This document shows positions 1 to 64,000 of a stretch of 64,000 nucleotides of DNA, piece by piece. The stretch is from the NCBI GenBank assembly GCA_038046805.1, contig JBBSVO010000006.1:172976-236975 (forward strand), read 5' to 3'. This DNA comes from Candidatus Micrarchaeota archaeon (lineage in GTDB: Archaea > Micrarchaeota > Micrarchaeia > Anstonellales > Bilamarchaeaceae). Position numbers and translations under genes: made by a program. The notes beneath the pieces are model-generated. The model searched no databases and had not been told where the DNA came from. It worked only from the letters and a program-made list of their open reading frames with translations. Numbering within the stretch: the first letter of the stretch is position 1; each line of letters begins with the position of its first letter.

Positions 1-515
1 ACCAGTAGGAGTTGATTCCATTCTGCTTTCATCAAATTCCATAAATAAACCGAGTAATGTGATGTGTACTGCATCTAATACATCCTCATCACCTCTCATG
101 CCAGCGATTCTTACCTTAATCTCAGCCATCTCCGGCGAAGCTGGTTCGGTTGCAGGTTGAGCCTGAGAAACTTCTGTTGCGGTTAATCCTCGTTCTGTTG
201 AAGAAATCTCCACCGCAGTTAATCCCAGTGTGTTCAATCCATTAATCATTGTCTGGCTATTGAAATTATTCGGGACAGTTGGTCCGGAATATGTGACCGT
301 AAGTCTATTGGTCCTTGGATCCAATCTTGATTCTATTCTATCGCTTGATCCAACAGTTTTGTGCGTCCAAACATGCACACCTTCCTGTATATCTACACCT
401 TGCCCCCAAAATCCAGGATAGTTTGCGTGGATAATATCTGATACTACATTATAAACTTCAGTTACAGTTCTTTTGGTTAAGGCTCCATCAAGTTCAATTT
501 CAACCTTTTTTCCAT
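1..515 (-). CDS. hypothetical protein, partial (runs off window start); reading frame only connects to the SD-preceded ATG at 515..513 through a -1 shift in an A6 run (plus T-run 506-511)
   Basis: Reverse-strand frame is open for ~170 codons (…KKVEIELDGALTKRTVTEVYNVVSDIIHANYPGFWGQG…). GGAG sits 5 nt upstream of ATG at 515..513. ATG-GAA-AAA-AGG as given hits a stop after 12 codons, whereas one extra A restores MEKKVEIELDG…. Confidence 0.3.
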
Positions 516-676
516 TGTATCTCCTCAGAATTTAGATTACAATCCTATGTTCAGAAACGAATATAAATTATGACTTTCAATCCTGTTTGGTACGAATGTC
601 ATCAACAAATAGATTGTCCAAATCCAAAATCCAGGAAACTGCCGTTCCAGTCTCTCAGATTTCTCAGAAATCCGAG

Positions 677-1729
677 ATGCTTGCCAAAAAGAACCCGGAT
701 GGAACCATAACCTGTCTTGCCTGCGCAAGATATTGCAAAATCCCGGAAGGTCAGGCCGGATTCTGCGGAGTGCGGGCAAACGATGACAGGAAGCTCAAAC
801 TTTTAGTCTATGGAAAGCCGTGCGCAATCTGGGTTGATCCTGTTGAGAAAAAGCCATTGTTTCATTTTCTTCCGGGGAGCAAAAGCTATTCCATCGGGAC
901 GTTTGGTTGTGATTTCGCATGCGATTTTTGTCAGAATTTTGACATTTCACAAGCCCCTTCCGAAGCGCGAGTCCGCGATCCAAAAGGCTGGAGAGATTAT
1001 TTTCAGAGGCTTATCGACAAGCTGGAGTACGTGCCACCGGAAACAATCGTGAGCCGCGCAATTGAAAGCGGATGCAAATCAATCTCATTCACCTACAACG
1101 AACCGACAATATTCACAGAATACGCGCTTGACATAATGAAGCTCGGGAAAAAGGAGGGGTTGCGGTTCATCTATGTTACAAATGGCTATGAATCGCGCGA
1201 ATGTTGGGATGCACTCGCACCTTACCTAACGGCTGCAAATATCGACCTAAAGGCATTCAACCAGAATTTCTATGGAAAATTGTGCAAGGCAAATTTAGAG
1301 CCAGTTAAAGAATCAATTCTTTATGTAAAAAAGAAATATCCAAAAATGTGGATTGAAATAACGACCCTTCTTGTTCCAGGCTGGAATGATACTGAAAACG
1401 AACTTCTAGATGAGGCAAAATGGCTCGCTGCGATAGACGCAGGCATGCCTTGGCATGTGACCGCGTTTCATCCGGACTATAAGATGCAAGACTCAGAGTC
1501 TACAAAACCTGAGACGCTGATGCGTGCAAGGGAAATCGGGCGGAGCGTTGGCTTAAATTATGTCTATTGCGGAAATCTTGGTTTCAGCTATTCAAATTAT
1601 GAAACAACGGTTTGTCCGAAGTGCAAGAAAGAATTAATAATCCGGGCTGGTTTCACTGTAACGAATAATAATGTCATTGACGGCAAATGCAGGTTTTGCG
1701 GAGAAGGAATTCCGGGTGTTTGGAAATGA
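677..1729 (+). CDS. amrS: AmmeMemoRadiSam system radical SAM enzyme (PFL-activating-enzyme-like)
   Basis: CDFACDFC (CxxxCxxC) radical-SAM motif, an N-terminal Cys cluster (CLACARYC…FCGV) and a C-terminal CPKC…CRFC zinc-ribbon-like tail. Lies beside MEMO1-like and AMMECR1-like genes. The ORF track starts at 587; the internal ATG at 677 fits the family length (~350 aa). Confidence 0.75.
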   Translation: MLAKKNPDGTITCLACARYCKIPEGQAGFCGVRANDDRKLKLLVYGKPCAIWVDPVEKKPLFHFLPGSKSYSIGTFGCDFACDFCQNFDISQAPSEARVRDPKGWRDYFQRLIDKLEYVPPETIVSRAIESGCKSISFTYNEPTIFTEYALDIMKLGKKEGLRFIYVTNGYESRECWDALAPYLTAANIDLKAFNQNFYGKLCKANLEPVKESILYVKKKYPKMWIEITTLLVPGWNDTENELLDEAKWLAAIDAGMPWHVTAFHPDYKMQDSESTKPETLMRAREIGRSVGLNYVYCGNLGFSYSNYETTVCPKCKKELIIRAGFTVTNNNVIDGKCRFCGEGIPGVWK

Positions 1730-2571
1730 AAGTGAAGCCATCAGGAGAGGAAGAAACCGAAGTCATTCTGCGTCCTCCAGCAGTCGCCGGAATGTTTTAC
1801 CCTGATGATCCGGAAGAGCTTGAAGACATGATAAAAGGATTCGTGGAAAGGGCAAAGGAAGAAACCATTTCCGGCGCACTTCGCGGTCTTGTTGTTCCGC
1901 ACGCGGGTTACATATATTCCGGGACCGTTGCAGCCGTAGGATATAAACTTCTTGCGCAGCATGCACAACATGCAAAAAACATCTTTTTGTTTGGCCCTTC
2001 ACATCATTCATACTTCAATGGGTTAGCGGAATCAGGAATGAATGCCTGGGAAACACCTCTTGGAAGGATAAGTGCAAAGCCAGCCGGAGGCAGTCTTAAA
2101 AGTGGTGGTCTGATCTCCCTTAATCCCGCAGCGCATGCTCCTGAGCATTGTCTTGAAGTGCAGTTGCCGTTCCTTCAGACAATCCTTGGGAAAGATCCAG
2201 ATTCTTTCTCAATTATTCCGCTCTTAACTGGAGATGTTTCTTCTGCGGCAGTTGCAAAGGCAATCGAAGAGAATTTTGACAAGGGCAGCGATTCGTTTTT
2301 CATTGCAAGCTCGGATTTGAGCCATTATAATCCCTATCAGCGGGCAGTGGAGCTGGATGGAATTGCGAACAAGGTAGTTCCGGCCATTGACATACCAACA
2401 ATGCAAACACGTGGGGATGCGTGCGGAAAAACATCAATTTTAATTTTAATGTATCTGGCAAAGTTAAAAGGATGGAAGGGAAAATTTCTGGAGTATAAGA
2501 ATTCCGGGGACACAGCCGGGGATAAAATGCGCGTAGTTGGTTATGGCTGCTATGCGTTCTATGAAGAATAG
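1726..2571 (+). CDS. amrB: AmmeMemoRadiSam system protein B (MEMO1 family)
   Basis: GMFYPDDPEEL…LVVPHAGYIYSG…GPSHH motifs typical of Memo/dioxygenase-like proteins. Its ATG overlaps the amrS stop (ATGA). Confidence 0.75.
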   Translation: MKVKPSGEEETEVILRPPAVAGMFYPDDPEELEDMIKGFVERAKEETISGALRGLVVPHAGYIYSGTVAAVGYKLLAQHAQHAKNIFLFGPSHHSYFNGLAESGMNAWETPLGRISAKPAGGSLKSGGLISLNPAAHAPEHCLEVQLPFLQTILGKDPDSFSIIPLLTGDVSSAAVAKAIEENFDKGSDSFFIASSDLSHYNPYQRAVELDGIANKVVPAIDIPTMQTRGDACGKTSILILMYLAKLKGWKGKFLEYKNSGDTAGDKMRVVGYGCYAFYEE

Positions 2572-2592
2572 ATATGGATCGGAGGGGTAGAT

Positions 2593-3084
2593 ATGGAAAT
2601 CGCGATATTTTCAACTGGCGGAACAATAGATGATATTGACTTGGATTCCGTGACTGACAAATCGCGCGAAACCTATCTTCCATCTGCTTTTGAACAGGCA
2701 AAAATCAGCAAAGAGATTAAAGTAACAAGAAAAATTTTAATGAAAAAGGATAGCCGGGAAATAACCGATTCGGACCGTGAACTGATCGCAAAAGAATGCG
2801 AGAAATGCATGGAAAGCCGAATATTGATAACCCACGGGACGTTTACCATGGCCGAGACTGCGGCGTATCTGGGAAAAAGGATAAGCGACAAAACGATTGT
2901 TCTGACTGGTTCAATGATCCCGCTTACAGAGCCAAAAAATGATGCAGAATTCAATTTGGGTGGGGCATTTATCGCGGTCCAGCTTCTGCCCGTAGGCGTG
3001 TACGTAGTGTTCAACGGAATAGTTTTTCATTGGTACAATGTAAAGAAGAATATAGAAGGTGGGTATTTCAAGAAGTTGTTTTAG
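2593..3084 (+). CDS. stand-alone L-asparaginase N-terminal-domain-like protein (163 aa)
   Basis: IAIFSTGGTID…ITHGTFTMAETAAYL…IVLTGSMIP matches the asparaginase/GatD N-domain motifs (TGGTI, hGTDTM, VvTGAMrP). No C-terminal domain is present. Confidence 0.5.
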   Translation: MEIAIFSTGGTIDDIDLDSVTDKSRETYLPSAFEQAKISKEIKVTRKILMKKDSREITDSDRELIAKECEKCMESRILITHGTFTMAETAAYLGKRISDKTIVLTGSMIPLTEPKNDAEFNLGGAFIAVQLLPVGVYVVFNGIVFHWYNVKKNIEGGYFKKLF

Positions 3085-3098
3085 GGCAAGGTGTATTC

Positions 3099-3365
3099 AT
3101 GCCAGACATTAGCGTAATTGCGGAAATCCAAAAAATAAAAGAGCGAAACGTTCGCGTTGAATCAGATAAAGCATGGGAAACCAGCTGGGCAAGGCGCGGC
3201 CTGCTCGCGGTAGCAACCTACGTCGTGGTCAGTCTATTCCTCGTATCAATCAATGCCCCGAATCCATGGATAAATGCACTTATCCCGGCTGGCGCGTATG
3301 TTCTTCAGACGCTCACAGTGCCTGTGCTAAAGGATTGGTGGGTTATCAATATGTACAAAAAATAA
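3099..3365 (+). CDS. small membrane protein (hypothetical)
   Basis: ORF in operon context. Two hydrophobic helices (LLAVATYVVVSLFLVSI, ALIPAGAYVLQTL). Confidence 0.3.
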   Translation: MPDISVIAEIQKIKERNVRVESDKAWETSWARRGLLAVATYVVVSLFLVSINAPNPWINALIPAGAYVLQTLTVPVLKDWWVINMYKK

Positions 3366-3368
3366 TGG

Positions 3369-4952
3369 TTGAATTTCATGTTTGACCCGCTCTTAAGTAA
3401 AGCCTGGAAAGATGCTTGTCGAGTCCTTTTTGGACAGGAGATAGGTGAACTCCAAGATTATAGCGATTGGCTTGCAGAAATGGTTGATGCTCCAATAGTA
3501 AAAAAATCTAGTATTTCTGGAAAAGAAGTCATTCATTCAAGGGCGGACTATTCAGATTCTGCACGGTCGATAAGCCTTGAAGAAATAGACATCGGAAAAA
3601 AGTTCAACCCACTCAGTATAAACGAAATAAAGGATATTGATAGCATAATCGAGGCAATTCAAGATAGGATTTTTTATACTGGAAATATCATACTTGGCAA
3701 TTCAAAGGAAGTGCAAAAAAGCTCGAATATAAATGACAGTTTTTACATCTATAATACAACTCTTTCCGGGAATTCAAAATACATGGCTTTTTGCACCCTT
3801 GCGAGGTTGGACTCATATGGTTTTGGAGGAAATGCTTTCAGTCAATGCGATTTCTGCATCAAATGTCATGAACTTACGCGCGTGAAAAGATCATTTGAAC
3901 TGTGGATGAGCCAGGATTGCTCTGATTGCTATTACTCGCATGGATTGAAAAACAGTTCAAATTGCTTTTTTTGCTTTAACCTGGACAATGCGCGATACAC
4001 TATAGGAAATTTGCAATTGCCACCAGATAAGTATGCAGAACTGAAAACCAAACTGATTTCTGAAATAGTGGATGAGTTAAAACGTGAAAAGAGAATACCT
4101 TCTCTTACTGAGATAGTACGGGATTGCGATGGTGAGATACGTTTACCTTCCAGTAATTCAAAAGTTGCAGTTAAGCAACCAGTCGACCAGAAAAAAATAG
4201 ATGGGGAATTTGTCAAGACCTTTGAAATACTATTCAAAAAAAGACCATCAAAAAACATTGACGAATATGCATCTTGGTTATCCAGACACGTGAGAGGATT
4301 TGAAAGATGCAAATCCGCGGCAAGCGGAAGCGACGTATTTCTTGCAAGATATGGAAATTATTGCGACTTACCCAAGAATCGTCTTTTAACTTTGGATGAA
4401 GCAAAGGGAATAGGCCAAACTTTAAAACTAACTGCCGAGGATGTAAACTGCATTAGTTTCAAAAACATCGGTAAAAACCTGGGAAAGATCGCATTTTTCA
4501 ATACAGACATCCAGGATGGGCAAAATGCGAATAATTTTGAGTGCACCATAACGATAGATGCGTTTAACTGCCATAGGTCAGTATGCAGCGTATACTCTAA
4601 ATTTTGCGCTTATTCTTTTTGGCCAAGAAGTTCACAACACATATTTGGCGGGGATACTGTCTTTGATTCAGCCTTTTGTATCAATAGTTATAACTCAGTA
4701 AATCTTCAGAGATGTATGGAAATGGATGGCTGCAACAGCTGTTCTGATTCTTATTTCTGCCATAACTGCGAAAATCTCCAGAATTCGATGTTCTGCTTCA
4801 ATACAAAAAACAAAAGATACGCGATCGGCAATGCCGAATTGGAACGGGAGAGCTATGCAAAAATAAAAGAGGGCATTCTGGAACAGATATACCAGGAACT
4901 CGAAAAGAGTGGAAAAAGCAAATATGATATTTTTAGCCTTGGAGAAACGTAA
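3369..4952 (+). CDS. Cys-rich repeat protein, fused two-module form (uncharacterised family)
   Basis: 527 aa with an internal duplication. Each half ends in C..C..NS.FCFN..N.RY.IGN…Y..LK..L..EI..EL (residues ~200-240 and ~480-520). The N-half is homologous to ORF 30397..31170 and the C-half to ORF 29626..30387. TTG start at 3369 per the ORF track, with an alternative ATG at 3378. Confidence 0.6.
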   Translation: MNFMFDPLLSKAWKDACRVLFGQEIGELQDYSDWLAEMVDAPIVKKSSISGKEVIHSRADYSDSARSISLEEIDIGKKFNPLSINEIKDIDSIIEAIQDRIFYTGNIILGNSKEVQKSSNINDSFYIYNTTLSGNSKYMAFCTLARLDSYGFGGNAFSQCDFCIKCHELTRVKRSFELWMSQDCSDCYYSHGLKNSSNCFFCFNLDNARYTIGNLQLPPDKYAELKTKLISEIVDELKREKRIPSLTEIVRDCDGEIRLPSSNSKVAVKQPVDQKKIDGEFVKTFEILFKKRPSKNIDEYASWLSRHVRGFERCKSAASGSDVFLARYGNYCDLPKNRLLTLDEAKGIGQTLKLTAEDVNCISFKNIGKNLGKIAFFNTDIQDGQNANNFECTITIDAFNCHRSVCSVYSKFCAYSFWPRSSQHIFGGDTVFDSAFCINSYNSVNLQRCMEMDGCNSCSDSYFCHNCENLQNSMFCFNTKNKRYAIGNAELERESYAKIKEGILEQIYQELEKSGKSKYDIFSLGET

Positions 4953-4982
4953 GGATTAAAGTCATCACTAACGTTTTGTTCC

Positions 4983-5576
4983 ATGATCCCCATGTCCGAT
5001 TCGGCTTTCACAAAACCAGAACGCGAATTCCTGCTCAAGTTGGCAAGGCGCGCAATAGAGCATTATCTTAAATCCGGCACGCGTTTGGATATAAAGCCGA
5101 GCGAAGTTCCGAGCGAGCGGCTCATAAAAGACGGTGCGGTTTTTGTTACTCTTTACGCGCGCAAGGACAACTCGCTCCGCGGATGCATCGGTTCTCTTGA
5201 GGCAAAACGCCCGCTTGTTTTTGATGTTGTTGAAAACGCGCTTCATTCAGCATTTGGTGATCCGCGTTTTCCTCCCCTCAAACGCGAGGAGCTGTCGAAC
5301 GTGCGGATAGAAATCTCTATCCTCACAGAACCAAAACCCCTTAAAGTATCAGACAAGGACGACCTTCTTAGTAAACTTATTCCGAACAAGCACGGGTTAA
5401 TTATCCAAAAAGGTTTTGCAAGGGCAACCTTTCTGCCAGTCGTATGGGAAGAATTGAAGAAAAAAGAGGATTTTCTCACGCATCTATGCCAAAAGGCAGG
5501 GCTTTATCCTGATGAATGGAAAGATACAAGGGAAATGAAATTCTTTGTTTATGAGGCGGAGAAGATTGAGGAATGA
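4983..5576 (+). CDS. amrA: AmmeMemoRadiSam system protein A (AMMECR1 domain)
   Basis: GAVFVTL…LRGCIGSLEAKRPL…AFGDPRFPPL is characteristic AMMECR1. Confidence 0.8.
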   Translation: MIPMSDSAFTKPEREFLLKLARRAIEHYLKSGTRLDIKPSEVPSERLIKDGAVFVTLYARKDNSLRGCIGSLEAKRPLVFDVVENALHSAFGDPRFPPLKREELSNVRIEISILTEPKPLKVSDKDDLLSKLIPNKHGLIIQKGFARATFLPVVWEELKKKEDFLTHLCQKAGLYPDEWKDTREMKFFVYEAEKIEE

Positions 5577-5618
5577 AACATCTAAGGTTTTTTAAATAGT
5601 TGCCAATAATATAATTTC

Positions 5619-6596
5619 ATGAATTGTAAGTTTAGGAATACTGCCCATCCAGTATCTGCAAAGTCAGTGCGGATCGCTGGAGTGCCCGGGATAGAACTTT
5701 TCATAACCCTTAGAACAAGAACGTGCAGTTGGAAAAAAGAAACTGGCGGATGCACATTCTGTGGAGTAGGGGGTCTTGATGGCGATATGCCACCTCTGTC
5801 TTTCAGCGAGGCAAATCTCCAGGTTGAAGGTTCGATCAGGGACTTCAAAAGCCAGGGTGGGGATGTTAGTGCAGTCACAAAAGTCTCATTTATTTCAATG
5901 AGTGACAGCCTTCTCAATCCAATGACAATTGAGGAAAGGGCCCTGAGAATTGCGATGGAAACAGCAGTCAGAGCATTTCCAAACGTGTCTTGTTTATCTG
6001 TAGAATCCCGCGCGGATATGCTGCATTCTGATTATCTGAACCGATTATGGGATTTCATGCAAAACGAGTTTGGAAACGGAGTTAGTGGAGAGGTTGCAGT
6101 TGGAGTGGAAACTGCCTCCGAGTACAACAGAAATCTTTTAGGAAAGGGAATTTCAGATGCGGTGCTTGTATCTGCATCACGAGTATTGTCCGACACAATG
6201 TGGAGTATGCGCGGAAGTTTAATCTATGCACTTTTTGAACATGAACCTCTAGCAAGAGTCCTGGCATTAAAGAACGGAATAGACTTAATGGCTGGACTTG
6301 GCGAGAGAATGCGCACGTACACTTCAATACTTTTGCTGCGTGGGTATGTCCCTGAGGATATGGCTAGTTCAAATTTGTTCCGCGATTTTGTTGAAGTTCC
6401 TGACGAGGTGGTGTTGCGAGAGTTGCGGGAAGCAGCACTACATGCAAAAAGACGCAAGCTTCATTTTGAAATTGACTCAACAACCGCAGATCAGGAAGCT
6501 GTCAGAGCAACTTTGGGTATCATGAGTCCAGAATACCGTGCTGCGCTTGATAGATATAATCAGAGTCTTGACCCGCGCGAATTGGTGCTCAAATAA
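5619..6596 (+). CDS. radical-SAM-like protein with atypical Cx8CxxC cluster (TIGR01210 / archaeosine RaSEA-like)
   Basis: CSWKKETGGCTFCG N-terminal Cys cluster. ~325 aa with the layout of the ELP3-like archaeal tRNA-modification radical SAMs. Confidence 0.45.
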   Translation: MNCKFRNTAHPVSAKSVRIAGVPGIELFITLRTRTCSWKKETGGCTFCGVGGLDGDMPPLSFSEANLQVEGSIRDFKSQGGDVSAVTKVSFISMSDSLLNPMTIEERALRIAMETAVRAFPNVSCLSVESRADMLHSDYLNRLWDFMQNEFGNGVSGEVAVGVETASEYNRNLLGKGISDAVLVSASRVLSDTMWSMRGSLIYALFEHEPLARVLALKNGIDLMAGLGERMRTYTSILLLRGYVPEDMASSNLFRDFVEVPDEVVLRELREAALHAKRRKLHFEIDSTTADQEAVRATLGIMSPEYRAALDRYNQSLDPRELVLK

Positions 6597-6781
6597 AAAA
6601 AGAGATAATTCTTACATCGTCCCTACCAGTCTTCTTGCAGCGCGTCTTGTGTCAGTAAATTCCGTTTCATCACGAATATATTCCAATTGGTGGCGTTGGT
6701 TATGTTCTCCGAGCGTCTTCACGGCCATTTTTCTTGCACTATCATTATCTGAGTAGGTCGCTATCATACTAAGCTCAGTTG

Positions 6782-7147
6782 TTATTCGTTTAATCTCCTG
6801 TCATCCTCTCTTGCGTTCAAATGCGAAAGTGCATCTATAGACTGTAGGCGTGCGCTTTGTCTATTCTTTGTTTCCAGATATTCCCTAGCTAACATTCTTA
6901 CCACTCCGACCATCTCCGCGGAATGATTTCTAATTGCTTTTTTGGACCAGTCAAAACCTTCCCGGCTGTGAACTGCACCCACAACTGCATTACGTGCGTC
7001 CAGTGTTCTTGTTTCAATTGTTTCCCGAGGATTTCTTTCAACCTCGCGGCTCACTTTGTTTTGAAGCAGAGTTGCCAACCCCCTCACGTTTATTCCATTA
7101 GGAACTCTTCTTCCGCTTATTATATCCGCTACTTCACGTTGAGCCAT
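6782..7147 (-). CDS. hypothetical protein
   Basis: 121-aa ORF with no recognisable motif. Confidence 0.3.
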   Translation of the reverse strand: MAQREVADIISGRRVPNGINVRGLATLLQNKVSREVERNPRETIETRTLDARNAVVGAVHSREGFDWSKKAIRNHSAEMVGVVRMLAREYLETKNRQSARLQSIDALSHLNAREDDRRLNE

Positions 7148-7203
7148 CTAATCACCAGTCCAGTTCTTTGGCCACATGATTTTATACCCTTATCTCTGAA
7201 TCG

Positions 7204-7467
7204 GTGAATTGCATATATTTTTATACTTTATTCTACCAAAGTATACTCATGTATACTACCATAAAAATTGCAGAAGAGCTTAAGGAAAAACTAAGCAATA
7301 TGCGGACATATGAAAGCGAGACATATGCTGAGATCATAGAAGACCTTATTGAAGACCGTCTTTCTCTCAACCCATCCTTCGTAAAAGAAATCGAAGAACG
7401 AAGAAGAGAGTACAAATCCGGAAAAACCATTTCTTTCGAAGATCTGAAAAAAGAGATGAAACGATAA
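7204..7467 (+). CDS. putative antitoxin (partner of RelE/ParE toxin)
   Basis: 87-aa acidic protein immediately upstream of, and overlapping, the toxin gene. Confidence 0.45.
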   Translation: MNCIYFYTLFYQSILMYTTIKIAEELKEKLSNMRTYESETYAEIIEDLIEDRLSLNPSFVKEIEERRREYKSGKTISFEDLKKEMKR

Positions 7468-7718
7468 TGTATTCTATAGATTTTACCGAATCCGCGCGAA
7501 AGGAGTTTCTACGTATGCCCACGCAGGAACAAGAGCGCATTGATAGCGTGCTTGATCGCATTAGATTAAAGCCCTACTTTTTTGCTATGCGTCTGAGCGG
7601 TTCAAAAGCATATCGTATCCGCGTTGGAAAATTGCGAATTATCCTGGATATCCTGGAAGAGAATCAGCAAATAATTGTTCTCAAGCTAGGAAATCGGGAA
7701 ACCGTATACTTACCGTGA
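7467..7718 (+). CDS. type II toxin RelE/ParE family
   Basis: 83 aa. YSIDFTESARKEFLRMP…KLRIGKLRIILDI…VLKLGNRETVY fits the RelE/ParE fold pattern. Confidence 0.6.
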   Translation: MYSIDFTESARKEFLRMPTQEQERIDSVLDRIRLKPYFFAMRLSGSKAYRIRVGKLRIILDILEENQQIIVLKLGNRETVYLP

Positions 7719-8426
7719 TTTCGCAATCCCCAGACACTCCTCCTTAGTCAATGTGCGGACGCGCCGTTTTGCAAACTCTTCCGGTGCGACAATTCCTGCG
7801 TGTGCATGCGCCAGAGCATTGCGCACGGACTGGTTTTTATGCTGGAAAAGAATTCGGATTATTTCCTCATCGTGTTTTGTGATTTTTGTTCCGCTCGGAA
7901 CTAAAGTAATCATTTCCGAATCCACTTTCGGTGCAGGAGAAAACAAATGCCTCGGAACTTTCTGGACAAGTTCAACATCAAACGCGAGTTGTGCGGTTAC
8001 CGACAGGCGGCCATAATTCGAATCGTTCGGCTTTGCAACCATTTTCTCAGCGAATTCCTTCTGGATAATAAGAACCGCGCGTTCGAAATCATAATCCTTC
8101 AAACGAAATATTATCGCGGATGAAATGTAATAAGGAATATTACCCATAATTATGTCTGCGTGGATTGGTTCAATCTCCAGAAAATCATCAGTGATAACGT
8201 CCACGTGCGGATTCCCATTAAATTTATCTTTCAATCCGCTTGCGAGTTCCTTGTCCTTCTCAATCGCGAGCACTTTAAGCGCACCGCCTTCTATTATCTT
8301 CTCGGTAAGCCGCCCGTCCCCTGCGCCAATCTCAAGCACAGTCTTGCCAACAACATCCGCAACCAAAACCTCCTTGCGTAAAATGTTCGCATCGCAGAGG
8401 AAGTTCTGACCCATTCGTGCCTTCAC
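7710..8426 (-). CDS. rsmA: 16S rRNA (adenine1518/1519-N6)-dimethyltransferase KsgA/Dim1
   Basis: GQNFL…VLEIGAGDGRLT…NIPYYISS motifs. Confidence 0.85.
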   Translation of the reverse strand: MKARMGQNFLCDANILRKEVLVADVVGKTVLEIGAGDGRLTEKIIEGGALKVLAIEKDKELASGLKDKFNGNPHVDVITDDFLEIEPIHADIIMGNIPYYISSAIIFRLKDYDFERAVLIIQKEFAEKMVAKPNDSNYGRLSVTAQLAFDVELVQKVPRHLFSPAPKVDSEMITLVPSGTKITKHDEEIIRILFQHKNQSVRNALAHAHAGIVAPEEFAKRRVRTLTKEECLGIAKSR

Positions 8427-8665
8427 TTATTCCCCTCCATAATCAGTATTCCGTCAATTATTCCATAGGCATAATTCGCTGCCCCGAACGCGGTAAAATA
8501 ATCCTTTTTCTCAAAATAGTGCTTAGCGTCCTTGTAGTAATTCTCAGCCCACTCATGGACCGAAGGGTATTTCTCTGCCAGTCCGAGCTTCTTGAATTCT
8601 GAAAGTATCTCTTTTAGTTTCTCAATATCTTTGTGCGTTCTTTCACGTTCGTCCATCAAAGCCAT
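8423..8665 (-). CDS. DUF357-family small protein
   Basis: 80 aa. The conserved archaeal gene neighbour upstream of ksgA. Confidence 0.55.
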   Translation of the reverse strand: MALMDERERTHKDIEKLKEILSEFKKLGLAEKYPSVHEWAENYYKDAKHYFEKKDYFTAFGAANYAYGIIDGILIMEGNK

Positions 8666-8728
8666 ACATTTAATAACCTTACAAGAGAATATAAACTTAC
8701 TTTTTGTTTGATTACAACAGTGATACTA

Positions 8729-9349
8729 ATGGACAAAACTAACGATTCAAAGCCAGGAACTCAAGACCAGAAAACGCTAAACCCAAAACACGAAGCGAGC
8801 AAACTGGTCGAGCCAGGCACATATCTGGCAGGAGCAGAAGAAGTACTTCCAGGACGAGGTACCTTTAGCGAAAATGACGAGATTTTTGCCGCAACTTTCG
8901 GTCATGTCGCATCAACCGAGCGTAACGCAATTGTTGATTCAAAGAAGCGTATTCTTGAGATAACTGTCGGAACAGAGGTTTACGGAATCGTAACCAATGT
9001 TATGGATAGTAAGGCACTTCTTCAGATTATTCCATTAAGCGATGACAAGAATGCGAGATTCCCTCCATCCGAAACTGCAGTGCTAAAAGTATCATCTATT
9101 TCCCCTTCATTCATTCGTGATATTCGTGATGGCATACGTATAGGTGACATTGTCCGTGCAAAGGTTTTCTCCACTCGTGACGGAATGGAAATAAGCATGC
9201 GCGAATCAACCGAATATGGCGTCATAAAAGCCTTCTGTTCAAGGTGCAGGCATGATATGATTCTTAAATCTGGTGGTCGTCTTATGTGCAGTTCATGTGG
9301 CTGGATGGAAAGCCGCAAGGTTTCAAAATTTTATTCTCTTAAGGAATGA
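8729..9349 (+). CDS. csl4: exosome complex RNA-binding protein Csl4
   Basis: S1-like domain plus C-terminal zinc ribbon (CSRCRHDM…CSSCGW). Conserved csl4-rpoL gene order. ATG at 8729 chosen to avoid overlap with the DUF357 gene. Confidence 0.7.
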   Translation: MDKTNDSKPGTQDQKTLNPKHEASKLVEPGTYLAGAEEVLPGRGTFSENDEIFAATFGHVASTERNAIVDSKKRILEITVGTEVYGIVTNVMDSKALLQIIPLSDDKNARFPPSETAVLKVSSISPSFIRDIRDGIRIGDIVRAKVFSTRDGMEISMRESTEYGVIKAFCSRCRHDMILKSGGRLMCSSCGWMESRKVSKFYSLKE

Positions 9350-9368
9350 TGTTTTGTGAGGTGTCTTT

Positions 9369-9644
9369 ATGGAAGTTTTGATTTTGATAAATGAAAAAGG
9401 AACGCTCGAATTTGAAATGAAAGACAGTGATTCATCGCTTGGAAATCTTCTTGTTTCGAAACTTAATGATGAAAAAGGAGTGGAATTCGCTGGTTTTAAG
9501 GTAGAGCACCCATCTGAAAACAGGTGCAGCGTCATAGTTAAAACAAAGAAAGGTGACCCAGTCAAACTTGTAAATGAAAAACTTTCAGAAATTGAAGAAG
9601 AGCTCGAGTCATTCAAAAAGGATTTTAAGGCAGCAGTGAAATAA
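9369..9644 (+). CDS. rpoL: DNA-directed RNA polymerase subunit L (Rpo11)
   Basis: 91 aa. LEFEMKDSDSSLGNLL…VEFAGFKVEHP is the typical Rpo11 pattern. Confidence 0.8.
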   Translation: MEVLILINEKGTLEFEMKDSDSSLGNLLVSKLNDEKGVEFAGFKVEHPSENRCSVIVKTKKGDPVKLVNEKLSEIEEELESFKKDFKAAVK

Positions 9645-9680
9645 ATTAACCGTGAATATTATTCTCACTGTCGTGTTCCT

Positions 9681-10694
9681 ATGAAACTTAGCGATGCACT
9701 TCGTTCTCCAAAATATCAAGCGATAATACTGGTAGTCCTGCTCGCATTTTATCTTCTTTCTCCAAACGATTTTTTCAGGGTTATTTTCGGTATCTTAACT
9801 GCCCTTACATTTCTGGCAATGGTTGCACTTGAAATGAAATCTGGTGTTGATCAGCAGGGATGGAAAAACGAGATTAAGGATACTGCCGTGTTAATTATTG
9901 TGGTTTTGATCTTCTGGTTTGCAATCCAATTCCTATTGAATACGTCCTCTCCAATCTCTGCGGTTGTTACCTGTAGTATGCTTCCAAATCTCCAACGCGG
10001 AGATTTTGCAATCGTGCAGGGTGCGATTCCAAACGCGCATGAAATAGAATTAACGAAAGCGGAATTACAGCAATTGTTCGGAAAGAGCACACTCATTTTC
10101 AATGGTACAAATACGGAAGTTTTCGGTTCTGCATATTCGTATTGCCTTGGCGTTGGTTCCGGGACTCAGTTATGCGCCGCGTTTGTAAGCAGTCCGGAAT
10201 CCATCACTGAGGTCCGCGGACCATTGGAATTCAAATATTCAAAATGCAATCTTGACAAGAAGACCGCAAGTGGCGGAAACAACGGAAACAGCGGCAGCGC
10301 GATAATCCGATATGAAGAGCCGTGCGTGAGCGAAGTCATCCTTTCAGCGAGCGGCAAATCTTTCAAACCAAATTACAATAACGACGTCATAGTCTATCAG
10401 CCAGCGAAATACGAATATTATTCACTTAGCGGAGATATAATCCACCGAGCCTATTTCAAAATCAGGGTGCAGGAAACAGGAGAATTTTATTTCCTTTCAA
10501 AAGGAGACAATAATCCCGTGCTGGATATCCAGGTTTTTGATTATTATATCGGAATGGGCAATGAGCCTATCTCAAAACAGAAGCTAAAAGGAAAATTAAT
10601 TGCCAAGGTTCCGCTTCTCGGTTACTACAAGCTTCTTCTCTCAGGTTTTTTCACAGAACCGCCACAATGCGCAACGTTGTTGGAACAGAAGTAG
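9681..10694 (+). CDS. membrane protein with signal-peptidase-I (S26/Sec11)-like core
   Basis: N-terminal TM helices followed by CSMLPNLQRGDFAIVQG, resembling the SMxPTLxxGD catalytic-Ser motif. Carries a long C-terminal extension. Confidence 0.4.
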   Translation: MKLSDALRSPKYQAIILVVLLAFYLLSPNDFFRVIFGILTALTFLAMVALEMKSGVDQQGWKNEIKDTAVLIIVVLIFWFAIQFLLNTSSPISAVVTCSMLPNLQRGDFAIVQGAIPNAHEIELTKAELQQLFGKSTLIFNGTNTEVFGSAYSYCLGVGSGTQLCAAFVSSPESITEVRGPLEFKYSKCNLDKKTASGGNNGNSGSAIIRYEEPCVSEVILSASGKSFKPNYNNDVIVYQPAKYEYYSLSGDIIHRAYFKIRVQETGEFYFLSKGDNNPVLDIQVFDYYIGMGNEPISKQKLKGKLIAKVPLLGYYKLLLSGFFTEPPQCATLLEQK

Positions 10695-10712
10695 TGATTC
10701 AACTGCCTTGGG

Positions 10713-11522
10713 CTATGGGCCTTGAGCAATGAGCCCTGTGCTCTGGGCCACCTCATTTAGAATCAGCAACGTACCCACTATCGCGAGCAATGCCGCCATC
10801 ATTGTCCTTTGTTTTTTTTCGTCTATCCTGGCAGAGTGTCCGGCGCCAATCCATGCCCCGGTCATTGCACCAACCAGCACTACCCCCGCCACGCTGAGAT
10901 TTACATTCCCAAGCGCGTAATGCGTCATTGAGCTGGGTATTGCGTATATCGCAATCATCATCAGGGATGTGGGAACCGCTTTTTTGATTGAAATCCCCCG
11001 CATTTTCGTCAGAAGCGGGACAAGAAGTGCACCCCCGCCTATCCCGAAGAATCCAGATGCGAATCCTGCAGATGCACCGATCGCAGTTGTATTGATTATT
11101 TTTTTATTCAATTCTCCTTCTGCACTTTCTGTATCTCCCATCGTCTCGGTGTTTTTTTCTCTTTCCAAAAATGTCATTGCCGCAAGCACAAGGATAAGGA
11201 TTCCCAGAAGTGCCATAAGCCAGCTTCCGGCGATATACTGCGTGAGCATTGCGCCGATGATTGAGAACACAATGCCGGCAATCCCGCCAATCAGAGCGGT
11301 TTTGTATTTTATCAGCCCCTGTTTGGAAAACTGAAGCGCTCCGGCAATAGCGGTTGGTATCGTCAGTGTAATTGCAGTACCAACTGCCTCGGTTCCAGAG
11401 AACCCAAGGAGAATCCGGAAAACAGGTATTGCTACAATTGCCCCGCCTATTCCGAACAGCGATGCAAGAACGCCTATGAGAATTCCTGCAACGAATAGTA
11501 ATGCTATCAGCATGATTTCCAT
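10713..11522 (-). CDS. sulfite exporter TauE/SafE family membrane protein
   Basis: Two-repeat hydrophobic architecture with GIGGG motifs. Confidence 0.7.
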   Translation of the reverse strand: MEIMLIALLFVAGILIGVLASLFGIGGAIVAIPVFRILLGFSGTEAVGTAITLTIPTAIAGALQFSKQGLIKYKTALIGGIAGIVFSIIGAMLTQYIAGSWLMALLGILILVLAAMTFLEREKNTETMGDTESAEGELNKKIINTTAIGASAGFASGFFGIGGGALLVPLLTKMRGISIKKAVPTSLMMIAIYAIPSSMTHYALGNVNLSVAGVVLVGAMTGAWIGAGHSARIDEKKQRTMMAALLAIVGTLLILNEVAQSTGLIAQGP

Positions 11523-11536
11523 ATCAATGCGCCGGG

Positions 11537-12364
11537 TTATCCGTAATGGCTGTCTCCGAATTCAAGGGTTAAAATCTGTCTTAACCTATCTGTTAATTCG
11601 TCTTTCTCCTTTTTGGACAGTTTAAGCCCTTCCATTTTCTGGTCCCATTTGGCAAGTGCGGAAGCAATCCGTTGCAGTGTCTGCTCTCTTTCTGTGCAGG
11701 TTGCGTATTCAAGAAGTGATTTCAGCGCATAGGGCGAATTGCTTTCTCCAAGCGTATCTATTACGGCATTCTTCAGCATGTGCATAGATTCCGCTTCTAT
11801 AGAAGAGAAAAACGTGAAGTGGTATGTCAACAATTTTGCCGCGTCATCCCCCTCAAGTCTTCCAAGTAACTTTACTAACGCAATAAGTCCCTCTAGCGAG
11901 AAATTATAATTAAACATCGCTCTATATACGTTTATTCTGATCTGAGAAGGATCTGCAGTTGGTAATTTTCTTTTGAAATGTTCAAAATTGTGCATTGTTT
12001 TCATATCTGCAGCCTGCGAAAGGTTTTCATGAATCATGTAAAGTATCATCTGCTTTACTGTGTCGTCTTCCTTTGCATATGCTTCAATGATTCGGTTCTC
12101 TGCCTGAATCCTGGAATCCTCCCTTGTAGCAACAGGATAAAATCTGAATGCAAAAAATGCCTGTTCTATTTCCTTAACCAGTGCCGCCATGCGTTCATCT
12201 TTCTTCCGTTCCTCTTCGTTCTTTTCAGGTTGTGGGGGGGCTGGAGGCTGGGCCCGAGTTTGGACTGGTTGCTGCACAGGATTAAGATTCTCGTTTTTCT
12301 TTGCTTCCTTTATTCCGCTTGTTTCTTTTTTCTCATCAGGCATGGAAATCCCTTTAAACAGCAT
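11537..12364 (-). CDS. hypothetical protein (Pro/Gln-rich N-terminus)
   Basis: ORF only. Confidence 0.35.
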   Translation of the reverse strand: MLFKGISMPDEKKETSGIKEAKKNENLNPVQQPVQTRAQPPAPPQPEKNEEERKKDERMAALVKEIEQAFFAFRFYPVATREDSRIQAENRIIEAYAKEDDTVKQMILYMIHENLSQAADMKTMHNFEHFKRKLPTADPSQIRINVYRAMFNYNFSLEGLIALVKLLGRLEGDDAAKLLTYHFTFFSSIEAESMHMLKNAVIDTLGESNSPYALKSLLEYATCTEREQTLQRIASALAKWDQKMEGLKLSKKEKDELTDRLRQILTLEFGDSHYG

Positions 12365-12406
12365 ATTTGTTAATCAATTTGTTATGTATTATCTGCAGGT
12401 GGTTTT

Positions 12407-12976
12407 TTGAACATACTACATGAGTTATATTTCGCCACGAGCAATGAACATAAATTCAGCGAGGCAAAACCTATTCTCGCCGCATCAGACATAACTATAA
12501 TCCATTTTCCTTTTACTCATAATGAAATCCGCTCGGATAGCCTTGAAGATATCGCATCGGAGGCAGCCATTACGGCCCATTCCAAACTAAAAAAACCTGT
12601 TTTTGTTGAAGATACTGGTCTTTTCATCAATGCGTTGAATGGTTTTCCTGGAACCTACTCTGCCTGGGTCCAGAAGAAAATAGGAAACGAGGGTATTCTC
12701 AGGCTTCTCTCAGATATGCCAGCACCAGAGCGTTCCGCATCATTTAAGACTGCCATTGCGTACGTGGATAAAAGCGGAAAAACAAAAACATTCATAGGCG
12801 AGTGCGCAGGGTCTATTTCGCTAAAAACACGCGGAAAAGGTGGCTTTGGGTATGATTCCATCTTTATTCCGAATGATTATACTGTTACATTTGCCGAAAA
12901 CGTAAGTTTAAAAAACAACCTCTCTCATAGATATAAATCCTTACGGCTTTTTGCTGATTATTTGACATCCATGTGA
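12407..12976 (+). CDS. non-canonical purine NTP pyrophosphatase (Ham1/RdgB, ITPase)
   Basis: FATSNEHKFSEA…FVEDTGL…PGTYSA motifs. Confidence 0.8.
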   Translation: MNILHELYFATSNEHKFSEAKPILAASDITIIHFPFTHNEIRSDSLEDIASEAAITAHSKLKKPVFVEDTGLFINALNGFPGTYSAWVQKKIGNEGILRLLSDMPAPERSASFKTAIAYVDKSGKTKTFIGECAGSISLKTRGKGGFGYDSIFIPNDYTVTFAENVSLKNNLSHRYKSLRLFADYLTSM

Positions 12977-13028
12977 ATAGCTGTATCAATTGTTAGATTA
13001 ACAAAATTTATTTAGGTGAATTAATACA

Positions 13029-13048
13029 TTGAACGGCGTTCCGTTCAA
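13029..13048. promoter_or_regulatory. inverted repeat TTGAACGG-CGTT-CCGTTCAA between a TATA-like box and the S15 start
   Basis: 8-bp perfect arms with a 4-nt spacer. The same arms recur at 45098..45117. Confidence 0.4.
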
Positions 13049-13088
13049 AAATAAAAATTTCGATAAAGGTTCTTAAGGTGAAATTTTT

Positions 13089-13544
13089 ATGGCACGATTA
13101 CATTCAAAGAAGAAAGGAAAGGCAGGTACGAAGATGCCTAAGCAGAAGTCTGCACCAGAATGGGTATCTGTTTCTAAAGCAGATTTAACTACGATGGTTG
13201 TAAAGATGGCTAAGGAAGGAGTTCCTGCGTCGAAGATAGGTCTTGCATTGCGCGACCTGAAAGGCGTACCGAGCATTCGGGCGGTTACAGGAAAGCGCAT
13301 GTGCGAATTGCTTAAAGACGAGGGTGCTTCCCCCGAATATCCAGAAGATCTTATTGCTCTTATTAAAAAGGCAGTGAAAATACGCACACATCTAAAGGAT
13401 TCAACCGCTGATACGCACAACGCGGTCAAGCTTTCTCACATTGAGTCCAAGATAAACCGTCTTGTAAAATATTATGCTCGCACAGGCAGAATTCCGAAGA
13501 ACTGGAGATACTCTCCGGAAAAAGCGGCTTTGCTGGTTAAATAA
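13089..13544 (+). CDS. rps15: 30S ribosomal protein S15P/S13e
   Basis: MARLHSKKKGKAGTK N-terminus and length. Confidence 0.85.
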   Translation: MARLHSKKKGKAGTKMPKQKSAPEWVSVSKADLTTMVVKMAKEGVPASKIGLALRDLKGVPSIRAVTGKRMCELLKDEGASPEYPEDLIALIKKAVKIRTHLKDSTADTHNAVKLSHIESKINRLVKYYARTGRIPKNWRYSPEKAALLVK

Positions 13545-13568
13545 TACTTCTAAATGCAGGTAGATTTG

Positions 13569-14159
13569 ATGGCTGATAAAAAATCCAAAGTAGTTGATAA
13601 ATGGAAGACAAAGGTATGGTACTCTGTCCTTGCTCCAGAAATGTTTGAAGGAAAAGAGATAGCAGAGGTTGTAGCATCTGATGAAAAGCTTCTTCAGAAC
13701 AGGATTGTAAAATGCAGTCTTATGGAAATGATCGGTTCGGGCAGCCAAAATGCGATGTTTACCTCTTTGAGTTTCAGAGTTTGTGATGTAAAGGGAAAGA
13801 ATGCACACACAAAATTAATTGGCCATGAGATATCTCCTTCATATATCCGCACACTTGCAAGAAGGGGAAAAACACTTATCCACCTTGCTCTTCCTGTCAA
13901 GACAAAGGATGACGGTGCTATTAATATTAAACTGGTTGCAGTCACAGGCGCACGTGTGAGTGCAAATACGAAAAAGAACCTGCTCAATACGATGACGGAA
14001 GAAGTGCAAAAAGCCGCAGAGGAATTAAGCTATGACCAGCTTATGCAGGATGTTCTTTACGGAAGACTCGCATCCAAGATTTTCAACAAACTGAAGCAAA
14101 TCACATTCATGAAACGCGTTGAAGTGCGCAAGAGCGAGAAGAAAGAAGAATTTAAGTAA
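13569..14159 (+). CDS. rps3ae: 30S ribosomal protein S3Ae (S1e)
   Basis: KWKTKVWYSVLAPEMF motif. Confidence 0.85.
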   Translation: MADKKSKVVDKWKTKVWYSVLAPEMFEGKEIAEVVASDEKLLQNRIVKCSLMEMIGSGSQNAMFTSLSFRVCDVKGKNAHTKLIGHEISPSYIRTLARRGKTLIHLALPVKTKDDGAINIKLVAVTGARVSANTKKNLLNTMTEEVQKAAEELSYDQLMQDVLYGRLASKIFNKLKQITFMKRVEVRKSEKKEEFK

Positions 14160-14174
14160 TTCTCGGCTGATTTT

Positions 14175-14501
14175 ATGCTTCCAAACATGGATCCAAAGCA
14201 GATGGAGCGCATGATGAAGCAGATGGGGATAAATTCAAGACAGATCCCTGCATCCCGCGTTGTTATTGAAACTGATTCTGAGAATCTTATTATTGAAAAT
14301 CCACAAATTACGGAAATTTCAATGCAAGGCCAGAAATCTTATCAAATCGCCGGAACAATCCGTTCGGAATCCCTCATCAGCGAGGAAGACATCAGGATGG
14401 TTATGGATCAGGCGGGTGTAGACAAGGAAAAGGCCGTGGAATCCCTGAAAAAGCACAAGGGAGACATCGCTGCGGCGATAATGGAATTGAAATCAGAATA
14501 A
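14175..14501 (+). CDS. nac: nascent polypeptide-associated complex protein (NAC alpha)
   Basis: PKQMERMMKQMGI… with a UBA-like C-terminus. Confidence 0.8.
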   Translation: MLPNMDPKQMERMMKQMGINSRQIPASRVVIETDSENLIIENPQITEISMQGQKSYQIAGTIRSESLISEEDIRMVMDQAGVDKEKAVESLKKHKGDIAAAIMELKSE

Positions 14502-14569
14502 CCAAGTTAACTAAAGTAGTTTAGTATAATTTAATTTATTCTCAGGATTAACTATCAGGATGTGTTCTT

Positions 14570-14992
14570 ATGTTGGCTATGGCTATTGCTCGAAAACCTT
14601 TTTTTGATAGTTTAAATCCTTTCAAACGCGGTCCGAGCCGATCGACCGTTAAAGACTGGTTGCTAAGCGGAGATCATACTGCTCTTTGTGAAAACACTGT
14701 TTTGTATCGCGGTGCTGTTCTTTCTGCCGCAACCAATCTCGTTTCAACATTAGGTGGTGAACCAATGCGCGTCAGGGATAGAGCTGCGAAATTCCTTTTA
14801 ACAACAGCAAGAAGCGGCGAGGATCTTTCAGAAGTTGCCGATATTCTAGCTCCAATTGTCCGGAGAGAACTTGATGCTGACATTCGTTCAACCATCATCT
14901 TAGCGTTAAGAACGAGTTTTAATGCCGATCCAGTTTCAAGGGAGAAAATTCTACGAGCAGTGCCTGACCTAAGAACGCTTCAACTGGACTAA
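14570..14992 (+). CDS. hypothetical protein
   Basis: ORF only. Confidence 0.3.
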   Translation: MLAMAIARKPFFDSLNPFKRGPSRSTVKDWLLSGDHTALCENTVLYRGAVLSAATNLVSTLGGEPMRVRDRAAKFLLTTARSGEDLSEVADILAPIVRRELDADIRSTIILALRTSFNADPVSREKILRAVPDLRTLQLD

Positions 14993-15042
14993 ATCCTCTT
15001 AAATGCCAATCAATAAAAATCTTAACCGCCAATATCTGACAT

Positions 15043-15657
15043 ATGAAAAAAGAGCTCATTCTCATTGCATTTCTTATAATCATTGCGGTTTTCCTTGTGA
15101 GTGTGAGCAATTTTTACAAAAAGAACATTGAAATTGCAGATGCAAAGAAATTCGTGATGGATGACCTGGCATCGAAGTATCCTGGTGCATCCATGTCGAT
15201 CCTCAGCGTGACTAATAGAACAAATACAGCTGGGGACAAATATTTCGAGATAAAGGCAAAAGCGACCCAGGGCGATTCCACACCCTGTCCTGAACGTGTG
15301 CACATCTACTATAATTATCCAGCGCAGAATTTCGTAACCCAGCCACCAGATTATGTTACATTGAACTGCAAGGTTTGTTCAGGAGTAGAGAACAAGAAAT
15401 GCGTTATTGCATTCTCTGAAGAAGCCATAATTGCGTCTCATACAATGTCTGGTACGGCTGAGGTGGAAGCGTATATAAAGAGTTATAAAGATGTTCTTCC
15501 ACTAACCTCAGAGGATGATAGCGGGTGGCTAGTCGTATGGGATTCTCCGTTCGCTTCATATTCTTATACAGTATCGGTTTCAAGAAGTGGTTCCATCTTA
15601 GGAATTGCAAAAAAAGAGAAAAGCAATAATCTTGAAAAAAACACAACTGGTGATTAA
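15043..15657 (+). CDS. membrane-anchored hypothetical protein
   Basis: N-terminal TM/signal anchor. Confidence 0.35.
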   Translation: MKKELILIAFLIIIAVFLVSVSNFYKKNIEIADAKKFVMDDLASKYPGASMSILSVTNRTNTAGDKYFEIKAKATQGDSTPCPERVHIYYNYPAQNFVTQPPDYVTLNCKVCSGVENKKCVIAFSEEAIIASHTMSGTAEVEAYIKSYKDVLPLTSEDDSGWLVVWDSPFASYSYTVSVSRSGSILGIAKKEKSNNLEKNTTGD

Positions 15658-15853
15658 CAATGAGCTGGAAACAATCAAAAGTCTCTATGCCTATGGCATC
15701 CGCAGGTATTCTTGGAGTTTCTTCTGATGAGAGGATGGCAGGAATAGAGGTTGATCCCAAAACCGTGGTAATCGGAAGCCTGCTTATAGTAGGGATTATA
15801 AAGTTAGTCTCATTCCTGTTCAAAGCTTAACATGACCGCATAGATGCGGGCTG

Positions 15854-16393
15854 GTGATTTCATTGTCTGTTGAAACCGTTCTTGGTAGCATTGCTTTGGC
15901 TTTTTTCAAATTATTGATAGGCCTTGTTCTGGCAATAGGATCAATTTATCTTGGAACAAATCTTCTTGATCGTCTAACCAGGGATGTTGATGAGTGGAAG
16001 GAGATAAAGCGTGGGAACTTTGCCATAGGTATTCTTTTCGGCGGGGTTATTCTTTCAATTGCTATCATAATAGAAAATGGGGTTTCTGCCGCTCTTTCCG
16101 CGATTGTGCCTGGAATGAGTTTTCCAAGTTTAATCGTCTCATTGTTTGTGTCAGTACTCAAACTTCTCGTAGGAGTTCTTGCAGCGGTTTTCTCAGTTTA
16201 CATGGCGCTTCGCGTGATCGATTCCATAACCCATGATATCGATGAATTAAGCGAACTGAAAAAGGGAAATGTAGCAATGGCTATTGTAATGGCCGCAGTG
16301 ATGATTGCAGTATCCTTTGTCATAAAGAGTTCAGTGGATATTGTCATGGCTGCAACTGATTTTAGTATTATCTCGGATTTTTTCGGAGTGTGA
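15854..16393 (+). CDS. DUF350-family membrane protein (two repeats)
   Basis: Duplicated GNFAIGILFGGVIL / GNVAMAIVMAAVMI hydrophobic modules. Confidence 0.5.
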   Translation: MISLSVETVLGSIALAFFKLLIGLVLAIGSIYLGTNLLDRLTRDVDEWKEIKRGNFAIGILFGGVILSIAIIIENGVSAALSAIVPGMSFPSLIVSLFVSVLKLLVGVLAAVFSVYMALRVIDSITHDIDELSELKKGNVAMAIVMAAVMIAVSFVIKSSVDIVMAATDFSIISDFFGV

Positions 16394-16425
16394 CTTTTTA
16401 AATTCAATTTTGTATAATTATAGTT

Positions 16426-17091
16426 ATGCATGTTTCCGCATGGTATGATAAGGCTGCAGTAAAATACGCGACTTTCAGGAGACCTCAAAAGGAATTTGAG
16501 GCAATCGATCATTTTCTTTCACCCAGCCAAAGGCGCATTCTAGATGCCGGGTGCGGTCATGGAGACGTATCTCGTTATATGGCATCCAAAGGAAAAGCAG
16601 TCACTGCAATTGATGTGTCTACAGAGTTAATCCGTATCGCAGGTTCAATGCGGGCTAAAGGCTGTTCGTTTCAGGTTGCGGACATGCAACAGTTTCAACC
16701 CGATGCCGGCACCCTGTTTGATGGCGCGGTTTTTCTCTATTCCCTTATCCACAATACAAAAGATGAAACAGTCTCCATTTTGCGGCGCACTTCGCAATTT
16801 CTCAATCCCACCTATTCATCTCTTTTTGTAGTCCTTCATAACATTAATCTTTATTCGGGTTGCGTAACCAGGGTGGTTGTACCATCCCAATTTTCCGACG
16901 ATCAGGTTGAACTTTACCTGTGGCCAATGAAAGAGATTTACCAGGTGTTTTTTGATTTGGGTATGCGCAGCATCGAAATATCTGTTCGTCAGCCGGAGAG
17001 TAACGAGCTTCCGTTTCCACGTATTTATGTCGTAGGACATAACATCCAAGGGGTTCCATTGAATTATTTCGTAACTATAAAACCATTGTAA
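16426..17091 (+). CDS. class I SAM-dependent methyltransferase
   Basis: LDAGCGHGDVS…VTAIDVS motif I/II. Confidence 0.6.
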   Translation: MHVSAWYDKAAVKYATFRRPQKEFEAIDHFLSPSQRRILDAGCGHGDVSRYMASKGKAVTAIDVSTELIRIAGSMRAKGCSFQVADMQQFQPDAGTLFDGAVFLYSLIHNTKDETVSILRRTSQFLNPTYSSLFVVLHNINLYSGCVTRVVVPSQFSDDQVELYLWPMKEIYQVFFDLGMRSIEISVRQPESNELPFPRIYVVGHNIQGVPLNYFVTIKPL

Positions 17092-17230
17092 ACTATTCAT
17101 CGTCTCGCAAACTACGAAGTTGTTTTTTTTGACTTCGGATATTATGGATGGTCACCTCATATTAGTGGTTTGCTATAATGTGGCCTCTCTTTTTATTCTT
17201 TGTTTTTCATTATATCCCCAGTTGATTAGC

Positions 17231-18700
17231 ATGCAAATTGACAAACACTCCAAGTTCTCAGAATGGTATAATACGATTACAAAGGATGCCGAGCTGTGCG
17301 ACCTCAGATATAATCTTAAGGGCTTTATTGTTTTCATGCCATGGGCGGTCATGAGCATGAAGCGTATGTATTCCATTTACGAGCGCGAACTCGAAGCACA
17401 CGGGCACGTTCCTGCATTGTTTCCAGCACTTATCCCCGAGAGCAATTTTAAGGGGGAAAAGGAGCATGTTGAAGGATTTATTCCGGAAGTGTTTTGGGTT
17501 ACCGAAGCAGGCAGGGAAAAACTTGAGGAAAGATATGCGATGAGGCCGACAAGTGAAACTGCCATGTACCCGATGTATTCTCTCTGGATTCAGGGTTTGA
17601 AAGATTTGCCTCTCAAAATCTATCAGAGCTGTCAGGTGTGGAGACACGAAACCAAAGCCACAAGACCATTCATTCGTTCGCGTGAGTTCTGGTGGATCGA
17701 AGCACATGATGTTTTTGCTACTGAACAAGAAGCATTTGCACAGGTTAAAGAAGATATGGAAACTGCAGAGAAGATCATTCACGGTGTGTTCGGAGTCCCA
17801 TTTCTATTCTTCAAACGGCCGCAATGGGATAAGTTCGCAGGAGCAGATGATACTTATGCAGCAGACTGCATAATGCCGGATGGCCGTGCCCTTCAGTTGC
17901 CTTCAACACATATGCTTGGTCAGCATTTTTCAAAGGCTTTTGGCGTAAAATATATGGATGCTGAGGGGAAGGAACAGTATGGATGGCAGACGTGTTACGG
18001 TCCATGCATTTCAAGAATTTATGCTGCAGTAATCTCAGTTCACGGGGATGATAAAGGTCTTATTCTTCCGTTTGAACTTGCCCCAGTCCAGGTCGTAATC
18101 GTTCCGATTTACAAGGGTGAAAACAAAAAAATCGTTGATTCCGAGTGCGGAAAAATTGAAAAAATATTGCGGGAAAGCGGAATAAAAGTGAAGTTCGACA
18201 ATTCCGAGAACACGCCTGGCTTCAAGTTCAATCATTGGGAAATGAAAGGGGTTCCGCTTCGTGTTGATATAGGTGAGCGGGACATTTCAAACAAAAGCGT
18301 AGTTGTAGTGCGTCGCGATAACCGTGAAAAATCATTCGTGAAAGTTGCGGAACTTATTGAAAAAATAAACAAATCTGCAAAAGATGTTTCAAATTCCATC
18401 AGGGAAAAAGCCGATCAATGGTTCAAAGGCAAGGTCAATTCTGCAACAACTATGAAAGAGCTATCAAATATCCTCGAAACAACTGGTGGATTTGTACGTG
18501 TTCCGTTCTGCACTGATGAAATGGAAGGAGAAAAATGTGCGGATAAGATAAAGGAGGAAACCCATGCGAACATGCGCGGTTCTCTTTTTGAAGGAAGAGA
18601 AATCGGAAAAGAAGGAAAAGAAAAGCCAAAAGAATCCGAGAAATGCATCGCGTGCGGGAAAAAGGCGAAAATCTATTTGTATGCGGCGAGACAATACTAA
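17231..18700 (+). CDS. proS: proline--tRNA ligase (archaeal/eukaryotic type)
   Basis: Class II motifs (FRSREFWWIEAH) and FSEWYN start region. ORF 17120 carries a likely spurious N-terminal extension. Confidence 0.85.
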   Translation: MQIDKHSKFSEWYNTITKDAELCDLRYNLKGFIVFMPWAVMSMKRMYSIYERELEAHGHVPALFPALIPESNFKGEKEHVEGFIPEVFWVTEAGREKLEERYAMRPTSETAMYPMYSLWIQGLKDLPLKIYQSCQVWRHETKATRPFIRSREFWWIEAHDVFATEQEAFAQVKEDMETAEKIIHGVFGVPFLFFKRPQWDKFAGADDTYAADCIMPDGRALQLPSTHMLGQHFSKAFGVKYMDAEGKEQYGWQTCYGPCISRIYAAVISVHGDDKGLILPFELAPVQVVIVPIYKGENKKIVDSECGKIEKILRESGIKVKFDNSENTPGFKFNHWEMKGVPLRVDIGERDISNKSVVVVRRDNREKSFVKVAELIEKINKSAKDVSNSIREKADQWFKGKVNSATTMKELSNILETTGGFVRVPFCTDEMEGEKCADKIKEETHANMRGSLFEGREIGKEGKEKPKESEKCIACGKKAKIYLYAARQY

Positions 18701-18737
18701 TTTTTATTTTGTTGTGCCGCAATAACCTCTTTACATT

Positions 18738-18870
18738 AGCCCCGTCGTCTAGAGTGTCCCGTGTCTTGAGTCCAGCGTCCAGAATACGGAACGTTAAACG
18801 GGAGACAGACTTTGGTCAAGGATAGTGGACTTTGGATCCATTGACACCGGTTCGAATCCGGCCGGGGCTA
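18738..18870 (+). tRNA. tRNA-Gln(UUG) with ~59-nt D-loop intron
   Basis: 7-bp acceptor AGCCCCG/CGGGGCT, T-arm ACCGG-TTCGAAT-CCGGC, anticodon arm GTGGA-CTTTGGA-TCCAT. An extra ~59 nt lies between D-stem halves GTCT…GGAT. Confidence 0.55.
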
Positions 18871-18912
18871 TATAATTTTTTTCAGTTTCCGGTCTCGGGT
18901 CTCGAGTTCCGG

Positions 18913-19005
18913 TTATATTTTTGGGCCCGTGGTCGATACGTTTGCAAAAACGCGACAGCGGTAAGACGCTACTCTCACACAGTAGAGACACGGGGTTCAA
19001 TTCCT
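18913..19005 (+). tRNA. tRNA-Val(CAC) with short D-loop intron
   Basis: Acceptor GGGCCCG/CGGGCCC+A, T-arm CGGGG-TTCAATT-CCTCG, anticodon arm CTACT-CTCACAC-AGTAG. ~18 extra nt sit in the D region. Confidence 0.5.
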
Positions 19006-19126
19006 CGCGGGCCCAATTTTTCCTTTGTATTGCGTTTAGTGTCTTTGGTTTTAACTCTTGAAAAATTGGGAAGAAGTAAAATTTCAGCAGAAATTTTATA
19101 ACAGCTCATTTTTCTATTTATCTGCT

Positions 19127-21271
19127 TTAAGCAGCCAGGGCAGTTATTCTATCAGCTATTCTTTCGGCATTTGTATTCCTACATATGACAAATGGAATTC
19201 CCCTGCTTCTGCATATCGATGTTGCGCTTCCGGATGCGTTGTGGCCGATATGAGTTACTACTATCACAACTGTGTCGTTCTCCCCAATCGCAGCGGCAAT
19301 CGCGCTGGGTTTTACATAACTTCCGTCTATAACTCTTACTTCCTTTCCAGTTCTTTCAGCCAATGTGTCTTGGATATTTGTCATGATGTTGCCACCACAA
19401 ATCACGATAATTCTTCCAACGCTTGTTTGCACAGCAACACCTTTTTCATCAATATAATTTTGCATTATTTCTATAATAGTTCTTTCTCGGGTTTCTGCGT
19501 TGTGTTCCCGAGATCCTGCTACTGCATTAATCCAATCCAGAATCTCTTTTTCATCGGCTGCAATCAACCTGACGAGTTCTGCAAACGTCCTGCGTGCATT
19601 GTCTGATGCAAAGATTGTTTTAAGTGAAAAATCACTAAGTCCTGCAGTTATTCCTGCAATTCTTGCAAGAGCATCTACACCATGCTCCCTGAGACTGCTG
19701 AATCTGGTTGGCCTGACGCCATTTCGTTCAAGTCGTACGTATACTCCTCTGAATAATCTTACTTGGTCATCTTCTATATCTGGAAATGCCCTTTTTACCA
19801 GGGCTTCAATCCCAAGTTCTTCCTCACGTTTTTTCCCTTCCTTTCGCCTATCTATTATTTCTATAGCATTTTCTAATTCCCCATATTCCATTGCTTGCAA
19901 TGTTGCTTTTGCAATTTCCCTATCTTCCGCATTTCCAGTAAGGAACAGAGCAAGATCTTTCCATCTTTCGGATATGAAAATTATCGAGGCAGCCCTTATG
20001 ATTTGGGCAAGCTCTGTAATATGTACGCTTGGTTCTATCTGTTTTAGTAGACTATGGAATGTTGCGTTTCCTGAGTTATTTACTGTCTCTTCAGCAATCT
20101 CCAGGATATATGCGAGAAAATCAGAACGACTTACCATTCTTTTTGGCTCAGTAAGTCTCTTATATAACTCCAGGTACTCCGGGGTTGTTTCAATTTTTTT
20201 CAATATTTTTATCGCGGTTTGCACAGTTAACCCTCCAACCAATTCAAAGGCGCAAGATTCCTTTTTTACCGCAAACACATCAAGTAATCCCGTGAGTTCC
20301 TTTAGTTCTTCAAATCTCCTGGGGGTTATCCATCTTTGATTTTCCATAACTGCTCTTGCAGTTCTATCAGTTTTTATTCCTCTTACAATTTCAGCAGCTT
20401 CGTCCAGCACTTGCGTGTCAAAGAAAAGGAGATATGGGCAAAGTCCTGCTTCGCTTGCAAGCATGCTCTTTCCCAACACCGTGTCCATTCTTTGCTCGTA
20501 CATTGCGTGTACATTTGCGCTTTTTTTCGCGTGGGTATAACAGATTGCCTTGAAACATGCAGTCTTTGTCCATTCTTTTTCAGAAATGAATTCCTTTGCA
20601 ATTCCTAAAAATCTATCAATAAATGTCCGGATGTGGGTGCGGACTTCTTCATCCATGTAGCATCTTATTCCACTCATATATTCTCTTAGTGCACATTTTC
20701 CAACATTAAGCATGTGTTCCATATTTCCTGGATCAAGGATTGCACGTATGTCATCTCTCAAACTGGGGCTTATTGCTACGCCTAAATTGCAGCTGGTTCC
20801 TTCCAAACCATCTATCGCTCTCAATGTTTCTATGATTCTGCTATATCTTTCACTTGCGCCTTTGTCTAAATCGTCATATCCTAGTGTTACGGTTTCCTCC
20901 AGTCTTTGTGTAATGCGTTCAGTTGCAGGCCCTGCGATTTCATCAAGTGCTCTATCTAGTTTTGCAAAACTTTCCTCCAATTTAGCAATAACCCGTTTTT
21001 GGTTTCCTTCAGAATTCGCCATCAAATCTATAATCCCCAAATATGTAGTATCCATTTCATGTATCCTTGTATCAAAAAGTTCTTGTCCTTTTACCAGATC
21101 CTCTGCTTCTAACCCCAAGCTATTCAGTACGTCTCGCTTATTTTGGAGAAATAATTGTCTTAGCTCTTCTCCAAGTTGTCTTAGTCTTTCACGTTCCGGG
21201 GTGTGGAAATTAGGTCCACCCACACTTCGTATTCTTGCAGCTGGCGGAATCCTGAGCATTAGCTTTGGCAT
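19127..21271 (-). CDS. large hypothetical protein with DUF2325-like C-terminal domain
   Basis: 714 aa and mostly helical. The C-terminal ~90 aa (VIDGSYVKPSAIAAAIGENDTVVIVVTHIGHNASGS…GIPFVICRNTN) fits the DUF2325 pattern. Confidence 0.45.
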   Translation of the reverse strand: MPKLMLRIPPAARIRSVGGPNFHTPERERLRQLGEELRQLFLQNKRDVLNSLGLEAEDLVKGQELFDTRIHEMDTTYLGIIDLMANSEGNQKRVIAKLEESFAKLDRALDEIAGPATERITQRLEETVTLGYDDLDKGASERYSRIIETLRAIDGLEGTSCNLGVAISPSLRDDIRAILDPGNMEHMLNVGKCALREYMSGIRCYMDEEVRTHIRTFIDRFLGIAKEFISEKEWTKTACFKAICYTHAKKSANVHAMYEQRMDTVLGKSMLASEAGLCPYLLFFDTQVLDEAAEIVRGIKTDRTARAVMENQRWITPRRFEELKELTGLLDVFAVKKESCAFELVGGLTVQTAIKILKKIETTPEYLELYKRLTEPKRMVSRSDFLAYILEIAEETVNNSGNATFHSLLKQIEPSVHITELAQIIRAASIIFISERWKDLALFLTGNAEDREIAKATLQAMEYGELENAIEIIDRRKEGKKREEELGIEALVKRAFPDIEDDQVRLFRGVYVRLERNGVRPTRFSSLREHGVDALARIAGITAGLSDFSLKTIFASDNARRTFAELVRLIAADEKEILDWINAVAGSREHNAETRERTIIEIMQNYIDEKGVAVQTSVGRIIVICGGNIMTNIQDTLAERTGKEVRVIDGSYVKPSAIAAAIGENDTVVIVVTHIGHNASGSATSICRSRGIPFVICRNTNAERIADRITALAA

Positions 21272-21336
21272 AATTTTTATTTGGACAGAAGAGTATATAA
21301 ATTGTAACTTAGATGATTTCTTAAGGCCATATTTCT

Positions 21337-21879
21337 ATGTCTGCCATTATGAAGCTGAGAGGAAATCTTCCAAGAGTTGCGCTTACGGCGGGTTCAATTG
21401 TTGCAGCGATAGCATTATCTAAATGTGAACCCGATACGACTATTATCCGATACCAACCGGATTCAGGAGCAGCGGCAGAAGAAACTGTCTCAAGAGTGGC
21501 GAGAGTAAATTCTGTTTTTGAAGGAAAACCTTGTAGTACCATATCGGATATGGCCCTCACTAAAGACGCCCCCCAAAAGTTATCATCGGAAATTTCAATT
21601 AATTTAAATGATGCAATACTTGAGGGTGGGAAGCCAGTTGCGTTTCTAACTATATCTGGTCAAGGCCAGAATACACTTGACACGGAAAATGATTCGCGTG
21701 GCGTATACACTATACATTGGAGTTCTATGGTTAATTTGAAAATGAGTAAAGGTAGTTTTGAGCAAATTACTATGGGGCAGAAGGGGGAATTGTTAATTTC
21801 TCTTAGCGTAGGTGCGATTTCTGTTGGTGGGCAATCTTCCTCGCTATTGTTGGATGCTTCGATTTGCAGGAATTATTGA
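21337..21879 (+). CDS. hypothetical protein
   Basis: ORF only. Confidence 0.3.
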   Translation: MSAIMKLRGNLPRVALTAGSIVAAIALSKCEPDTTIIRYQPDSGAAAEETVSRVARVNSVFEGKPCSTISDMALTKDAPQKLSSEISINLNDAILEGGKPVAFLTISGQGQNTLDTENDSRGVYTIHWSSMVNLKMSKGSFEQITMGQKGELLISLSVGAISVGGQSSSLLLDASICRNY

Positions 21880-21979
21880 ATATAATTTGCATGCGACAGG
21901 GAACGGGGATTCGCATGGTGGAGAATACGGGATTTTGAATTGAGATCGTTCTAAAACTTCTCCTTCATAATCATATTTT

Positions 21980-22573
21980 ATGGATCGCAGGATAATCTCG
22001 CTCTACAAAAAACTCCTCTCTCAATTCGGCCCCAAGAAATGGTGGCCCGCTAATTCAGATTACGAAGTAGTCATAGGTGCAATCCTCACCCAGAACACGA
22101 ATTGGAAGAATGTTGAGAAAGCAATCTCGAATTTACGTGCGGCAAAAAAACTTAACGAGAAATCGATACTCAAGATGCAAGACGCGGAACTCGAAACACT
22201 AATCCGTCCAAGCGGATTTTACAAACAAAAAGCTGAGCGGCTCAAACTTGCGACAAGGAAATGGATGGAGTTGAAGGATAGCCGAGACTTGACTTTGGAA
22301 GAACTCCGCACTGAACTTCTATCAGTAAAAGGAATCGGAAAAGAAACTGCGGACAGCATTATCCTATATGCATTCCACAGGCCAATCTTTGTAATTGACG
22401 CATACACGCGGCGGTTCTGCAAGGAATTTTTCGATGTTGAATTCCGAGACCGGGACTACGACGAATACCGCAAATTCTTTGAATCCGCATTGCCGAACGA
22501 TGTCGCGTTGTTCAAGGAATACCATGCGCTGATTGTGGAATGGGGGAAGCAAAATAACAAGCTTCACCTCTAG
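21980..22573 (+). CDS. HhH-GPD superfamily base-excision DNA glycosylase (endonuclease III-like)
   Basis: AILTQNTNWKNVEKA…VKGIGKETADSI helix-hairpin-helix/GPD motif. Confidence 0.7.
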   Translation: MDRRIISLYKKLLSQFGPKKWWPANSDYEVVIGAILTQNTNWKNVEKAISNLRAAKKLNEKSILKMQDAELETLIRPSGFYKQKAERLKLATRKWMELKDSRDLTLEELRTELLSVKGIGKETADSIILYAFHRPIFVIDAYTRRFCKEFFDVEFRDRDYDEYRKFFESALPNDVALFKEYHALIVEWGKQNNKLHL

Positions 22574-22611
22574 CGTAAACATTTATAAATCCTTATTACA
22601 CATAGTTATAT

Positions 22612-22848
22612 GTGAATACCATGGTAAATGTAACAATTGCAGTCCCAGAGGAATTGAAGAAGCTGTTAGATGCCCATGCCGAAATAAATTGGAGCGAAGT
22701 TGCCAGGCAGGCATGGTGGAAGAAGGCAAGAGAGCTGGAACTTCTGAACAAATTAACCAGGGAAACCAATGCCAGCGATAAAGACGTGCTCGCACTTGCA
22801 AAATTGATAAAAAAAGGAATCGCAGACTGGCATGGTGCACAGATGTAA
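22612..22848 (+). CDS. putative antitoxin (VapB-like)
   Basis: 78-aa protein immediately upstream of the PIN gene. Confidence 0.4.
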   Translation: MNTMVNVTIAVPEELKKLLDAHAEINWSEVARQAWWKKARELELLNKLTRETNASDKDVLALAKLIKKGIADWHGAQM

Positions 22849-22862
22849 TCTCAGGTATTTTC

Positions 22863-23276
22863 ATGGAACTTGTTGTCGACACCAGCGTAGTCGTTGCAGC
22901 CATACTTAAGAGCGGGACAACACGCAATCTTCTTTTCAACTCTTTTGTGAAACTTTATTCTCCAGAACGGCTTGAGGCAGAACTTTTTAAGAACAAGGAA
23001 AAGTTTAAGGAGTATGCGAATCTTACAGATGACGAATTCAATAATGCAGTTGAACTTGTGCTGAAACAGATTGAGATAATTCCGTTTGAGGAATATCGTG
23101 AAAAAGAACCAGAAGCAAAATCGGCATGCAGAAGAGACGAAAGCGATTGGACGTTTGTTGCGCTTGCATTAAGGCTGAATATTGCGATATGGTCTAACGA
23201 CCCGGATTTACTGGAGGGTCAGAATAAAGTAAAGGTGTTATCTACTTCTGATTTGTTAAGGATTCTCACTGGATAA
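22863..23276 (+). CDS. vapC: PIN-domain toxin VapC
   Basis: LVVDTSVVVAA N-terminal acidic motif. 137 aa. Confidence 0.65.
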   Translation: MELVVDTSVVVAAILKSGTTRNLLFNSFVKLYSPERLEAELFKNKEKFKEYANLTDDEFNNAVELVLKQIEIIPFEEYREKEPEAKSACRRDESDWTFVALALRLNIAIWSNDPDLLEGQNKVKVLSTSDLLRILTG

Positions 23277-23324
23277 TTTTACGAATATCACGCGCTGATT
23301 GTGGAATGGGGGGAGAGCCAGATG

Positions 23325-23960
23325 CTACATCTCGCGTAGCTCTTCAATTTTTTTCCTTTTCCATTTCTTGAACTCCTGGAAATCCATGCCAAGATATTTT
23401 ATGTCATTGTCACTGAAGTTTGCAATAACCGCCACGAGCTCTTTTTTGTAATCTTCATTTTCATCAAGTTTGTATTCTTTTAGAAGTGCAATATATTTTT
23501 TCAAATCCACCGGAGCGTAAATCAATAAAGTCAAAATATCTATGGAATCTTTTATTCCCTTTACTGAATTCCGCCTTGCTATTTCCGCTCCTTGTTTGAG
23601 AATCAGCAGAGCCTCTGGCTTTATGGTTTTGATGTTCTGAACTTTGGTAGTATGGTCCTTCATTATATCGTTCACTGGTAGTGTCAATTCAGAAAAGAAC
23701 GGAACATATATGTCAATATCGAATTTTTCAAGCTTTATCTCGTATTTGTGGAGCCGTTCGTTCTTTTCCAGTCGGTAGTTTTGCTGCAATTTCGCCAGAG
23801 TTTCATAATCAACAATAATGTCGATATCCTTTGACTTGTGTTTGCCAGTCCACAAATAAGCTGCCCATCCGCCAATAAGCACGAAATCAATCTCCTTTGA
23901 CAGCTCCTGCAGCCTTTCCCAGCTCGCTTGCGTGACAAGTTCATTCCAAAATTCATTCAT
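23325..23960 (-). CDS. nucleotidyltransferase, AbiEii-like (putative type IV TA toxin)
   Basis: LIGGWAAYLW…SKDIDIIVD resembles the GGtA…S.DIDl minimal-NTase motif. Overlaps the upstream wHTH gene by 4 nt. Confidence 0.45.
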   Translation of the reverse strand: MNEFWNELVTQASWERLQELSKEIDFVLIGGWAAYLWTGKHKSKDIDIIVDYETLAKLQQNYRLEKNERLHKYEIKLEKFDIDIYVPFFSELTLPVNDIMKDHTTKVQNIKTIKPEALLILKQGAEIARRNSVKGIKDSIDILTLLIYAPVDLKKYIALLKEYKLDENEDYKKELVAVIANFSDNDIKYLGMDFQEFKKWKRKKIEELREM

Positions 23961-24559
23961 GCCAAAACCCCATCAATTTTTTTCTCAAGCGCCTGCAAAA
24001 ATTCCTTTGCGTACCAAGAGTTGATGTTCCATAAGTCAACGAACATATTCGCAATTGAGCAGATGCTTTTTTCCGTAGTTTCATTCAGGTGCGAATCCAC
24101 TTCGAGCATAATCAGATTTGGAGGGCCGTCCTTTTTCGGAAACTGTCTCTTGAATTCCTTTAGCACCTCATCATCCGCGTAAACATAAATCTCGCTGTAG
24201 TCTGCTGGTACATCGTCGAATTTGAATTTATAGGCGCTGTACGCGGTGTAAACAACTCCTTGCGGCATGTTCTTTTCTATTTCCTTTATCGTTGTATCCA
24301 CTCGCGTTTGATAAATAATATTCTTTGATAAATTCCTTTTGCTTGCCCAGAACAAGAGCAGTTTTTTCGGGTCAATCAGCCTGAATCCCATAGGGGTTTT
24401 CCTTATTGCGCCCATTTCTTCAGTAGGCCTGAGCGCGTAATTCACAGTGCTTAGCGAAATTCCAAGCTTTTTGGCTATCGCTAATTGCGTGAACTGAAAT
24501 TGGCCTTTCTCAATGCGCTGGTAAAGCAGCTCTCGGTATATCCACTCGCTCCTCTGCAT
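23957..24559 (-). CDS. winged-HTH regulator, AbiEi-like (putative antitoxin)
   Basis: N-terminal HTH (LAIAKKLGISLSTVNYAL). Gene order of wHTH then NTase as in AbiE. Confidence 0.4.
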   Translation of the reverse strand: MQRSEWIYRELLYQRIEKGQFQFTQLAIAKKLGISLSTVNYALRPTEEMGAIRKTPMGFRLIDPKKLLLFWASKRNLSKNIIYQTRVDTTIKEIEKNMPQGVVYTAYSAYKFKFDDVPADYSEIYVYADDEVLKEFKRQFPKKDGPPNLIMLEVDSHLNETTEKSICSIANMFVDLWNINSWYAKEFLQALEKKIDGVLA

Positions 24560-24616
24560 GTTTCTATTTTTAACATTTGTTCTTTATAAAGGTTTCGAAG
24601 ATTATCGAAAACTACG

Positions 24617-25315
24617 TTATTCATTCAACGGCGGAACATATTTCCGTAATATGACTCTCTCACGTTCAACTCCAAGACTTTCCGCAAATTCAATGTACTC
24701 TTCTGCTGTTCTTGTTTTCACTTCTCCATCATCAAATCCTATAACAAAACTTGCAAATGTGGCTATTCCACTTTTAATACAATTCCGGACGAATTCAATC
24801 AATCTTCCGAACGCATCCTCGTCTTTCCATCTTGGTCTGGATATGGCCGCGTATTCATCGCGGTTTATCGCATTAACCGAAATTCTTATTTCATCAAGTC
24901 CAGCTTCTCTTAATTCTTGTGCCGGATTTCCATCCCTCCAGCATTTTACTAATCCATTCGTGTCTATTCGCATTCTTCCTGTAAACCCACCCGATTTTGT
25001 TCCAGTTATTACTTTACATGCAAGCTCAAATTGCAAAAGCGGTTCTCCAAGTCCAACAAATGCAACCTCACTCGTGTCCGAGCCAATGTTTGCCCTCAGT
25101 TCACGCAATACCTCTTCTGTCAATGGTGCCTTTGCTAGCCACAACTTTGCGCCAGCCTTTTTCTCGTATATATTTGCTTTGCCTTCTATTGCTGCGCCTC
25201 TGCTGCAAAACCTGCATGAATTCGAACAAGAATAACTCGGCACTATATTCACATATAAAATATCCGCTTTTGGGTCATACGGGGTTGCAAACTGGTATAC
25301 TATCCTGTTCTTCAT
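24617..25315 (-). CDS. small radical SAM protein (function unknown)
   Basis: CSNSCRFC CxxxCxxC cluster. 232 aa with no SPASM domain. Overlaps the aaRS-like gene by 4 nt. Confidence 0.6.
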   Translation of the reverse strand: MKNRIVYQFATPYDPKADILYVNIVPSYSCSNSCRFCSRGAAIEGKANIYEKKAGAKLWLAKAPLTEEVLRELRANIGSDTSEVAFVGLGEPLLQFELACKVITGTKSGGFTGRMRIDTNGLVKCWRDGNPAQELREAGLDEIRISVNAINRDEYAAISRPRWKDEDAFGRLIEFVRNCIKSGIATFASFVIGFDDGEVKTRTAEEYIEFAESLGVERERVILRKYVPPLNE

Positions 25316-26280
25316 TCCATCACCTCCCGTATTTTACCAGGAAATTTTTCAAAATCTGCCCCGTAGTTCGTAAGTAAGGCAAACATCATTCGTTCCAGCC
25401 CGATTCCAGTGCAACCACTCCACAATGCTGTGCAGTTCTGACCAGTAATACTAAATCTTGAAGTCAGGATGGTTGAGAGAACCGCGCTGCCAGCGACTTC
25501 CAAAAATGAGCTTCCGTTTCTGTATCCCGGGCAATATATTTCCAAGTCTTTAACCGGTATTTCATCTAATGTTTGCGGAGGCCCTAGCTCCCCGGGTTTT
25601 ATCTCGTAGCATCCACTACCAACAACTATCCGGTATTCTAATCCTAAATCAACGCATAATCTTTCCAATCGGGCAAGGCATTCCTCTCTAATTTGTATGG
25701 TCTGAGCTTTAGTTCCCAAATATATAAATTCTGCCCTATGGAACTCCCTTTGTTTCACAAGAGGAACTATCTTATCAGAATCCTCGTTTCTATATGTTGG
25801 GCCAGAGCAATCAAACCATTTTACGGGCAGGGAACTTGGCTCTATCACGTTTCCTTCAAATATCTGATAAAATGTTGTACATTGCAAGGGATCCATAAGA
25901 TATTCTTCCCTGACGCCTTTCGTACTTGAAAATGGTCTGACTACAATTAAATAGTCATCCCAATTACCGGTAATTCCTGCTTTTCTAAACGTTTTCACTG
26001 GGGCAATTTTTGGCAGGACTACTTCCTCAAAGACAAGCGGTTTTTGCATATCCTCCGTAAGCAACGTGCAAACCGCATTCAGAAGTCTCGTTCCTTTTGG
26101 CAATAGCACATACTGCCCTGAGCCTCTTACGAATTCCTTACAGATATCATTTTCAGCGCGAGCATCAAAGCCCCCCGGGGTCCCTCTAAATCCTTTCTTC
26201 CCTCTTTTGATTAATGCGCCCTCGGTTGTCGGAATTTGTTTGGTTGCAGTTGTCAAAATTGGCATGATATGTTCGCTCAA
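25312..26280 (-). CDS. class II aminoacyl-tRNA-synthetase-like catalytic-core protein (no anticodon-binding domain)
   Basis: Motif-2-like YRNEDS…REFHRAEF and motif-3-like GCTGIGLERMMFALL, class IIa flavour. 322 aa. Confidence 0.5.
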   Translation of the reverse strand: MSEHIMPILTTATKQIPTTEGALIKRGKKGFRGTPGGFDARAENDICKEFVRGSGQYVLLPKGTRLLNAVCTLLTEDMQKPLVFEEVVLPKIAPVKTFRKAGITGNWDDYLIVVRPFSSTKGVREEYLMDPLQCTTFYQIFEGNVIEPSSLPVKWFDCSGPTYRNEDSDKIVPLVKQREFHRAEFIYLGTKAQTIQIREECLARLERLCVDLGLEYRIVVGSGCYEIKPGELGPPQTLDEIPVKDLEIYCPGYRNGSSFLEVAGSAVLSTILTSRFSITGQNCTALWSGCTGIGLERMMFALLTNYGADFEKFPGKIREVME

Positions 26281-26321
26281 ACCCCTTATTTATATATTTA
26301 TCCTCCCAAAAGAGACTACAC

Positions 26322-27053
26322 ATGAAAGAAGACATTCTGGAGGATTTGGGGCTGTCAAAAGCCGAGATAAAAGTGTATATTTCGCTTCTTGAACTGGGCA
26401 GCTCCAGCGCGGGCGCAATCCTTCAAAAATGCGGGCTTCAGAATTCCGTAACCCATCGTGCACTTAACAGTCTCATAGAAAAAGGATTAATCAGTTACAT
26501 CACTGAAGGAAAAAGGAAAACCTACCAGGCAACCAGCCCGGATTTCTTTTATGATTTTATCGAAGATAAGAAAACAAGGTTTGAGTTGCTGCTTCCGGAA
26601 TTAAAGAAAAAACAGGAGGGGGCCGAGGCCAGGAGCGAGGCAATGGTTTACAAGGGCAAAAAAGGAATAAACGAAATCTACAATCGCTTGTTGAATTCCG
26701 GAGAAAAGGAATACCTTACTTTTGGTGGCGGCAAGCGCGTCACTTACGAAGTTATGGGCGAAGACTGGTGGAAGCTTTTACATTCAAAGCGAATTGCAAG
26801 AGGGATTCGTGCAAGGCAGGTCTTTGACGAAACAATAAGAAAATTCGGAGATGAACTCAACAAACGTCCGTTGTCGCGCGTTCGTTTTCTTTCCCAGGAA
26901 TTCGAACAATTGACTGAAACCGTAATCGTTGGCGAATGTGTGGCTATTGTTATGTTCACAGAAAATCCATACGGCATCCTGATAAGAGACAAGTCTGTTG
27001 CCGACAGTTACAGGAAAAATTTTGAAATTCTATGGGAAAAGGCGAGGAAGTAG
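26322..27053 (+). CDS. TrmB-family transcriptional regulator
   Basis: N-terminal wHTH (LSKAEIKVYISLLELGSSSAGAILQKCGL). Divergent from the aaRS-like/radical SAM pair. Confidence 0.6.
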   Translation: MKEDILEDLGLSKAEIKVYISLLELGSSSAGAILQKCGLQNSVTHRALNSLIEKGLISYITEGKRKTYQATSPDFFYDFIEDKKTRFELLLPELKKKQEGAEARSEAMVYKGKKGINEIYNRLLNSGEKEYLTFGGGKRVTYEVMGEDWWKLLHSKRIARGIRARQVFDETIRKFGDELNKRPLSRVRFLSQEFEQLTETVIVGECVAIVMFTENPYGILIRDKSVADSYRKNFEILWEKARK

Positions 27054-27062
27054 CCGCAAAAC

Positions 27063-28529
27063 TCAGTACCTGTCCAATGCGCCATACTGAAATTTCGGGA
27101 AGTAAACGCTCCCACCTATAAATTCCCGCATTATTGAATCTGGAGGTATTTGTGCGATCTGCCCCGCTGTTGCAGTCTCCAATTTATCAAACAGTGCACA
27201 TACTCTTTTCGCACGCAAAAGAGCATCTCCTAGTTGCTTATCAGATTGCCGTTCAAAAATTCCAAGGTACTTTCTGAAAAATCTTTCGGCATGCATCTTG
27301 AAAATAGGCAGTTCGTAAGCAAGCCCGCCGTTGATTCTAACATCTGCGGTATTGATCAACGGGAACATGGACCCCTCTCCTTTTCGTACAAGATACCAGT
27401 GCACCAACGTAAGCAGCGTATCCTGCCCTCTTGTGGCAACATCCCTGAGCATCCTTCTTATAAGGCGTACATCTGTCCATCTGGTATATCTCTCTCCGTC
27501 GTGTATTGTGTTCATTGCCTCTATATAGAGCTTGAATTTTTGTTCGTTCGGGACTGCCGAGGTCAGGTCTGGATAAAGTCCGTGCAGGCAGTCAAATACC
27601 AGCACTTCGTTTGGCCCGAGCGCTTGAAATTCCGTATGGTTCGGAATGATCTGCCCGGTTCCGAAATCATATTTCGGAATCCAAACAACTTCCCCGCGTA
27701 TTATCCGTTCAAGCACTTCATTAAGTGCCTCAAGGCCGTATGCAAACGGTGTTTCATAATCCCAGTCGCTTACCTCTTTTCCATCAATTACATAAGCATG
27801 CCTCTGGTTTGAGGTTTTTGGCTGGAAGAACATATCCACCTCAAGAGGCCTGAAGGTTGTCTTGCCACGGGTAATATCATTTATTGTCCCGCAAATCCTG
27901 TTCGCAGTAGTTGTTTTCCCAGAAGATGATGGCCCGCATACTATAAGCATGCGCAATCCTGTCCGCCCAAGGAATTCCTGTGCCGCATTTTCAAGCTCAA
28001 CGTGTTTTTGCGCTTCTGCTGCACGGATAAGCTCGCGAGCATCTCTTTCCCTTCCACCGAACCAGGCATTTAATCCTTCAATGGTATGACAATCATGCTC
28101 TTCGTTCCATTTATATACTCTTGAAACTTCCGTGCGCGGAACTCCATCAACAGTAAATTGATCAGCACGGATCAGCCCCCTTTCCACAAGCTCGACTCCT
28201 GCGCCATAAAGCAAATATTCTTCTGCGAGTTCGTATGCACCAATGTTCCACATCGCCTGTTTTACCGCATTTTGGACCTCGCCCCTAGTCGCGGTTTCCC
28301 TTTTTGTTCCGACAAGCGTCTCCACCGCCGAATCGGTTAAATCCCTTGCCCTTTTCATCGCTGGCCCAAAAGGACAATGCTCGGTTCGCATTATCGCATC
28401 GGCTATTGCCTGTCTTATCGGAGCCCTGTTAAAATCAGTTTTTGCTCCTTTAATCGGCTGGAAATATTTTAGTGCTACTGCCATAAAATTTATGTTGTGG
28501 AAACAATATTTAAACCTTGTTTTTACCAC
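27063..28529 (-). CDS. ATP-cone-like N-domain + P-loop kinase (uridine kinase/PRK-like fold)
   Basis: IVCGPSSSGKTTTANRI Walker A of UK/PRK type. N-terminus (FNRAPIRQAIADAIMR) is ATP-cone-like. Confidence 0.45.
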   Translation of the reverse strand: MVKTRFKYCFHNINFMAVALKYFQPIKGAKTDFNRAPIRQAIADAIMRTEHCPFGPAMKRARDLTDSAVETLVGTKRETATRGEVQNAVKQAMWNIGAYELAEEYLLYGAGVELVERGLIRADQFTVDGVPRTEVSRVYKWNEEHDCHTIEGLNAWFGGRERDARELIRAAEAQKHVELENAAQEFLGRTGLRMLIVCGPSSSGKTTTANRICGTINDITRGKTTFRPLEVDMFFQPKTSNQRHAYVIDGKEVSDWDYETPFAYGLEALNEVLERIIRGEVVWIPKYDFGTGQIIPNHTEFQALGPNEVLVFDCLHGLYPDLTSAVPNEQKFKLYIEAMNTIHDGERYTRWTDVRLIRRMLRDVATRGQDTLLTLVHWYLVRKGEGSMFPLINTADVRINGGLAYELPIFKMHAERFFRKYLGIFERQSDKQLGDALLRAKRVCALFDKLETATAGQIAQIPPDSIMREFIGGSVYFPKFQYGALDRY

Positions 28530-28545
28530 AAAATTTGCATCACAC

Positions 28546-29583
28546 TTACTGCAAAATCCGTTCTTCTTCTTTATAGTCGTGGTGATGAATCGGCCTTAGC
28601 CTGAGCATTGACGGGTCAATACCATATGTGGCTTCAATTCTATCCCTAATGTTTCTATCCACTCTCGCGAGCAGGAATTGTCTTGCATTCTCGGGCCCGG
28701 AATGCCCGCATAGGCGCATTGCGTCGAAAAGCACCTGTTTTCCAGTTTCGGCTCCAAATTTGTCAAGCACTGCTAGGCATTCAAGATAAAGCATGAAATT
28801 TTCCACACAGCTGAAGGCAACTGCAGTGGCATCACCGATAATCATTCCTGCGGTTCTGTTCAAAACCCAGATTGCATTGGCACGCATTTTATCCAGTCCT
28901 GAGTTATCCGTCCCGACCAGAAATCTTACAGAGTATTTTGCAAGAAGGGAATTTACTAATAATCTCTTTAGAATCTCTGTTTCATTGTATCTTCTGGATA
29001 GCACGTTATCTTCGTACGCATATGCTGCGGATTCTTCCAATGGGTTAGTCCATGCGCCAACAGATGGTATTTTCAATCCTGCAACCATTGCATGAAATTC
29101 CTCATGAACCTTTGTTCCGAAATCACCAGAGCGCCGCACATCCGAATAAACGATTTTTCCATCATAATACACCCCAGCATTTTCGCGCAGGCATGCGAAT
29201 CCGCCATTGCCATTACCCCTTGCCTTTTCCAATTCCCCGATTGCCGTTTTTTTGGCATCTAGTCTGGGCAACCCATTTCCGAATACTGTAACTGAAGCAG
29301 TAATGACGTGCCTGTCGCATACCGTAATATCTGCCATGAACTGTCTTTTCTTTAAAGCGGGCATGCAGTTTATTGTCTGTAGTATGTTATAAAAAATAAT
29401 CGTACGATGCTGTCGCAGATGTATCGGTATCCTTTTTATTATTTCTCTTTCAAACACCTTCAGGTGATAATATGCCAAGCTGTTTAAAATGTCAGGATTC
29501 GATGCCAGATACAATGTTTTTCCCGTGTTATCTTGAGCAACAAGGGGGAACCGTATATTATTGTTGGAACTGTTATGGAACAA
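28546..29583 (-). CDS. hypothetical protein with HExxH motif
   Basis: VHEEFHAM motif. No other recognisable domain. Confidence 0.35.
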   Translation of the reverse strand: MFHNSSNNNIRFPLVAQDNTGKTLYLASNPDILNSLAYYHLKVFEREIIKRIPIHLRQHRTIIFYNILQTINCMPALKKRQFMADITVCDRHVITASVTVFGNGLPRLDAKKTAIGELEKARGNGNGGFACLRENAGVYYDGKIVYSDVRRSGDFGTKVHEEFHAMVAGLKIPSVGAWTNPLEESAAYAYEDNVLSRRYNETEILKRLLVNSLLAKYSVRFLVGTDNSGLDKMRANAIWVLNRTAGMIIGDATAVAFSCVENFMLYLECLAVLDKFGAETGKQVLFDAMRLCGHSGPENARQFLLARVDRNIRDRIEATYGIDPSMLRLRPIHHHDYKEEERILQ

Positions 29584-29625
29584 TGCTCAGCACTCACAAG
29601 GCTTTGAAAAAGTGAGTATCAGTAC

Positions 29626-30387
29626 TCATTCAAGCGCATTGTAACTATCCGTCTCAAACGTACAGTTCTTTTCGAGCGCGCCCGCGATTTCCCAGCAAAT
29701 CTTTTCCTTTATCTTCATGTAGCTCTCGCGCCCGACCTCAACATTCCCGATTGCGTAATTCTTATTTTTCACATTAAAACAGAACATTGAATTATGCACA
29801 TTCTCAACATTATGGCAGAACATTGAATTGGAACAATTCCGTGCTAAATCCATCTCCATGCATGCGGAAAGGTTTGAGGTATTGTAGCATTTCATGCAGA
29901 ATTTTGAAGACGCTACACGATAGCAACCAAATAAGGATTCCGAATCTATTGTTGAGAATGAATATGCGGCATTCCTAGTTTTGAAAATGTCAAACGATTT
30001 GTACACGTTGATGCAGTCCAGGTACTCCGTAGTCTCGGATACGTTTATGTTCGTTCCTTCCACGAAATCCGGGACGAATAATGCGTTCTGTTTGAGTTTT
30101 TCCGTTATTGTCGAGAGCGTTTCGTTCGCTCCAATTTCAATTTTTTTGTTTTCCGCTTGCTGCAAATTGTTCCATGAAACCACTTTCCCGCGCGGGATTT
30201 TTCCAAAGAATGCGTAGTTTGGGAGGTATGTGCTTCCAGTCCCGATAACCGAGCGGATGGTTTCGCCATTCGAAATCCGTGCGGAAAACCAATCCTCGAA
30301 TTTGTCAAGTGGCGAGAGTGCGGTTCCGATTATTAATCTTGTAGTAGTTCCGAACGATTTTTCCAGTTCAGGATTTGTGTTTGCCAT
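29626..30387 (-). CDS. Cys-rich repeat protein, C-module (split form)
   Basis: Homologous to the C-half of 3369..4952 (CMEMD…NSMFCFNVKNKNYAIGNVEVGRESYMKIKE). Confidence 0.55.
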   Translation of the reverse strand: MANTNPELEKSFGTTTRLIIGTALSPLDKFEDWFSARISNGETIRSVIGTGSTYLPNYAFFGKIPRGKVVSWNNLQQAENKKIEIGANETLSTITEKLKQNALFVPDFVEGTNINVSETTEYLDCINVYKSFDIFKTRNAAYSFSTIDSESLFGCYRVASSKFCMKCYNTSNLSACMEMDLARNCSNSMFCHNVENVHNSMFCFNVKNKNYAIGNVEVGRESYMKIKEKICWEIAGALEKNCTFETDSYNALE

Positions 30388-30396
30388 GATAATGCC

Positions 30397-31170
30397 TCAC
30401 GTATCCGGCCCAGCAATCTCGAACAAGGACGGAAATTTCTTATTCCGTGCGAGTTCATCCGCAATTTCCGCAATAAGTTTAGCTTTCAGTACAAGATACT
30501 TCTCTTTCGGCAATTCATTATTTCCGATTATGTTCCGCTTTGAAGTCTGATTAAATGAAAACAAAGCATCGTGACAGCTTCGGCAATTGAAAGAAAAGAA
30601 AAGGTCAGACGAATTTATGGAAAGATACGCTTCAAGGCATCGCACGGATTTGAATGTCACCTGCGTTCTTATTGCAAACCTTACTTCGCCAACAAGCATG
30701 CATCCATAAACGTTTTCGCATTCCCTTGCTCCGTAGGTATATGCGACGTTTTTCGAACGTATGACCTGGTGCGAAGCCAGTGTAAACGCAGCATCATTGC
30801 ACGCATCGCTTTGCTCAACTTCAACACAATTGCCAATATTACTATTCCCGCAATAGTAAAGCCGCTCGCTTATAGCGGAACGGATTGAATCAATATCCTT
30901 TATGTCGTTCACATTGATGGCAGGAGTCGCCTGCTTATCAATCTCGTCAAGCGAGACAAATCCCGCCTCGCGCGAGTAATATTTTCGTGATAAATACACG
31001 TCCTTTCCCGATATCGCAGACCGCATCAGAAGCGGCTTCTCAACCATTTCTGAAAGATATTCTTGACATTCCGAAAGCTGTCCGATTTCCTTTCCGAGGA
31101 GGATTTTTGCGGTAGAAAAAAATTGCGAATCGAAATCCATCTGGTGCCCCCAACAAACTACACTACTCAA
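30397..31170 (-). CDS. Cys-rich repeat protein, N-module (split form)
   Basis: Homologous to the N-half of 3369..4952 (LLGKEIGQLSECQEYLSEMVEKP…IKDIDSIRSAISERLYY…FSFNQTSKRNIIGN). Confidence 0.55.
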   Translation of the reverse strand: MSSVVCWGHQMDFDSQFFSTAKILLGKEIGQLSECQEYLSEMVEKPLLMRSAISGKDVYLSRKYYSREAGFVSLDEIDKQATPAINVNDIKDIDSIRSAISERLYYCGNSNIGNCVEVEQSDACNDAAFTLASHQVIRSKNVAYTYGARECENVYGCMLVGEVRFAIRTQVTFKSVRCLEAYLSINSSDLFFSFNCRSCHDALFSFNQTSKRNIIGNNELPKEKYLVLKAKLIAEIADELARNKKFPSLFEIAGPDT

Positions 31171-31511
31171 AATATTTTTGTTCCTACAACTGCTTCTTTT
31201 TCAGGCATCAGCAAGGCAGTTCCGTGTTTTTCAGTCCTGGCTCCTAAAACAAGCACTTCTGAAATTGCATTTGCGATCTGTTTTGGAGGAAAATTAATAA
31301 CACAGATAACCCGTCGTCCCATTAATTCCTCTTTTGAGTAATTCGTTGCCTGTGCACATGATTTTTTTATTCCAATCTCAGATCCAAAATCTATCTTTAG
31401 TCTATAGCTTGGTTTTTTTGCTTCTTGAAAATCTTCTATTTCGATTATTTTTCCAACCCTGATTTCTACTTTTTCAAAATCGTTCCAGGTTATCTGTTCT
31501 ATCTTTTCCAT
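31167..31511 (-). CDS. tRNA-binding protein (Trbp111/CsaA/EMAP-II-like OB domain)
   Basis: KIDFGSEIGIKKSCAQ…RRVICVINFPPKQIANAISEVLVLG is characteristic. 4-nt overlap with the downstream Cys-rich N-module gene. Confidence 0.7.
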   Translation of the reverse strand: MEKIEQITWNDFEKVEIRVGKIIEIEDFQEAKKPSYRLKIDFGSEIGIKKSCAQATNYSKEELMGRRVICVINFPPKQIANAISEVLVLGARTEKHGTALLMPEKEAVVGTKIF

Positions 31512-31771
31512 ACTCTATCACGTCCATTTTACTTATTTTAACTTTTCATAAAAAAAATCCTACAAAATTAGAAAGATTTATATACTTTATAGTATTATGT
31601 TGAAATGGAAAGGCAAGGAGCCGAGGTCCTCCCAAAGGAAATTCATCTCCCCCTCGGCGACCTTCCTCCCCAAGTTGCGTTTCCAGTTTTGAGTTTCGCG
31701 TCTCGCGTAACGATGCGGGATACAAAACGCTAAACGCAAGACCCAAGACGCTGGGTCCAAGACAATAGTGC

Positions 31772-32782
31772 GTGGCGACCAAGATGCAGAAAGAAGGCGA
31801 AGATGGACCAGTAAAGTTGGATAGGTTGGACTACCAAATCCTCTATGAGTTGGACTGCGACGGGTTCCAATCATTGTCAAAAATCGGAAAGAAGCTGCGC
31901 GCAGGCAGGGACGTGATGCATTACCGCGTAAAACGTCTTGAAGAACTCGGAATAATAAAAAAATACGTTCCGATTATTGATTACGGAAAGATGGGTTACA
32001 CAGCCGGTGCAGTGTATATCAAATTCCATCACGACACTCCCGAGCTTCGGGCGGAAATCATAGAATACTACAAAAACAATAACGATGTCTGGTGGCTTTT
32101 CGACATGACGCCGAACTTTGATATTGCGTTCGGATGGTTTGGCAAGAGTCTCGCGGAACTCACCGACAAACGAATCGAGCTGCTCCGCAAATACAGAAAA
32201 TATTTCCGGGAATTTAAATTCCGCATTTACAACTGCCATCATCATTTCAAAAGGGATTATCTGATGCAGCCGCAAGGCAGGCGGGACGCCCGCACTTTGC
32301 CATCGGTTGTCGTTTCCGCAGGAACCGAAAAAATCACGGACGAAACTGATGATAAAATCCTGAAAATCCTTTCCGAAAACGCGCGGCTCCCATACACGGA
32401 AATCGCAAATAAGCTAGAACTCTCCGCAGCACAAGTTCATTATCGCATCCAGAATCTAAAATCAAAAAAAATCCTGCTGGGTGCAAAACCAATGCTTGAT
32501 TTGCAAAAACTGGGGCACGGGCTTTTCAAACTGGACATTTACCTGGATGATTATTCAATCTACGAAGACCTGAGAAAATTCGTTTTCTCGCTTCCAAATG
32601 CCGTCTATGCTTATGACGTAATAGGAGGCGCAGATATAGAGCTTGATTTTGAAGTCAAAAATTTCCCAGAACTTTCGCAGATTCAGGACATCATCAAATC
32701 AAAATTCGGAAAGTCAATCAGCCATATGGAATATTATCATTTCCCGAAAGAGTATAAGCTGGGCTATTTCCCGGGGATATAA
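31772..32782 (+). CDS. tandem (duplicated) Lrp/AsnC-family transcriptional regulator
   Basis: Two HTH_AsnC modules (LDYQILYELDCDG… and DKILKILSENARLPYTEIANKL…). Confidence 0.7.
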   Translation: MATKMQKEGEDGPVKLDRLDYQILYELDCDGFQSLSKIGKKLRAGRDVMHYRVKRLEELGIIKKYVPIIDYGKMGYTAGAVYIKFHHDTPELRAEIIEYYKNNNDVWWLFDMTPNFDIAFGWFGKSLAELTDKRIELLRKYRKYFREFKFRIYNCHHHFKRDYLMQPQGRRDARTLPSVVVSAGTEKITDETDDKILKILSENARLPYTEIANKLELSAAQVHYRIQNLKSKKILLGAKPMLDLQKLGHGLFKLDIYLDDYSIYEDLRKFVFSLPNAVYAYDVIGGADIELDFEVKNFPELSQIQDIIKSKFGKSISHMEYYHFPKEYKLGYFPGI

Positions 32783-32809
32783 CTAAATTTTATCCCTACA
32801 ATCTGTGTA

Positions 32810-34576
32810 TCACGCCGGCATTCTCGCACCGTTTCTCCTATCTAGGCCAGAACCTCTTCCGGAATCCATATGTTTTCTTCCCATCGAAGCAGTTTTTGTA
32901 TTACTAATATTGTGCACGATTGTTGCTATCCTTCGAATAGTTGCATTCTCACCGGAAATAAATCCACGCATTTTTTTCCTTACTTCTTCATCCCCGCGTG
33001 CCAACTTTATCATGTGTTCAGTAATAAGACCTTCCAATTCTGGTTTTGCCCCAACATATTCTGCAATCCCATCCATCACATCTCTTTTGCACGGGCCGAG
33101 AAATCCGAATAGTTCCATTGCTATGGAGTGCATTGCCGTATCTGCAATGTTCCCGCCGCCTTCCAGCATCTTGTCAAACAGTTCGCGTACCCCCGGCCTT
33201 CTTTTGAACGAAATTGCGACTGCCATCCTCGTTATCACTAATTCTGCTGTTTTATTCGTAATTTGTTGATTCACAAATTGTGGGTTTGAGACTGAGGCCT
33301 CACTGCTTGCTAGGCATGTTGTTTGGTTACGTTGTTCAAGTGTTCGTATCACTTTTTCGGCAAATGCAACAGCTCTCCATCTTTTTTCCGGGTCGTTTTT
33401 TCCAAGGCGGTATTCTATCCCAGATGTTGCTGCCCTCCAGTGCGGTCCTTCCAATACCTGTGCAGTAATACTGATTAGTGCATCATTAGCTGGCGTATCC
33501 TTGTCTGGTTCAAATCTCTTTGCACATTCCCTTGCTGCGTGAAAAGTTTCTCTAGACCCCATTGTAATCTCTTTTATTGCGTCCTTACATCTCTGGTTAT
33601 ACCCTCTTTTCTGGGCAAGTTCCATTAGGTTGGCCAGGCATTCAACGCCGAAAGTGCTGTTGAATGTAATTTCTATGTACATCTCCTGGCCACGTCGGGA
33701 AATACACTCATCAACAGCCCATATTAATTCGCCAATGTTTTCGGACGCCTTTTTCATGAATTCGGCATCTTCCTTTCTGTTCCTTCCTTTTACAATCCCT
33801 GCCAGAACCGTTTTGACGTGGGGATATGAACGGTCGTCTGCAATCGCATGCTTAATGAATTTCCATATGGGCCAGAATTCCGGAATTCTGGTACCGAGCA
33901 TAACAAGCAGTTCTGCACCGCGTTTCTGTTCCTCTCCATTGGCCAATGAGCGGACCAGAGATTTTATAAAAACAGCGCGCTCGTCAGGTGGAATAGAGCA
34001 CACAATATTAATTGCGGTTTTTGTGAATTGTTCTGTGCATGTTGGTCTGAAAAGCACTGCATTCAGACTGCCACAGATACCGATCGCCATTTTTTTATCT
34101 GCATTTGCAAGTGAAACAAGCGCCCTTTCTGCATCCAACAATGTTTTTCCTTCCACTCTTGCTGCAACCTCAACTGCGTTCACAGCAACTTTTTTAGGAT
34201 AATCTCTAACAAGTCGCACAATGAAACTCTCGCAGAACAATCTTAGCCTGGTCCGTCCGGTTTCATTTGCTCCCCCCTCTTGTAAATGTTCAATGGATTT
34301 TTCAAATATCACTTCGGTCAATGTATCCGGGTCTAATACTCCACTCTTTCTTATCTGCTCTTCCAGTTCAATAAGCTCTCTGAGAAATCCGTCCAAACAG
34401 GTTGCAAATACTTCGGTTTTATCGACTTCAAAATAAACAGGTTTGAGCCATTCGGTCACAGTAGTCGTTATAAGTTTTTTTCCAGAACGTATTTCTGTGA
34501 ATAATCTATATGTAAGTCCGTCAGTAAATATTCTCGCACATATGCGTGCCTGTTCCAGTTCTGCTTCGGTATACAT
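32810..34576 (-). CDS. large alpha-helical hypothetical protein
   Basis: 588-aa ORF. Local GC is higher than the surroundings. Confidence 0.4.
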   Translation of the reverse strand: MYTEAELEQARICARIFTDGLTYRLFTEIRSGKKLITTTVTEWLKPVYFEVDKTEVFATCLDGFLRELIELEEQIRKSGVLDPDTLTEVIFEKSIEHLQEGGANETGRTRLRLFCESFIVRLVRDYPKKVAVNAVEVAARVEGKTLLDAERALVSLANADKKMAIGICGSLNAVLFRPTCTEQFTKTAINIVCSIPPDERAVFIKSLVRSLANGEEQKRGAELLVMLGTRIPEFWPIWKFIKHAIADDRSYPHVKTVLAGIVKGRNRKEDAEFMKKASENIGELIWAVDECISRRGQEMYIEITFNSTFGVECLANLMELAQKRGYNQRCKDAIKEITMGSRETFHAARECAKRFEPDKDTPANDALISITAQVLEGPHWRAATSGIEYRLGKNDPEKRWRAVAFAEKVIRTLEQRNQTTCLASSEASVSNPQFVNQQITNKTAELVITRMAVAISFKRRPGVRELFDKMLEGGGNIADTAMHSIAMELFGFLGPCKRDVMDGIAEYVGAKPELEGLITEHMIKLARGDEEVRKKMRGFISGENATIRRIATIVHNISNTKTASMGRKHMDSGRGSGLDRRNGARMPA

Positions 34577-34633
34577 ACATCACATTATCTGGTCGGTTGT
34601 ATTTTTATAAGTTTGGTGGGCCGTTTCTTTTGT

Positions 34634-34667
34634 CAATTTCCTCGTTTCGGAGGGTTTTTAAATTGTT
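34634..34667. promoter_or_regulatory. shared promoter/operator motif copy 1 (AATTCCTCGTTTCRG..GGTTTTTAAATTGTT)
   Basis: Near-identical 34-nt sequence at 35649..35682. Contains the TATA-like TTTTTAAAT. Confidence 0.35.
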
Positions 34668-34829
34668 TCTACGAATGTATATTTGTGGCATCTATTATAG
34701 GATGAATTAGCAATATCCCGAGACAAGAATGTTTTCTCGTCTCGATCTATACTGAACCAACGATATAAAACCAAAAATCGTAAATCGGAATTACATACTT
34801 GGTTCAGTATATAAGATGAATTAACAAGG

Positions 34830-35639
34830 TTGATACACATGACACTTCAGGCTGGATGTAATGTCCGTAAGTTAGAAGACTGCTCGGTGTTGATTACTAT
34901 GGGCAATGTCCCTGGTGGTTCAGTGCTTGCCGTTACGCTTGAAAAACAGAATCTGAAAGCATTTCTGCATTTTGTTTCCTGCAAACAAATCCGTGCAGCT
35001 GCGAATCTTTTGGCTTCGGTGTATTCCATTTCACCTGGGAACTCTCTGGTTTTTGTAGATATATTTGTGAATTCTGCTGTTGGAAAACAAATGATTTCTG
35101 AATTTAATTCTTCAAGTGCCTTGCCTGCGTCTCAACAAATGCTCGAATCACCGCGCAAACCACATTTGCAATCAGTATCCCTTACCCATGACGGCGGAAT
35201 CCAAATAACTACAAAAAATGGCGGTTTGGATATGAAGCAGGATTTGTTGAATCGCATTTTATCTGCGTATGTACATAACGGGGAGCAAGCTATGACAGAT
35301 GAGCTTGTAAACGGGATGCGAGGGCTAAACAGGGATTTTGCAACAAAATGTGTTCGTGCGTTTCTTGAGTCTGAAGTTGGCAGGGGTCTGGTCCGCAATC
35401 ACAATCCCAAGGACACGCAGACAGGTGGCCAGAAGCCCAGAACAGGAAGGCACTTGGACTTTACCACGTGGACCGTCATATTATTCGCAGCCGCATCTAT
35501 GGGTGTAGGTTCACTAAGCCATTTATCCGAACGCGATGATCGGATTGTAAGAACAAGAGAAATGGTGGCAAGATTTTGCGGAAAAGCAGAACAAGGCGCA
35601 ACTCGCCCGGCGGTCAACACCCGTCGGCTATTTTACTGA
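34830..35639 (+). CDS. hypothetical protein
   Basis: ORF only. Confidence 0.35.
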   Translation: MIHMTLQAGCNVRKLEDCSVLITMGNVPGGSVLAVTLEKQNLKAFLHFVSCKQIRAAANLLASVYSISPGNSLVFVDIFVNSAVGKQMISEFNSSSALPASQQMLESPRKPHLQSVSLTHDGGIQITTKNGGLDMKQDLLNRILSAYVHNGEQAMTDELVNGMRGLNRDFATKCVRAFLESEVGRGLVRNHNPKDTQTGGQKPRTGRHLDFTTWTVILFAAASMGVGSLSHLSERDDRIVRTREMVARFCGKAEQGATRPAVNTRRLFY

Positions 35640-35648
35640 TTTTTTTGG

Positions 35649-35682
35649 CAAATTCCTCGTTTCAGCAGGTTTTTAAATTGTT
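35649..35682. promoter_or_regulatory. shared promoter/operator motif copy 2, ~20 nt upstream of FHA gene
   Basis: Matches 34634..34667. Confidence 0.35.
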
Positions 35683-35699
35683 GTGGTCAGTATATATAC

Positions 35700-36212
35700 A
35701 TGGCTTTTGTTCTTAGGGTCTTTGATAGGGGTCATTCTATTACAGTATTTACTAAAAGCCCAGATCTAAGTAGTTTTAAGGATTTGGATCCTTCAAAAAG
35801 AAAAATTTTGGAAGATCATACTTTAATGCATTTAAATAGGGATTATGAGATCCCACACAGCAACTTTTCTATTGGCAGGAGTAGTTACAGGCATTCATTG
35901 GGAAAAGGATGCATCCTGCCCAATATTGCACTTGATGATGATGCCGTATCTCGATGGCACGGAACTTTTCATATTAGAGACGGTTCTGTTTTCTACGAGG
36001 ATCACAGCAGCAATGGTACTCTAGTCGATGGGAAGTGGATCGATCATCGCATTGCGCAACTCAAAGTTGGCGCAGTCCTAGAGTTGGGAAGTAGCCTTGG
36101 GAGTAATCCAAGATTTATGCTCATACTTCTCGAATTAAAGCAGGCCTCAGGTTATCTTGATCTTGGTCCGGTAGATCCCCGCTTTATTACTAATCCCGGA
36201 ATGACGGTATAA
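35700..36212 (+). CDS. FHA-domain protein
   Basis: VSRWHGTFHIRDGSVFYEDHSSNGTLVDG forkhead-associated motif. Confidence 0.6.
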   Translation: MAFVLRVFDRGHSITVFTKSPDLSSFKDLDPSKRKILEDHTLMHLNRDYEIPHSNFSIGRSSYRHSLGKGCILPNIALDDDAVSRWHGTFHIRDGSVFYEDHSSNGTLVDGKWIDHRIAQLKVGAVLELGSSLGSNPRFMLILLELKQASGYLDLGPVDPRFITNPGMTV

Positions 36213-36324
36213 TCTGGTTTAGTATATCCGCAATCCGAAACGCGGAACAACAAACGCAAAGTCCAAGCCCCTAGACTCTAAATCCCTTTTAAATTCTACG
36301 TCTTCTAATTCATCACTGATATTT

Positions 36325-37248
36325 ATGATGCAAATAACCTTTATCGGAACAGGCGGTTCTGCTCCAACTCCATCACGTGGTTTACCCGCAATAGCGATCC
36401 ATGCAAAGGAACTCATGCTTTTTGACTGCGGCGAGGGAACCCAGCGTCAGATGATGCGATATAAAGTCGGCTATGGTTCAGTGCGTGCAATTTTCATCTC
36501 TCATATGCACCTTGACCATTATCTCGGAATTTTCGGGCTTCTTGAAACACTGAGAATGAATTCTCCCTCACCAAAGCCACTTCACATTTTCGCTCCAGCG
36601 GCATTCTATGAAAAATTTTTGGCAATCAGCGGTTACAAAGCGGCAAACTACAAATTTGTTGAAATACATTCAATTCGCGTCGACGGTTCGAATTCGGAAA
36701 GTAAAATTTACGAAAATGATGAATTCGAAGTCAGTGCGTTTCCGGTAGAGCACGGAATGCGGGATGCGTTTGGTTTCATAATAAAAGAAAAGGACAAGAT
36801 AAAATTCCACGAAGAAAAAGCACACGGACTCGGATTAAAAGGAAAATTATTCCGCACGATTCAGGACAAGGGTGAGGTCACGGTTGGCGGAAAGAAAATC
36901 AGACTCAAGGAGGTTAGTTGGGTAAAAGAAGGCGCAAGGATAGTTTACACTGGAGACACAACCTCCTCAAAATCCGTAGCCTCTGCGGCAAAGGGAGCTG
37001 CCCTTCTTATCCACGACGCTACTTTTTCATCCGAATCCAATGCCTCCGAAACTGAAAAGCGGGAGCATTCCTCTGCAAAGGATGCTGCAGAAATCGCAAA
37101 AAAAGCTGGAGTAACTCAGCTTGTCCTCACGCATATAAGTGCGAGATATTCTGAAAAAGAAGACAAAACCAGGCTTTTGGAAGAAGCAAAAGCGGTTTTT
37201 TCATCAACAATCCTTGCGGAAGACGGTTTGGTAGTTGATGTAAAATAA
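36325..37248 (+). CDS. rnz: ribonuclease Z (tRNase Z)
   Basis: ITFIGTGGSAPT…HMHLDHYLG metallo-beta-lactamase motifs. Confidence 0.85.
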   Translation: MMQITFIGTGGSAPTPSRGLPAIAIHAKELMLFDCGEGTQRQMMRYKVGYGSVRAIFISHMHLDHYLGIFGLLETLRMNSPSPKPLHIFAPAAFYEKFLAISGYKAANYKFVEIHSIRVDGSNSESKIYENDEFEVSAFPVEHGMRDAFGFIIKEKDKIKFHEEKAHGLGLKGKLFRTIQDKGEVTVGGKKIRLKEVSWVKEGARIVYTGDTTSSKSVASAAKGAALLIHDATFSSESNASETEKREHSSAKDAAEIAKKAGVTQLVLTHISARYSEKEDKTRLLEEAKAVFSSTILAEDGLVVDVK

Positions 37249-37317
37249 AGAGATTTTATGACGTTATCTTCGTCCATTCACGAAGTCTATCTCCGTTTAG
37301 TGTCGAATCCCATTGGT

Positions 37318-37542
37318 CTTTTTATAAACCACTGTTTATAATACCACAGAACCTTTTTAAATGTTGTGTTGAACACTCTCTCTAATCCCGTTAGAAGTTA
37401 TTCTCTAGCGGAACCGAGAGGGATCTTTCCTTTCGGGTATGGGGCCTGTGGCGGGAAAAAACCTAGGATCCCGTCGCGAAAAACCGCCGTTAAAAATTTT
37501 AATTCGGCTCCACAAAGGCGGTTAAAAAATTGAGGTGAAAGA
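37318..37542 (+). promoter_or_regulatory. TATA-like box (TTTTTATAAA) and long GC-rich structured leader upstream of S-layer gene
   Basis: Inverted repeats (GGATC…GATCC; AACCGCC…GGCGGTT). ORF 37398..37838 (-) here is judged spurious. Confidence 0.3.
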
Positions 37543-40293
37543 ATGAAAGTGAACCTGAAGAAAATCGGGGCCATAGTCGCAGGCGCGACAATATTGGCCA
37601 GTTCCGTAGCCTTTGCAGGGCTATGGTTTGGAAACACCCAATTGGTAAACGATAACGGCGCACCAGCTGTTAAAGTTGTAGTGGGTGAAGGAGCGGCTGC
37701 CTCAGACGGTGTTGCTGCAGCAAACATTGCGGCAAAAATCGCGAGCTCGGCTTTCAAGAGCCAGGAGCTAAAGGCAGAGCTGAAGGGTGAGCCAACCTGT
37801 TCCGCAGGAAGCGGAGAGGGAAAGTGTGCTATTAGCAATGAAAAAGTAACTCTGGAAATTACAGTTCCGGGTACGATTGCTGAAGGTACATATCAATTGC
37901 AGACCCTTATCGGCGACAACGTAGACAGACTGTTGGTTGACAGAGGTGCAAACAGCCTCAGTACCAGTGGTTATGCGTTTGGATCTGATGCAACGGACAC
38001 ATCAAACCCGTTCACAGACAGTTCGACTTATTTGTCTGGTGGTCCATCCGATACGTCAATCTTTAAGGTTGATGGTGGAATGTTCACACCGTTTGCAAAA
38101 TACACTGTAGAGGACCCATATGCGGGAAAGACCTATACAGAAGAGCAGACAATGTGGGTTAAGGGTAAAACAAGATACTCTGAGTCAAAGGATGCAATCG
38201 TTGCAGATCTTGACACTCTTGCATATGTATTGAAATTCAAGGGTGCAACAGATGATCTGGGTATCCAGAAGTGTACAACGCCAACAAATACGACATTGTA
38301 CGCCTCATGTACCTCAACAAGCAACTCAGACTACCTGACAAGCACACACAAGACACAAGTTAGTTTCTTGGGTGAACCATGGGTAATCAGCGAAATGGAT
38401 CCGCCAACAACGGCCCTGACAACAGAAACAGGCCTTGTATCTGGTGGTTACGTTAAGCTGGCAAAGGAATCAGTAACAGGCGTTCTTAACCAGGGAGATT
38501 CATTCGACTTGGGTGACGTGAAGATTGTACTGGATGACCTGGAAGCCCACGGTGAAACAGTCGCAGCTATAGTATCTATAGTTGACAAAGCCACTGAAAA
38601 AGTCTTGAAAAAAGACAAGGCATCAGTAGGAACAACAAAGGAGATAAGTGCAGGTGGAAAAATCTATAGAGTTCACCTCTACAAAGTTGCTCCAGGTTAT
38701 ACCTACGGTGCAAAGTGGGCCGACATGGCAGTTTACTCGAAAGAGTTAAAACTCCAGAGCGGTTCCAGGCTTGACCCGGACTACGACAACAACAAAGAAT
38801 GGAGAGTTGTCCTTGGTTGGAAAAACAAGGGTGGCGCATCAACAGACGATGATCCAGACTCATTGAGAATGGTAGGCGTTTGGACAAGCGATGCATACAA
38901 CCTGATAAACAACAACCTCGTAAAAGGAGACTATGCTCCGTTGGTTCAGGACCCAGTCAAGTGGAAATTGAGCTTTGCCGGACTCACTACGGTTGAGTAC
39001 GACTCACTCAAATTCACCATGACAAGGGACAGCGCAAAGAACAACATGCAGTACATTCGTGTAACTGGTACGGCTGATGCACAGATCTGCAACTTATCTG
39101 CCCCGTATGTATATGTATCATCCTCTAAAGATGGTGCAGTATTTACGATTAGCGGTGCTGCAGGTGGATCAGGTTCTGGTGCGTCCAACAAGTTCTATGT
39201 AGCTGTTGGAGGAATTGACTGCAACACAACTGACACGGCAAACATGCCATCTGGTTCGGTTCTTATGCCTGAATCATCCACAAGCGATGATTACTGGGTA
39301 TTGAGAAACTACTCTGGTCCAACCGGTACGCTGAACGTCACTTACTCATTGGCTGGAGATTCCCAGACCTATGCGTCAGGTGGTGTGATTTCAGTCCAAA
39401 ACTGGAGTGCTGCGAACACAACTGCAAACGGCTCGATGAGCGAGTTGAGGATGAACTTTTCCGGAAGCCAGTTAACTAACTGGGTATTCGGTGTATCCGA
39501 AAAGGCGGGTACAGGGGAATCCTATACCTACTCAGACCACTTTATCTTTGGTCTTGATGTAGCGACCCAGGCATCTTCGTCAACATTTAATTATGACGAA
39601 ACAACCTACCCGGTCGGCGACACATCTGGTACGGCGCAGTATTTGTTCAAGAAGGACTATGTAAGGTATGTCTTTGCTGGCCCAACTGATACGGGCAACA
39701 CAACCAAAGAAGAGGGATTCATTTCAGAAAGAGGATCCCAATTCGTGGCTGTAGACGATGAGTCTGTGCAATTCAAGATTGCAAAAGACCTGGCATATGC
39801 CAAATTCGTCTTGGCTGCTGCAGAAGGTTCATCTAGCACCGAGGCAACCACAAAGATTCTTGGAGAGGGTGATGAGACATCAGTTAGCGGTGTCAAAATA
39901 AAAGTAAAAGACATCAGCGAAACTGTTGGCGCATGCAGTGTTGGAACTGGTGCGGCTCCGGCATGCACGGTTGACACAGCGGGTCAATCTGCAGTTATAA
40001 TGCCTGAGGACAAAGCATCAGTGATGGCAGCATTGCCATACTCTGGCTCTCTCGCAGGATTGGTAGTTCTTGACAAGGATGCATCAGACACGGACGTACT
40101 CGTTACGGTCGGTGGTCCTGCAGTCAACACTGTCACTGCGGCTGCACTCGAAGGTTCTGCGGTTGACTTTACTGCAACACCAGTTGTAGTAAAGGAAGTA
40201 GTTGCTGGCAAGAAGATTGTCGTAGCAGGTTTGACTGCTGATGACACACTTTCTGCTGCGGCTGACTTCGTATCCCAGCTTAAGAGCCAGTAA
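37543..40293 (+). CDS. S-layer / cell-surface glycoprotein (secreted, Thr/Ser/Gly-rich, many N-glycosylation sequons)
   Basis: Signal peptide MKVNLKKIGAIVAGATILASSVAFA. 916 aa and low-complexity T/S-rich with multiple N-x-S/T. Followed by a long pyrimidine-rich terminator. Confidence 0.6.
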   Translation: MKVNLKKIGAIVAGATILASSVAFAGLWFGNTQLVNDNGAPAVKVVVGEGAAASDGVAAANIAAKIASSAFKSQELKAELKGEPTCSAGSGEGKCAISNEKVTLEITVPGTIAEGTYQLQTLIGDNVDRLLVDRGANSLSTSGYAFGSDATDTSNPFTDSSTYLSGGPSDTSIFKVDGGMFTPFAKYTVEDPYAGKTYTEEQTMWVKGKTRYSESKDAIVADLDTLAYVLKFKGATDDLGIQKCTTPTNTTLYASCTSTSNSDYLTSTHKTQVSFLGEPWVISEMDPPTTALTTETGLVSGGYVKLAKESVTGVLNQGDSFDLGDVKIVLDDLEAHGETVAAIVSIVDKATEKVLKKDKASVGTTKEISAGGKIYRVHLYKVAPGYTYGAKWADMAVYSKELKLQSGSRLDPDYDNNKEWRVVLGWKNKGGASTDDDPDSLRMVGVWTSDAYNLINNNLVKGDYAPLVQDPVKWKLSFAGLTTVEYDSLKFTMTRDSAKNNMQYIRVTGTADAQICNLSAPYVYVSSSKDGAVFTISGAAGGSGSGASNKFYVAVGGIDCNTTDTANMPSGSVLMPESSTSDDYWVLRNYSGPTGTLNVTYSLAGDSQTYASGGVISVQNWSAANTTANGSMSELRMNFSGSQLTNWVFGVSEKAGTGESYTYSDHFIFGLDVATQASSSTFNYDETTYPVGDTSGTAQYLFKKDYVRYVFAGPTDTGNTTKEEGFISERGSQFVAVDDESVQFKIAKDLAYAKFVLAAAEGSSSTEATTKILGEGDETSVSGVKIKVKDISETVGACSVGTGAAPACTVDTAGQSAVIMPEDKASVMAALPYSGSLAGLVVLDKDASDTDVLVTVGGPAVNTVTAAALEGSAVDFTATPVVVKEVVAGKKIVVAGLTADDTLSAAADFVSQLKSQ

Positions 40294-40299
40294 AGTGCT

Positions 40300-40385
40300 G
40301 AACTAAGGAACGGATAAAACCGTTCCTCTTTCTTTCTTTTTCTATTTTTTATTTTTCTTTTCTAATTTTTATTTAATTTTCAAGG
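40300..40385 (+). terminator. T-rich archaeal terminator region after S-layer gene
   Basis: ttctttttctattttttatttttcttttctaatttttatttaatttt. Confidence 0.35.
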
Positions 40386-40546
40386 GTGACGCGTAAGTAA
40401 GCCGGGGAATACAGAACCATCTAAGTGAGATATCGTTTTTGGATATCGAAACCAGAAACTGCGTTGAATCAAGGCTCATTGCCCACAGCTCAAGGCTCAC
40501 GGCAATCCAACCACTTATATAAACCTCACGTGCCTAGTTCTTCCTT

Positions 40547-41338
40547 ATGTTGTGTTCCCGTTGTGGTCAGGAAGGACATACGGAATATGGTCCTGATGGC
40601 CAGTCTTATTGCTCTTCATGCTCATTTTATGGGATGAACAAGCCTTGTTGGAAGTGTAGGATGTATCTTCCCAGTTCAGAGCTTCAACAGTGGAGGGGTC
40701 AGTGGACTTGTCCGTATTGTAGGATGGACCTACAGGATGAAGAGCAACGCATTGAAAAAAAACACGAGAGACACGAAACCCCAACGACTGTGCATGGGCA
40801 TGAAGGTGGCGAATACGTTCCTGCAAAACCAATGGGATTTGGTACTGGTGGAATGGCCGAAGCGCATGCCGAGGGCGAACGTCGCCTTGATTTTGGTGCA
40901 GAACAGGAAACCTGCGACAGGTGCAGGCGAAAGCTTACTATGGTGTATATCATCAATGGAAAAAAGTTCTGCGAGGTCTGCATGGAAGCCGAGAAAAAAA
41001 ATTGGGAAAGGGCGGATGCAAGGCCAATGATCGTTCGATTCAGAGCAAAAGGCAATGAAGGCCTGCTTGTAAGCCTTCTTCGCAAAATGGGCGTTGCCCT
41101 TGGGGATTACATAAGAAAAAAACGGGAAGAAAAGGTGGAAAAGGAAAAAACTCTGCTATGGAAAAAAGAACTTCACGAGAACAAAGGGAAACTGGAAAAA
41201 CCAACTGTGGAAAAACCGGAAAAACAAGGAGACCCTGAAATCTCCCCAACACAAAAGAAAAAGCACCCGAAGCCAGAGTTTGAAAAACATACGAATGACT
41301 CCGAGACGGAACTCGCGGAAAAAAAGAAAAAAGATTAA
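40547..41338 (+). CDS. zinc-ribbon protein with Lys/Glu-rich C-terminal tail
   Basis: Multiple CxxC pairs (CSRC…CSSC; CWKC…CPYC; CDRC…CEVC). KEKE-like tail. Confidence 0.4.
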   Translation: MLCSRCGQEGHTEYGPDGQSYCSSCSFYGMNKPCWKCRMYLPSSELQQWRGQWTCPYCRMDLQDEEQRIEKKHERHETPTTVHGHEGGEYVPAKPMGFGTGGMAEAHAEGERRLDFGAEQETCDRCRRKLTMVYIINGKKFCEVCMEAEKKNWERADARPMIVRFRAKGNEGLLVSLLRKMGVALGDYIRKKREEKVEKEKTLLWKKELHENKGKLEKPTVEKPEKQGDPEISPTQKKKHPKPEFEKHTNDSETELAEKKKKD

Positions 41339-41434
41339 ACGCTAGACGCAAGACTCAGGACTCAAGACCCAAGACTCCAGACACATACCCCGAGACCCCC
41401 TCTATTTTTATTTTTTGCCGCATTTATCCCGCGT

Positions 41435-42772
41435 ATGTGTGCCCGGTTTGTCCAGAAAATGAGCTATAAGTACGAATTTTCAGAGGGCGAACTGAAGCCA
41501 CTTGTTGATATTCAGACAATGCTTGAGGATGACGATCCGTTGCAGCAGTTCTCTAAATTCATGGAAAAAGTAGAACCGCCAGCCAAAGAAGCGAAGAAAG
41601 ACATTTCGGTTGCTATCGCAGAAGTACAGGATGATGTTGCATCACACTCTGATTCGTCATTAACAAGCATGCAGGGAGCGACCGAAAGAGAGGACGTTCA
41701 ATCCTCCCACTACGTCATCACGTTCTTCAATCCAGAAACAGGAAAGGCAGAGGTTCTCGGTGTTTCCTCGGAAATCCGGGTTAAGGATTATGCAAAGAAA
41801 GTGATAGAAGAATCTCTAGGCCAGCAATCAACATTGCCATTATATACGTTTATAGCAACTCCCATCATTCGCAAGGAAGTCAATCCATATCTTCTTGAAG
41901 ACCTCATTAACAATATGGAATATGGTACCCCGCCCCCATTTGGCGGTTCGGTAAAAATTTCAACCGAAAAATCTGCCGCAATATTGCGTGAAAAAGCAGC
42001 TTCGGTAAAACAGAGCGAAATCGTGGCGGTATCCAGGCTGGAACAAAGACAAAAAAATAAACGCGCAGATGAAATTCAAGAGCCCGTCATTGTGGCGACA
42101 TCCGAAGTCAAGAAAGAAAAACCCTCCAATTTGAGTGCGGAACACTATAACAAAGCGCTTCGCGCGGATCAACACGACAAAGCGCTTCGCGCGAAACACA
42201 ACGAACCAGAACAATTCGGGACAAAGCAGTTAATCGAACCTGTTCCGATAGATATCGAGCATGTTCCAATAAACGCAGGTCGTTCTATCAAATCATCTGC
42301 TCATAGTTCTGAAATAGTTTCAGCTACTCAAAATACAAAACTAGTCAAAGCATCCGAGCAATTACCGCATTCTGTTTCCGTTTCTCAGAAAAAGGAAAAA
42401 ACATATGTGCCTGCCATTAAGTCCGAAGTCGTGCTTGAACCTTCTGTTAAACATGCAATAGAAGAAAGCATTGTCAGGAAAGAACGTGCAGAGACGGATA
42501 TTGGTCAAGAAATTGTTTCAATCGAGCGGGTTGTGGTGTCAATTCGCGATAGGCATATCCCGCTGGAAAAGGCAATCCTTGCCCTCCCCCCAATAACCAG
42601 GGCACGCTTCAGTGCAGTTGTAAAAAAGAAGCACCTTCCTGCATCAATGATTCTCTCTCTTTTGGAAAAGGACATCTCTTTCCTAAAATCAGTCAAAAAG
42701 AAGCTTGCAACGCTTTCGTTTGATGACCTGCTTTCCGTGGTTCGCGCAGTTAAATCTCTTTCTGCGAAATAG
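41435..42772 (+). CDS. hypothetical protein with short internal tandem repeat (KALRADQHDKALRAKH)
   Basis: ORF plus a nucleotide repeat caaagcgcttcgcgcg occurring twice. Confidence 0.35.
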   Translation: MCARFVQKMSYKYEFSEGELKPLVDIQTMLEDDDPLQQFSKFMEKVEPPAKEAKKDISVAIAEVQDDVASHSDSSLTSMQGATEREDVQSSHYVITFFNPETGKAEVLGVSSEIRVKDYAKKVIEESLGQQSTLPLYTFIATPIIRKEVNPYLLEDLINNMEYGTPPPFGGSVKISTEKSAAILREKAASVKQSEIVAVSRLEQRQKNKRADEIQEPVIVATSEVKKEKPSNLSAEHYNKALRADQHDKALRAKHNEPEQFGTKQLIEPVPIDIEHVPINAGRSIKSSAHSSEIVSATQNTKLVKASEQLPHSVSVSQKKEKTYVPAIKSEVVLEPSVKHAIEESIVRKERAETDIGQEIVSIERVVVSIRDRHIPLEKAILALPPITRARFSAVVKKKHLPASMILSLLEKDISFLKSVKKKLATLSFDDLLSVVRAVKSLSAK

Positions 42773-42825
42773 CCATGAGCCTTGGGCCATGAGCCTCGGA
42801 TGTATTTTGAATAAAAATAAAAAAA

Positions 42826-43056
42826 AGCCTCAAGAGAGATTTGAACTCCCGACCTCCTCCTTTCTACACCCAATCTCCCCGTAAGAGGGGGTTTGGGCGG
42901 CATGAAAGGCACTAAGGGGGACGCTTCCCCCTTTGGGCCTTCTACAAGAGAGGCGCTCTACATCCAGAAGTCTTGCGTTTCGTATTCCGTGTTTTGAGCC
43001 GGATAAGACTCAGGACAATAGGACAAAACCCAAAACTTTCACTGAGCTATTGAGGC
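42826..43056 (-). tRNA. tRNA-Thr(UGU) with two introns (D-loop ~80 nt; canonical 37/38 ~85 nt), 231 nt total
   Basis: Acceptor GCCTCAA/TTGAGGC, TA-GCTC…GAGC D-stem, anticodon arm CCTCT-CTTGTA[intron]A-GGAGG, variable AGGTC, T-arm GGGAG-TTCAAAT-CTCTC. Confidence 0.5.
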
Positions 43057-43141
43057 TATGTATGATTTTTTGTGCCACGTATGTATTTAAAGGATTTCCA
43101 TATATAGTTTTTTCACTAACTTGTTGTTTAGGTGAATCTTT

Positions 43142-43294
43142 ATGGGTAAATTTCCAGAAGCTGATGCTGAAATATCAAAAATAATGATCTGTAGAAAATG
43201 TAAGTCAAGGAATCCAAAAGGGCTTAAAAAATGCAGAAAATGCGGCTCCCAATACCTTAGACCAAAGAAGAAGGAAATAAGGGCAAAGAAGTAA
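43142..43294 (+). CDS. rpl40e: 50S ribosomal protein L40e
   Basis: 50-aa MGKFPEADAEISKIMICRKCKSRNPKGLKKCRKCGSQYLRPKKK with the zinc-ribbon L40e signature. Below the ORF-track length cutoff. Confidence 0.75.
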   Translation: MGKFPEADAEISKIMICRKCKSRNPKGLKKCRKCGSQYLRPKKKEIRAKK

Positions 43295-43323
43295 CGGTCA
43301 TGTGCCGTTAATCTGGTGAAAAT

Positions 43324-43608
43324 ATGAACATTGGAGATCTTAAGGCAGGTTCAAAGGAAGTTTCGATAGACGCAGAAGTTGTTAGCATAGATTCTGTACG
43401 GGAAATCAACAAATACGGAAGAACCCTTCGTGTTGCGAATGCAAAAATCGAAGACAAGAGCGGTTCAATAACGTTGGTTTTGTGGAATGACGACATAGAC
43501 AAGGTCAAGGAAGGTTCGAAGATAAAAATCGAAAATGGCTATGTTAACGAATGGCAGAACAACCTGCAGCTAACAAGGGGAAAATTCGGAACGCTTACTG
43601 TTTCATAA
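43324..43608 (+). CDS. OB-fold nucleic-acid-binding protein (short RPA/SSB-like)
   Basis: 94 aa. GSITLVLWNDD…IKIENGYVNEWQN is a typical single OB fold. Confidence 0.5.
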   Translation: MNIGDLKAGSKEVSIDAEVVSIDSVREINKYGRTLRVANAKIEDKSGSITLVLWNDDIDKVKEGSKIKIENGYVNEWQNNLQLTRGKFGTLTVS

Positions 43609-43621
43609 TCCCTCGAGTTCA

Positions 43622-44002
43622 TTAGCCTATCTTTATTTTTCCGCCATAGTTTTCTATTTTTATTTTTTTGTTTCCGCTTCCCTCAATCCTGCACGTAGTG
43701 TTTTTATGAATCGTTTTCGTTTCACTACCAGGATTAGAAACCATAAATCCGCTTTCGGTTCCGCTTACTGAATTTTCTCCGGAGATTTCAATTCCACGCG
43801 AGTTTCCACTCCCAAGTGCGCAAACCGCTTCTATTTCTATGAATAACTTTTCCGCGTTTGACTCCAGCTCTATCTGTTTTTTCTGTTCTTCCGCGTAATT
43901 CCTAATCCCGCTTAATGCAGCTATGGAAAAGGTTAGTGCTGCCAACATAATAAGCGCCAAAAATAGATACTCAATCGAAACTTGGCCACGGGACATAATC
44001 AT
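43622..44002 (-). CDS. archaeal type IV pilin-like protein (class III signal peptide)
   Basis: N-terminus MIMSRGQVSIEYLFLALIMLAALTF carries the prepilin-peptidase motif. Confidence 0.55.
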   Translation of the reverse strand: MIMSRGQVSIEYLFLALIMLAALTFSIAALSGIRNYAEEQKKQIELESNAEKLFIEIEAVCALGSGNSRGIEISGENSVSGTESGFMVSNPGSETKTIHKNTTCRIEGSGNKKIKIENYGGKIKIG

Positions 44003-44061
44003 ACCTTGTCTCTAGCTTTTGGGTAGTGGCTAGGGGTTAGTACCTGAAAGCCAGTAGCCAA

Positions 44062-44325
44062 TCATGTGCATGATTTTTCCTGGGTATTGCAGTTATTGGA
44101 CTGGCAATCTATGTCATCCACGCAAAAATCTCCACTTTTTCCTTTTACTGCCTGTTCTGTCTTTTCTAAAATAGATGCACTCTGAACCCCTATTTTTTCG
44201 CTGGTTTTTTGCGCAGTGCCTATTAGCTGGGTTGCCACAATTGCTACTATTGCCAGTATGACTGCAATCAGAATCAGCATTTCTGCGGATAATTGCCCCT
44301 TTACAACATTTGTGGTGTTATCCAT
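44062..44325 (-). CDS. archaeal pilin-like protein (class III signal peptide)
   Basis: KGQLSAEMLILIAVILAIVAI N-terminal hydrophobic segment. Confidence 0.5.
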   Translation of the reverse strand: MDNTTNVVKGQLSAEMLILIAVILAIVAIVATQLIGTAQKTSEKIGVQSASILEKTEQAVKGKSGDFCVDDIDCQSNNCNTQEKSCT

Positions 44326-44817
44326 CTACACAACCCTTAAGATTAGTCTTTTCTTCACGTAATTGAGTACCTTTTCGTAATTGATATAATGCGAATATGC
44401 GGTTAATTCCATAGGGTAATTCCCATCTCTTGTCTGGTTGCTTCCCCAGATAGGGATAACCAATTCTACGGAAACCCCTGCCTTTATTTCTCCAAGTCTT
44501 TTTTCCATATGCTTGTTTATGCAGGTTGGTTCAAATCCAATCATTTCCTTTTTTGGAAGTAGGATATCTACAGATACCAGTTGCAGTTCATTCGTAGTAT
44601 TCGTCAATTTGACGATCATCCTCACCATGTTATCCTTTCTTGCAGACAATCTTACTGGAACAAAAGAAGTAACTACGTTGAATGGGGCATTGGATTGTTG
44701 TACCTCTGTCCGAACTTCTTTGCGTTCACTAGAACTTCCCATCAATGAATCTAAAAATCCCATTTTGTCACCTTTTACATCTATTATAATTCGTTGCCTT
44801 TTCTGACGTATATGCAA
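44326..44817 (-). CDS. hypothetical protein co-oriented with pilin genes
   Basis: ORF only. Confidence 0.3.
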   Translation of the reverse strand: MHIRQKRQRIIIDVKGDKMGFLDSLMGSSSERKEVRTEVQQSNAPFNVVTSFVPVRLSARKDNMVRMIVKLTNTTNELQLVSVDILLPKKEMIGFEPTCINKHMEKRLGEIKAGVSVELVIPIWGSNQTRDGNYPMELTAYSHYINYEKVLNYVKKRLILRVV

Positions 44818-44959
44818 ATGGACAGAAACCTTTAAATATAGTTAGTAATAAAGGAAATTTGCTAATAAGAAAGACATTCATTTCACGCTCTTTCTTTGTA
44901 TGGGAGGATAACTGGTCGCCTTGCCAGCGCATAATTGCGCTGGCCTCTTTCTATTTGAA

Positions 44960-45204
44960 GCTTTTTGGATAAGGAGTTATAAGGGCAAAAACCTTCAGGA
45001 AAAACCATGGAGGTTTACGGAATCCTCCCATGCAGGGATTTTAAAAAACAATTGAGCCTTTTTGGCTTAGGGGTTATCAGGGCAAAAACACGTCCGGTTG
45101 AACGGCGATCCGTTCAATGGACCATTGAAACCACCTTGTTTCAATAGGTCGCGAAAAACCATGGAGAAGCCAATAGTTTCGGCGCAATACTCCCATGCAA
45201 AGGA
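44960..45204. repeat. two imperfect direct repeat units (~80 nt and ~150 nt; the second carries a ~63-nt insertion with the palindrome TTGAACGG-CGAT-CCGTTCAA at 45098..45117)
   Basis: gctttttggataaggagttataagggcaaaaac…aaaaaccatggag…ctcccatgcaggga versus gcctttttggcttaggggttatcagggcaaaaac…[insert]…aaaaaccatggag…ctcccatgcaaagga. Confidence 0.45.
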
Positions 45205-45365
45205 TGTTAAACTTCTTCTTGCAGTCCACATGTTTTTAACAATAGCGGAACAAATTTTCAATTATGTCCGAAGCACCATTAGTTGAAATAGACGCGTCAA
45301 AGGGAGAAGGCGGTTTGTTTGAACGACGAATCGTCCAAAGCCCGCCTTCCCAAAAAGGCAATTGC

Positions 45366-46376
45366 ATGGTTGAAATAGACGCGTCAAAGGGAGAAGGCGG
45401 CGGTCAGATTATCCGAACTGCCCTTTCACTCTCAGCAATTACCAAAATTCCGGTTCGTATTTTCAATATTCGTGCTAAAAGACCTAATCCTGGCCTTCAG
45501 GCACAGCATCTTATGGCTTGCAAATCCGTTCGCAATATTTGTCGCGGAACTCTTGAACATGCGGAATTAAATAGCAGCGAACTTGTTTTTCATCCAGGGG
45601 AAATCGTCGGGGGCAATTATGAATTTGATATAGGGACTGCGGGTTCTGTTGTTCTTGTTGCCCAGACTTTGATTCCTATTCTTCTATTTGCAAACAAGAA
45701 AAGCACCGTTCGGATAAAGGGCGGTACTCATGTCATGAAATCTCCAAGTTATGATTATTTCGCAGAGGTCTTTGTTCCTGCTCTTCGGAAATTTGGAATC
45801 GCTATTAAAACCCGTGTCTTGAAAATCGGTTTTTATCCTGTTGGCGGAGGAGAAATAGAATTTGAAATAGAACCGAACCTTCCGCATGGTGTGGTGAATT
45901 GGGCAACTCCTGATAATTCTGAAGGAAAAAGAGTATTGATCCGCACTTCCTCGTCTTTGCCCGAACTCATCTCTATTCGCGAAAAGAAAATTTTTGTCCA
46001 GAATAATCTCGAAAATGTGCGGGTATTCTCCGACCAAACTGCTTCACAAGGAAACGCCATCTTGTTCTGGGAAGGTTTCTGCGGAGCATATTCTCTTGGA
46101 GAAAGGGGAAAACGTGCAGAAGTGGTTGCTCAGGAAGCTCTTGATGAATTCAGAAAAGAAGAATCTGCGCAAGCCGACGTAGATAAGCATCTTGCAGACC
46201 AGCTTCTTCTCTACGCGGCCCTTGCTGACGCTTCTGGCGAAAAGGCGGAGACGCGGTTCAAAACATCTGAAATAACGGAACATCTGCGTACGAATGCAGA
46301 AATAATAAAAAAATTCAATAATAAAAAAATAGAAATAAATGAAGAGAAAAAAGAGGTTTTTGTTGGATCACTATAG
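45366..46376 (+). CDS. rtcA: RNA 3'-terminal phosphate cyclase
   Basis: MVEIDASKGEGGGQIIRTALSLS matches the RtcA N-terminus. ORF 45264 adds a repeat-derived 34-aa extension. Confidence 0.8.
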   Translation: MVEIDASKGEGGGQIIRTALSLSAITKIPVRIFNIRAKRPNPGLQAQHLMACKSVRNICRGTLEHAELNSSELVFHPGEIVGGNYEFDIGTAGSVVLVAQTLIPILLFANKKSTVRIKGGTHVMKSPSYDYFAEVFVPALRKFGIAIKTRVLKIGFYPVGGGEIEFEIEPNLPHGVVNWATPDNSEGKRVLIRTSSSLPELISIREKKIFVQNNLENVRVFSDQTASQGNAILFWEGFCGAYSLGERGKRAEVVAQEALDEFRKEESAQADVDKHLADQLLLYAALADASGEKAETRFKTSEITEHLRTNAEIIKKFNNKKIEINEEKKEVFVGSL

Positions 46377-47816
46377 TTATTTGGTCGTCTCTGCTTTATT
46401 TAGTATTTCCTCCATATTTTTCTTGTCATCCTCGCTTATGTTCTGCCCGGTGGTGTTCTCCTTTGTAGGATTTTCGAACGGTTCATCACTTTGTTTTATC
46501 GTAGTCTTGTTTGTGGTGGCAAACTCCTCGCACATCGCAACCTTGGTGGAGTTCATTATACTGCTGCATATACTGGCGTTTTTCATTGTTCCGCCAAGTT
46601 CAATGTAACAATCGTCTTTTATGCCAGATTCGGTTACGAGTTTGCATATTCCAGTGTCTTTAGCCATTATTGCTAAATTGAGAATGCAGATATTCTTTCT
46701 TCCACCGGCAAATTCGCACAGTTCAAGGTTTTCTTTGTCCAATGCCATAGAATAAACGCATTTATCATGTTCTATTCCCTCTTTTTCAAGGCATGCTATA
46801 AACGCATTCTGGTCATCGCTTGCAGCCTGAAGCAGGGTGACGGCCTTTCCGGCAGTCAGGTTCTCCGGAACTATTATCTCCTTATCATATTTCCAATCGG
46901 ATGAAACAAGATTCCATTTACTCGTGCGATCCTTTCCAAGATAATTATATGCGAATTCCTTAGAGATAATTTCGTTCTTTTCTTCGTTATAACATAGTTT
47001 ACTTTCGTATCTCTTTGGATCTCCCTGTCTTACATTAAGGCTCATCGCCTCGCTTAAAGTAAGGTTTGAATAGTCTATAACAAAGTTTACTTCCGAGCAT
47101 TTTTCTCCTTTTTCCGTGGTTTCAATAACCTCCTCAAACGTAATGGTGTTTTTTCCCTTCAGGAATTCAAATGTTTCCTTTGCAGAATCTATCTTTTCGT
47201 TGCTGAAAAATTGCCCTCCAATCACCTTTAAGTATTTCGAGAGGGCTGCACTGGTGTTTTTTACAGAACTGCAGGCATATTCATCTTCATATTCTACACA
47301 CATTACCGTGTCGTTTTCCGCAAAATAAATATTTCTTTCAGATATTGGAGTTTCTATAGTTACCTGGCGCACTGCTCCGTTCTTGCGAAGTGTTGTCCTC
47401 ATGACATATTCATCAAGCGTTTCGTCATAGGCATATTCGTAATCTGTTGCGCCCTGGCCAACAAGAAGGCTTTTTTCATATATTTCAAGCGCATTGCCTG
47501 TGCTATCTTCTCCTTCACCACCGTGTTTTTGAAGGTTCGGAAGTGCATACATATAAACCGCATAACCTGCGGCAAGGAAAACGATAATCCCTAAAACCAC
47601 CAGCAAAATATTTTTTACATCTGTCATAAGATAACCTCTGAACATTGGCTTTTTATATTTCTCATCTGTGCTTAAAAAGTTATTGCAGGGGACAGGATTT
47701 TCAATTACCACGGGAGTATCACGCCTACGTTTTTCTTTTGGCGTGTCAGGAACGACCGACAAAACGACGCTTCGTTTTGTGGTCCATAAAACGTTACGAC
47801 GTTTTATCGGACGCAT
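46377..47816 (-). CDS. membrane-anchored extracellular hypothetical protein (Cys-rich C-terminal region)
   Basis: TM anchor ILLVVLGIIVFLAAGYAVYMY. The true start is probably the internal M (MTDVKN…). Confidence 0.4.
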   Translation of the reverse strand: MRPIKRRNVLWTTKRSVVLSVVPDTPKEKRRRDTPVVIENPVPCNNFLSTDEKYKKPMFRGYLMTDVKNILLVVLGIIVFLAAGYAVYMYALPNLQKHGGEGEDSTGNALEIYEKSLLVGQGATDYEYAYDETLDEYVMRTTLRKNGAVRQVTIETPISERNIYFAENDTVMCVEYEDEYACSSVKNTSAALSKYLKVIGGQFFSNEKIDSAKETFEFLKGKNTITFEEVIETTEKGEKCSEVNFVIDYSNLTLSEAMSLNVRQGDPKRYESKLCYNEEKNEIISKEFAYNYLGKDRTSKWNLVSSDWKYDKEIIVPENLTAGKAVTLLQAASDDQNAFIACLEKEGIEHDKCVYSMALDKENLELCEFAGGRKNICILNLAIMAKDTGICKLVTESGIKDDCYIELGGTMKNASICSSIMNSTKVAMCEEFATTNKTTIKQSDEPFENPTKENTTGQNISEDDKKNMEEILNKAETTK

Positions 47817-48094
47817 CGTTCCTGAGCATGTTCAAGAACGAAATGTCGTTCTTGACATGAAACCCTCAGACCTTTTCTTTTTTAAAAGAAAAGGGGTATG
47901 GGTTTGAACCTGTGAAGACGCTAGGTCATCAGATTTCCTATCCCGCATTCGGGAAAAGAACAAACGAGATCTTGAGTCTGACGCGTTTGACCGTTGCGAA
48001 ACCAGTTTCCAGTTGCCTGTTTCCAGTTCCCAAAACGCGAAACTGAAAACCCTAGACAGAAAACTGACTTCTCCGCCACCCCTGCGCATTATAT

Positions 48095-49339
48095 TTGCTT
48101 TTTGCCGCACCACATTTTAAAACCTTGTTAGTCTATCATCTACTCATGGCAGAGCCACTATGGTTCATTGAATACCCAGTATCATTCATCTCAATTTTCG
48201 TAGCCGTATTTTTCACACTGATTTATCTGAAGAATTTCAATAGGATGGAACACAAGTCAAAGCAGGCGCATGGCTGGGAACCAAAAATAACAATTCTCAT
48301 TCCTGCTTACAATGAGGAGAATTCTATAGCTGCATGTTTAGATTCAGTTCTGGCATCAGATTATCCTCGGGAAAAGATGGAAATACTTGTTCTGGATGAC
48401 GGTTCTACTGATAAGACTGCAGAGATTGCCAAGCGTTATTCAACACATGGGGTAATCGTCTGCTCAAAAGAAAACACTGGAAAAGCAGACTCTCTTAATT
48501 TCGGAATAAAAAAATCAACAGGAGAAATAATTGCAACGCTTGATGCGGATTCGTTTATAAGTCCATATTCCATACGCAGAATGCTTCCATTGTTTGAAGA
48601 TGAGACTGTTGGAGCGGTTGCTTCTGCAGTTAAAGTGAAAAAAGCAAAAAACCTATTGGAGGAGATCCAGCGCATAGAATATCTTTTTGCATTATTTTCC
48701 CGCAAGGTTGTCAGCTTTATCGAATCCGTGCAGGTAACCCCCGGACCGTTTTCCATGTTCCGCAGATGGATTTTTGACAAGGTCGGCGATTTTGATACAA
48801 AGAGCCTTGTTGAAGATCAGGAAATAGCACTGAGAATCCAATCTCATCATTACAAAATACGCTGCTCTCTCGATGCCGACGTTTTCACCGAAATCCCACG
48901 CACGTTCCTTGACTTGATGAAACAGCGCACCAGATGGCAACGCGGAGGGTTCTGGAACTCATTAAAATATCTTAAAATGATTAATCCAAAATACGGGGAT
49001 CTGGGAATGATTATTCTTCCGTTCGGTGTGTTTGGATATCTGATGCTTGTCATCTTCCTTGTGCTTGCGGTGTACTATATGTTTTATGGTTCTCCCTATC
49101 AGGAAGCGCTTAGCTATGATTCCTATCTGCTGGCATTCCGCGAGCTTCATGTTTTCGGAATTCTTATGATAGGCCTTGCGTTCCTGTGGCTGTTCTATGG
49201 GATGGGGAGGCTTTTCCGCGAGCAGGAGCTGCATCCAGTGTCAATCTTTTTATATATCATACTATATCCTATGTTGATAACGTTATTTTGGTTCTCCGCA
49301 GCGTATAAAGAGCTGCGCGGAGAGGGTTTCTCGTGGTAG
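48095..49339 (+). CDS. family 2 glycosyltransferase, integral membrane (processive synthase-like)
   Basis: ILIPAYNEE…LDDGSTD…DADS…QRTRWQRG motifs with C-terminal TM helices. Confidence 0.7.
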   Translation: MLFAAPHFKTLLVYHLLMAEPLWFIEYPVSFISIFVAVFFTLIYLKNFNRMEHKSKQAHGWEPKITILIPAYNEENSIAACLDSVLASDYPREKMEILVLDDGSTDKTAEIAKRYSTHGVIVCSKENTGKADSLNFGIKKSTGEIIATLDADSFISPYSIRRMLPLFEDETVGAVASAVKVKKAKNLLEEIQRIEYLFALFSRKVVSFIESVQVTPGPFSMFRRWIFDKVGDFDTKSLVEDQEIALRIQSHHYKIRCSLDADVFTEIPRTFLDLMKQRTRWQRGGFWNSLKYLKMINPKYGDLGMIILPFGVFGYLMLVIFLVLAVYYMFYGSPYQEALSYDSYLLAFRELHVFGILMIGLAFLWLFYGMGRLFREQELHPVSIFLYIILYPMLITLFWFSAAYKELRGEGFSW

Positions 49340-49364
49340 GTGTTGAAGTCGTAAAGGTGAATCC

Positions 49365-50429
49365 ATGGAAGACGATGCAAAACTGGAAAGAAAATCTCCG
49401 AATATTTCTCTCTATGTAATAGCGTTGGCTATTACGATCCTGATCTTCTTCACTGGAATCTATCTTGGTAGGGTTGTTGATAATTCGGTTCAACAGGGTA
49501 TTGGCACCGATGTCGCATCACTTATTGAGCGAACAAATTCAATGGAGCTTTTGTTCCTTTTGGATAATTCTTCTGATTTTTGCCCGGTATTCAAAGATGA
49601 ATTATTGAAGATAGATTCGGATACAGAAAAACTCGGATACAAACTTGCGTATATCGAAGATATAAAAGGTGCTGGTGCGTCTGACCCAGACCTAAAGAAA
49701 AAATATTTCGTTCTTGAAACCGAGGCCTACCTTCTTTCCAAGAGAATCGCGGAAAGTTGCGGGTCGAGTTACGCTAATTTCGACCTTGCGCTTTATTTCT
49801 ATTCTAACAAAAAGGGCGCCTGTTTTGATTGTGATGCACAGGGAAAGGCCATTCTTGATGCGAAAAAAGAGCTTAACCGACCATTTAAGGTTTATTCTTT
49901 TGACGGGGATCTCGGAAGCACGGTTGCGGATGCGCTGAAAACAAGACATGGTGTGACGGTCTATCCTTCACTTGTAGTCAACGGGGTTCTTTATGAGGGT
50001 TTTGTTTCAAAGGAGGAATTGCTCGGACTTCTTTCCAAAAATGCAAAAGGTGATGAAGAAATGAAACTTACAGGGGAAAAACTTTTTGCACCGTTTGGCG
50101 GGCAAACCTGCGTTTATTGGGAGAATTATGTCATAGAAGAAGGTCGCGTTTCTCAAAGTAAAAATCCATTCTATGCGGTAATTGACGGAAAGAAAATCGA
50201 GCTCGGTCTTCCACCCGCGCGCATTTTTATGAAACCGACATCTGAAAACGAAACTGTAAAAGAGTGGTGCCTCAGTCCGGATGCGGTTTATCTTGTGGAA
50301 AAGGTAACTGAAACTGCGTCTCTTCCGGATTGGGACGAAGAAAAGACTGCGTATTACATTTCTGACGCAAAATACTCTTCAGAAGAAAGGAAAAAATATT
50401 CGACGCCTGCGAGCAAATGGACATACTAA
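49365..50429 (+). CDS. membrane-anchored hypothetical protein
   Basis: N-terminal TM anchor. Confidence 0.35.
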   Translation: MEDDAKLERKSPNISLYVIALAITILIFFTGIYLGRVVDNSVQQGIGTDVASLIERTNSMELLFLLDNSSDFCPVFKDELLKIDSDTEKLGYKLAYIEDIKGAGASDPDLKKKYFVLETEAYLLSKRIAESCGSSYANFDLALYFYSNKKGACFDCDAQGKAILDAKKELNRPFKVYSFDGDLGSTVADALKTRHGVTVYPSLVVNGVLYEGFVSKEELLGLLSKNAKGDEEMKLTGEKLFAPFGGQTCVYWENYVIEEGRVSQSKNPFYAVIDGKKIELGLPPARIFMKPTSENETVKEWCLSPDAVYLVEKVTETASLPDWDEEKTAYYISDAKYSSEERKKYSTPASKWTY

Positions 50430-50504
50430 TATTTTGTCAGAATCGAAGCTTGTCAATGGAAATGTTTAAATATCCGCTATTCGTTATGTCCTTGGTGATA
50501 TCGA

Positions 50505-51062
50505 ATGGTATTAGAGCTTGTCCTGATTGTGATCGTAGTCGTATTAGTCCTTATCTTATTGTGGGCAATGGGCACTTTCAATCGTTTCATCGTCCTGCGC
50601 AACAGAATTGACAATGCCTTTTCACAAATTGACGTTCAATTGAAGCGAAGATACGACCTTATTCCAAACCTTGTTGAGTGTGTTAAGGGTTATGCAAAAC
50701 ACGAGAAAGAGACGCTTAATGATGTTATCAAGGCCAGAAGCGGGCTTGTGCAGGGAACCCCTGATGAAAGAATTGCAGCCAACAACATGCTTACTGGGGC
50801 ATTGGGAAGATTAATGGTTGTCATGGAACAATATCCCAAGCTTATGGCAAACGAGAATTTCCTGAAATTGCAGGATGAGCTTGCCGGAACCGAGAACAAG
50901 ATTGCATATGTGAGAACAGCTTATAACGACTCTGTGCTTGAGCTTAACAATGCGATTATGGTGTTTCCCGGAAGTGTAATTGCAGGAATGTTCGGATTTG
51001 TCCAAAAGGCATTCCTCGAAACTCCGGGAGAGCAGCGCGAGAACGTGAAAGTCAAGTTCTAG
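50505..51062 (+). CDS. lemA: LemA family protein
   Basis: TM anchor followed by GTFNRFIVLRNRIDNAFSQIDVQLKRRYDLIPNLVE. Confidence 0.7.
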   Translation: MVLELVLIVIVVVLVLILLWAMGTFNRFIVLRNRIDNAFSQIDVQLKRRYDLIPNLVECVKGYAKHEKETLNDVIKARSGLVQGTPDERIAANNMLTGALGRLMVVMEQYPKLMANENFLKLQDELAGTENKIAYVRTAYNDSVLELNNAIMVFPGSVIAGMFGFVQKAFLETPGEQRENVKVKF

Positions 51063-51148
51063 GCGCGCACTGGAGCCGTCCGGTTCCATTTCGTTATTTT
51101 TTCTCTTTTATTCTTATTCCGCTTTGTTTTTCGCACGGGGTTGCCATT

Positions 51149-52051
51149 ATGGAACAAAAAATCAGTTTCTTTGACGCGATTGAAACGAACAAGCGCAACT
51201 CCCTTATTCTTCTTGTGTTTTCATTTGCCCTGTTGATGGCTGTGGGATGGGCATTCTCAGAAATATTAGGCCTTGGCGGGCTGGGCTTTGTAATCTCGCT
51301 GGTTGCAGTGCTCATCTATATGGGAGTTGCCTATTTTCACGGAGCAAATTTCGTTTTGTCCATGAGTGGTGCAAGGCCACTTGAGCGCAACGAGTATCCT
51401 TTTGTTTATCATACTGTGGATGGACTTGCTGCTGCGGCAGGTATTCCTGCGCCGAAAGTTTATATCATCGATGATCAGGCAATGAATGCATTTGCAACCG
51501 GTAAAGACCCGAAAAATTCCTATGTCGTGGTTACAACAGGTCTTGTCAAGAACCTTAAACGGGAAGAGCTTGAAGGCGTAATCGCGCATGAAATCTCTCA
51601 CATTGCAAACTATGACATCAGATTCATGCTGTATGCGGTTGTTATGGTCGGAGCAATTGCGCTTCTTTCCCAGGTAGCGAGCAGGGCGCTTTGGTTTGGG
51701 GGTGGGCGCGGCGGTTCTGGCAAGCGTGGCGGGGGAAATGCAGTAGGGTTAATCATTGCACTGGTTCTAATCATTCTCGCACCAATCTTCGCCGAGTTAA
51801 TCCGATTTGCGATTTCAAGACAGCGGGAGCATCTTGCCGATGCCAATGCAGCAAAACTCACGCGTTATCCTGCAGGGCTGATAGGTGCTCTAAAAAGAAT
51901 AAGCGGAACTCCTGAAGCTGCAAAGGTAGCGACTGCAAATGATGCAACTGCGCCTCTTTACATCGTTTCTCCGTTTTCTGGAAAAATAGGGCATTTATTC
52001 TCCACACATCCACCAGTTGAGGAAAGGATAAAACGACTTGCTGCAATGTAG
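51149..52051 (+). CDS. htpX: zinc metalloprotease HtpX (M48)
   Basis: HEISHIANYD HExxH motif and four TM helices. Paired with lemA. Confidence 0.8.
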   Translation: MEQKISFFDAIETNKRNSLILLVFSFALLMAVGWAFSEILGLGGLGFVISLVAVLIYMGVAYFHGANFVLSMSGARPLERNEYPFVYHTVDGLAAAAGIPAPKVYIIDDQAMNAFATGKDPKNSYVVVTTGLVKNLKREELEGVIAHEISHIANYDIRFMLYAVVMVGAIALLSQVASRALWFGGGRGGSGKRGGGNAVGLIIALVLIILAPIFAELIRFAISRQREHLADANAAKLTRYPAGLIGALKRISGTPEAAKVATANDATAPLYIVSPFSGKIGHLFSTHPPVEERIKRLAAM

Positions 52052-52155
52052 AACTGTCAAGGTTGGTTCTTTATCAACGTCTAACTGCCAAATGCCAACC
52101 TTTAAATATGTGTTCTGCAAACATCTGTTTGTTTCTAATTTAGAGGTGAAACTAT

Positions 52156-52863
52156 ATGTACGGAGTATCCCCACAGGCTTATGATAGGGCAATTACTGTT
52201 TTCAGTCCAGATGGAAGGCTGTTTCAGGTTGAATATGCAAAAGAGGCAGTGAAACGCGGTGCAACTGCAATTGGCATTGTTGCAAAGGACGGAGTTGTTC
52301 TTGTTGCGTATAAAGCAACTCACTCCAAACTCGCGCTTGCGGATTCCCTTCGCAAGGTGTTTGATATCGATTCTCATATTTCAGTTACTGCAAGCGGACT
52401 TATTGCAGATGCAAGAAGGCTTGTTGATATGGCGCGCGTTGATGCGCAGAGGCACCGGATTACCTACAATGAACCTGCGAATGTAGAATCAATCTCCAAA
52501 AGCATCTGCGATCTTATGCAGGTTTATACCCAATATGGCGGTATCAGACCGTTTGGCGTTTCTCTTCTTATTGCCGGTGTTGATAGCAAACCGCGTCTTT
52601 TCGAGGCAGAGCCAAGTGGTGCAATGACTGGCTATCTTGCAGATTCCGTCGGAAGCGGAAAAAAAGAAGTTGACGAATATCTGGAGAAAAACTACAAGGA
52701 AAGCATCACAGTTGAAGATGCAATCGAGTTGGGAATAAGCGCATTGAAGAAAGCAGTTGATGCGAAGCTATCACCGGAAAACGTGGATATTTCCTATATT
52801 GAAGTCAAGACAAAGAAATCCGTTGCTGTTTCGGACAAGGATGTGGCGAAGTATTTGAAATAG
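52156..52863 (+). CDS. psmA: proteasome subunit alpha
   Basis: YDRAITVFSPDGRLFQVEYA signature. Confidence 0.85.
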   Translation: MYGVSPQAYDRAITVFSPDGRLFQVEYAKEAVKRGATAIGIVAKDGVVLVAYKATHSKLALADSLRKVFDIDSHISVTASGLIADARRLVDMARVDAQRHRITYNEPANVESISKSICDLMQVYTQYGGIRPFGVSLLIAGVDSKPRLFEAEPSGAMTGYLADSVGSGKKEVDEYLEKNYKESITVEDAIELGISALKKAVDAKLSPENVDISYIEVKTKKSVAVSDKDVAKYLK

Positions 52864-52916
52864 ACTGGGTTATACTCCCTACCACTTTATAAATCCTTGC
52901 AAAGAAAATTCTATTT

Positions 52917-53789
52917 ATGAACTTGGCCAGTGCTTATGCTGTAAATAATCATCAGGACGCAGTTAGGTTTAGATCCAGCGTTCATTCTTACAATCCAAAG
53001 AGTCGAATGTCCAGGGAACTGCGAAGAGCATTGGGGTTCGAGTCATGCCATCATTTGCAGGAACCTTTACGTATTTTGGATGCAATGTGCGGCCCGGGTA
53101 AAGTCGGTCAGCTAATAACTTCGGAAGCGCTGCTTCATGAGGTCCCCACAAATCTCTTTTTCAATGATGCCAGAGCCGCTGCGCTTGAATTGGCCACCCC
53201 TGATTCGGAAAAAAGAATCCCTGGGAACGTGTGCTCGGTCAGAGATTTATATGCTGGTTTTTTTGATCTGTCGGTGGTTCGGTTCGGCCTTAAAGATATT
53301 CCAGACCTGGCCAAATTGCAGGCAGTGGAGTCATTGCATGCATCTTTGGTTCCGGGAGGGCGCCTGGTTGTTGCTGATTTGTATGCCCCAGCTTCTATTC
53401 GATCTGATGTTAATACTATCCACAGAACCAAGCAGCGTTTTAGCGGGAGAAATGAGTCTATAGAAGGAGAATTATTTATACCGACCAGGGGGCAATGGAC
53501 CCAATTGTTGTTGCGCGCAGGTTTTGCTCGGGTTTCAACAGAATATTTTGGCCGTACGGTGGTAAAAATCTCTGATTGGATAGACCAATTCGGCACCGAT
53601 CCGGTTGTGGCATTATCCAAAGTCCGGTTGATTGAGCAGATGATTATTGCTATGTCGGCATTAGACAAGAAATTCAATTCAGTAATGCGGATAAAAACAT
53701 CCGAACCACTCAATCCGGATGATGGAATATTGAGTTTTGAATCACCCATCGTAATTCTAGTGGCACACAAATCTCCAGGTGTCATTTAA
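52917..53789 (+). CDS. hypothetical protein, possibly SAM-dependent methyltransferase-like
   Basis: ILDAMCGPG… Rossmann-like motif. Preferred over the overlapping minus-strand ORF 53135..53785. Confidence 0.3.
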   Translation: MNLASAYAVNNHQDAVRFRSSVHSYNPKSRMSRELRRALGFESCHHLQEPLRILDAMCGPGKVGQLITSEALLHEVPTNLFFNDARAAALELATPDSEKRIPGNVCSVRDLYAGFFDLSVVRFGLKDIPDLAKLQAVESLHASLVPGGRLVVADLYAPASIRSDVNTIHRTKQRFSGRNESIEGELFIPTRGQWTQLLLRAGFARVSTEYFGRTVVKISDWIDQFGTDPVVALSKVRLIEQMIIAMSALDKKFNSVMRIKTSEPLNPDDGILSFESPIVILVAHKSPGVI

Positions 53790-54492
53790 CTATAGTCCCA
53801 TTTATTCTTTTTCCTTCAATCGCATTTTTTATTTCTTTGAGACCTTCCGTTCCCTGCCCACCAACGAAAAACAGCTCTATTTTTGACCTTGCCGCAAGCT
53901 TGCATGCCAGCATGTCAAATACAAAATTCGTTCCGGCGGTTCTTTTATCCGAACTGTTTGCAAGCGCAATAAGCTCGTCGTACGTCATACCGTCAAACTT
54001 CATTGCATTTGGATTAGTTTTCGGATTTGAATCATAAATAGCATCCACGTTGCTTATGTTTACAAGTCGTTTTGCTCCGAGTTTTTCCGCAAGAAGAACG
54101 GAATCTGTATCTGTTGTTATTCCGGGAATCGTCCCGCCCATTACTACAACGGCATACTTCTGTGCAGCCTTTCCGGCTTCAGTAAAATCCTTCGCGACTT
54201 TCGGATAAACTTTAATTTTTTTTCGTTTTTCCGCGCGAAGCGCACCAACCAGTAGTTTTGCGTTCTTCCATGTTTCCTTTATCGCTTCCTCGTCTGCCTC
54301 AAACTCGCTTCCTCCGCGAGTGCGTACGGCATTTGCCTTCTGCCTTGCGGTCCACCCCCCACCAGTAACAATTCCAAACTTCCCGCCATTATCCCCAAGA
54401 ATACTGGAAATTCTCTTCAAAAACCCATCATCAATTCCGTTTTCCTTATTTATGAGACTTCCGCCAACAGAAAGAACTGTAATCACAACCAT
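53782..54492 (-). CDS. pyrH: UMP kinase (archaeal)
   Basis: LSVGGSLI…GGGWTAR…ITTDTDSVLLAE…NVDAIYDSNP amino-acid-kinase-family motifs. Confidence 0.75.
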   Translation of the reverse strand: MVVITVLSVGGSLINKENGIDDGFLKRISSILGDNGGKFGIVTGGGWTARQKANAVRTRGGSEFEADEEAIKETWKNAKLLVGALRAEKRKKIKVYPKVAKDFTEAGKAAQKYAVVVMGGTIPGITTDTDSVLLAEKLGAKRLVNISNVDAIYDSNPKTNPNAMKFDGMTYDELIALANSSDKRTAGTNFVFDMLACKLAARSKIELFFVGGQGTEGLKEIKNAIEGKRINGTIVK

Positions 54493-54544
54493 GCACCTCG
54501 TTCCGATACAATTAAAACCTCAAAACTTAAAAACTAAAGTATAG

Positions 54545-55105
54545 GTGATTTGTTTGAGTTTGGATTTGGGTATTTCGGAAATAGAATCCTCATTAATGAA
54601 AAAAGAGGAAAAACTGGATAAGGTCATGATTAAAAGCAGGGAAATAGTTCGGCTCTGTTCAAATGCAATCAAGGCAATACATTCAAAGGAATTTGACGCG
54701 GCAAAAAAACTTCTAAAAGAAGCCGATTCCGAGGTTTCTGCAATAAAAAAATTCGAAGACGAGTTCCCTGGTCATGTTAATCATATAATGCAGGAATATG
54801 TCGAGGCAAGGATTGTATTTTCCGCAGTAGAAGATGGGAAAATCCCCTCATTCAAGGACCTTGATGCGCCAATGGAGGCATATCTCACCGGGCTTCTTGA
54901 TGCAACCGGAGAACTAAAGCGCGAGATGTACGAATCACTAAGACGAAAGGACAGAAAAGGCGCGGAATCCTATTTTAAGATGATGGAGGACATTTACGAC
55001 GCGCTTCTTCCACTCCGCTTCTCAAATGCGGTCCTGCCTGAATTCAGGAGAAAGCAGGATGTGGCGAGGATACAGTTGGAACAGGCTAGGGGAGAATTAT
55101 TGTAG
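54545..55105 (+). CDS. translin-family protein
   Basis: YLTGLLDATGELKREM resembles the translin GLADLTGELMR motif. Start may be the internal MKKEEK. Confidence 0.5.
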   Translation: MICLSLDLGISEIESSLMKKEEKLDKVMIKSREIVRLCSNAIKAIHSKEFDAAKKLLKEADSEVSAIKKFEDEFPGHVNHIMQEYVEARIVFSAVEDGKIPSFKDLDAPMEAYLTGLLDATGELKREMYESLRRKDRKGAESYFKMMEDIYDALLPLRFSNAVLPEFRRKQDVARIQLEQARGELL

Positions 55106-55126
55106 ATTAATCCAAGCCAAGAAGGG

Positions 55127-55573
55127 CTATTCGTTCCTCATTCCGCCACCGGTAGTTATTCGCGGCAGTTCCTTTTGTTTTGCCATCTGTTCTTCCTTAT
55201 ATTCTTTCATTTCCGCATGTGCGAGATTCTTTCCATGAGAAAGCGCAAGATTTGCGAAAATCTTTGCAGTAGAATCAGTGAACGTTTCCCGATGGAGTTT
55301 TGGAAGGTCAAGTTCGTCAAGTCCCTTTTTTATTTTTCCAGCTCCCAATCCAGTTATTTCCAGCCTATGTTCGTCTATCATTTCTTTTACTCTTGCTATA
55401 AAATTCACTTTTGAGTCTGCGCTCATTCCCTCCCCCATGCGTTCGTTACGCAAGGCTTCTGATCCAAATGTCTTAAGCATCTCTCTTTCGTCATTATGAA
55501 GATTAGCACTGAGTGCATCCCAAAGCTTTTTTGCCTGCTCAAAATTTTCATTCCCCATTTTCTCACCACTCAT
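55127..55573 (-). CDS. hypothetical protein
   Basis: ORF only. Confidence 0.3.
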   Translation of the reverse strand: MSGEKMGNENFEQAKKLWDALSANLHNDEREMLKTFGSEALRNERMGEGMSADSKVNFIARVKEMIDEHRLEITGLGAGKIKKGLDELDLPKLHRETFTDSTAKIFANLALSHGKNLAHAEMKEYKEEQMAKQKELPRITTGGGMRNE

Positions 55574-55608
55574 TCTTTACCAGAACCAATTTTAATCCTA
55601 TCCCCGAA

Positions 55609-57435
55609 ATGACAGATGATACTATGCTCCTTTTTTCAGATGTTGCTAAAGTTTTCTCGGAAATCGAATCCCGCTCGGGAAGACTGGAAATGACGGATAT
55701 TCTCGCGGAATTGTTCAAGCGTGCGGACAAGTCCGAAGTTGGCCGTCTTGTTTATTTAATCCAGGGAATTCTCGCACCACCATATGAAGGAATAGATCTT
55801 GGGCTCGGTGAACAGTTTGCGATAAGGGCAATTGCCGCCTCAGCGGGCTATTCCCGCGAACAGGTTGAAGCCAACTACAAAAAATCCGGGGATCTGGGTC
55901 TAACTGCCGAAGAACTTCTAAAAAAGAAAAGACAACAGGCACTTTCATCAACCGAGATGGATGTCGTATACGTTCATACGGCATTCGTGAAAATGGCAAA
56001 AACCGGAGGAACCGGTTCACAGGAATTAAAGATAAAATATCTTACTGAACTTTTGAATAATTCAGAACCGCTCGGCGGGCGGTTTATTGTTAGATTTGTA
56101 ATCGGGCAGCTAAGGTTGGGCGTAGGGGATCCAACAATCCTGGACTCGCTTTCTGTTTCTCGCACTGGGGATAAATCTCTTCGCGAGGAATTGGAGCGTG
56201 CTTATGGTGTTTGCGCTGACATGGGTTATGTTGCAACCGTTTTCTTTGAAAATCCAGATAAAATAAGAAAATTCTCTGTTCAGCCTTTCAAGCCGTTGAT
56301 GCCTGCGCTTGCTGAGCGTCTTTCCACTCCTGAAGAAATCATTGAAAAAATTCCAATTTGTTCGGTTGAGATGAAATTTGATGGGTTCAGACTTCAGGTG
56401 CACAAAAAAGGCAGTGGTGTGGAGTTCTACTCCAGAAAATTGGAAAAAATGACCCCCATGTTTCCGGAACTGGTTTCCGCGGTGCAATCCCTAAAATGTG
56501 ATTCAATAATATTTGAAGGGGAGGCGTTGGCATATGAGGAGACCGGAACTGGAAAATCATTAAAAAAGAACTATCTTTCTTTTCAGGAAACGATCCAGCG
56601 AAAGCGAAAGCACGGTATTTCAGATGCAGCAAAAGCATTCCCGCTTAATTTGTTTTCTTTTGACATACTTTATCTTGACGGAAAGGACCTTACAACAGAA
56701 CCATATGAAAAACGCAGGAAAATTCTTGAAAAAATATTTCCGAGCGGAAAAAATTTGAAACTAAGCGAAAGAAAAATCATCAAATCAACAAGCGCATTGG
56801 AAAAATTATTCCGTGAATCGATGGATTCCGGGCTTGAAGGAATAATGGCAAAGGATCCAAATGCCCAATACGCCGCCGGAAAGCGCAAATTCGCCTGGAT
56901 AAAGCTGAAAAAATCCTATGGTAAGGCTGTGGATACAATTGACGTGGTTATTGTTGGTTACTATCTTGGAAAAGGTGCTCGTGTGGAGTTTGAATTCGGC
57001 GGTCTTCTCGCAGCCGTGCAGAATACCGAAAGCGGAAAGCTCGAAACCGTGGCTAAAATAGGAGGTGGTTTCTCAGAAGACGAACTGCGCCAGTTTAAGG
57101 AAATGCTTGAAAAAATCCAGACAAAATCCCCACCAAAAGATTTGGAATTCAACGATGCACAGAAGCCGGATTACTGGGTTGTTCCAAAGCATGTGGCCGA
57201 AGTTGCGTTTGATGAAATTACGCAATCGCCTACGCATACGTGCGGAATGAAAACTAGTAAAGAAGGGGGTGCAAAAGGACCTTCAACTTCGCAGAAGTTG
57301 GAGGGGCAGAGAACGAAGTTCTCTGGATATGCACTGAGATTCCCGCGTCTGCTCGTTCTCAGAGAGGATAAAAGCGTGAAGGAAATAACCACGAGCGAAG
57401 AAGTTGAGTCGCTTTATTACAAGCAGAGAAAATGA
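55609..57435 (+). CDS. lig: ATP-dependent DNA ligase
   Basis: EMKFDGFRLQVH (KxDGxR) adenylation motif. Start taken at MTDDTMLLFSDVAKVF. Confidence 0.85.
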   Translation: MTDDTMLLFSDVAKVFSEIESRSGRLEMTDILAELFKRADKSEVGRLVYLIQGILAPPYEGIDLGLGEQFAIRAIAASAGYSREQVEANYKKSGDLGLTAEELLKKKRQQALSSTEMDVVYVHTAFVKMAKTGGTGSQELKIKYLTELLNNSEPLGGRFIVRFVIGQLRLGVGDPTILDSLSVSRTGDKSLREELERAYGVCADMGYVATVFFENPDKIRKFSVQPFKPLMPALAERLSTPEEIIEKIPICSVEMKFDGFRLQVHKKGSGVEFYSRKLEKMTPMFPELVSAVQSLKCDSIIFEGEALAYEETGTGKSLKKNYLSFQETIQRKRKHGISDAAKAFPLNLFSFDILYLDGKDLTTEPYEKRRKILEKIFPSGKNLKLSERKIIKSTSALEKLFRESMDSGLEGIMAKDPNAQYAAGKRKFAWIKLKKSYGKAVDTIDVVIVGYYLGKGARVEFEFGGLLAAVQNTESGKLETVAKIGGGFSEDELRQFKEMLEKIQTKSPPKDLEFNDAQKPDYWVVPKHVAEVAFDEITQSPTHTCGMKTSKEGGAKGPSTSQKLEGQRTKFSGYALRFPRLLVLREDKSVKEITTSEEVESLYYKQRK

Positions 57436-57574
57436 GAAATACGGATATTCAATCAGTTTTCTTCAGGGCTTTCGTGCGGCTCTCCAAATATAAAGAAATC
57501 ACATTAACCATAATCAATGCAATTGAAATCGCCGTAACCCCGTTCATACGAAAAACTTCGTTGGTTTGATATAT

Positions 57575-57946
57575 TTACACTAATTTCAACCCTTTCACAA
57601 ACTCAAAATCCTTTCTATTTTTTGTGAAAAGGAATGCGTTGTTTTCAATACACGTTGCCGCAGTAATGACATTATCCACTGAAAATTCCTTCCCTCGGTC
57701 TCTTGCCTCGTCTATTATTCTCGCAGCAGTCTCTGCGGTTTTTCTTCCAAAATCAAGAATGCTTATGTTATTTATGAAAGCAGAAAGAGCCTCCCCGTTT
57801 TTTACTCCAACCATAATCTGAAAAAGCGAATTTGAGGTCATACATATCTCTTCCCTGTCTGCGTAATACTGTATTTTTTTAACGATTGTTTTGTCCCCGC
57901 GCAGGAAATCAACAATAACGTCCGTATCAAGGCAGATTTTTTCCAT
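57575..57946 (-). CDS. vapC: PIN-domain toxin VapC
   Basis: ICLDTDVIVDFL N-terminal motif. Confidence 0.65.
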   Translation of the reverse strand: MEKICLDTDVIVDFLRGDKTIVKKIQYYADREEICMTSNSLFQIMVGVKNGEALSAFINNISILDFGRKTAETAARIIDEARDRGKEFSVDNVITAATCIENNAFLFTKNRKDFEFVKGLKLV

Positions 57947-57988
57947 ATGCTCAACTATTTCCTTTAGATTTTATTTCCTTTAGATTTG

Positions 57989-58192
57989 CTATTTGTTCCT
58001 CTTCATCCTTTCAATTACGCGCGTATCAATATCCAATTCGCTTATGCTGCCTGCAAATACCAATATGTTCCGTTTTTCTTCTCTTTCTTTAACCAGATAT
58101 CTAAGCACTTCGCTAAAGCTCATTCCCTTTGCTCGTTTGATTCGGTATAATTCCGCGTACACATCGTCCATTATCGTGATAACTCTGACCAT
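57989..58192 (-). CDS. putative antitoxin (VapB/AbrB/SpoVT-like)
   Basis: 67-aa protein immediately upstream of vapC (MVRVITIMDDVYAEL). Confidence 0.45.
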   Translation of the reverse strand: MVRVITIMDDVYAELYRIKRAKGMSFSEVLRYLVKEREEKRNILVFAGSISELDIDTRVIERMKRNK

Positions 58193-58415
58193 ATTTCTCA
58201 GTAAATGTATTTACTAAATGTATTTAAAAGTTTACCTCTTAGACCTTGTTTCTGTGAAGTATGCTTAACAAGCATGGTTTAACTTCATCGTCGTAAAGAT
58301 GCATGTTTTTAAATAACTCTTTTTACGAGATAGATACCAGACTTTCACTCCCGTAAGGCGCACATGTGTCTACAGGAGGTAAAAATGCTGGCGACCAGAA
58401 AAAAGGTGTATAACT

Positions 58416-59486
58416 ATGGAAGACTTGGTAAAATCCGTTATGGGCGAAACTGTAGCTCCCTCTACGAGCGATGATGGAAGCTCCGAAACAATTAGAATTG
58501 TTACAATCGGAGTTGGTGGTGCTGGAAACAATACTGTAAACAGACTCATAAAATCAGGAGTAAAAGGTACAGAGCTTGTTGCAGTAAACACAGACAAGCA
58601 GCACTTGAATATTGTCCATGAAAGGGCAAGAAAGGTTTTGATCGGCCGATCAGTTACAAAAGGACTTGGTGCAGGTGGTTATCCGGAAGTCGGTGAAAAA
58701 TCTGCAGAAGTTGACAGGCCATTGCTTGAAAAAGAGCTTGAAGGTGCTCACCTTGCATTTGTTTGCGCAGGTATGGGTGGTGGTACTGGTGGTGGTGCTG
58801 CCCCAGTTGTTGCACAGGTTGCAAAAGAGCAAGGCGCAATTGTAGTTGCTATGGTTACCTACCCATTTGCTCTCGAAAGAGCAAGAAAAAAGAAAGCAGA
58901 AGAGGGTATCCAGAAATTGAAGAAATTCTGCGACTCGGTAATTATTCTCGACAACAACAGATTGGTTCAGATGTTCCCGAACCTGCCAATGACAGAAGCA
59001 TTTGCAGTTGCAGATGAAATCCTTGCAAGGGCAATCAGCGGTCTTGTATGGACGATTACCCAACCATCTTTGATTAACATTGACTTTGCAGATGTTCGCT
59101 CAATTATGCAGGGCGGCGGAGTCGGATTTATTGCAGTTGGCGAAGGAAAAGGCACAGACAAGGTTCGCTCAGCATCCGAAGGTGTCATAAAGAACAGGTT
59201 GCTTGACGTTGACTTTGAAGGTGCAAAAGGTGCATTAATCCACATCTCTGGCGGTGCAGATCTTACACTTGGTGACGCAATAAAAGCCGGTGAAATGATC
59301 ACAGAGAAAATGGATGCAGAGGCTAACGTAAAATGGGGCGCAAGAATAATGCAGAATTACGACGGTAAATTGGAAATTGTCGCAATAGTTACCGGAGTAA
59401 AAGGAGCGAGCATTGTCGGCGGCTCAACTGACGAAGAGCCAGCATCTATGGGTGCATTCAGCTCTGACCTGGAAATTCTCGGATAA
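58416..59486 (+). CDS. ftsZ: cell division GTPase FtsZ
   Basis: GVGGAGNN…GMGGGTGGGAAPVVAQ tubulin signature. Confidence 0.9.
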   Translation: MEDLVKSVMGETVAPSTSDDGSSETIRIVTIGVGGAGNNTVNRLIKSGVKGTELVAVNTDKQHLNIVHERARKVLIGRSVTKGLGAGGYPEVGEKSAEVDRPLLEKELEGAHLAFVCAGMGGGTGGGAAPVVAQVAKEQGAIVVAMVTYPFALERARKKKAEEGIQKLKKFCDSVIILDNNRLVQMFPNLPMTEAFAVADEILARAISGLVWTITQPSLINIDFADVRSIMQGGGVGFIAVGEGKGTDKVRSASEGVIKNRLLDVDFEGAKGALIHISGGADLTLGDAIKAGEMITEKMDAEANVKWGARIMQNYDGKLEIVAIVTGVKGASIVGGSTDEEPASMGAFSSDLEILG

Positions 59487-59624
59487 ATTTTTATCCGGAA
59501 TTTCTTTCTTCTTTTTTCTTATTATTTTCTCTCCTTTTCTTCGTTTTTATTCCGCTTTTTTATGATGTTGTTTTTCCGCTTTGTTTAATCTCTTTAAAAA
59601 TTCTTTTGCGCACATATTCTTGTT

Positions 59625-59996
59625 ATGAGCAGAGTTACGGTACCTCCATTTACCAAGGTAAGCCGGACTGGCAGTAAACAGACTCCCGATGTTACGTCCG
59701 ACCAGTCCGGAACCAAACCTCATTCATGTTGGGCAAAATTCTGGGGACTTTTTAATCGGGAGTTGTCGCAGTCCAATATCCGTTCATTGGTTTTGAGCGG
59801 AGACGCTGATGGTTTGGAAAGACTGATTGAAAAATATAGATGTGATTCCGGAGAGCTTGATACGATAAATACTACTTTATGGAATTTATTGAATCTAAAA
59901 GGTCGTATTCCTTCCCAGAATGAAAGAGCTATCATAAACAGGGCCAGAGATGTCATACGAAAAATTCAGGAACTGGGAACATATTCGAGCGGTTAA
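59625..59996 (+). CDS. hypothetical protein
   Basis: ORF only. Confidence 0.3.
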   Translation: MSRVTVPPFTKVSRTGSKQTPDVTSDQSGTKPHSCWAKFWGLFNRELSQSNIRSLVLSGDADGLERLIEKYRCDSGELDTINTTLWNLLNLKGRIPSQNERAIINRARDVIRKIQELGTYSSG

Positions 59997-60034
59997 AATT
60001 TCAAATTACAAAACTGGGAACAAAGAAGATAAAT

Positions 60035-60212
60035 TGGGCCCGTTGTGATTTGAACACAAGACCTTTCGATTTCTATTGCATTTGTGCGATATCAGTCGAA
60101 CGCTCCAACCGGATTGCTCGTCCCTTCGGACTTTTTCTGCCTCAGGACTTTTCCGCTGGAGCGCTTTTGTCCTTTGGCTTCTGAAGTCAAAAGGGCCCTG
60201 AGCTACGGGCCC
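60035..60212 (-). tRNA. tRNA-Ile(GAU) with two introns (D-loop ~83 nt; canonical 37/38 19 nt), 178 nt
   Basis: GGGCCCG-TA-GCTC…GAGC-G-TTCGA-CTGATA[19 nt]A-TCGAA-AGGTC-TTGTG-TTCAAAT-CACAA-CGGGCCC-A. All stems pair canonically. Confidence 0.6.
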
Positions 60213-60425
60213 GCCAATACTAACTGTTTAATTGCATTACTTATTCTGCCTTGTAACAAAGTAAGTCGCAAGGAGCACGATTCCCACCATCGAAAGGGAG
60301 AAAACTACTTCTTCTATCATGTGAATATTTGTATCCATTCCCTTTTTTAAAGTGTGTCCCGACACTTTCCACAATTTGCGAATAAACAATAACTATATAA
60401 ACTTATATACTATATAAATACATAG

Positions 60426-60710
60426 GTGATACGAATGCAAAAATCAATTCAAGAAATAATACATTATCCAAGGCTTGATACGGTTATAATGGTAGAAGAA
60501 GCTATCAAAAAAGCAAGGGAATACCCGACAAAAGCGGCGCTTCTAAGAAGTCTTAAGAAGAAAGTAATGTATCAAACTTTTCTTGTCATACTGGGTTATT
60601 TGGAAGAATCAAATAAAATACATGTAGATAAACGGGATGGTCGGGTCGTGTGGATATGGAATCCCAAGGGCGTGGATGATATTCTCTCTTGCAATCTGGT
60701 GGCAAGATGA
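60426..60710 (+). CDS. putative antitoxin of RelE-like toxin
   Basis: 94-aa ORF overlapping the following toxin-like gene. Confidence 0.3.
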   Translation: MIRMQKSIQEIIHYPRLDTVIMVEEAIKKAREYPTKAALLRSLKKKVMYQTFLVILGYLEESNKIHVDKRDGRVVWIWNPKGVDDILSCNLVAR

Positions 60711-61042
60711 TAAAAGAAAACATGGTCGGATTTGCAGACGAGAAAATAAAACGGGCATTTCTTGATCTTAATCAGGGAAAAGGTGCAGAGCAGCAATTAT
60801 GCGAGTTTCTGAATCGCGCATTTGATGACCTTAAATTTAATCCGTTCTGCGGAATAAAAATCCCAAAAACGCTCTGGCCAAAGGAGTATGTTCGAAAATA
60901 TTCAATTGATAATCTTTGGAAGTACGATCTTCCTGATGGCTGGAGATTGGTTTATACAATACGTGCCAATCAGGTAACTATTCTTACGGTGGTCCTAGAA
61001 TGGTTTGATCATAAAGAGTACGAACGGAGATTCAACTACTAG
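60689..61042 (+). CDS. RelE/ParE-superfamily toxin-like protein
   Basis: C-terminal GWRLVYTIRANQVTILTVVLEWFDHKEYERRF resembles the RelE/YoeB signature. Confidence 0.45.
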   Translation: MQSGGKMIKENMVGFADEKIKRAFLDLNQGKGAEQQLCEFLNRAFDDLKFNPFCGIKIPKTLWPKEYVRKYSIDNLWKYDLPDGWRLVYTIRANQVTILTVVLEWFDHKEYERRFNY

Positions 61043-61090
61043 AACCGCGTGAGCAAATGATTTTAATCGGTTGCCTACCAATTCTTTATC

Positions 61091-62215
61091 GTGAAAATCG
61101 CTATTATTTCTGATACTCATTTGGGTTATGCCCGTTTTGAGGATGATGCAGCCGAGCAGGCAGAATCAGCATTTCTTGATGCAGCAAAAAAAGCAGATCT
61201 TATTCTTTACGCCGGAGATGTTTTTGACGTGAAAGTCCCGCGTTTGGAAACAATGAGGCACGCGGTTGACATGCTCAGGAAAGCAGGCGCGTCCAGAGTT
61301 CCAATCTACGCAATCCACGGAAACCACGAAAGAAGAAGCAAGGACATGGTTAATCCTGTTCAGCTCTTGGCGACTGTTGGGGTTCTCAATTACCTGCACG
61401 CAAGCGGAACAATTTTTGAAAAAAATAATGAAAGGATTTTCATTTTCGGGATGGGGAGCGTGCCAGAGGATTTAGCCGCAACTGCATTGAAGACCGCGGT
61501 AGGGCGGGTTGAAGTGCCGAGTGGAATGCTTAGAATTCTTATGCTTCACCAGACTATAAAGGATTTTTCGCTTGGGGGAGAGGACGATCTCACGATGGAT
61601 GAAATTTCAGGCCTACCTTTTGACTTAATTGTGAACGGACACATCCACAAGACGATAATTAATAACGAAGAAAATATGTTAATCCCGGGAAGTACTGTCA
61701 TCACCCAGCTTAAGGAGGATGAAACTGCCCCGCGCGGGTACATACTTTATGATACCTCTTCCAAAAAACCAGAATTTGTTGAAATCCCGCACCGAAAGTT
61801 TCTTTACGCGGAATTGAAATTCTCTTCTGCGAGTATGGTTGAAGTGCGAAATGTAGTAATTGAGAAGCTTGCGGAACTGAAAAAATTGGCAGATGGGGCG
61901 AAAAAACAACCAATAATTCGCATAAAACTTTCTGGAACTCTTAAGGAAGGAATCCGTCCATCAGATTTATTCATCTCAGCAGATGGGGCATTTATAGATA
62001 ATCAGTTGAACCGTAACGATGCGGGGATGAAACTTTCTCTTCCTTCCACTCCATCCGGAAGAACCGGAACAGTAACTGAAATAGCAATTTCTCTTCTGCG
62101 GAATAAAATCGGGGACAAAATGAAGCTGCTGGATCCAGCAATACTTTTTGATAAAGTTTCTGGCGATGTTGAATCTGCAGCGGAATATGTAAACTCAGCC
62201 GGTAATTCTCAATAA
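61091..62215 (+). CDS. Mre11/SbcD-family metallophosphoesterase (DNA repair nuclease-like)
   Basis: IAIISDTHLG…GDVFD…IHGNHE…GHIH calcineurin-like motifs. Confidence 0.65.
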   Translation: MKIAIISDTHLGYARFEDDAAEQAESAFLDAAKKADLILYAGDVFDVKVPRLETMRHAVDMLRKAGASRVPIYAIHGNHERRSKDMVNPVQLLATVGVLNYLHASGTIFEKNNERIFIFGMGSVPEDLAATALKTAVGRVEVPSGMLRILMLHQTIKDFSLGGEDDLTMDEISGLPFDLIVNGHIHKTIINNEENMLIPGSTVITQLKEDETAPRGYILYDTSSKKPEFVEIPHRKFLYAELKFSSASMVEVRNVVIEKLAELKKLADGAKKQPIIRIKLSGTLKEGIRPSDLFISADGAFIDNQLNRNDAGMKLSLPSTPSGRTGTVTEIAISLLRNKIGDKMKLLDPAILFDKVSGDVESAAEYVNSAGNSQ

Positions 62216-63316
62216 TGCATCTGCAAACTCCTTTGCATTTGCAGCGCTTTTCAAAGAAACATCCGAGAAATGGGTTCTCATGGTTTTGAATCCAAGTGAA
62301 TTCAATTCTTCAATTATCTTGCTCATTTTCGGAACGCTCTTCATGGAAATTCTTCTGCACATCCTGTGAACATTGTAATATCCAGGTGGCATTTCAATTT
62401 CTCCTTCAATCAGTGCCAGAATTTTTTCTATCTCTTCAATATCCTCATAATCTTTTTTTCCGTTGAGTTTTCGCATTTTTGAGAGTGTTTCTCCGTCGTT
62501 TAGCCTCCCAATCCACAGTGGTCCACCCCATCTGGTTTCATTTCCGCAGTTTCCGCATTTTTCAATTATTTTTCCCCAACTTTCTCTCCACCCACATTTT
62601 TCGCAATAAGAAATATAACCAAAGTTCCTTATGTTTTCGTCACTTTTTGCCGCACTACTTTCGCACTTTACAATGACCTTGAGATAATGCCTGTCGGAAA
62701 GAGAAACGAGCGGACTTATTCCAAAATTAAATTCCGAGGCTGCCTCGGCAATTCTCCTAATCAGAATCCGCAATCCGTTTTCGTGCGTAAACTCATTATT
62801 CAGGCTTTTTGCATGATAGTTCTTTAGACAAGCGGTCTTCTCATGGCCGCACAGGACGGCAGTATCTGTTGCAGTAGCGGATAGATAAAATGTTTTCGTT
62901 CCGCTCTGGTTCATGCGGAAGAATACCGCGAATAAATAGGGGGCAGGTGTTCCAAAAGGATCAAGTTCTATGAAGTTAAATTCAAAGTCTGTTGCATCAG
63001 CCACGAGAAATTTTACTATATCATCATTCACAATTTTTGCCTTTCTTGCCGATATTTTGTTTTTTGCCGCATTCTTTTTTGCAAGTGCAATTGCATTTTT
63101 GCTCCAGTCAAGGAAAGTAACAGAACTTACGTTCTTGTTTTCTTTCGCATATCGTATTCCGCGTATTCCGCTTGCGCAGAATCCATCCAGCACATTAAGT
63201 TTTTCTCCAATTGCACCAACTGCAAGGGAGCTGAAGCTGCGGCAGAATCGCATCTCTGGATTGTAGAATATTTTATCTGCTGAGAATATTTTGCTTTCTT
63301 CTTCCATATTTCTCAC
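62195..63316 (-). CDS. trm1: tRNA (guanine26-N2)-dimethyltransferase Trm1
   Basis: FYNPEMRFCR motif plus C-terminal zinc finger (CEKCGW…CGNCG). Confidence 0.8.
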   Translation of the reverse strand: MRNMEEESKIFSADKIFYNPEMRFCRSFSSLAVGAIGEKLNVLDGFCASGIRGIRYAKENKNVSSVTFLDWSKNAIALAKKNAAKNKISARKAKIVNDDIVKFLVADATDFEFNFIELDPFGTPAPYLFAVFFRMNQSGTKTFYLSATATDTAVLCGHEKTACLKNYHAKSLNNEFTHENGLRILIRRIAEAASEFNFGISPLVSLSDRHYLKVIVKCESSAAKSDENIRNFGYISYCEKCGWRESWGKIIEKCGNCGNETRWGGPLWIGRLNDGETLSKMRKLNGKKDYEDIEEIEKILALIEGEIEMPPGYYNVHRMCRRISMKSVPKMSKIIEELNSLGFKTMRTHFSDVSLKSAANAKEFADALLRITG

Positions 63317-63319
63317 GTT

Positions 63320-64000
63320 TTATTTTTCTTCATCAATAAATTCTCTCATTGCAACCGTTGCATAGCTTCCTGCCTGTAGTGAGAACGTAAATATGCCAGC
63401 AATATTATCTTCTTCATCGGTCTTCATATCAAATTCGAAATCCTTTAACGGTGCAAGAAGCGTTCTCAAACTTCCGTTAGAGCTTATTTCCGGGATTTTC
63501 TTCACACGAAAATCGCTTCTTCTGATTCCAAGTTCCTGCAATACTCTTTCCTCGCGTTCGTTTGTTTCTGTTTCATAACCGATTAGTTTGCCGACAATAT
63601 ATCTGCCTTCGTCAGTATCTTTTTTATTTATATCCGGAAATCCGAATTCGTTTTCTCCGCAAAAATATTCCCCCTCTTCGCAGGATATTTCTCCATTCTT
63701 TATCCGTTCTGAAATGCAAATGTTAAATATATAGCTTTGTAACGCATGAACAAACATCAAAAGGATATTACGCGGCAATCTTCTAAGTGCTCCGATATAA
63801 TCTTCCGGAGTTTCTGCCAAATGTGCAAGCATTGAGCGTTCAAGACGGAGGTGTTTTGGAAAGTTTTTCAGCGCAGCGGCGTAATCTTCTGTCTCAAGCA
63901 ATTGTTTTCTTGCCGTGCTTGCAGAATCATTTTTCTCTCCATCCGAGTTTGTCAGGTATTCGGTTACTGCCCCCTCAAAATCTCCTTTTACAATCCGTTC
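63320..64000 (-). CDS. truD: tRNA pseudouridine synthase TruD/Pus7, C-terminal part (gene continues beyond window)
   Basis: C-terminal …AGSYATVAMREF matches the TruD tail. The reading frame stays open to the window edge. Confidence 0.55.
   Translation of the reverse strand, partial: ERIVKGDFEGAVTEYLTNSDGEKNDSASTARKQLLETEDYAAALKNFPKHLRLERSMLAHLAETPEDYIGALRRLPRNILLMFVHALQSYIFNICISERIKNGEISCEEGEYFCGENEFGFPDINKKDTDEGRYIVGKLIGYETETNEREERVLQELGIRRSDFRVKKIPEISSNGSLRTLLAPLKDFEFDMKTDEEDNIAGIFTFSLQAGSYATVAMREFIDEEK

Follow-up and report, generated by a model that had tools for sequence, protein, structure and literature searches.

An element in the leader of an Lrp/AsnC-like gene

The window, the whole stretch of 64 000 nucleotides analysed here, comes from a groundwater metagenome (ENA ERZ1292622, Hain_H52); its GC content is about 42–45%, and the homologues of its proteins carry the names Candidatus Micrarchaeota or Micrarchaeia. 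An Lrp/AsnC-like gene starts with an ATG at position 31784 of the plus strand. Upstream of it, 31560–31671 (plus strand) contains a conserved promoter (TCCTACAAAATTAGAAAGATTTATATA) and the structured core of the leader (GGCAAGGAGCCG...CGGCGACCTTCCTCCC); the leader gives no match in Rfam. Downstream of this core lies an element of about 105 nt (31672–31776, plus strand) built as a hairpin and array of heptamers: an antisense arm (31674–31708; GTTGCGT TTCCAGT TTTGAGT TTCGCGT CTCGCGT), a loop and a sense arm that continues as an array (31724–31763; AAACGCT AAACGCA AGACCCA AGACGCT ...). The element matches the heptamer profile twice (nhmmer, E = 3e-5 and 8e-4) and its hairpin has an MFE z-score of −3.8.

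Syntenic loci of relatives (L-numbers below) were fetched via proteins homologous to the Zn-ribbon protein or to the Lrp-like protein. In alignments, the promoter TCCTACAAAATTAGAAAGATTTATATA and the leader (GGCAAGGAGCCG ... CGGCGACCTTCCTCCC ... GGCGACCA-ATG) are kept in L145, L146, L011 and L013/L148. The interval between CCTTCCTCCC and GGCGACCA is nevertheless very different: 9 nt in L145 (ATAAATAAT), whose Lrp-like protein is 83% identical to that of the window, about 25 nt in L011 and, in the window, the heptamer element of about 105 nt. The orthologous leaders of L145, L146 and L011 are without this element, and that of L148 has a shorter array, as in L013. Since the flanking leader is conserved and the window has these additional 105 nt or so, the element lies within the 5′ leader of the gene; judged from this position, it is a transcribed copy. 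Its gain here, or its loss elsewhere, is recent.

The element also has stretches in common with other loci of the window. A 23-mer (ACGCTARACGCAAGACNCARGAC) is common to its sense arm (31726–31748) and to the array at 41339, and its antisense arm has TTTTSAGTTTCGCGT in common with the Leu intron; both identities fit copying between loci. By eye, about 21 of 26 positions match between its loop and start of the sense arm and the intron of tRNA-Gln (CAGAATACGGAACGTTAAACGGGAGAC versus CGGGATACAAAACGCTAAACGCAAGAC). No clean target duplication was found by eye around the hairpin at 31674–31738, which is flanked by the arm ends TTGCGTTT and AAACGCAA.

A tandem repeat of seven nucleotides

The original prediction held that the D-loop introns of three tRNA genes (Gln, Thr and ‘Ile’) share sequence blocks with each other and with dispersed intergenic segments. 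The strings it quoted are all where it had placed them (for the Gln insert, GTCTTGAGTC and GAATACGGAACG; for the Thr insert, GTCCTGAGTC and GAATACGAAACG; and, outside the tRNA genes, ACGCTAAACGCAAGACCCAAGAC at 31726–31749 and the array at 41339–41395), and the observation is partly confirmed; its regularity is greater than had been described. The shared blocks are degenerate tandem heptamers with the consensus ARACNCR. The core of the unit, RRAC (GTYY on the antisense strand), is strictly kept and the remaining three positions drift, as shown by the logo [A(0.77)/G, A/G, A, C, N, C(0.69)/G, G/A]. A second unit variant (type 2, RRGC) has a G in place of the invariant A (for example GCTCAAG and GCCCAAG) and is also found in the distant relative L013.

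The period is specific. A self-similarity scan of the window gave 38 segments in which the self-match at period 7 reaches 70% or more, compared with 0–5 at the other periods between 4 and 12. Runs of at least four RRAC units occur six times at period 7 in the window and never at periods 5, 6, 8, 9 or 10; in 290 kb of Micrarchaeota DNA (14 sequences, window included) there are 21 such runs at period 7 (six in the window, three in L002, two in L008, nine in L015 and one in L016) and none at periods 5, 6, 8 and 9. Among 576 degenerate 4-mers, and with A/T-rich low-complexity motifs set aside, RRAC/GTYY ranks first, and the period-7 behaviour is confined to this motif and to MRAC, WRAC and ACYS, which are looser versions of it or overlap with it. 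Tandem Repeats Finder (TRF) likewise reports period 7 at 41339–41382 and 48002–48032.

We compared introns and intergenic segments in pairs by local alignment, with z-scores relative to 200 dinucleotide shuffles. The strongest similarity is that of the flagged region (IG31, 31672–31776) to the array at 41339 (IG41), with z = 10.7; it is followed by those of the Thr and Gln introns to the reverse complement of IG41 (z = 8.1 and 6.2) and of the Leu intron to IG31 (z = 5–5.8). The Gln and Thr introns resemble each other (z = 4.7) through their repeats, not end to end. The similarity between introns and intergenic segments is due to the period-7 tandem repeats that they have in common, and all three long D-loop introns (Gln, Thr and Leu) match the heptamer profile (nhmmer). 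The tRNA that had been taken for Ile is in fact Leu(CAA); the quoted blocks are absent from its D-loop intron (Gln–Leu z = 0.5, Thr–Leu z = 1.4), which nevertheless consists of the same heptamers.

Intergenic DNA that is AT-rich or of low complexity might look alike by chance, which was the null hypothesis of the original prediction; as an explanation of these similarities, chance is refuted. Some pairs are indeed not above the shuffles, such as Gln–Leu or the array at 36235–36276 (IG36) against most other elements, but the enrichment is confined to period 7 with zero runs at the other periods tested, the alignment z-scores go up to 10.7 and the same arrays are present in relatives with 37–57% GC. 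The arrays, about 12 of which are dispersed over the 64 kb, also avoid coding DNA: the heptamer profile has nine matches with E < 0.01 in the window, eight of them within the approximately 12% of the DNA that is non-coding.

Arrays elsewhere in the window

The census of arrays covered the window and about 25 further loci. The longest one-directional array of the window (41339–41399, plus strand) consists of eight or nine sense heptamers (ACGCTAG ACGCAAG ACTCAGG ACTCAAG ACCCAAG ACTCCAG ...), with a run of seven RRAC units and a period of 7 in TRF; it begins where the Zn-ribbon gene ends, immediately behind the stop codon, and precedes a T-rich terminator and the next promoter. A second array (AACTCGAGACCCGAGACCGGAAAC; 18885–18912, RRAC on the minus strand, run of four, nhmmer E = 1e-4) occupies the spacer between the Gln and Val tRNA genes. 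A third (36235–36276, plus strand; CCGAAAC GCGGAAC AACAAAC GCAAAGT ...) lies upstream of the tRNase Z promoter; it corresponds to the ‘weaker relative’ that had been proposed at 36245–36290, which taken alone is indeed weak (nhmmer E = 5.4) but recurs as an array at the same position in four of nine other lineages. None of these three arrays has a partner arm.

Type-2 arrays are found at three places, the first of them being similar to the other two (z = 5–6). The first (40466–40508, plus strand; AATCAAG GCTCATT GCCCACA GCTCAAG GCTCACG) adjoins the TATA box of the Zn-ribbon gene, the second (10705–10749, minus strand) lies at a convergent gene junction and overlaps the last 12 or so codons of the ORF at 10713–11522, and the third (42773–42799, minus strand) is located between the stop codon of the ORF at 41435–42772 and the 3′ end of tRNA-Thr.

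tRNA genes interrupted by heptamer introns

In the raw window, neither ARAGORN nor Rfam at its gathering threshold found any tRNA or other RNA gene, and Rfam had no match at E ≤ 10 over the whole window or at E ≤ 1 over 31500–31800 and 44700–45300. When the inserts are removed in silico, the cloverleaf is restored and ARAGORN calls four tRNAs: Gln(ttg), Val(cac), Thr(tgt) and Leu(caa). All four tRNA genes of the window thus escape Rfam as well as standard tRNA finders, and the tRNA complements of such DPANN archaea are therefore probably under-called.

The gene for tRNA-Gln(TTG) (18738–18870, plus strand), called by ARAGORN only after deletion of the insert, has a D-loop intron at about 18753–18812 in which four antisense units (GTCCCGT GTCTTGA GTCCAGC GTCCAGA) are separated by an ATAC loop from the sense units ACGTTAA ACGGGAG ACAGAC. 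The neighbouring gene for tRNA-Val(CAC) (18923–19015, plus strand), which the original prediction had missed, is called after splicing of a short D-loop intron at about 18937–18957 (TACGTTTGCAAAAACGCGACA). On the minus strand, tRNA-Thr(TGT) (42826–43056; called after splicing, fold z = −5.2) has two introns, one in the D-loop (43040–42967) built of heptamers and one in the anticodon loop (42942–42862) that is GC-rich and without heptamers. Also on the minus strand, tRNA-Leu(CAA) (47684–48085) is called after three deletions: a D-loop intron (48067–47993) with a heptamer 5′ arm (48064–48029) and 3′ arm (48028–48002), an anticodon-arm intron (47969–47934) and a T-loop intron of 205 nt (47902–47698). 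The orthologue in L002, which is intact, served to locate its 3′ exon (47684–47697). The assignment to Ile had arisen from CTGATGA, which is the 3′ anticodon stem and variable region of this tRNA-Leu. The T-loop intron of tRNA-Leu contains a twin-hairpin element that lies within an intron in one genome and between genes in others, a second element behaving in the same way as the heptamers.

Minimum free-energy folds are compatible with splicing of the bulge–helix–bulge (BHB) type, short of proof. In the predicted fold of the Gln precursor, GUCU of the D-stem pairs with the intron-terminal AGAC in a 4-bp helix with 3-nt bulges on each side, and that of the Thr precursor has a 3-nt 5′ bulge beside the exon helix. 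The idea that the heptamers are duplicated BHB half-sites was abandoned since the exon D-stem plus bulge (GUCUAGA) is out of phase with them, with an offset of 9 and not 7; a search with a T-arm motif returned mostly false positives in coding DNA. The suggestion that the introns share a box C/D element found no support: RTGATGA (RUGAUGA) and TGATG are both absent from the seven introns and three intergenic elements searched, no K-turn was found in them, and no snoRNA-type Rfam match (E ≤ 1–10) was obtained in introns or elements.

As the original prediction had noted, the array after the Zn-ribbon gene is complementary to the Thr intron: AAGACTCAGGAC at 41350–41361 is exactly complementary to 43007–43018. 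One could imagine that excised, possibly circularized introns act in trans as antisense RNAs that pair, through their GU-rich arm, with sense arrays within other genes’ UTRs. The exact complementarities of 11–12 nt (Thr GUCCUGAGUCUU to 41350–41361 and Gln GUCUUGAGUCC to 41358–41368; z = 6–8) would suit such a role. We consider it improbable, as the arms are already paired inside their own hairpins and the specific intron–target pairs are not conserved in relatives; moreover, complementarity between an intron and an array is automatic because both belong to one repeat family.

Hairpins and their strand asymmetry

The long D-loop introns of Gln, Thr and Leu(CAA) have the same architecture: the antisense array comes first and is separated by a loop (often ..ATAC..) from the sense array, with which it forms an imperfect hairpin. 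The flagged segment at 31672–31776 is built in the same way. Most of these hairpins are more stable on one strand, which is the transcribed strand where this is known, with two exceptions among 11. The difference amounts to −26.9 versus −19.0 kcal/mol for the Thr intron and −27.8 versus −14.7 kcal/mol for the Leu intron (more stable strand first), to −36.9 kcal/mol on the plus strand versus −30.4 kcal/mol on the opposite strand for IG31, and to −82.1 versus −62.2 kcal/mol for a hairpin upstream of tRNase Z in L015. This asymmetry, due to G·U on one strand facing A·C on the other, is the signature that would be expected of pairing at the RNA level. A G-quadruplex or telomere-like reading of GGGTTTY arms was also considered; it suits only the high-GC relative L015 and not the window.

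Gain, loss and resizing among relatives

Heptamer arrays are present in Micrarchaeota lineages that span 37–57% GC (L002–L005, L008/L014, L013, L015 and L016). In the loci L006, L011, L012, L017–L021 and L145–L149, we found no RRAC run that reached four units, and the nearest relative, L145, has zero arrays across 7.6 kb. Close relatives also differ in the size and type of their arrays. The array after the Zn-ribbon gene has eight units in the window and about four in L002/L005; that upstream of the same gene is of type 2 in the window and of type 1 in L002/L005, with conserved flanks and TATA box. The D-loop intron of tRNA-Leu has both arms in the window and only the antisense arm in L002, in which the T-loop intron is absent. 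Taken together, these comparisons show arrays that are gained, lost and resized between close relatives, and the earlier suggestion that the elements are perhaps mobile is consistent with such differences in presence and size.

The tRNA-Thr orthologues of L002, L005, L006, L008, L013, L015 and L016 are informative in this respect. The D-loop intron sits at the same site in seven lineages with very different contents, heptamers being found only in the window, in L002 (and near-identical sister contigs) and partly in L006. Because orthologous D-loop introns have such different fillers, the heptamers look like colonizers of introns rather than the origin of the introns. The family of introns with intergenic and leader copies that had been predicted is real, at most putatively ‘intron-derived’, and the original interpretation is partly supported. 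In L008 it is the anticodon-loop and T-loop introns of tRNA-Thr that are filled by heptamer hairpins, compared with D-loop introns in the window; the repeat is therefore not bound to the D-loop.

Arrays also recur just upstream of the tRNase Z promoter in five of ten lineages (the window, L002, L008, L013 and L015), always with RRAC on the sense strand of the gene; no such array was found in L006, L011, L012, L016 and L145. This positional conservation was 5/5 in the first lineages and became 5/10 once more lineages were added. In two lineages arrays adjoin the TATA box of the Zn-ribbon gene.

Such positions may evoke operators or centromere-like sites, where a ribbon–helix–helix (RHH) or similar protein would polymerize on contiguous 7-bp boxes and regulate the adjacent promoters. 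The grammar of at least four contiguous 7-bp units, direct and inverted, is indeed formally the same as that of pSM19035 parS (PMC9499535); the arrays end 0–25 bp upstream of the BRE/TATA, as seen for tRNase Z (in several lineages), for the Zn-ribbon gene and for the gene at 41459, and small ORFs that look RHH-like by eye exist in the window. Yet tRNA genes, tRNA spacers, a 5′ leader and the convergent junction 10705–10749 contain arrays as well, which argues against a simple operator role. The G·U/A·C asymmetry of the hairpins is not expected of DNA sites and the occurrence of arrays in close relatives is patchy, so that we regard regulation at the DNA level as unlikely.

The alternative that the arrays are retained as a platform at the RNA level deserves more attention, although we still find it rather doubtful. 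A lineage-specific RNA-binding protein would read RRAC every 7 nt in pre-tRNA introns, in tRNA spacers and in the leaders or UTRs of mRNAs; it might, for instance, serve as a chaperone or a mark for pre-tRNAs and exert feedback on tRNA-processing genes such as tRNase Z. HutP-type RNA sites follow a pattern of NAG plus a 4-nt spacer, to which the heptamers bear a formal likeness. A reading at the RNA level would account for the strict RRAC core with its three drifting companions, for the conservation of two unit variants across distant lineages, for the recurrence upstream of tRNase Z with RRAC always in the sense of the gene and for the arrays beside or within tRNA genes, and the strand asymmetry of the hairpins suits it. 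On the other hand, most arrays of the tRNase Z and Zn-ribbon genes lie upstream of the TATA box and are therefore probably outside those mRNAs, the nearest relative (L145) lives without arrays and orthologous introns do without heptamers.

Occurrence beyond Micrarchaeota

An exact scan of JGI metagenome contigs for the 23-mer ACGCTARACGCAAGACNCARGAC, for which less than one chance match is expected, yielded three loci that are not Micrarchaeota-like. One of these contigs, with proteins named Thermaceae bacterium, has a heptamer hairpin in sense-then-antisense order between the V-ATPase B and D genes. Degenerate RRAC arrays are also present in some phage-like contigs. In viral contigs, the scan for seven RRACNNN units picked up mainly perfect tandem repeats and telomere-like AAACCCT, and it therefore says little about the distribution of the family. 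Literature searches, with keywords as well as with the repeat sequence, turned up no account of heptamer-built tRNA introns or of such arrays in DPANN archaea, and the repeat family appears undescribed so far.

Relation to known systems

An archaeal pre-tRNA-Trp intron encodes a box C/D sRNA, and the heptamer introns resemble it in that a tRNA intron carries a module found elsewhere (there as stand-alone genes); unlike it, they have no C or D boxes, K-turn or Rfam match. MetJ is known to act on tandem metboxes. The omega protein (ParB) of pSM19035 binds heptad operator/centromere arrays (PMC9499535). The arrays described here resemble both in their contiguous units of 7 (or 8) bp, at least four in number, direct and inverted and often upstream of promoters. 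They differ in unit sequence and domain of life, and they also lie within transcribed RNA genes and leaders; they are not confined to promoter, operator or centromere regions.

Multiple non-canonical BHB introns have been described in the tRNA genes of the micrarchaeon ARMAN-2, together with an epsilon2 splicing endonuclease that cuts relaxed BHB motifs (PMC3239211). Introns as such are therefore not new in this phylum. The tRNA genes of the window agree with that description, with one to three introns per tRNA at D-loop, anticodon-arm and T-loop (59/60-like) positions and with relaxed bulge–helix motifs predicted at the junctions. The ARMAN-2 account covers the intron positions and the enzyme and does not mention a heptamer makeup or copies outside tRNA genes.

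The closest precedent is found in Thermoproteales, where, according to the account given in PMC4090602, similar tRNA introns at different positions have been read as intron transposition (Fujishima et al., 2010), which implies gain of introns at the DNA level. We find the same two features here: introns of different isoacceptors that are significantly similar (Gln–Thr) and related introns at different tRNA positions (tRNA-Thr of L008 compared with the window). As far as that account goes, the differences are that the homology here is one of a 7-nt tandem repeat rather than of whole introns, that the phylum belongs to DPANN, and that mRNA leaders and intergenic DNA also contain copies, which provides a pool of possible source elements beyond the tRNA genes.

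Finally, the heptamer elements are like REP/BIME and MITE elements in being short (30–160 nt), hairpin-forming, variable between strains, transcribed within UTRs and provided with a short, strictly conserved core. As in those families, the dispersed copies are restricted to non-coding DNA, and orthologous sites differ by presence or absence (Lrp leader) or by the size and type of the array. Unlike REP/BIME and MITE elements, their arms consist of tandem heptamers instead of a unique palindrome, they include one-directional arrays without a partner and they serve as tRNA introns. It counts against the repeat-family reading that no terminal inverted repeat and target-site duplication could be defined.

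A possible origin of the family

The best explanation, which we hold with about even confidence, is a non-autonomous family of REP/MITE-like hairpin repeats, copied into permissive non-coding sites, resized by slippage and removed as BHB introns where they land in tRNA genes. The segment at 31672–31776 would be one member of a dispersed family of ARACNCR tandem heptamers present in several Micrarchaeota lineages, the antisense array followed by the sense array giving a long imperfect RNA hairpin. Copies would be pasted into the D-, anticodon and T-loops of tRNA genes, into variable loops of mRNA leaders and into spacers, where they would then lengthen, shorten and diverge through slippage. An element would be tolerated in a tRNA gene because its base can form a BHB, or a relaxed one, with exon nucleotides, so that the broad-specificity splicing endonuclease (EndA) would excise it as an intron. 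Copies outside tRNA genes would persist as a transcribed hairpin or as a one-directional array. The 23-mer common to the Lrp leader and the array at 41339, in segments that align with z = 10.7, is in favour of recent copying.

Other observations count against the repeat-family reading. The RRAC core is conserved over 37–57% GC, RRAC and RRGC variants co-exist in distant lineages and arrays of the same orientation recur upstream of tRNase Z. Conservation of the core, two variants and such recurrence are not obvious for a purely selfish element and thus point to sequence-specific recognition and possibly to a function. The strict core and the two co-existing variants suggest, from the sequence pattern, that a protein recognizes the units, and the RRAC core may be the recognition site of a protein that binds or mobilizes the element. 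A protein-binding role, which is the main rival of the repeat-family account, and that account are not mutually exclusive. A bolder and more tentative proposal, which we put forward as a minority possibility, is that archaeal tRNA introns have heptamer hairpins as their mobile precursors: RRAC would be recognized by a dedicated protein that moves or copies the hairpin, and a landing that forms a BHB would instantly yield a spliceable intron.

The gain of non-canonical introns in archaeal tRNA genes has so far been attributed to transposition on the basis of similarity, without a known source element or mechanism. Here, one recognizable repeat is found in three settings, namely tRNA introns at several positions, a conserved mRNA leader with what seems to be a recent insertion, and free intergenic copies, and its gain, loss and resizing between close relatives make intron gain directly testable. 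If the precursor proposal were true, it would answer the ‘intron transposition’ problem with a concrete mechanism of intron gain that can be tested, and would define a new class of REP-like elements, possibly common to bacteria and phages with similar RRAC heptamer hairpins. The strict RRAC periodicity points to a putative sequence-specific protein, and this fast-changing family hints at how archaeal tRNA genes acquire introns.

A twin-hairpin element shared between tRNA introns and intergenic DNA

A second shared element is a twin hairpin of approximately 56-60 nt, with the arrangement GTCCG-hairpin1-TGGACCA-hairpin2-CGGTCG, whose junction sequences are conserved and whose stems covary; it has no match in Rfam. 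In the window, one copy lies on the plus strand at 45092-45151 and another on the minus strand at 47812-47753, inside the T-loop intron of tRNA-Leu(CAA). Among the loci from Micrarchaeota relatives, L002 carries a minus-strand copy (approximately 8625-8680) inside the D-loop intron of tRNA-Thr, and L015 a plus-strand copy (approximately 7811-7870). Copies outside these two introns are intergenic.

The T-loop intron of tRNA-Leu(CAA) (47698-47902, minus strand) is a multi-hairpin sequence of 205 nt that is missing from the L002 orthologue. A long ORF (46377-47816) runs into this intron; its real start is probably the ATG near 47626. We also found a previously unreported tRNA-Val(CAC) gene at 18923-19015 on the plus strand, 52 nt 3' of tRNA-Gln, with a D-loop intron of 21 nt. 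ARAGORN and Rfam both missed it in the unspliced sequence, and it was detected only after in silico splicing.

An OB-fold gene (Ssb-like/tRNA_anti-codon; 94 aa, 43324-43608) adjoins tRNA-Thr, an arrangement kept in every relative examined (orthologues at L002 9033-9317 and L008 15117-15401). Elsewhere, the unknown ORF 41435-42772 contains a 27-nt tandem duplication (two copies of ACAAAGCGCTTCGCGCGAAACAAAACG, 42150-42204) encoding a repeated KALRA motif.

Heptamer hairpins in contigs unlike Micrarchaeota

The GACGCTA, AACGCAA and GACGCAA units of the window also build heptamer hairpins in three contigs that are not Micrarchaeota-like: L022 (Thermaceae bacterium contig JADEYI010000913.1; 6470-6550), L023 (465-620) and L024 (3037-3068). 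The genes for V-ATPase B and D flank the L022 hairpin. By eye, two small unannotated ORFs of the window, 7240-7466 and 22620-22850, have a ribbon-helix-helix (CopG/antitoxin-like) look; as candidate binders, these putative proteins might recognize short tandem DNA boxes.

Other structured noncoding regions

The 500-nt gene-free region 44764-45263 contains several hairpins and internal direct repeats (CTTTTTGGMTWAGGRGTTATMAGGGCAAAAAC, AAAAACCATGGAG and CTCCCATGCA, each present twice), gives no Rfam match at E <= 1 and probably holds at least one ncRNA gene. The S-layer gene starts at 37543; the interval from a promoter-like TATA box to this start holds a long, structured, GC-rich stretch (37370-37542), a probable structured 5' UTR.

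Finally, the promoter and structured 5' leader of the Lrp/AsnC-like gene (31560-31671 and 31777-31783) are highly conserved in the related loci L145, L146, L011 and L013/L148. The leader, whose apical loop varies, is laid out as GGCAAGGAGCCG...CGGCGACCTTCCTCCC...GGCGACCA-ATG and has no match in Rfam. Its conservation and structure, together with two GGCGACC motifs and CCUCC-like stretches, suggest an undescribed leader or attenuator RNA.

Follow-up and report, generated by a model that had tools for sequence, protein, structure and literature searches.

A probable three-exon tRNA-Thr(UGU) gene in a Micrarchaeota genome and an intron family located at two different positions of this gene among relatives

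In a 64-kb window of a Micrarchaeota genome (by which we mean the whole stretch of 64,000 nt analysed here), a tRNA-Thr(UGU) gene is split into three exons by two introns (Table 1). It is very probable, judging from conservation and from the modelled splicing motifs, that this locus is a functional gene whose precursor of ~231 nt would be spliced by EndA and RtcB to a tRNA of 72 nt. A tRNA-Thr gene with two introns is normal for the Micrarchaeota lineage. The part most worth following up is a family of introns found at two different sites in the same gene of related genomes.

Table 1. Features of the tRNA-Thr(UGU) locus and of the surrounding window (positions in the window)
Feature	Position	Strand	Length	Remarks
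tRNA-Thr(UGU) gene	42826-43056	minus	~231 nt	three exons, two introns
Exon 1	43040-43056	minus	17 nt	GCCUCAA-UA-GCUC-AGUG (acceptor 5' strand, nt 8-9, D-stem 5' strand, D-loop nt 1-4)
Intron 1	42962-43039	minus	78 nt	D-loop; precursor nt 18-95
Exon 2	42943-42961	minus	19 nt	GUA-GAGC-G-CCUCU-CUUGUA (remaining D-loop, D-stem 3' strand, G26, anticodon stem 5' strand, loop nt 32-37 with UGU)
Intron 2	42862-42942	minus	81 nt	canonical 37/38 position; precursor nt 115-195
Intron 2, hairpin A	~42905-42942	minus		begins at intron nt +1
Intron 2, hairpin B	~42867-42899	minus		
Exon 3	42826-42861	minus	36 nt	includes U73; A38-GGAGG-AGGUC-GGGAG-UUCAAAU-CUCUC-UUGAGGC-U73
TATA-like box TTTAAATA	43084-43091	minus		putative archaeal promoter, read from sequence
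T-run	42819-42826	minus	eight T	begins at the discriminator base; putative archaeal terminator
Ribosomal protein L40e	43142-43294	plus	50 aa	divergent from tRNA-Thr
tRNA-Ile(GAU) gene	60036-60212	minus		two introns
tRNA-Ile, D-loop intron	60114-60197	minus	84 nt	
tRNA-Ile, 37/38 intron	60071-60089	minus	19 nt	
tRNA-Val(CAC) gene	18923-19015	plus		
tRNA-Val, D-loop intron	18938-18958	plus	21 nt	H 4/4, h' 5
RtcA	45264-46376			Pfam scan; not diagnostic for splicing
tRNase Z-like protein	36325-37248			Pfam scan; not diagnostic for splicing

All the elements listed in a preliminary description of this DNA are present on the minus strand, namely GCCTCAA/TTGAGGC, GCTC/GAGC and CCTCT/GGAGG with CTTGTA...A, the variable loop AGGTC and the T-arm GGGAG-TTCAAAT-CTCTC, followed by U73 and then by a T-run. 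The identity proposed there also stands, the corrected 72-nt spliced sequence being recognized by ARAGORN as tRNA-Thr(tgt) and the exons being identical over 72/72 positions to those of a Micrarchaeota ortholog (L006), far more than chance would give. Moreover, both the orthologs and the spliced product agree with the proposal of one intron in the D-loop and another after position 37. The lengths and one junction have to be revised. The D-loop insert of ~80 nt does exist, but the boundaries given for it (nt 17-90, implying 74 nt) deviate from those indicated by orthologs and BHB geometry by a single nucleotide at the 5' site and by five at the 3' site, the true length being 78 nt; the second insert measures 81 nt and not ~85 nt, and the mature tRNA comprises 72 nt before CCA addition instead of ~75-76 nt. 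CCA is absent from the gene. The base pairs G1-C72 and C2-G71 together with U73 agree with the identity elements of archaeal tRNA-Thr.

Orthologs and BHB geometry place the junction of exons 1 and 2 at GCUCAGUG/GUAGAGC, after the 17th nucleotide, which corresponds to the G18/G19 boundary in structural numbering. At the DNA level exon 1 ends in ...GCTCAGTG and exon 2 starts with GTAGAGC, since no other split reproduces the D-loop of the orthologs: it yields AGUGGUA, as found in the genes L047, L097, L092 and L012, which carry no D-loop intron. It is also the only exon 1/exon 2 split (a=17/b=96) for which the strict BHB scan gives a correct geometry. The minimum free energy (MFE) fold of the 231-nt precursor (-95.6 kcal/mol, z = -4.2) is more stable than that of any of 200 dinucleotide shuffles and contains the acceptor and T arms as expected. 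The TATA-like box is located upstream of the gene, with its last base 28 nt from the mature 5' end, and a similar A/T-rich box is present at a comparable distance in L006, L088, L090, L097 and L012; TTTAAATA is thus a putative archaeal promoter of the tRNA-Thr gene, and the run of eight T is a putative archaeal terminator. The G+C content is ~42-43 % throughout the window, and the neighbouring genes encode archaeal proteins, among them RtcA along with S-layer, class III signal-peptide and OB-fold proteins. The L40e protein encoded next to tRNA-Thr is identical in sequence to one annotated for a Candidatus Micrarchaeota MAG, on a contig of 279 kb.

Orthologs were collected in several ways. A scan of species-representative genomes with the 24-mer covering the T-arm and acceptor gave six matches, all in DPANN archaea: Woesearchaeota account for five of these tRNA-Thr genes, which lack introns or have a 37/38 intron only, and the sixth is from L006, a Micrarchaeota MAG (UBA10214) whose gene is interrupted at the same two sites as that of the window, by inserts of 135 and 54 nt. 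A metagenome scan with exon 2 produced 92 matches, mostly unrelated bacterial tRNA-Thr genes, among which about ten archaeal relatives were useful; the exact 19-mer of exon 2 is common to these archaeal orthologs. Five further tRNA-Thr genes came from loci of relatives that were retrieved through their linkage to L40e. The 14 Micrarchaeota-type tRNA-Thr(UGU) genes assembled in this way show zero to two introns per gene distributed over four sites (two in the D-loop, after nt 15 and after nt 17, one at 37/38 and one in the T-loop); once spliced, each gene restores the same mature tRNA. L047 has no intron. Single introns occur at 37/38 (14-52 nt; L097, L100, L092, L109 and L082), in the D-loop (17 nt; L090) or in the T-loop (L111), while pairs combine the D-loop with 37/38 (the window gene, L006 and L067), the D-loop with the T-loop (L088 and L115, the T-loop intron of the latter being about 196 nt long) or 37/38 with the T-loop (L012). 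An intron-less copy is also carried by L099, which stands outside this set of 14.

The exons are conserved well beyond their surroundings. A comparison with L006, the closest ortholog, shows identical exons, in contrast to 63/78 identical positions in the alignable part of intron 1 and 71/90 in the 90 nt upstream; at a background identity of ~80 % about 14 exon differences would be expected, and zero are seen, which points to purifying selection acting on the exons only. The spliced tRNA matches those of L097, which lacks a D-loop intron, and L090, which lacks a 37/38 intron, at 71/72 positions each, and that of the fully intron-less L047 at 64/72. Exon 1 is identical in L006, L090 and L097. 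Genes without a D-loop intron read GCTCAGTGGTAGAGCG, or have CGG or TCGG replacing TGG; the same region of these orthologs can also be given as GCTCAGTGGTAGAGC / GCUCAGUGGUAGAGC.

To describe the splice sites we used the standard geometry of the archaeal endonuclease, consisting, from the exon side, of an outer helix h, a 3-nt bulge (3' cut), a 4-bp helix H, a second 3-nt bulge (5' cut) and an inner helix h', in which H pairs the last exon nucleotides with intron nt -6 to -3. Relaxed variants of this motif are known as hBH and HBh' (PMC3239211). Intron 1 displays the relaxed HBh' motif in the MFE fold, in the strict BHB scan and in the ortholog table. Intron nt -6 to -3 (CUGG) lie opposite exon nt 12-15 (UCAG) and form all four pairs of H (U12-G93, C13-G92, A14-U91 and G15-C90, one of them G-U), the 5' bulge is U16 G17/A18, and h' pairs nt 19-26 with nt 82-89 over 8 bp (seven Watson-Crick pairs and one G-U; 7/7 in the strict register). 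There is no outer helix, and the 3' cut between U95 and G96 falls in a loop with no defined bulge. Since H borrows half of the D-stem 5' strand, the D-stem would form only after splicing. Exhaustive strict BHB enumeration is very noisy because the precursor is rich in G and pyrimidines; it nevertheless picked a=17/b=96 for this intron. In both L006 and L088 an intron sits at the same D-loop site with the same geometry and a different h' sequence, and in L088 the h' shows compensatory changes relative to the window (A-U to G-C and U-A to C-G). The D-loop introns of L090, L067, L115 and of the tRNA-Val and tRNA-Ile genes of the window are inserted after nt 15, two positions upstream of this site; their 3' ends (...GAGCAA or similar) mimic the D-stem 3' strand, with 3-4/4 pairs in H. 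As modelled, intron 1 is an archaeal endonuclease-type (BHB) intron with all that the HBh' form calls for.

Intron 2 folds into two hairpins. Hairpin A consists of the basal helix GAAGGC/GCCUUU and the apical GGGGGA-AGCG-UCCCCC, and hairpin B of CGCCCAA...UUGGGUG. The outer helix is provided by the 5-bp anticodon stem and the 3' bulge by A194 A195/A196 (AA/A38). However, only 2/4 pairs of H can form (C32-G and U33-A), the next two positions being the mismatches U34.U and G35.G, and there is no h' in the strict register; in comparison, the 37/38 introns of L006, L067, L092, L012 and L100 have 3-4/4 pairs in H, so that the window intron has the weakest motif of those compared. Three orthologs (L006, L067 and L092) have U34.U in their 37/38 introns as well, so this intron family tolerates the mismatch. 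The short H and the two hairpins make up a three-way junction with the 5' cut in the junction strand, and the basal helix of hairpin A may, we infer, serve as h'. In the MFE fold both splice sites of intron 2 are paired and not bulged; a BHB-like conformer, in which both motifs appear, the anticodon stem and the two H pairs of intron 2 are formed and the 3' bulge and the nucleotides of the 5' site are open, lies 2.9 kcal/mol above it. Modelling of BHB motifs, proposed as a check in the preliminary description, thus gives a clean relaxed HBh' motif for intron 1, but for intron 2 only a degenerate hBH-like one at a three-way junction. Intron 2 is a probable archaeal endonuclease-type (BHB) intron, with a degenerate hBH-like motif in the modelled structure.

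Several other arrangements were considered for intron 2 and discarded. Strict BHB enumeration offered nothing usable at junctions giving a 7-nt anticodon loop. Junctions shifted by hand would lead to an anticodon UGA or AGA, or to G38; they are ruled out by the 5-nt variable loop, which excludes Ser, by the avoidance of A34 in archaea and by the A38 of the orthologs. The enumeration also produced a nested 30-nt intron (a=155/b=186) and an alternative pairing (a=111/b=186); removal of either segment yields no tRNA and no better motif. Finally, pairing between introns 1 and 2 (CCCAAAC with GUUUUGGG) has its partner sequence missing from L006.

Standard tools overlook the locus. ARAGORN, run in default and intron mode on the whole window and on the unspliced gene, did not call tRNA-Thr(UGU) and reported zero tRNA genes in the 64 kb; the intron-aware prediction recommended earlier therefore gives no correct call, and half-spliced constructs even lead to wrong ones such as Ser(aga) and Gln(ctg). 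Rfam gave no match in the window at the gathering threshold and, around the locus, nothing but noise at E<=10. A group I or group II self-splicing intron was rejected as an explanation of the inserts, which measure 78 and 81 nt compared with a catalytic core of >200 nt, and no Rfam intron family matches either of them, even at E<=10. A scan of the window for T-arm and acceptor sequences revealed two further interrupted tRNA genes, for Ile(GAU) and Val(CAC). All three tRNA genes found in the window have D-loop introns and two of the three have two introns. To call a tRNA gene with two introns of this size unusual was therefore an overstatement, also in comparison with relatives, which have up to three introns per gene (L102) and introns of about 200 nt (about 196 nt in L115), and with the ARMAN-2 literature (PMC3239211, PMC4033280). 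The window thus presents, within a Micrarchaeota genome, a large share of interrupted tRNA genes (all three of those found) with non-canonical intron sites, as in the disrupted tRNA set of the ARMAN-2 type. Since none of the three genes is found by standard annotation (ARAGORN, Rfam), Micrarchaeota MAGs are likely to be scored as lacking tRNAs that are actually present, which would affect completeness estimates and inferences of host dependence.

The origin of intron 2 is illuminated by L088, an ortholog by its mature sequence (69/72 identical), its D-loop intron at the same site and its L40e neighbour. Its second intron, of 73 nt, is inserted in the T-loop after A59. Nevertheless, the two introns align over ~61 positions with a local score of 47, compared with 13.5 +/- 2.3 for shuffled sequences (z = 14.4; 0/1000 shuffles as good), and share the stretches GCCCAA(A)GGGGGA(A)GCG(U)CCCCCUUAGU and CCGCCCAAACCCCC. 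The pairing of the basal helix of hairpin A, compared by hand, is kept despite three double substitutions (G.U to C-G, A-U to U-A and A-U to C-G). In contrast, the intron ends differ, each being complementary to its own exon: GUAG pairs with C32 U33 in the window and CGAA with U54 U55 C56 in L088. By sequence the two introns are clearly homologous and would belong to one family, found at 37/38 in the lineage of the window and in the T-loop in relatives, with the signature ...GGGGG-loop-CCCCC-UUAGU..., then ...CCCAAACCCCC.... Other similarities are less complete. In the 37/38 intron of L006 only the hairpin-B part is homologous to intron 2 (z = 4.6); the stretch ...AAAGGCU(A/C)GUGCUAACCCAAA... 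is common to the T-loop introns of L012 and L115, both of which also have the motif CCCAAA(A)CC of the window intron; and the T-loop intron of L102 has the same two-hairpin layout with little sequence identity. No further copies of the module, beyond those in L088, L006 and L115, were found in the window and 115 fetched loci (~580 kb).

Homology of introns at different sites implies intron transposition, and intron 2 and its L088 counterpart are indeed similar introns at different tRNA positions, although neither the direction nor the mechanism of such a move can be determined from them. With a slight preference over an ancestral 37/38 intron, we favour the view that intron 2 is a relocated member of the two-hairpin family, elsewhere residing in the T-loop (59/60), the ends of which would have been remodelled after the move. 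The conserved core might also be a functional or protein-binding RNA. Intron transposition has been described for Thermoproteales, and no report on Micrarchaeota was found in the literature searched, which is weak negative evidence. If true, relocation would, as far as this literature shows, provide the first evidence that BHB introns are mobile in DPANN archaea, and the two orthologs would form a natural pair for studying intron movement, with gene and intron in common but the insertion site different.

How the locus should be read depends in part on the exon map. The map of the preliminary description (introns at nt 17-90 and 115-195, leaving a 76-nt tRNA with the 11-nt D-loop AGUUGGAUGUA) yields a product that folds as a cloverleaf and that ARAGORN accepts as tRNA-Thr(tgt), but this exact version is hardly credible. 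Its D-loop occurs in no ortholog, and the corresponding split (AGT / ... / TGGATGTA), when applied to L006, produces AGUUGUAUGUA with loss of the conserved G18G19, the D-loop intron of L006 ending in ...CTGTAT compared with ...CTGGAT in the window gene. In addition, the strict BHB scan does not return its sites a=16/b=91, while it gives 4/4 pairs in H and 7/7 in h' for a=17/b=96. A more radical alternative is that a former tRNA-Thr gene was inactivated by two insertions and is now decaying, never being spliced to a working tRNA. The poor splicing motif of intron 2 and the rejection of the locus by standard tRNA finders would fit such a pseudogene. However, exons that have remained identical to those of L006 while introns and flanks diverged to ~80 %, together with the retained promoter-like box and T-run, make it very unlikely. 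Likewise, the intron ends are still complementary to the adjacent exon and this pairing covaries across orthologs; furthermore, the same fate would have to be assumed for all three tRNA genes of the window, including those for Ile(GAU) and Val(CAC), both of which are needed for translation.

Another possibility is that the inserts serve mainly as carriers of separate small RNAs, such as a C/D-box guide or a stable circular RNA, released by splicing. In its favour, introns 1 and 2 are of considerable length and strongly structured, conservation between insertion sites and loci is seen for the two-hairpin core of intron 2 and for the motif CCCAAACC, and CUGA is present in each of the D-loop introns of the Thr and Ile genes of the window. 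Nevertheless, a search for C (RUGAUGA) and D (CUGA) boxes detected no C box in introns 1 and 2 and a single internal CUGA in intron 1; allowing up to one mismatch, none of the three long introns has a C box. Rfam proposes no credible sRNA family even at E<=10, and neither the window nor ~580 kb of fetched related loci yields another copy of the module. In close relatives the introns vary in presence, in sequence and in length (0 to ~200 nt), entire hairpins having been gained or lost, a freedom that fits weak constraint. We thus regard a principal role as small-RNA carriers as unlikely and retain the functional, spliced tRNA-Thr gene as the preferred reading.

For this gene, we infer a pathway in which transcription, cleavage and ligation, the type of enzyme and the order of intron removal are those suggested by published knowledge on the family. 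Transcription would run from the TATA box to the oligo-T terminator, and the archaeal tRNA-splicing endonuclease EndA would remove both introns from the precursor. EndA is expected to be of a broad-specificity form, e.g., epsilon2 as in ARMAN-2, a type assumed from the family; alpha-beta2 and epsilon2 are the only enzymes that cleave non-canonical introns (PMC5829648). Intron 1 would be presented as HBh' and cut in the U16 G17/A bulge while temporarily occupying half of the D-stem. For intron 2 the anticodon stem would act as the outer helix, with the 3' cut in AA/A38 and the base of hairpin A replacing h'. An RtcB-type ligase would then join the three exons to the 72-nt tRNA, to which CCA would be added afterwards. 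Pfam scans did not detect EndA or RtcB among the 58 ORFs of the window; in addition to RtcA and the tRNase Z-like protein (Table 1), they found Trm1, TruD and ProRS.

Together with its relatives the tRNA-Thr locus constitutes a compact natural series, with zero to two introns of 14 to about 200 nt at four sites, in which the ends of BHB introns covary with their exon partners. Intron gain, growth and movement in DPANN archaea could be directly tested with this series.

The closest known parallels are ARMAN-1 and ARMAN-2 (Candidatus Micrarchaeum acidiphilum), which belong to the same phylum, show relaxed hBH and HBh' motifs and have tRNA genes that are missed by standard finders. In ARMAN-2, 56 % of the tRNA genes are disrupted, some by several introns (PMC3239211, PMC4033280), multi-intron tRNAs being listed for both ARMAN-1 and -2 (PMC4033280), and DPANN genomes are expected to hide more disrupted tRNA genes (PMC5829648). 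The epsilon2 endonuclease of ARMAN-2 tolerates relaxed motifs (Fujishima et al. 2011, PMC3239211; Hirata et al. 2012, PMC3488258); this enzyme is known, whereas the type present in the genome of the window is assumed by analogy. Differences concern the introns themselves: those figured for ARMAN-2 are short (13-25 nt) and located at 37/38, 53/54 and 59/60, whereas the tRNA-Thr gene described here has introns of 78 and 81 nt, and its G18/G19 D-loop site is not among the positions listed in the literature consulted.

Thermoproteales resemble the present case in having several introns per gene, three at most, the majority of them with relaxed BHB motifs (Sugahara 2008 and Fujishima 2010, summarised in PMC4090602 and PMC4033280). 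Near-identical intron sequences at different positions are also reported there and were interpreted as large-scale transposition (PMC4090602, PMC4033280), and the homology between the 37/38 intron of the tRNA-Thr gene and the T-loop intron of L088 is a comparable situation. However, Thermoproteales are TACK archaea, not DPANN, and presumably have a different enzyme architecture. Moreover, the two sites described here concern an orthologous gene in two genomes, in contrast to different tRNA species in one genome, and the intron core is a larger, two-hairpin module.

In Aeropyrum pernix, tRNA-Thr precursors contain standard and non-standard introns that are cut by a broad-specificity EndA (PMC3241643). 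There, the enzyme is of the crenarchaeal alpha-beta2 type, the introns are short and splicing has been proven by experiment (PMC3241643). Common to both is a tRNA-Thr interrupted at a canonical and at a non-canonical site. The tRNA-Trp intron of Haloferax volcanii, which is ~100 nt long, structured, located at 37/38 and carries a C/D-box guide RNA, provides an example of a long structured 37/38 intron in an archaeal tRNA; in contrast, the window introns have no C box/D box pair and no evident guide function. Heavily disrupted tRNA genes of Micrarchaeota have already been published, and the locus reveals no new kind of system: its long introns, of 78 and 81 nt, and its G18/G19 site are unmatched by the examples in the literature consulted, but these are differences of degree.

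Besides the two-intron tRNA-Thr(UGU) gene, the window contains two interrupted tRNA genes that escaped detection, tRNA-Val(CAC) by standard tools and tRNA-Ile(GAU) by ARAGORN and Rfam. The single intron of tRNA-Val(CAC), located in the D-loop, forms a perfect relaxed splicing motif (HBh', with H 4/4 and an h' of 5 bp), while removal of both introns from tRNA-Ile(GAU) leaves a 75-nt product that is called as tRNA-Ile(gat).

Features of the window (coordinates and strand)
Feature	Position	Strand	Remarks
tRNA-Val(CAC) gene	18923-19015	+	one intron
tRNA-Val(CAC) D-loop intron	18938-18958	+	21 nt, after nt 15
ORF, 135 aa	42505-42912	-	mechanical
CCCAAA(A)CC motif	42887-42900	-	also in introns of relatives' loci L006, L088, L012, L115
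ORF, 83 aa	42933-43184	+	mechanical
tRNA-Ile(GAU) gene	60036-60212	-	two introns; discriminator A at 60035
tRNA-Ile(GAU) 37/38 intron	60071-60089	-	19 nt
tRNA-Ile(GAU) D-loop intron	60114-60197	-	84 nt, after G15; H 4/4
RNA-processing genes near tRNA genes	45264-46376; 36325-37248; 62195-63316; 63320-63901	+; +; -; -	

The mechanically derived ORFs, 135 and 83 aa long, overlap the tRNA-Thr gene and the start of the adjoining gene for ribosomal protein L40e. Both can almost certainly be dismissed as spurious, and gene finders could miscall them as proteins. Several genes of RNA processing lie close to the tRNA genes of the window. That for RtcA, the RNA 3'-phosphate cyclase, is 2.2 kb away from tRNA-Thr; the others code for a tRNase Z-like metallo-beta-lactamase and for Trm1 and TruD, and neither a splicing endonuclease nor the RtcB ligase is among them. 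An RtcA gene (PF01137 RTC) is also found ~1.2 kb or less from the L40e gene in L106, a locus from another genome.

The CCCAAA(A)CC motif is invariant across five introns occupying two different tRNA positions, despite which the strands that pair with it vary from one intron to another. Compared with its counterpart in the window, intron 1 of L006 carries an extra 57 nt (~620-680 of that locus). This insertion, CCGATAAAA...TTTTATCGG, makes up a compound hairpin in its own right, which suggests that the tRNA-Thr introns grow by the addition of hairpins. At L099 (~2380-2450), where the tRNA-Thr(UGU) gene has no intron and is oppositely oriented relative to L40e, a GGGGGAGGCGTCCCCCC hairpin adjoins the gene, outside any tRNA; it is similar to the apical hairpin in intron 2 of the window's tRNA-Thr gene.

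Two neighbouring tRNA genes, both heavily disrupted, lie upstream of L40e in another member of the Bilamarchaeaceae (GCA_053576935.1, locus L102, ~1970-2400, minus strand of the locus). One is interrupted at 37/38 and in the T-loop, the other in the D-loop, at 37/38 and in the T-loop. The anticodon of this three-intron gene is apparently UUU, yet its acceptor stem resembles that of tRNA-Thr; in its T-loop intron, a two-hairpin core is enclosed by a strict hBHBh' motif. In the tRNA-Thr(UGU) ortholog of GCA_016180665.1 (locus L115, ~1024-1400, minus strand of the locus), a D-loop intron of 79 nt is accompanied by a second intron in the T-loop, which at ~196 nt (boundaries approximate) is very long among archaeal tRNA introns.

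Follow-up and report, generated by a model that had tools for sequence, protein, structure and literature searches.

A D-loop intron and a canonical anticodon-loop intron in one tRNA-Ile(GAU) gene of a Candidatus Micrarchaeota archaeon

In a 64-kb stretch of DNA from a groundwater archaeon of the Candidatus Micrarchaeota (the whole stretch that was analyzed, hereafter the window), positions 60212..60035 of the minus strand encode a pre-tRNA-Ile(GAU) interrupted by two inserts, one of 84 nt in the D-loop (15/16) and one of 19 nt at the canonical position 37/38. The locus is very probably a functional tRNA-Ile(GAU) gene, giving a precursor of ~178 nt from which two archaeal introns are removed by protein enzymes. 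The exon/intron boundaries, the motifs around them, the existence of orthologs lacking the D-loop insert, and the recurrence of the same architecture in other tRNA genes were observed directly, while transcription, cleavage, ligation, and the type of enzyme are what we infer. Read on the minus strand, the gene is GGGCCCG-UA-GCUC-AG(84 nt)UCCGGUUG-GAGC-G-UUCGA-CUGAUA(19 nt)A-UCGAA-AGGUC-UUGUG-UUCAAAU-CACAA-CGGGCCC-A. Its features are listed below, numbered along the pre-tRNA so that position p is window coordinate 60213-p.

60198..60212, minus strand: exon 1 (pre-tRNA 1-15), with the acceptor 5' strand GGGCCCG, U8 and A9, the D-stem 5' strand GCUC, A14 and G15; read from the sequence, all 15 nt being invariant in the four orthologs.
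60114..60197, minus strand: intron 1 (pre-tRNA 16-99), 84 nt inserted into the D-loop after nucleotide 15 (15/16), folding as a long imperfect hairpin; placed by the ortholog gap and the HBh' motif.
60200..60203, minus strand: 5' strand of helix H of the D-loop motif, GCUC (pre-tRNA 10-13), which is the D-stem 5' strand, followed by the 5' bulge AG|G; from the minimum free energy (MFE) fold and the motif table.
60116..60119, minus strand: 3' strand of helix H of the D-loop motif, GAGC (pre-tRNA 94-97), which repeats the D-stem 3' strand within the intron and precedes the 3' bulge AA|U; from the MFE fold and the motif table.
60090..60113, minus strand: exon 2 (pre-tRNA 100-123), with the remainder of the D-loop UCCGGUUG, the D-stem 3' strand GAGC, G26, the anticodon-stem 5' strand UUCGA, and the loop CUGAUA (anticodon GAU, A37); from the sequence, in silico splicing, and the ortholog alignment.
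60071..60089, minus strand: intron 2 (pre-tRNA 124-142), 19 nt at 37/38, UCGCACAAAUGCAAUAGAA; the sole deletion that both yields Ile(gat) and has a register resembling a bulge-helix-bulge (BHB).
60035..60070, minus strand: exon 3 (pre-tRNA 143-178), with A38, UCGAA, the variable loop AGGUC, the T-arm UUGUG-UUCAAAU-CACAA, the acceptor strand CGGGCCC, and the discriminator A; from the sequence and a weak Rfam tRNA match.
60015..60034, minus strand: T-rich tract AUUUAUCUUCUUUGUUCCCA, directly downstream of the gene; from the sequence.

When both inserts were removed in silico, a canonical cloverleaf of 75 nt was obtained, which ARAGORN called as a full-length tRNA-Ile(gat). The spliced 75-mer contains the invariants U8, A14, G18G19, the G15:C48 pair, G26, U33, A37, the T-loop UUCAAAU, and the discriminator A73, and CCA is not encoded in the gene. 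The stems listed in the first-pass annotation (acceptor GGGCCCG/CGGGCCC, D GCTC/GAGC, anticodon TTCGA/TCGAA, and T TTGTG/CACAA) are all present on the minus strand and pair canonically. A split or permuted tRNA gene was ruled out, as the three exons are colinear, on one strand, and within 178 nt. The downstream T-rich tract is a plausible archaeal oligo-T terminator; such tracts also lie 3' of most of the ten tRNA genes compared in this work, including all four in the window.

The boundaries of the D-loop insert were established with orthologs. A metagenome scan with the 3' exon as query returned four tRNA-Ile(GAU) orthologs, at the loci L081, L082, L083, and L084, in all of which a 28-nt core of exon 3 is identical and from all of which the D-loop insert is absent. 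The gene of L082 is intronless and agrees with the window gene in its acceptor stem, its T-arm, and its anticodon, GAU. Those of L081 and L084 have a sole intron at 37/38, of 45 and 80 nt, respectively, and that of L083 has a 50-nt intron at 37/38 together with a 15-nt intron at 30/31. Once spliced, the window tRNA-Ile and that of L081 are identical at 73 of 75 positions. Between the ortholog groups, the anticodon stem varies on both strands with pairing kept (UUCGA/UCGAA, CUACG/CGUAG, and CUGCU/GGCAG), and these paired changes are as expected of a functional gene family. In the MAFFT alignment with the four orthologs, a gap of 84 columns falls exactly at columns 16-99, between G15 and the next D-loop nucleotide, and the insert was therefore assigned to pre-tRNA 16-99 (window 60197-60114). 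The location in the D-loop given by the first-pass annotation thus stands, while its length of ~83 nt is corrected to 84 nt, at 15/16.

The sequences around these boundaries are consistent with recognition by the archaeal splicing endonuclease. In archaea, the BHB motif is composed of a 4-bp helix H and two flanking 3-nt bulges, each cut after its second nucleotide (PMC3239211). In the MFE fold of the precursor, GCUC(10-13) of the D-stem pairs with GAGC(94-97) near the 3' end of the intron. Placed in the BHB register, this helix H has 4/4 Watson-Crick pairs and is flanked by the bulges AG|G (5') and AA|U (3'), with each splice site two nucleotides 3' of the helix; the splice sites given by the motif are exactly the boundaries given by the orthologs. 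The inner helix is less regular, consisting in the strict register of a single G17-C93 pair, a C·A mismatch, and then seven pairs, at a place where the MFE fold draws a 4x2 internal loop. The D-loop motif has no outer helix, and is a relaxed BHB of the HBh' form. Folded alone, the 84-nt intron reaches -30.9 kcal/mol (z = -3.6). A permissive enumeration of BHB motifs was uninformative, with ~90 candidate pairs in 187 nt. One strict-looking 4-4-4 motif, cutting after pre-tRNA positions 32 and 112, was rejected: it would leave no tRNA, and ~0.1 such motifs are expected by chance.

For the second insert, the placement after position 37 made in the first-pass annotation was borne out. Its removal gave Ile(gat), and while other 19-nt deletions also yield Ile(gat), none of them has a BHB-like register, which was seen at 37/38 alone. 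In this motif the anticodon stem (5/5 pairs) is the outer helix, the 3' bulge is AA|A, and the inner helix is GCA/UGC, capped by CAAA. The central helix H, CUGA/AUAG, has 3/4 pairs, with an A·A mismatch adjoining the 5' bulge; in the 37/38 introns of the orthologs L083 and L084, UCAG stands in place of AUAG and all four pairs form. The strict hBHBh' form, in which a flanking helix of 2 bp or more closes each of the two 3-nt bulges, is what the α4 and α'2 enzymes require, and neither tRNA-Ile intron has it. Both are relaxed forms (HBh'- and hBH-like), accepted as members of the family only with an enzyme of broad specificity.

The same architecture was found in three other tRNA genes of the window:

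43056..42826, minus strand: tRNA-Thr(UGU), with a D-loop intron of 78 nt two nucleotides 3' of 15/16, and also an insert in the anticodon loop.
18738-18871: tRNA-Gln(UUG), with a D-loop intron of 60 nt at 15/16.
18923-19015: tRNA-Val(CAC), with a D-loop intron of 21 nt at 15/16.

Together with tRNA-Ile, these are the four tRNA genes found in the window, and all four (4/4) have a D-loop intron, none being uninterrupted. In the Thr, Gln, and Val genes, helix H is likewise formed by the 5' nucleotides of the D-arm and the 3' end of the intron, and each motif also has an inner helix and a clean 5' bulge of 3 nt. Three more D-loop introns were found in related loci, in tRNA-Thr of L083, tRNA-Val of L056, and tRNA-Val(GAC) of L035, the last with an insert of 140 nt. 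Across these seven D-loop introns, helix H has 4/4 pairs with seven different sequences: GCUC/GAGC in Ile, UCAG/CUGG in Thr, GUCU/AGAC in Gln, and GUCG/CGAC in Val of the window, and ACUC/GAGU in Thr of L083, GUCC/GGAC in Val of L056, and GUCG/UGAC in Val of L035. As full pairing is kept while the sequences differ, the end of the intron covaries with the D-stem. Because the search required that helix, L083, L056, and L035 are not independent for its 4/4 pairing; the four window genes are unbiased in this respect. For these four, we roughly estimate the chance of the D-loop helix H geometry at <1e-4, assuming ~0.02 per 4-bp helix (G-U allowed) and 3-4 permissible registers per gene.

The usual tRNA finders do not report this gene. 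Neither ARAGORN with default settings nor Rfam at the gathering threshold reported any tRNA in the whole 64-kb window, and in E-value mode Rfam gave only a weak tRNA match of 16.2 bits at 60035-60124, the part of the gene downstream of the large insert. In intron mode (-i), ARAGORN called the tRNA-Ile gene as SeC(tca) with a 110-nt intron, and as Ser(aga) once the D-loop insert was deleted. Both calls are artefacts of placement, the second intron being placed regardless of the BHB, and they were rejected because the intronless ortholog L082 reads GAU. The first-pass annotation had regarded finder output at odds with its exon boundaries as decisive against it; the intron-mode calls are at odds with them but are judged artefactual, and the spliced 75-mer is called as Ile(gat). 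A pipeline that required a 7/7 acceptor stem and a T-arm, deleted D-loop segments bounded by a 4-bp helix (BHB-guided), and then asked for a full-length ARAGORN call matched three loci in the real window, and the 20 dinucleotide-preserving shuffles gave no match.

The host and its neighborhood are those of a micrarchaeon. FtsZ, encoded at 58416-59486, shares 80-90% identity with its counterparts in dozens of MAGs that carry the label Candidatus Micrarchaeota, Micrarchaeia, or Bilamarchaeaceae, and the window has archaeal gene content, including an ATP-dependent DNA ligase, an Mre11-like phosphoesterase, a proteasome alpha subunit, the ribosomal proteins S15 and S3Ae, an Rrp4-like protein, and an S-layer protein. 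Among the RNA-related genes are an RtcA cyclase, a tRNase Z-like protein, Trm1, and TruD, the last two also counting toward the archaeal content. A Pfam scan detected no EndA (tRNA_int_endo) or RtcB domain among 50 ORFs, a set that includes nearly every non-overlapping window ORF of at least 150 aa. In ARMAN-2, also of the Micrarchaeota, 56% of the tRNA genes are disrupted, including by non-canonical and multiple introns, and the ε2 EndA cleaves both strict and relaxed motifs in vitro (Fujishima et al. 2011, PMC3239211). That the present host has an EndA able to cut relaxed motifs (ε2, (αβ)2, or a loop-bearing α4) and an RtcB ligase is an expectation at the level of the phylum (PMC3239211, PMC5829648).

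On this basis, a route to the mature tRNA can be proposed. In the precursor, the D-stem 5' strand GCUC(10-13) would pair with GAGC, a decoy carried by the 84-nt intron at its 3' end, rather than with the true D-stem 3' strand, forming the 4-bp central helix of the HBh' motif. The 5' splice site, in the bulge AG|G, would then adjoin the long hairpin of the intron, and the 3' site, AA|U, would lack a closing outer helix. In the 19-nt intron, the anticodon stem would serve as the outer helix and AA|A as the 3-nt bulge, and C32, U33, and G34 would form a central helix of 3 bp. EndA, probably of the broad-specificity ε2 type going by the phylum, would cut at four sites, two in the D-loop (AG|G and AA|U) and two in the anticodon arm (UA|U and AA|A), and an RtcB-type ligase would join the three exons. 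Upon joining, the true D-stem could form, and CCA would be added.

Three other explanations were weighed against this reading. An error of assembly, a chimera, or strain-level noise, by which the insert would not be in the genome at all, might be suspected because the window is metagenomic and the default tRNA finders are silent; this is effectively refuted, and we give it almost no weight. An exact-protein look-up of the neighboring FtsZ led to four contigs from four different samples (ENA ERZ1292622, ENA ERZ2470813, Logan SRR32696696, and Logan SRR32696700), and both inserts are present in all of them. Three of the contigs are identical over the gene; in the fourth, two 1-nt homopolymer indels are the only differences over the gene, and several neighboring genes are called in pieces. 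In relatives the tRNA-Ile gene is not syntenic with FtsZ, as among 80 FtsZ loci the 3' exon was found only in L033, truncated by the edge of the locus. The locus could also be a tRNA-Ile pseudogene, that is, a once-functional gene killed by an 84-bp D-loop insertion that is never removed, with another copy supplying tRNA-Ile(GAU). We hold this to be improbable. It would account for an insert that is lineage-specific, being absent from the four orthologs, and for a D-loop splicing motif that is relaxed rather than strict, and the count of tRNA-Ile(GAU) copies covers the 64-kb window only. However, the three exons are intact and their spliced product differs from that of an ortholog at only two positions. 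The insert terminates in 4 bp of perfect complementarity to the 5' strand of the D-stem, at the exact BHB distance, as do the D-loop inserts of the three other tRNA genes of the window, a coincidence with the low chance estimated above. Moreover, if interruption meant inactivation, every tRNA gene found in the window would be dead, and on inspection of the sequence the ends of the insert showed no target-site duplications or terminal inverted repeats.

Less probable still is that the 84-nt insert is an element of some other kind, such as a self-splicing intron of group I or II, a guide RNA of the box C/D type hosted in the tRNA, or the remnant of a mobile element or virus attachment site, handled without EndA. 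Box C/D RNAs are indeed hosted in some euryarchaeal tRNA-Trp introns, but inspection of this insert found no C box (RUGAUGA), the nearest sequence having at least two mismatches, and a single CUGA. In our judgement, the core of a group I or II ribozyme, with its few hundred nucleotides or more, would need far more than 84 nt. The strong structure of the insert noted above (z = -3.6) would suit such an element, and archaea are known to have group I introns (PMC6125680). On the other hand, no Rfam family matched over the insert even at E ≤ 10, snoRNA-type families included, and no second copy of it was found in the window, in the other Micrarchaeota loci fetched, or, using a 23-mer of the intron, in a collection of viral contigs. 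Because the exact BHB geometry has no other explanation, recognition by EndA is favored over any of these mechanisms. The first-pass annotation described the locus as a tRNA-Ile(GAU) gene interrupted by one intron in the D-loop and one at the canonical site, and this observation is confirmed. The interpretation is supported by in silico splicing, by the orthologs lacking the insert, by the BHB-type motifs at both inserts, and by the same architecture in the Thr, Gln, and Val genes.

The D-loop intron was compared with other introns, a check also proposed in the first-pass annotation with respect to the Thr and Gln genes. The Ile D-loop intron has no significant similarity to the Thr, Gln, and Val introns of the window or to 13 introns from relatives; its best similarity, a 10-mer in common with L084 (z = 4.3), lies under the null maximum. 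The D-loop introns of Thr and Gln resemble each other (z = 5.5).

Similarities between introns of different genes were also seen in other genomes. The canonical introns of tRNA-Val(GAC) of L017 and tRNA-Ile(GAU) of L081, which belong to different genomes, have 24 of 27 nt in common (z = 12), and a 15-mer hairpin is common to the D-loop intron of L035 and the canonical intron of L017. The presence of introns varies among close relatives, as in tRNA-Arg of L047 versus L059 and in tRNA-Ile across five lineages.

Taken with the D-loop introns in all four window genes, three of them at 15/16, these similarities (Thr/Gln, L017/L081, and L035/L017) and differences in presence or absence are hints of an intron mobility like that of the Thermoproteales, the only group for which, as far as we checked, a mobile tRNA-intron process has been described. 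We tentatively propose, with rather more doubt than confidence, that in groundwater Micrarchaeota mobile tRNA introns may land preferentially at the 15/16 site of the D-loop, where the D-stem 5' strand pairs with a decoy of the D-stem 3' strand supplied by the intron. Introns would be acquired and lost, and would pass from one tRNA gene to an unrelated one and from one position to another.

These results leave the present view of tRNA splicing as it is, and their value lies mainly in annotation. At least four tRNA genes in 64 kb are missed by default ARAGORN and by Rfam at its gathering threshold, and the intron mode misnames tRNA-Ile. Incomplete tRNA sets in new DPANN genomes have been taken to point to 'unidentified disrupted tRNA genes' (PMC5829648), and genomes of Micrarchaeota and other DPANN analyzed without BHB-aware finders will yield wrong estimates of completeness and wrong inferences on codon usage. 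The locus also provides a clean, well-bounded example of a long (84-nt) D-loop HBh' intron for which orthologs without the insert are available, extends disrupted tRNA genes in Micrarchaeota past the acidophilic ARMAN lineage, and offers a natural substrate for testing endonucleases of relaxed specificity on a motif without an outer helix.

Among known archaeal tRNA genes, the closest in layout is that for pre-tRNA-Glu(UUC) of Methanopyrus kandleri, which has an HBh' intron in the D-loop (20b/21) and a canonical 37/38 intron (Kaneta et al. 2018, PMC5829648), so that in both cases a relaxed HBh' D-loop intron and a 37/38 intron occur in one tRNA. Here, however, the D-loop site is 15/16 instead of 20b/21, helix H is made of the D-stem 5' strand paired with a decoy that the intron carries, and the host belongs to the Micrarchaeota, M. 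kandleri being a hyperthermophilic methanogen. The endonuclease of M. kandleri, which is without the specificity loop, cut its own D-loop intron poorly in vitro (PMC5829648). The D-loop intron of Aeropyrum pernix pre-tRNA-Thr(UGU) is spliced both in cells and by the recombinant (αβ)2 EndA (Hirata et al. 2011, PMC3241643), and, being removed by EndA alone without guide RNA or modification, is an experimental precedent for the mechanism proposed here. It differs in coming from a crenarchaeon, whose enzyme is of the (αβ)2 type, and in having been described as a BHB intron, whereas the present motif is a relaxed HBh'. D-arm intron positions named in the reviews consulted are 20/21 and 22/23.

With respect to the phylum, the closest system is ARMAN-2 (Candidatus Micrarchaeum acidiphilum), which likewise has many interrupted tRNA genes, with non-canonically placed introns and multiple introns with relaxed motifs (PMC3239211, PMC3488258, PMC12397907). 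The examples highlighted for ARMAN-2 are T-loop introns (53/54 and 59/60) and a 25-nt canonical intron, and its EndA is a three-unit ε2 enzyme; the present host belongs to another lineage, closest to MAGs of Micrarchaeota or Bilamarchaeaceae. In the Thermoproteales, tRNAs have up to three introns at many positions, similar introns occur in unrelated tRNA genes, and intron transposition has been described (Fujishima et al. 2010, as cited in PMC4090602). The likeness lies in the similar introns of different tRNA genes (Thr with Gln in the D-loop, and L017 Val with L081 Ile), and the differences in the superphylum and in the Ile D-loop intron, which is without a detectable relative. Heavily disrupted tRNA genes and an ε2 EndA have been published for Micrarchaeota, and the gene is an expected feature of its host group; its two-intron layout is known in kind and differs from the systems compared here in its site at 15/16, in the length of the D-loop intron, and in the lineage of the host.

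Besides the tRNA-Ile(GAU) gene, D-loop introns were found in three other tRNA genes of the window. The features of the first, tRNA-Thr(UGU), are the following:

42826-43056, minus strand: tRNA-Thr(UGU) gene, 231 nt
43039-42962, minus strand: its D-loop intron, 78 nt
42942-42862, minus strand: its anticodon-loop insert, about 81 nt, boundaries approximate

In the D-loop intron motif of this gene, the 4-bp central helix (H) of the bulge-helix-bulge (BHB) is formed by UCAG/CUGG, the 5' bulge is UG|A, where the bar marks the cut, and the inner helix has 8 bp. When the anticodon-loop insert is placed at the canonical site, 37/38, only 2 of the 4 pairs of H are formed, with the boundaries of the insert being approximate. 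The other two genes form a pair on the opposite strand:

18738-18871, plus strand: tRNA-Gln(UUG) gene
18753-18812, plus strand: its D-loop intron at 15/16, 60 nt
18923-19015, plus strand: tRNA-Val(CAC) gene
18938-18958, plus strand: its D-loop intron at 15/16, 21 nt

These two genes are separated by about 50 nt and may be co-transcribed. The tRNA-Gln(UUG) gene has no anticodon-loop intron, and one pair of its T-stem is mismatched; because three outer-helix pairs are present, its D-loop motif is nearer to a full BHB.

Significant similarity links the D-loop intron of the Thr gene with that of the Gln gene (local score of 23, against a null maximum of at most 22; z = 5.5), and the Ile D-loop intron is similar to neither of them. 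At the level of sequence, the likeness between Thr and Gln hints that an intron has spread among unrelated tRNA genes inside one genome.

Shared segments were also observed among the introns of relatives, at these loci:

L017:375-548, tRNA-Val(GAC)
L081:249-368, tRNA-Ile(GAU) ortholog
L035:927-1196, tRNA-Val(GAC)

The canonical introns of L017 and L081 have in common a 27-nt segment with 24/27 identity, and the 15-mer hairpin CTTTTTAGGAAAAAG is present both in the canonical intron of L017 and in the 140-nt D-loop insert of L035. Therefore, related intron modules occur across genes, positions, and genomes. The L035 insert has an H helix (GUCG/UGAC), no inner helix was found in the expected register, and the insert is possibly composite, or one intron nested in another. 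Another arrangement was read by eye in the sequence of a second tRNA-Ile(GAU) ortholog (L083:5252-5391), whose anticodon stem is interrupted at 30/31 by an extra intron of 15 nt, in addition to a 50-nt canonical intron. The 15-nt intron forms a tidy mini-BHB, with CGUU/GACG as H, the bulges CG|U and AA|A, a GC/GC inner helix, and an AAAA loop.

Within the tRNA-Ile gene itself, a strict-looking hBHBh' motif was also detected at 60101..60181 (outer, central, and inner helices of 4 pairs each, G-U included), with cuts predicted after pre-tRNA positions 32 and 112. Its use would destroy the tRNA, and because chance alone would give about 0.1 motifs of this kind in the Ile sequence, it was treated as a coincidence. 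In the public contigs, no gene is called over the region of about 940 bp that includes this tRNA gene (59487-60425). Two mechanical ORFs, both absent from the gene calls of the source pipelines, lie there:

59625-59996, plus strand: ORF of 123 aa
60084-60350, plus strand: ORF of 88 aa, antisense to tRNA-Ile

Several RNA-processing genes are encoded in the window, and neither EndA, the archaeal tRNA splicing endonuclease, nor the ligase RtcB was found within it. These and other neighbors are:

17120-18700: prolyl-tRNA synthetase
36325-37248: tRNase Z-like metallo-beta-lactamase
45264-46376: RNA 3'-phosphate cyclase RtcA
46377-47816, minus strand: ORF of 479 aa adjoining RtcA, with no match in Pfam
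57575-57946 and 57989-58192, both minus strand: VapB antitoxin and PIN-domain (VapC-like) pair, marked by Pfam, directly upstream of FtsZ
62195-63316, minus strand: Trm1 methyltransferase
63320-63901, minus strand: TruD pseudouridine synthase

Finally, two orthologous tRNA-Arg(UCU) genes of relatives, L047:505-675 and L059:533-607, have near-identical flanks, whereas a 96-nt GC-rich anticodon-loop intron is present in one and absent from the other. As judged from these sequences, the difference points to an intron recently gained or lost.
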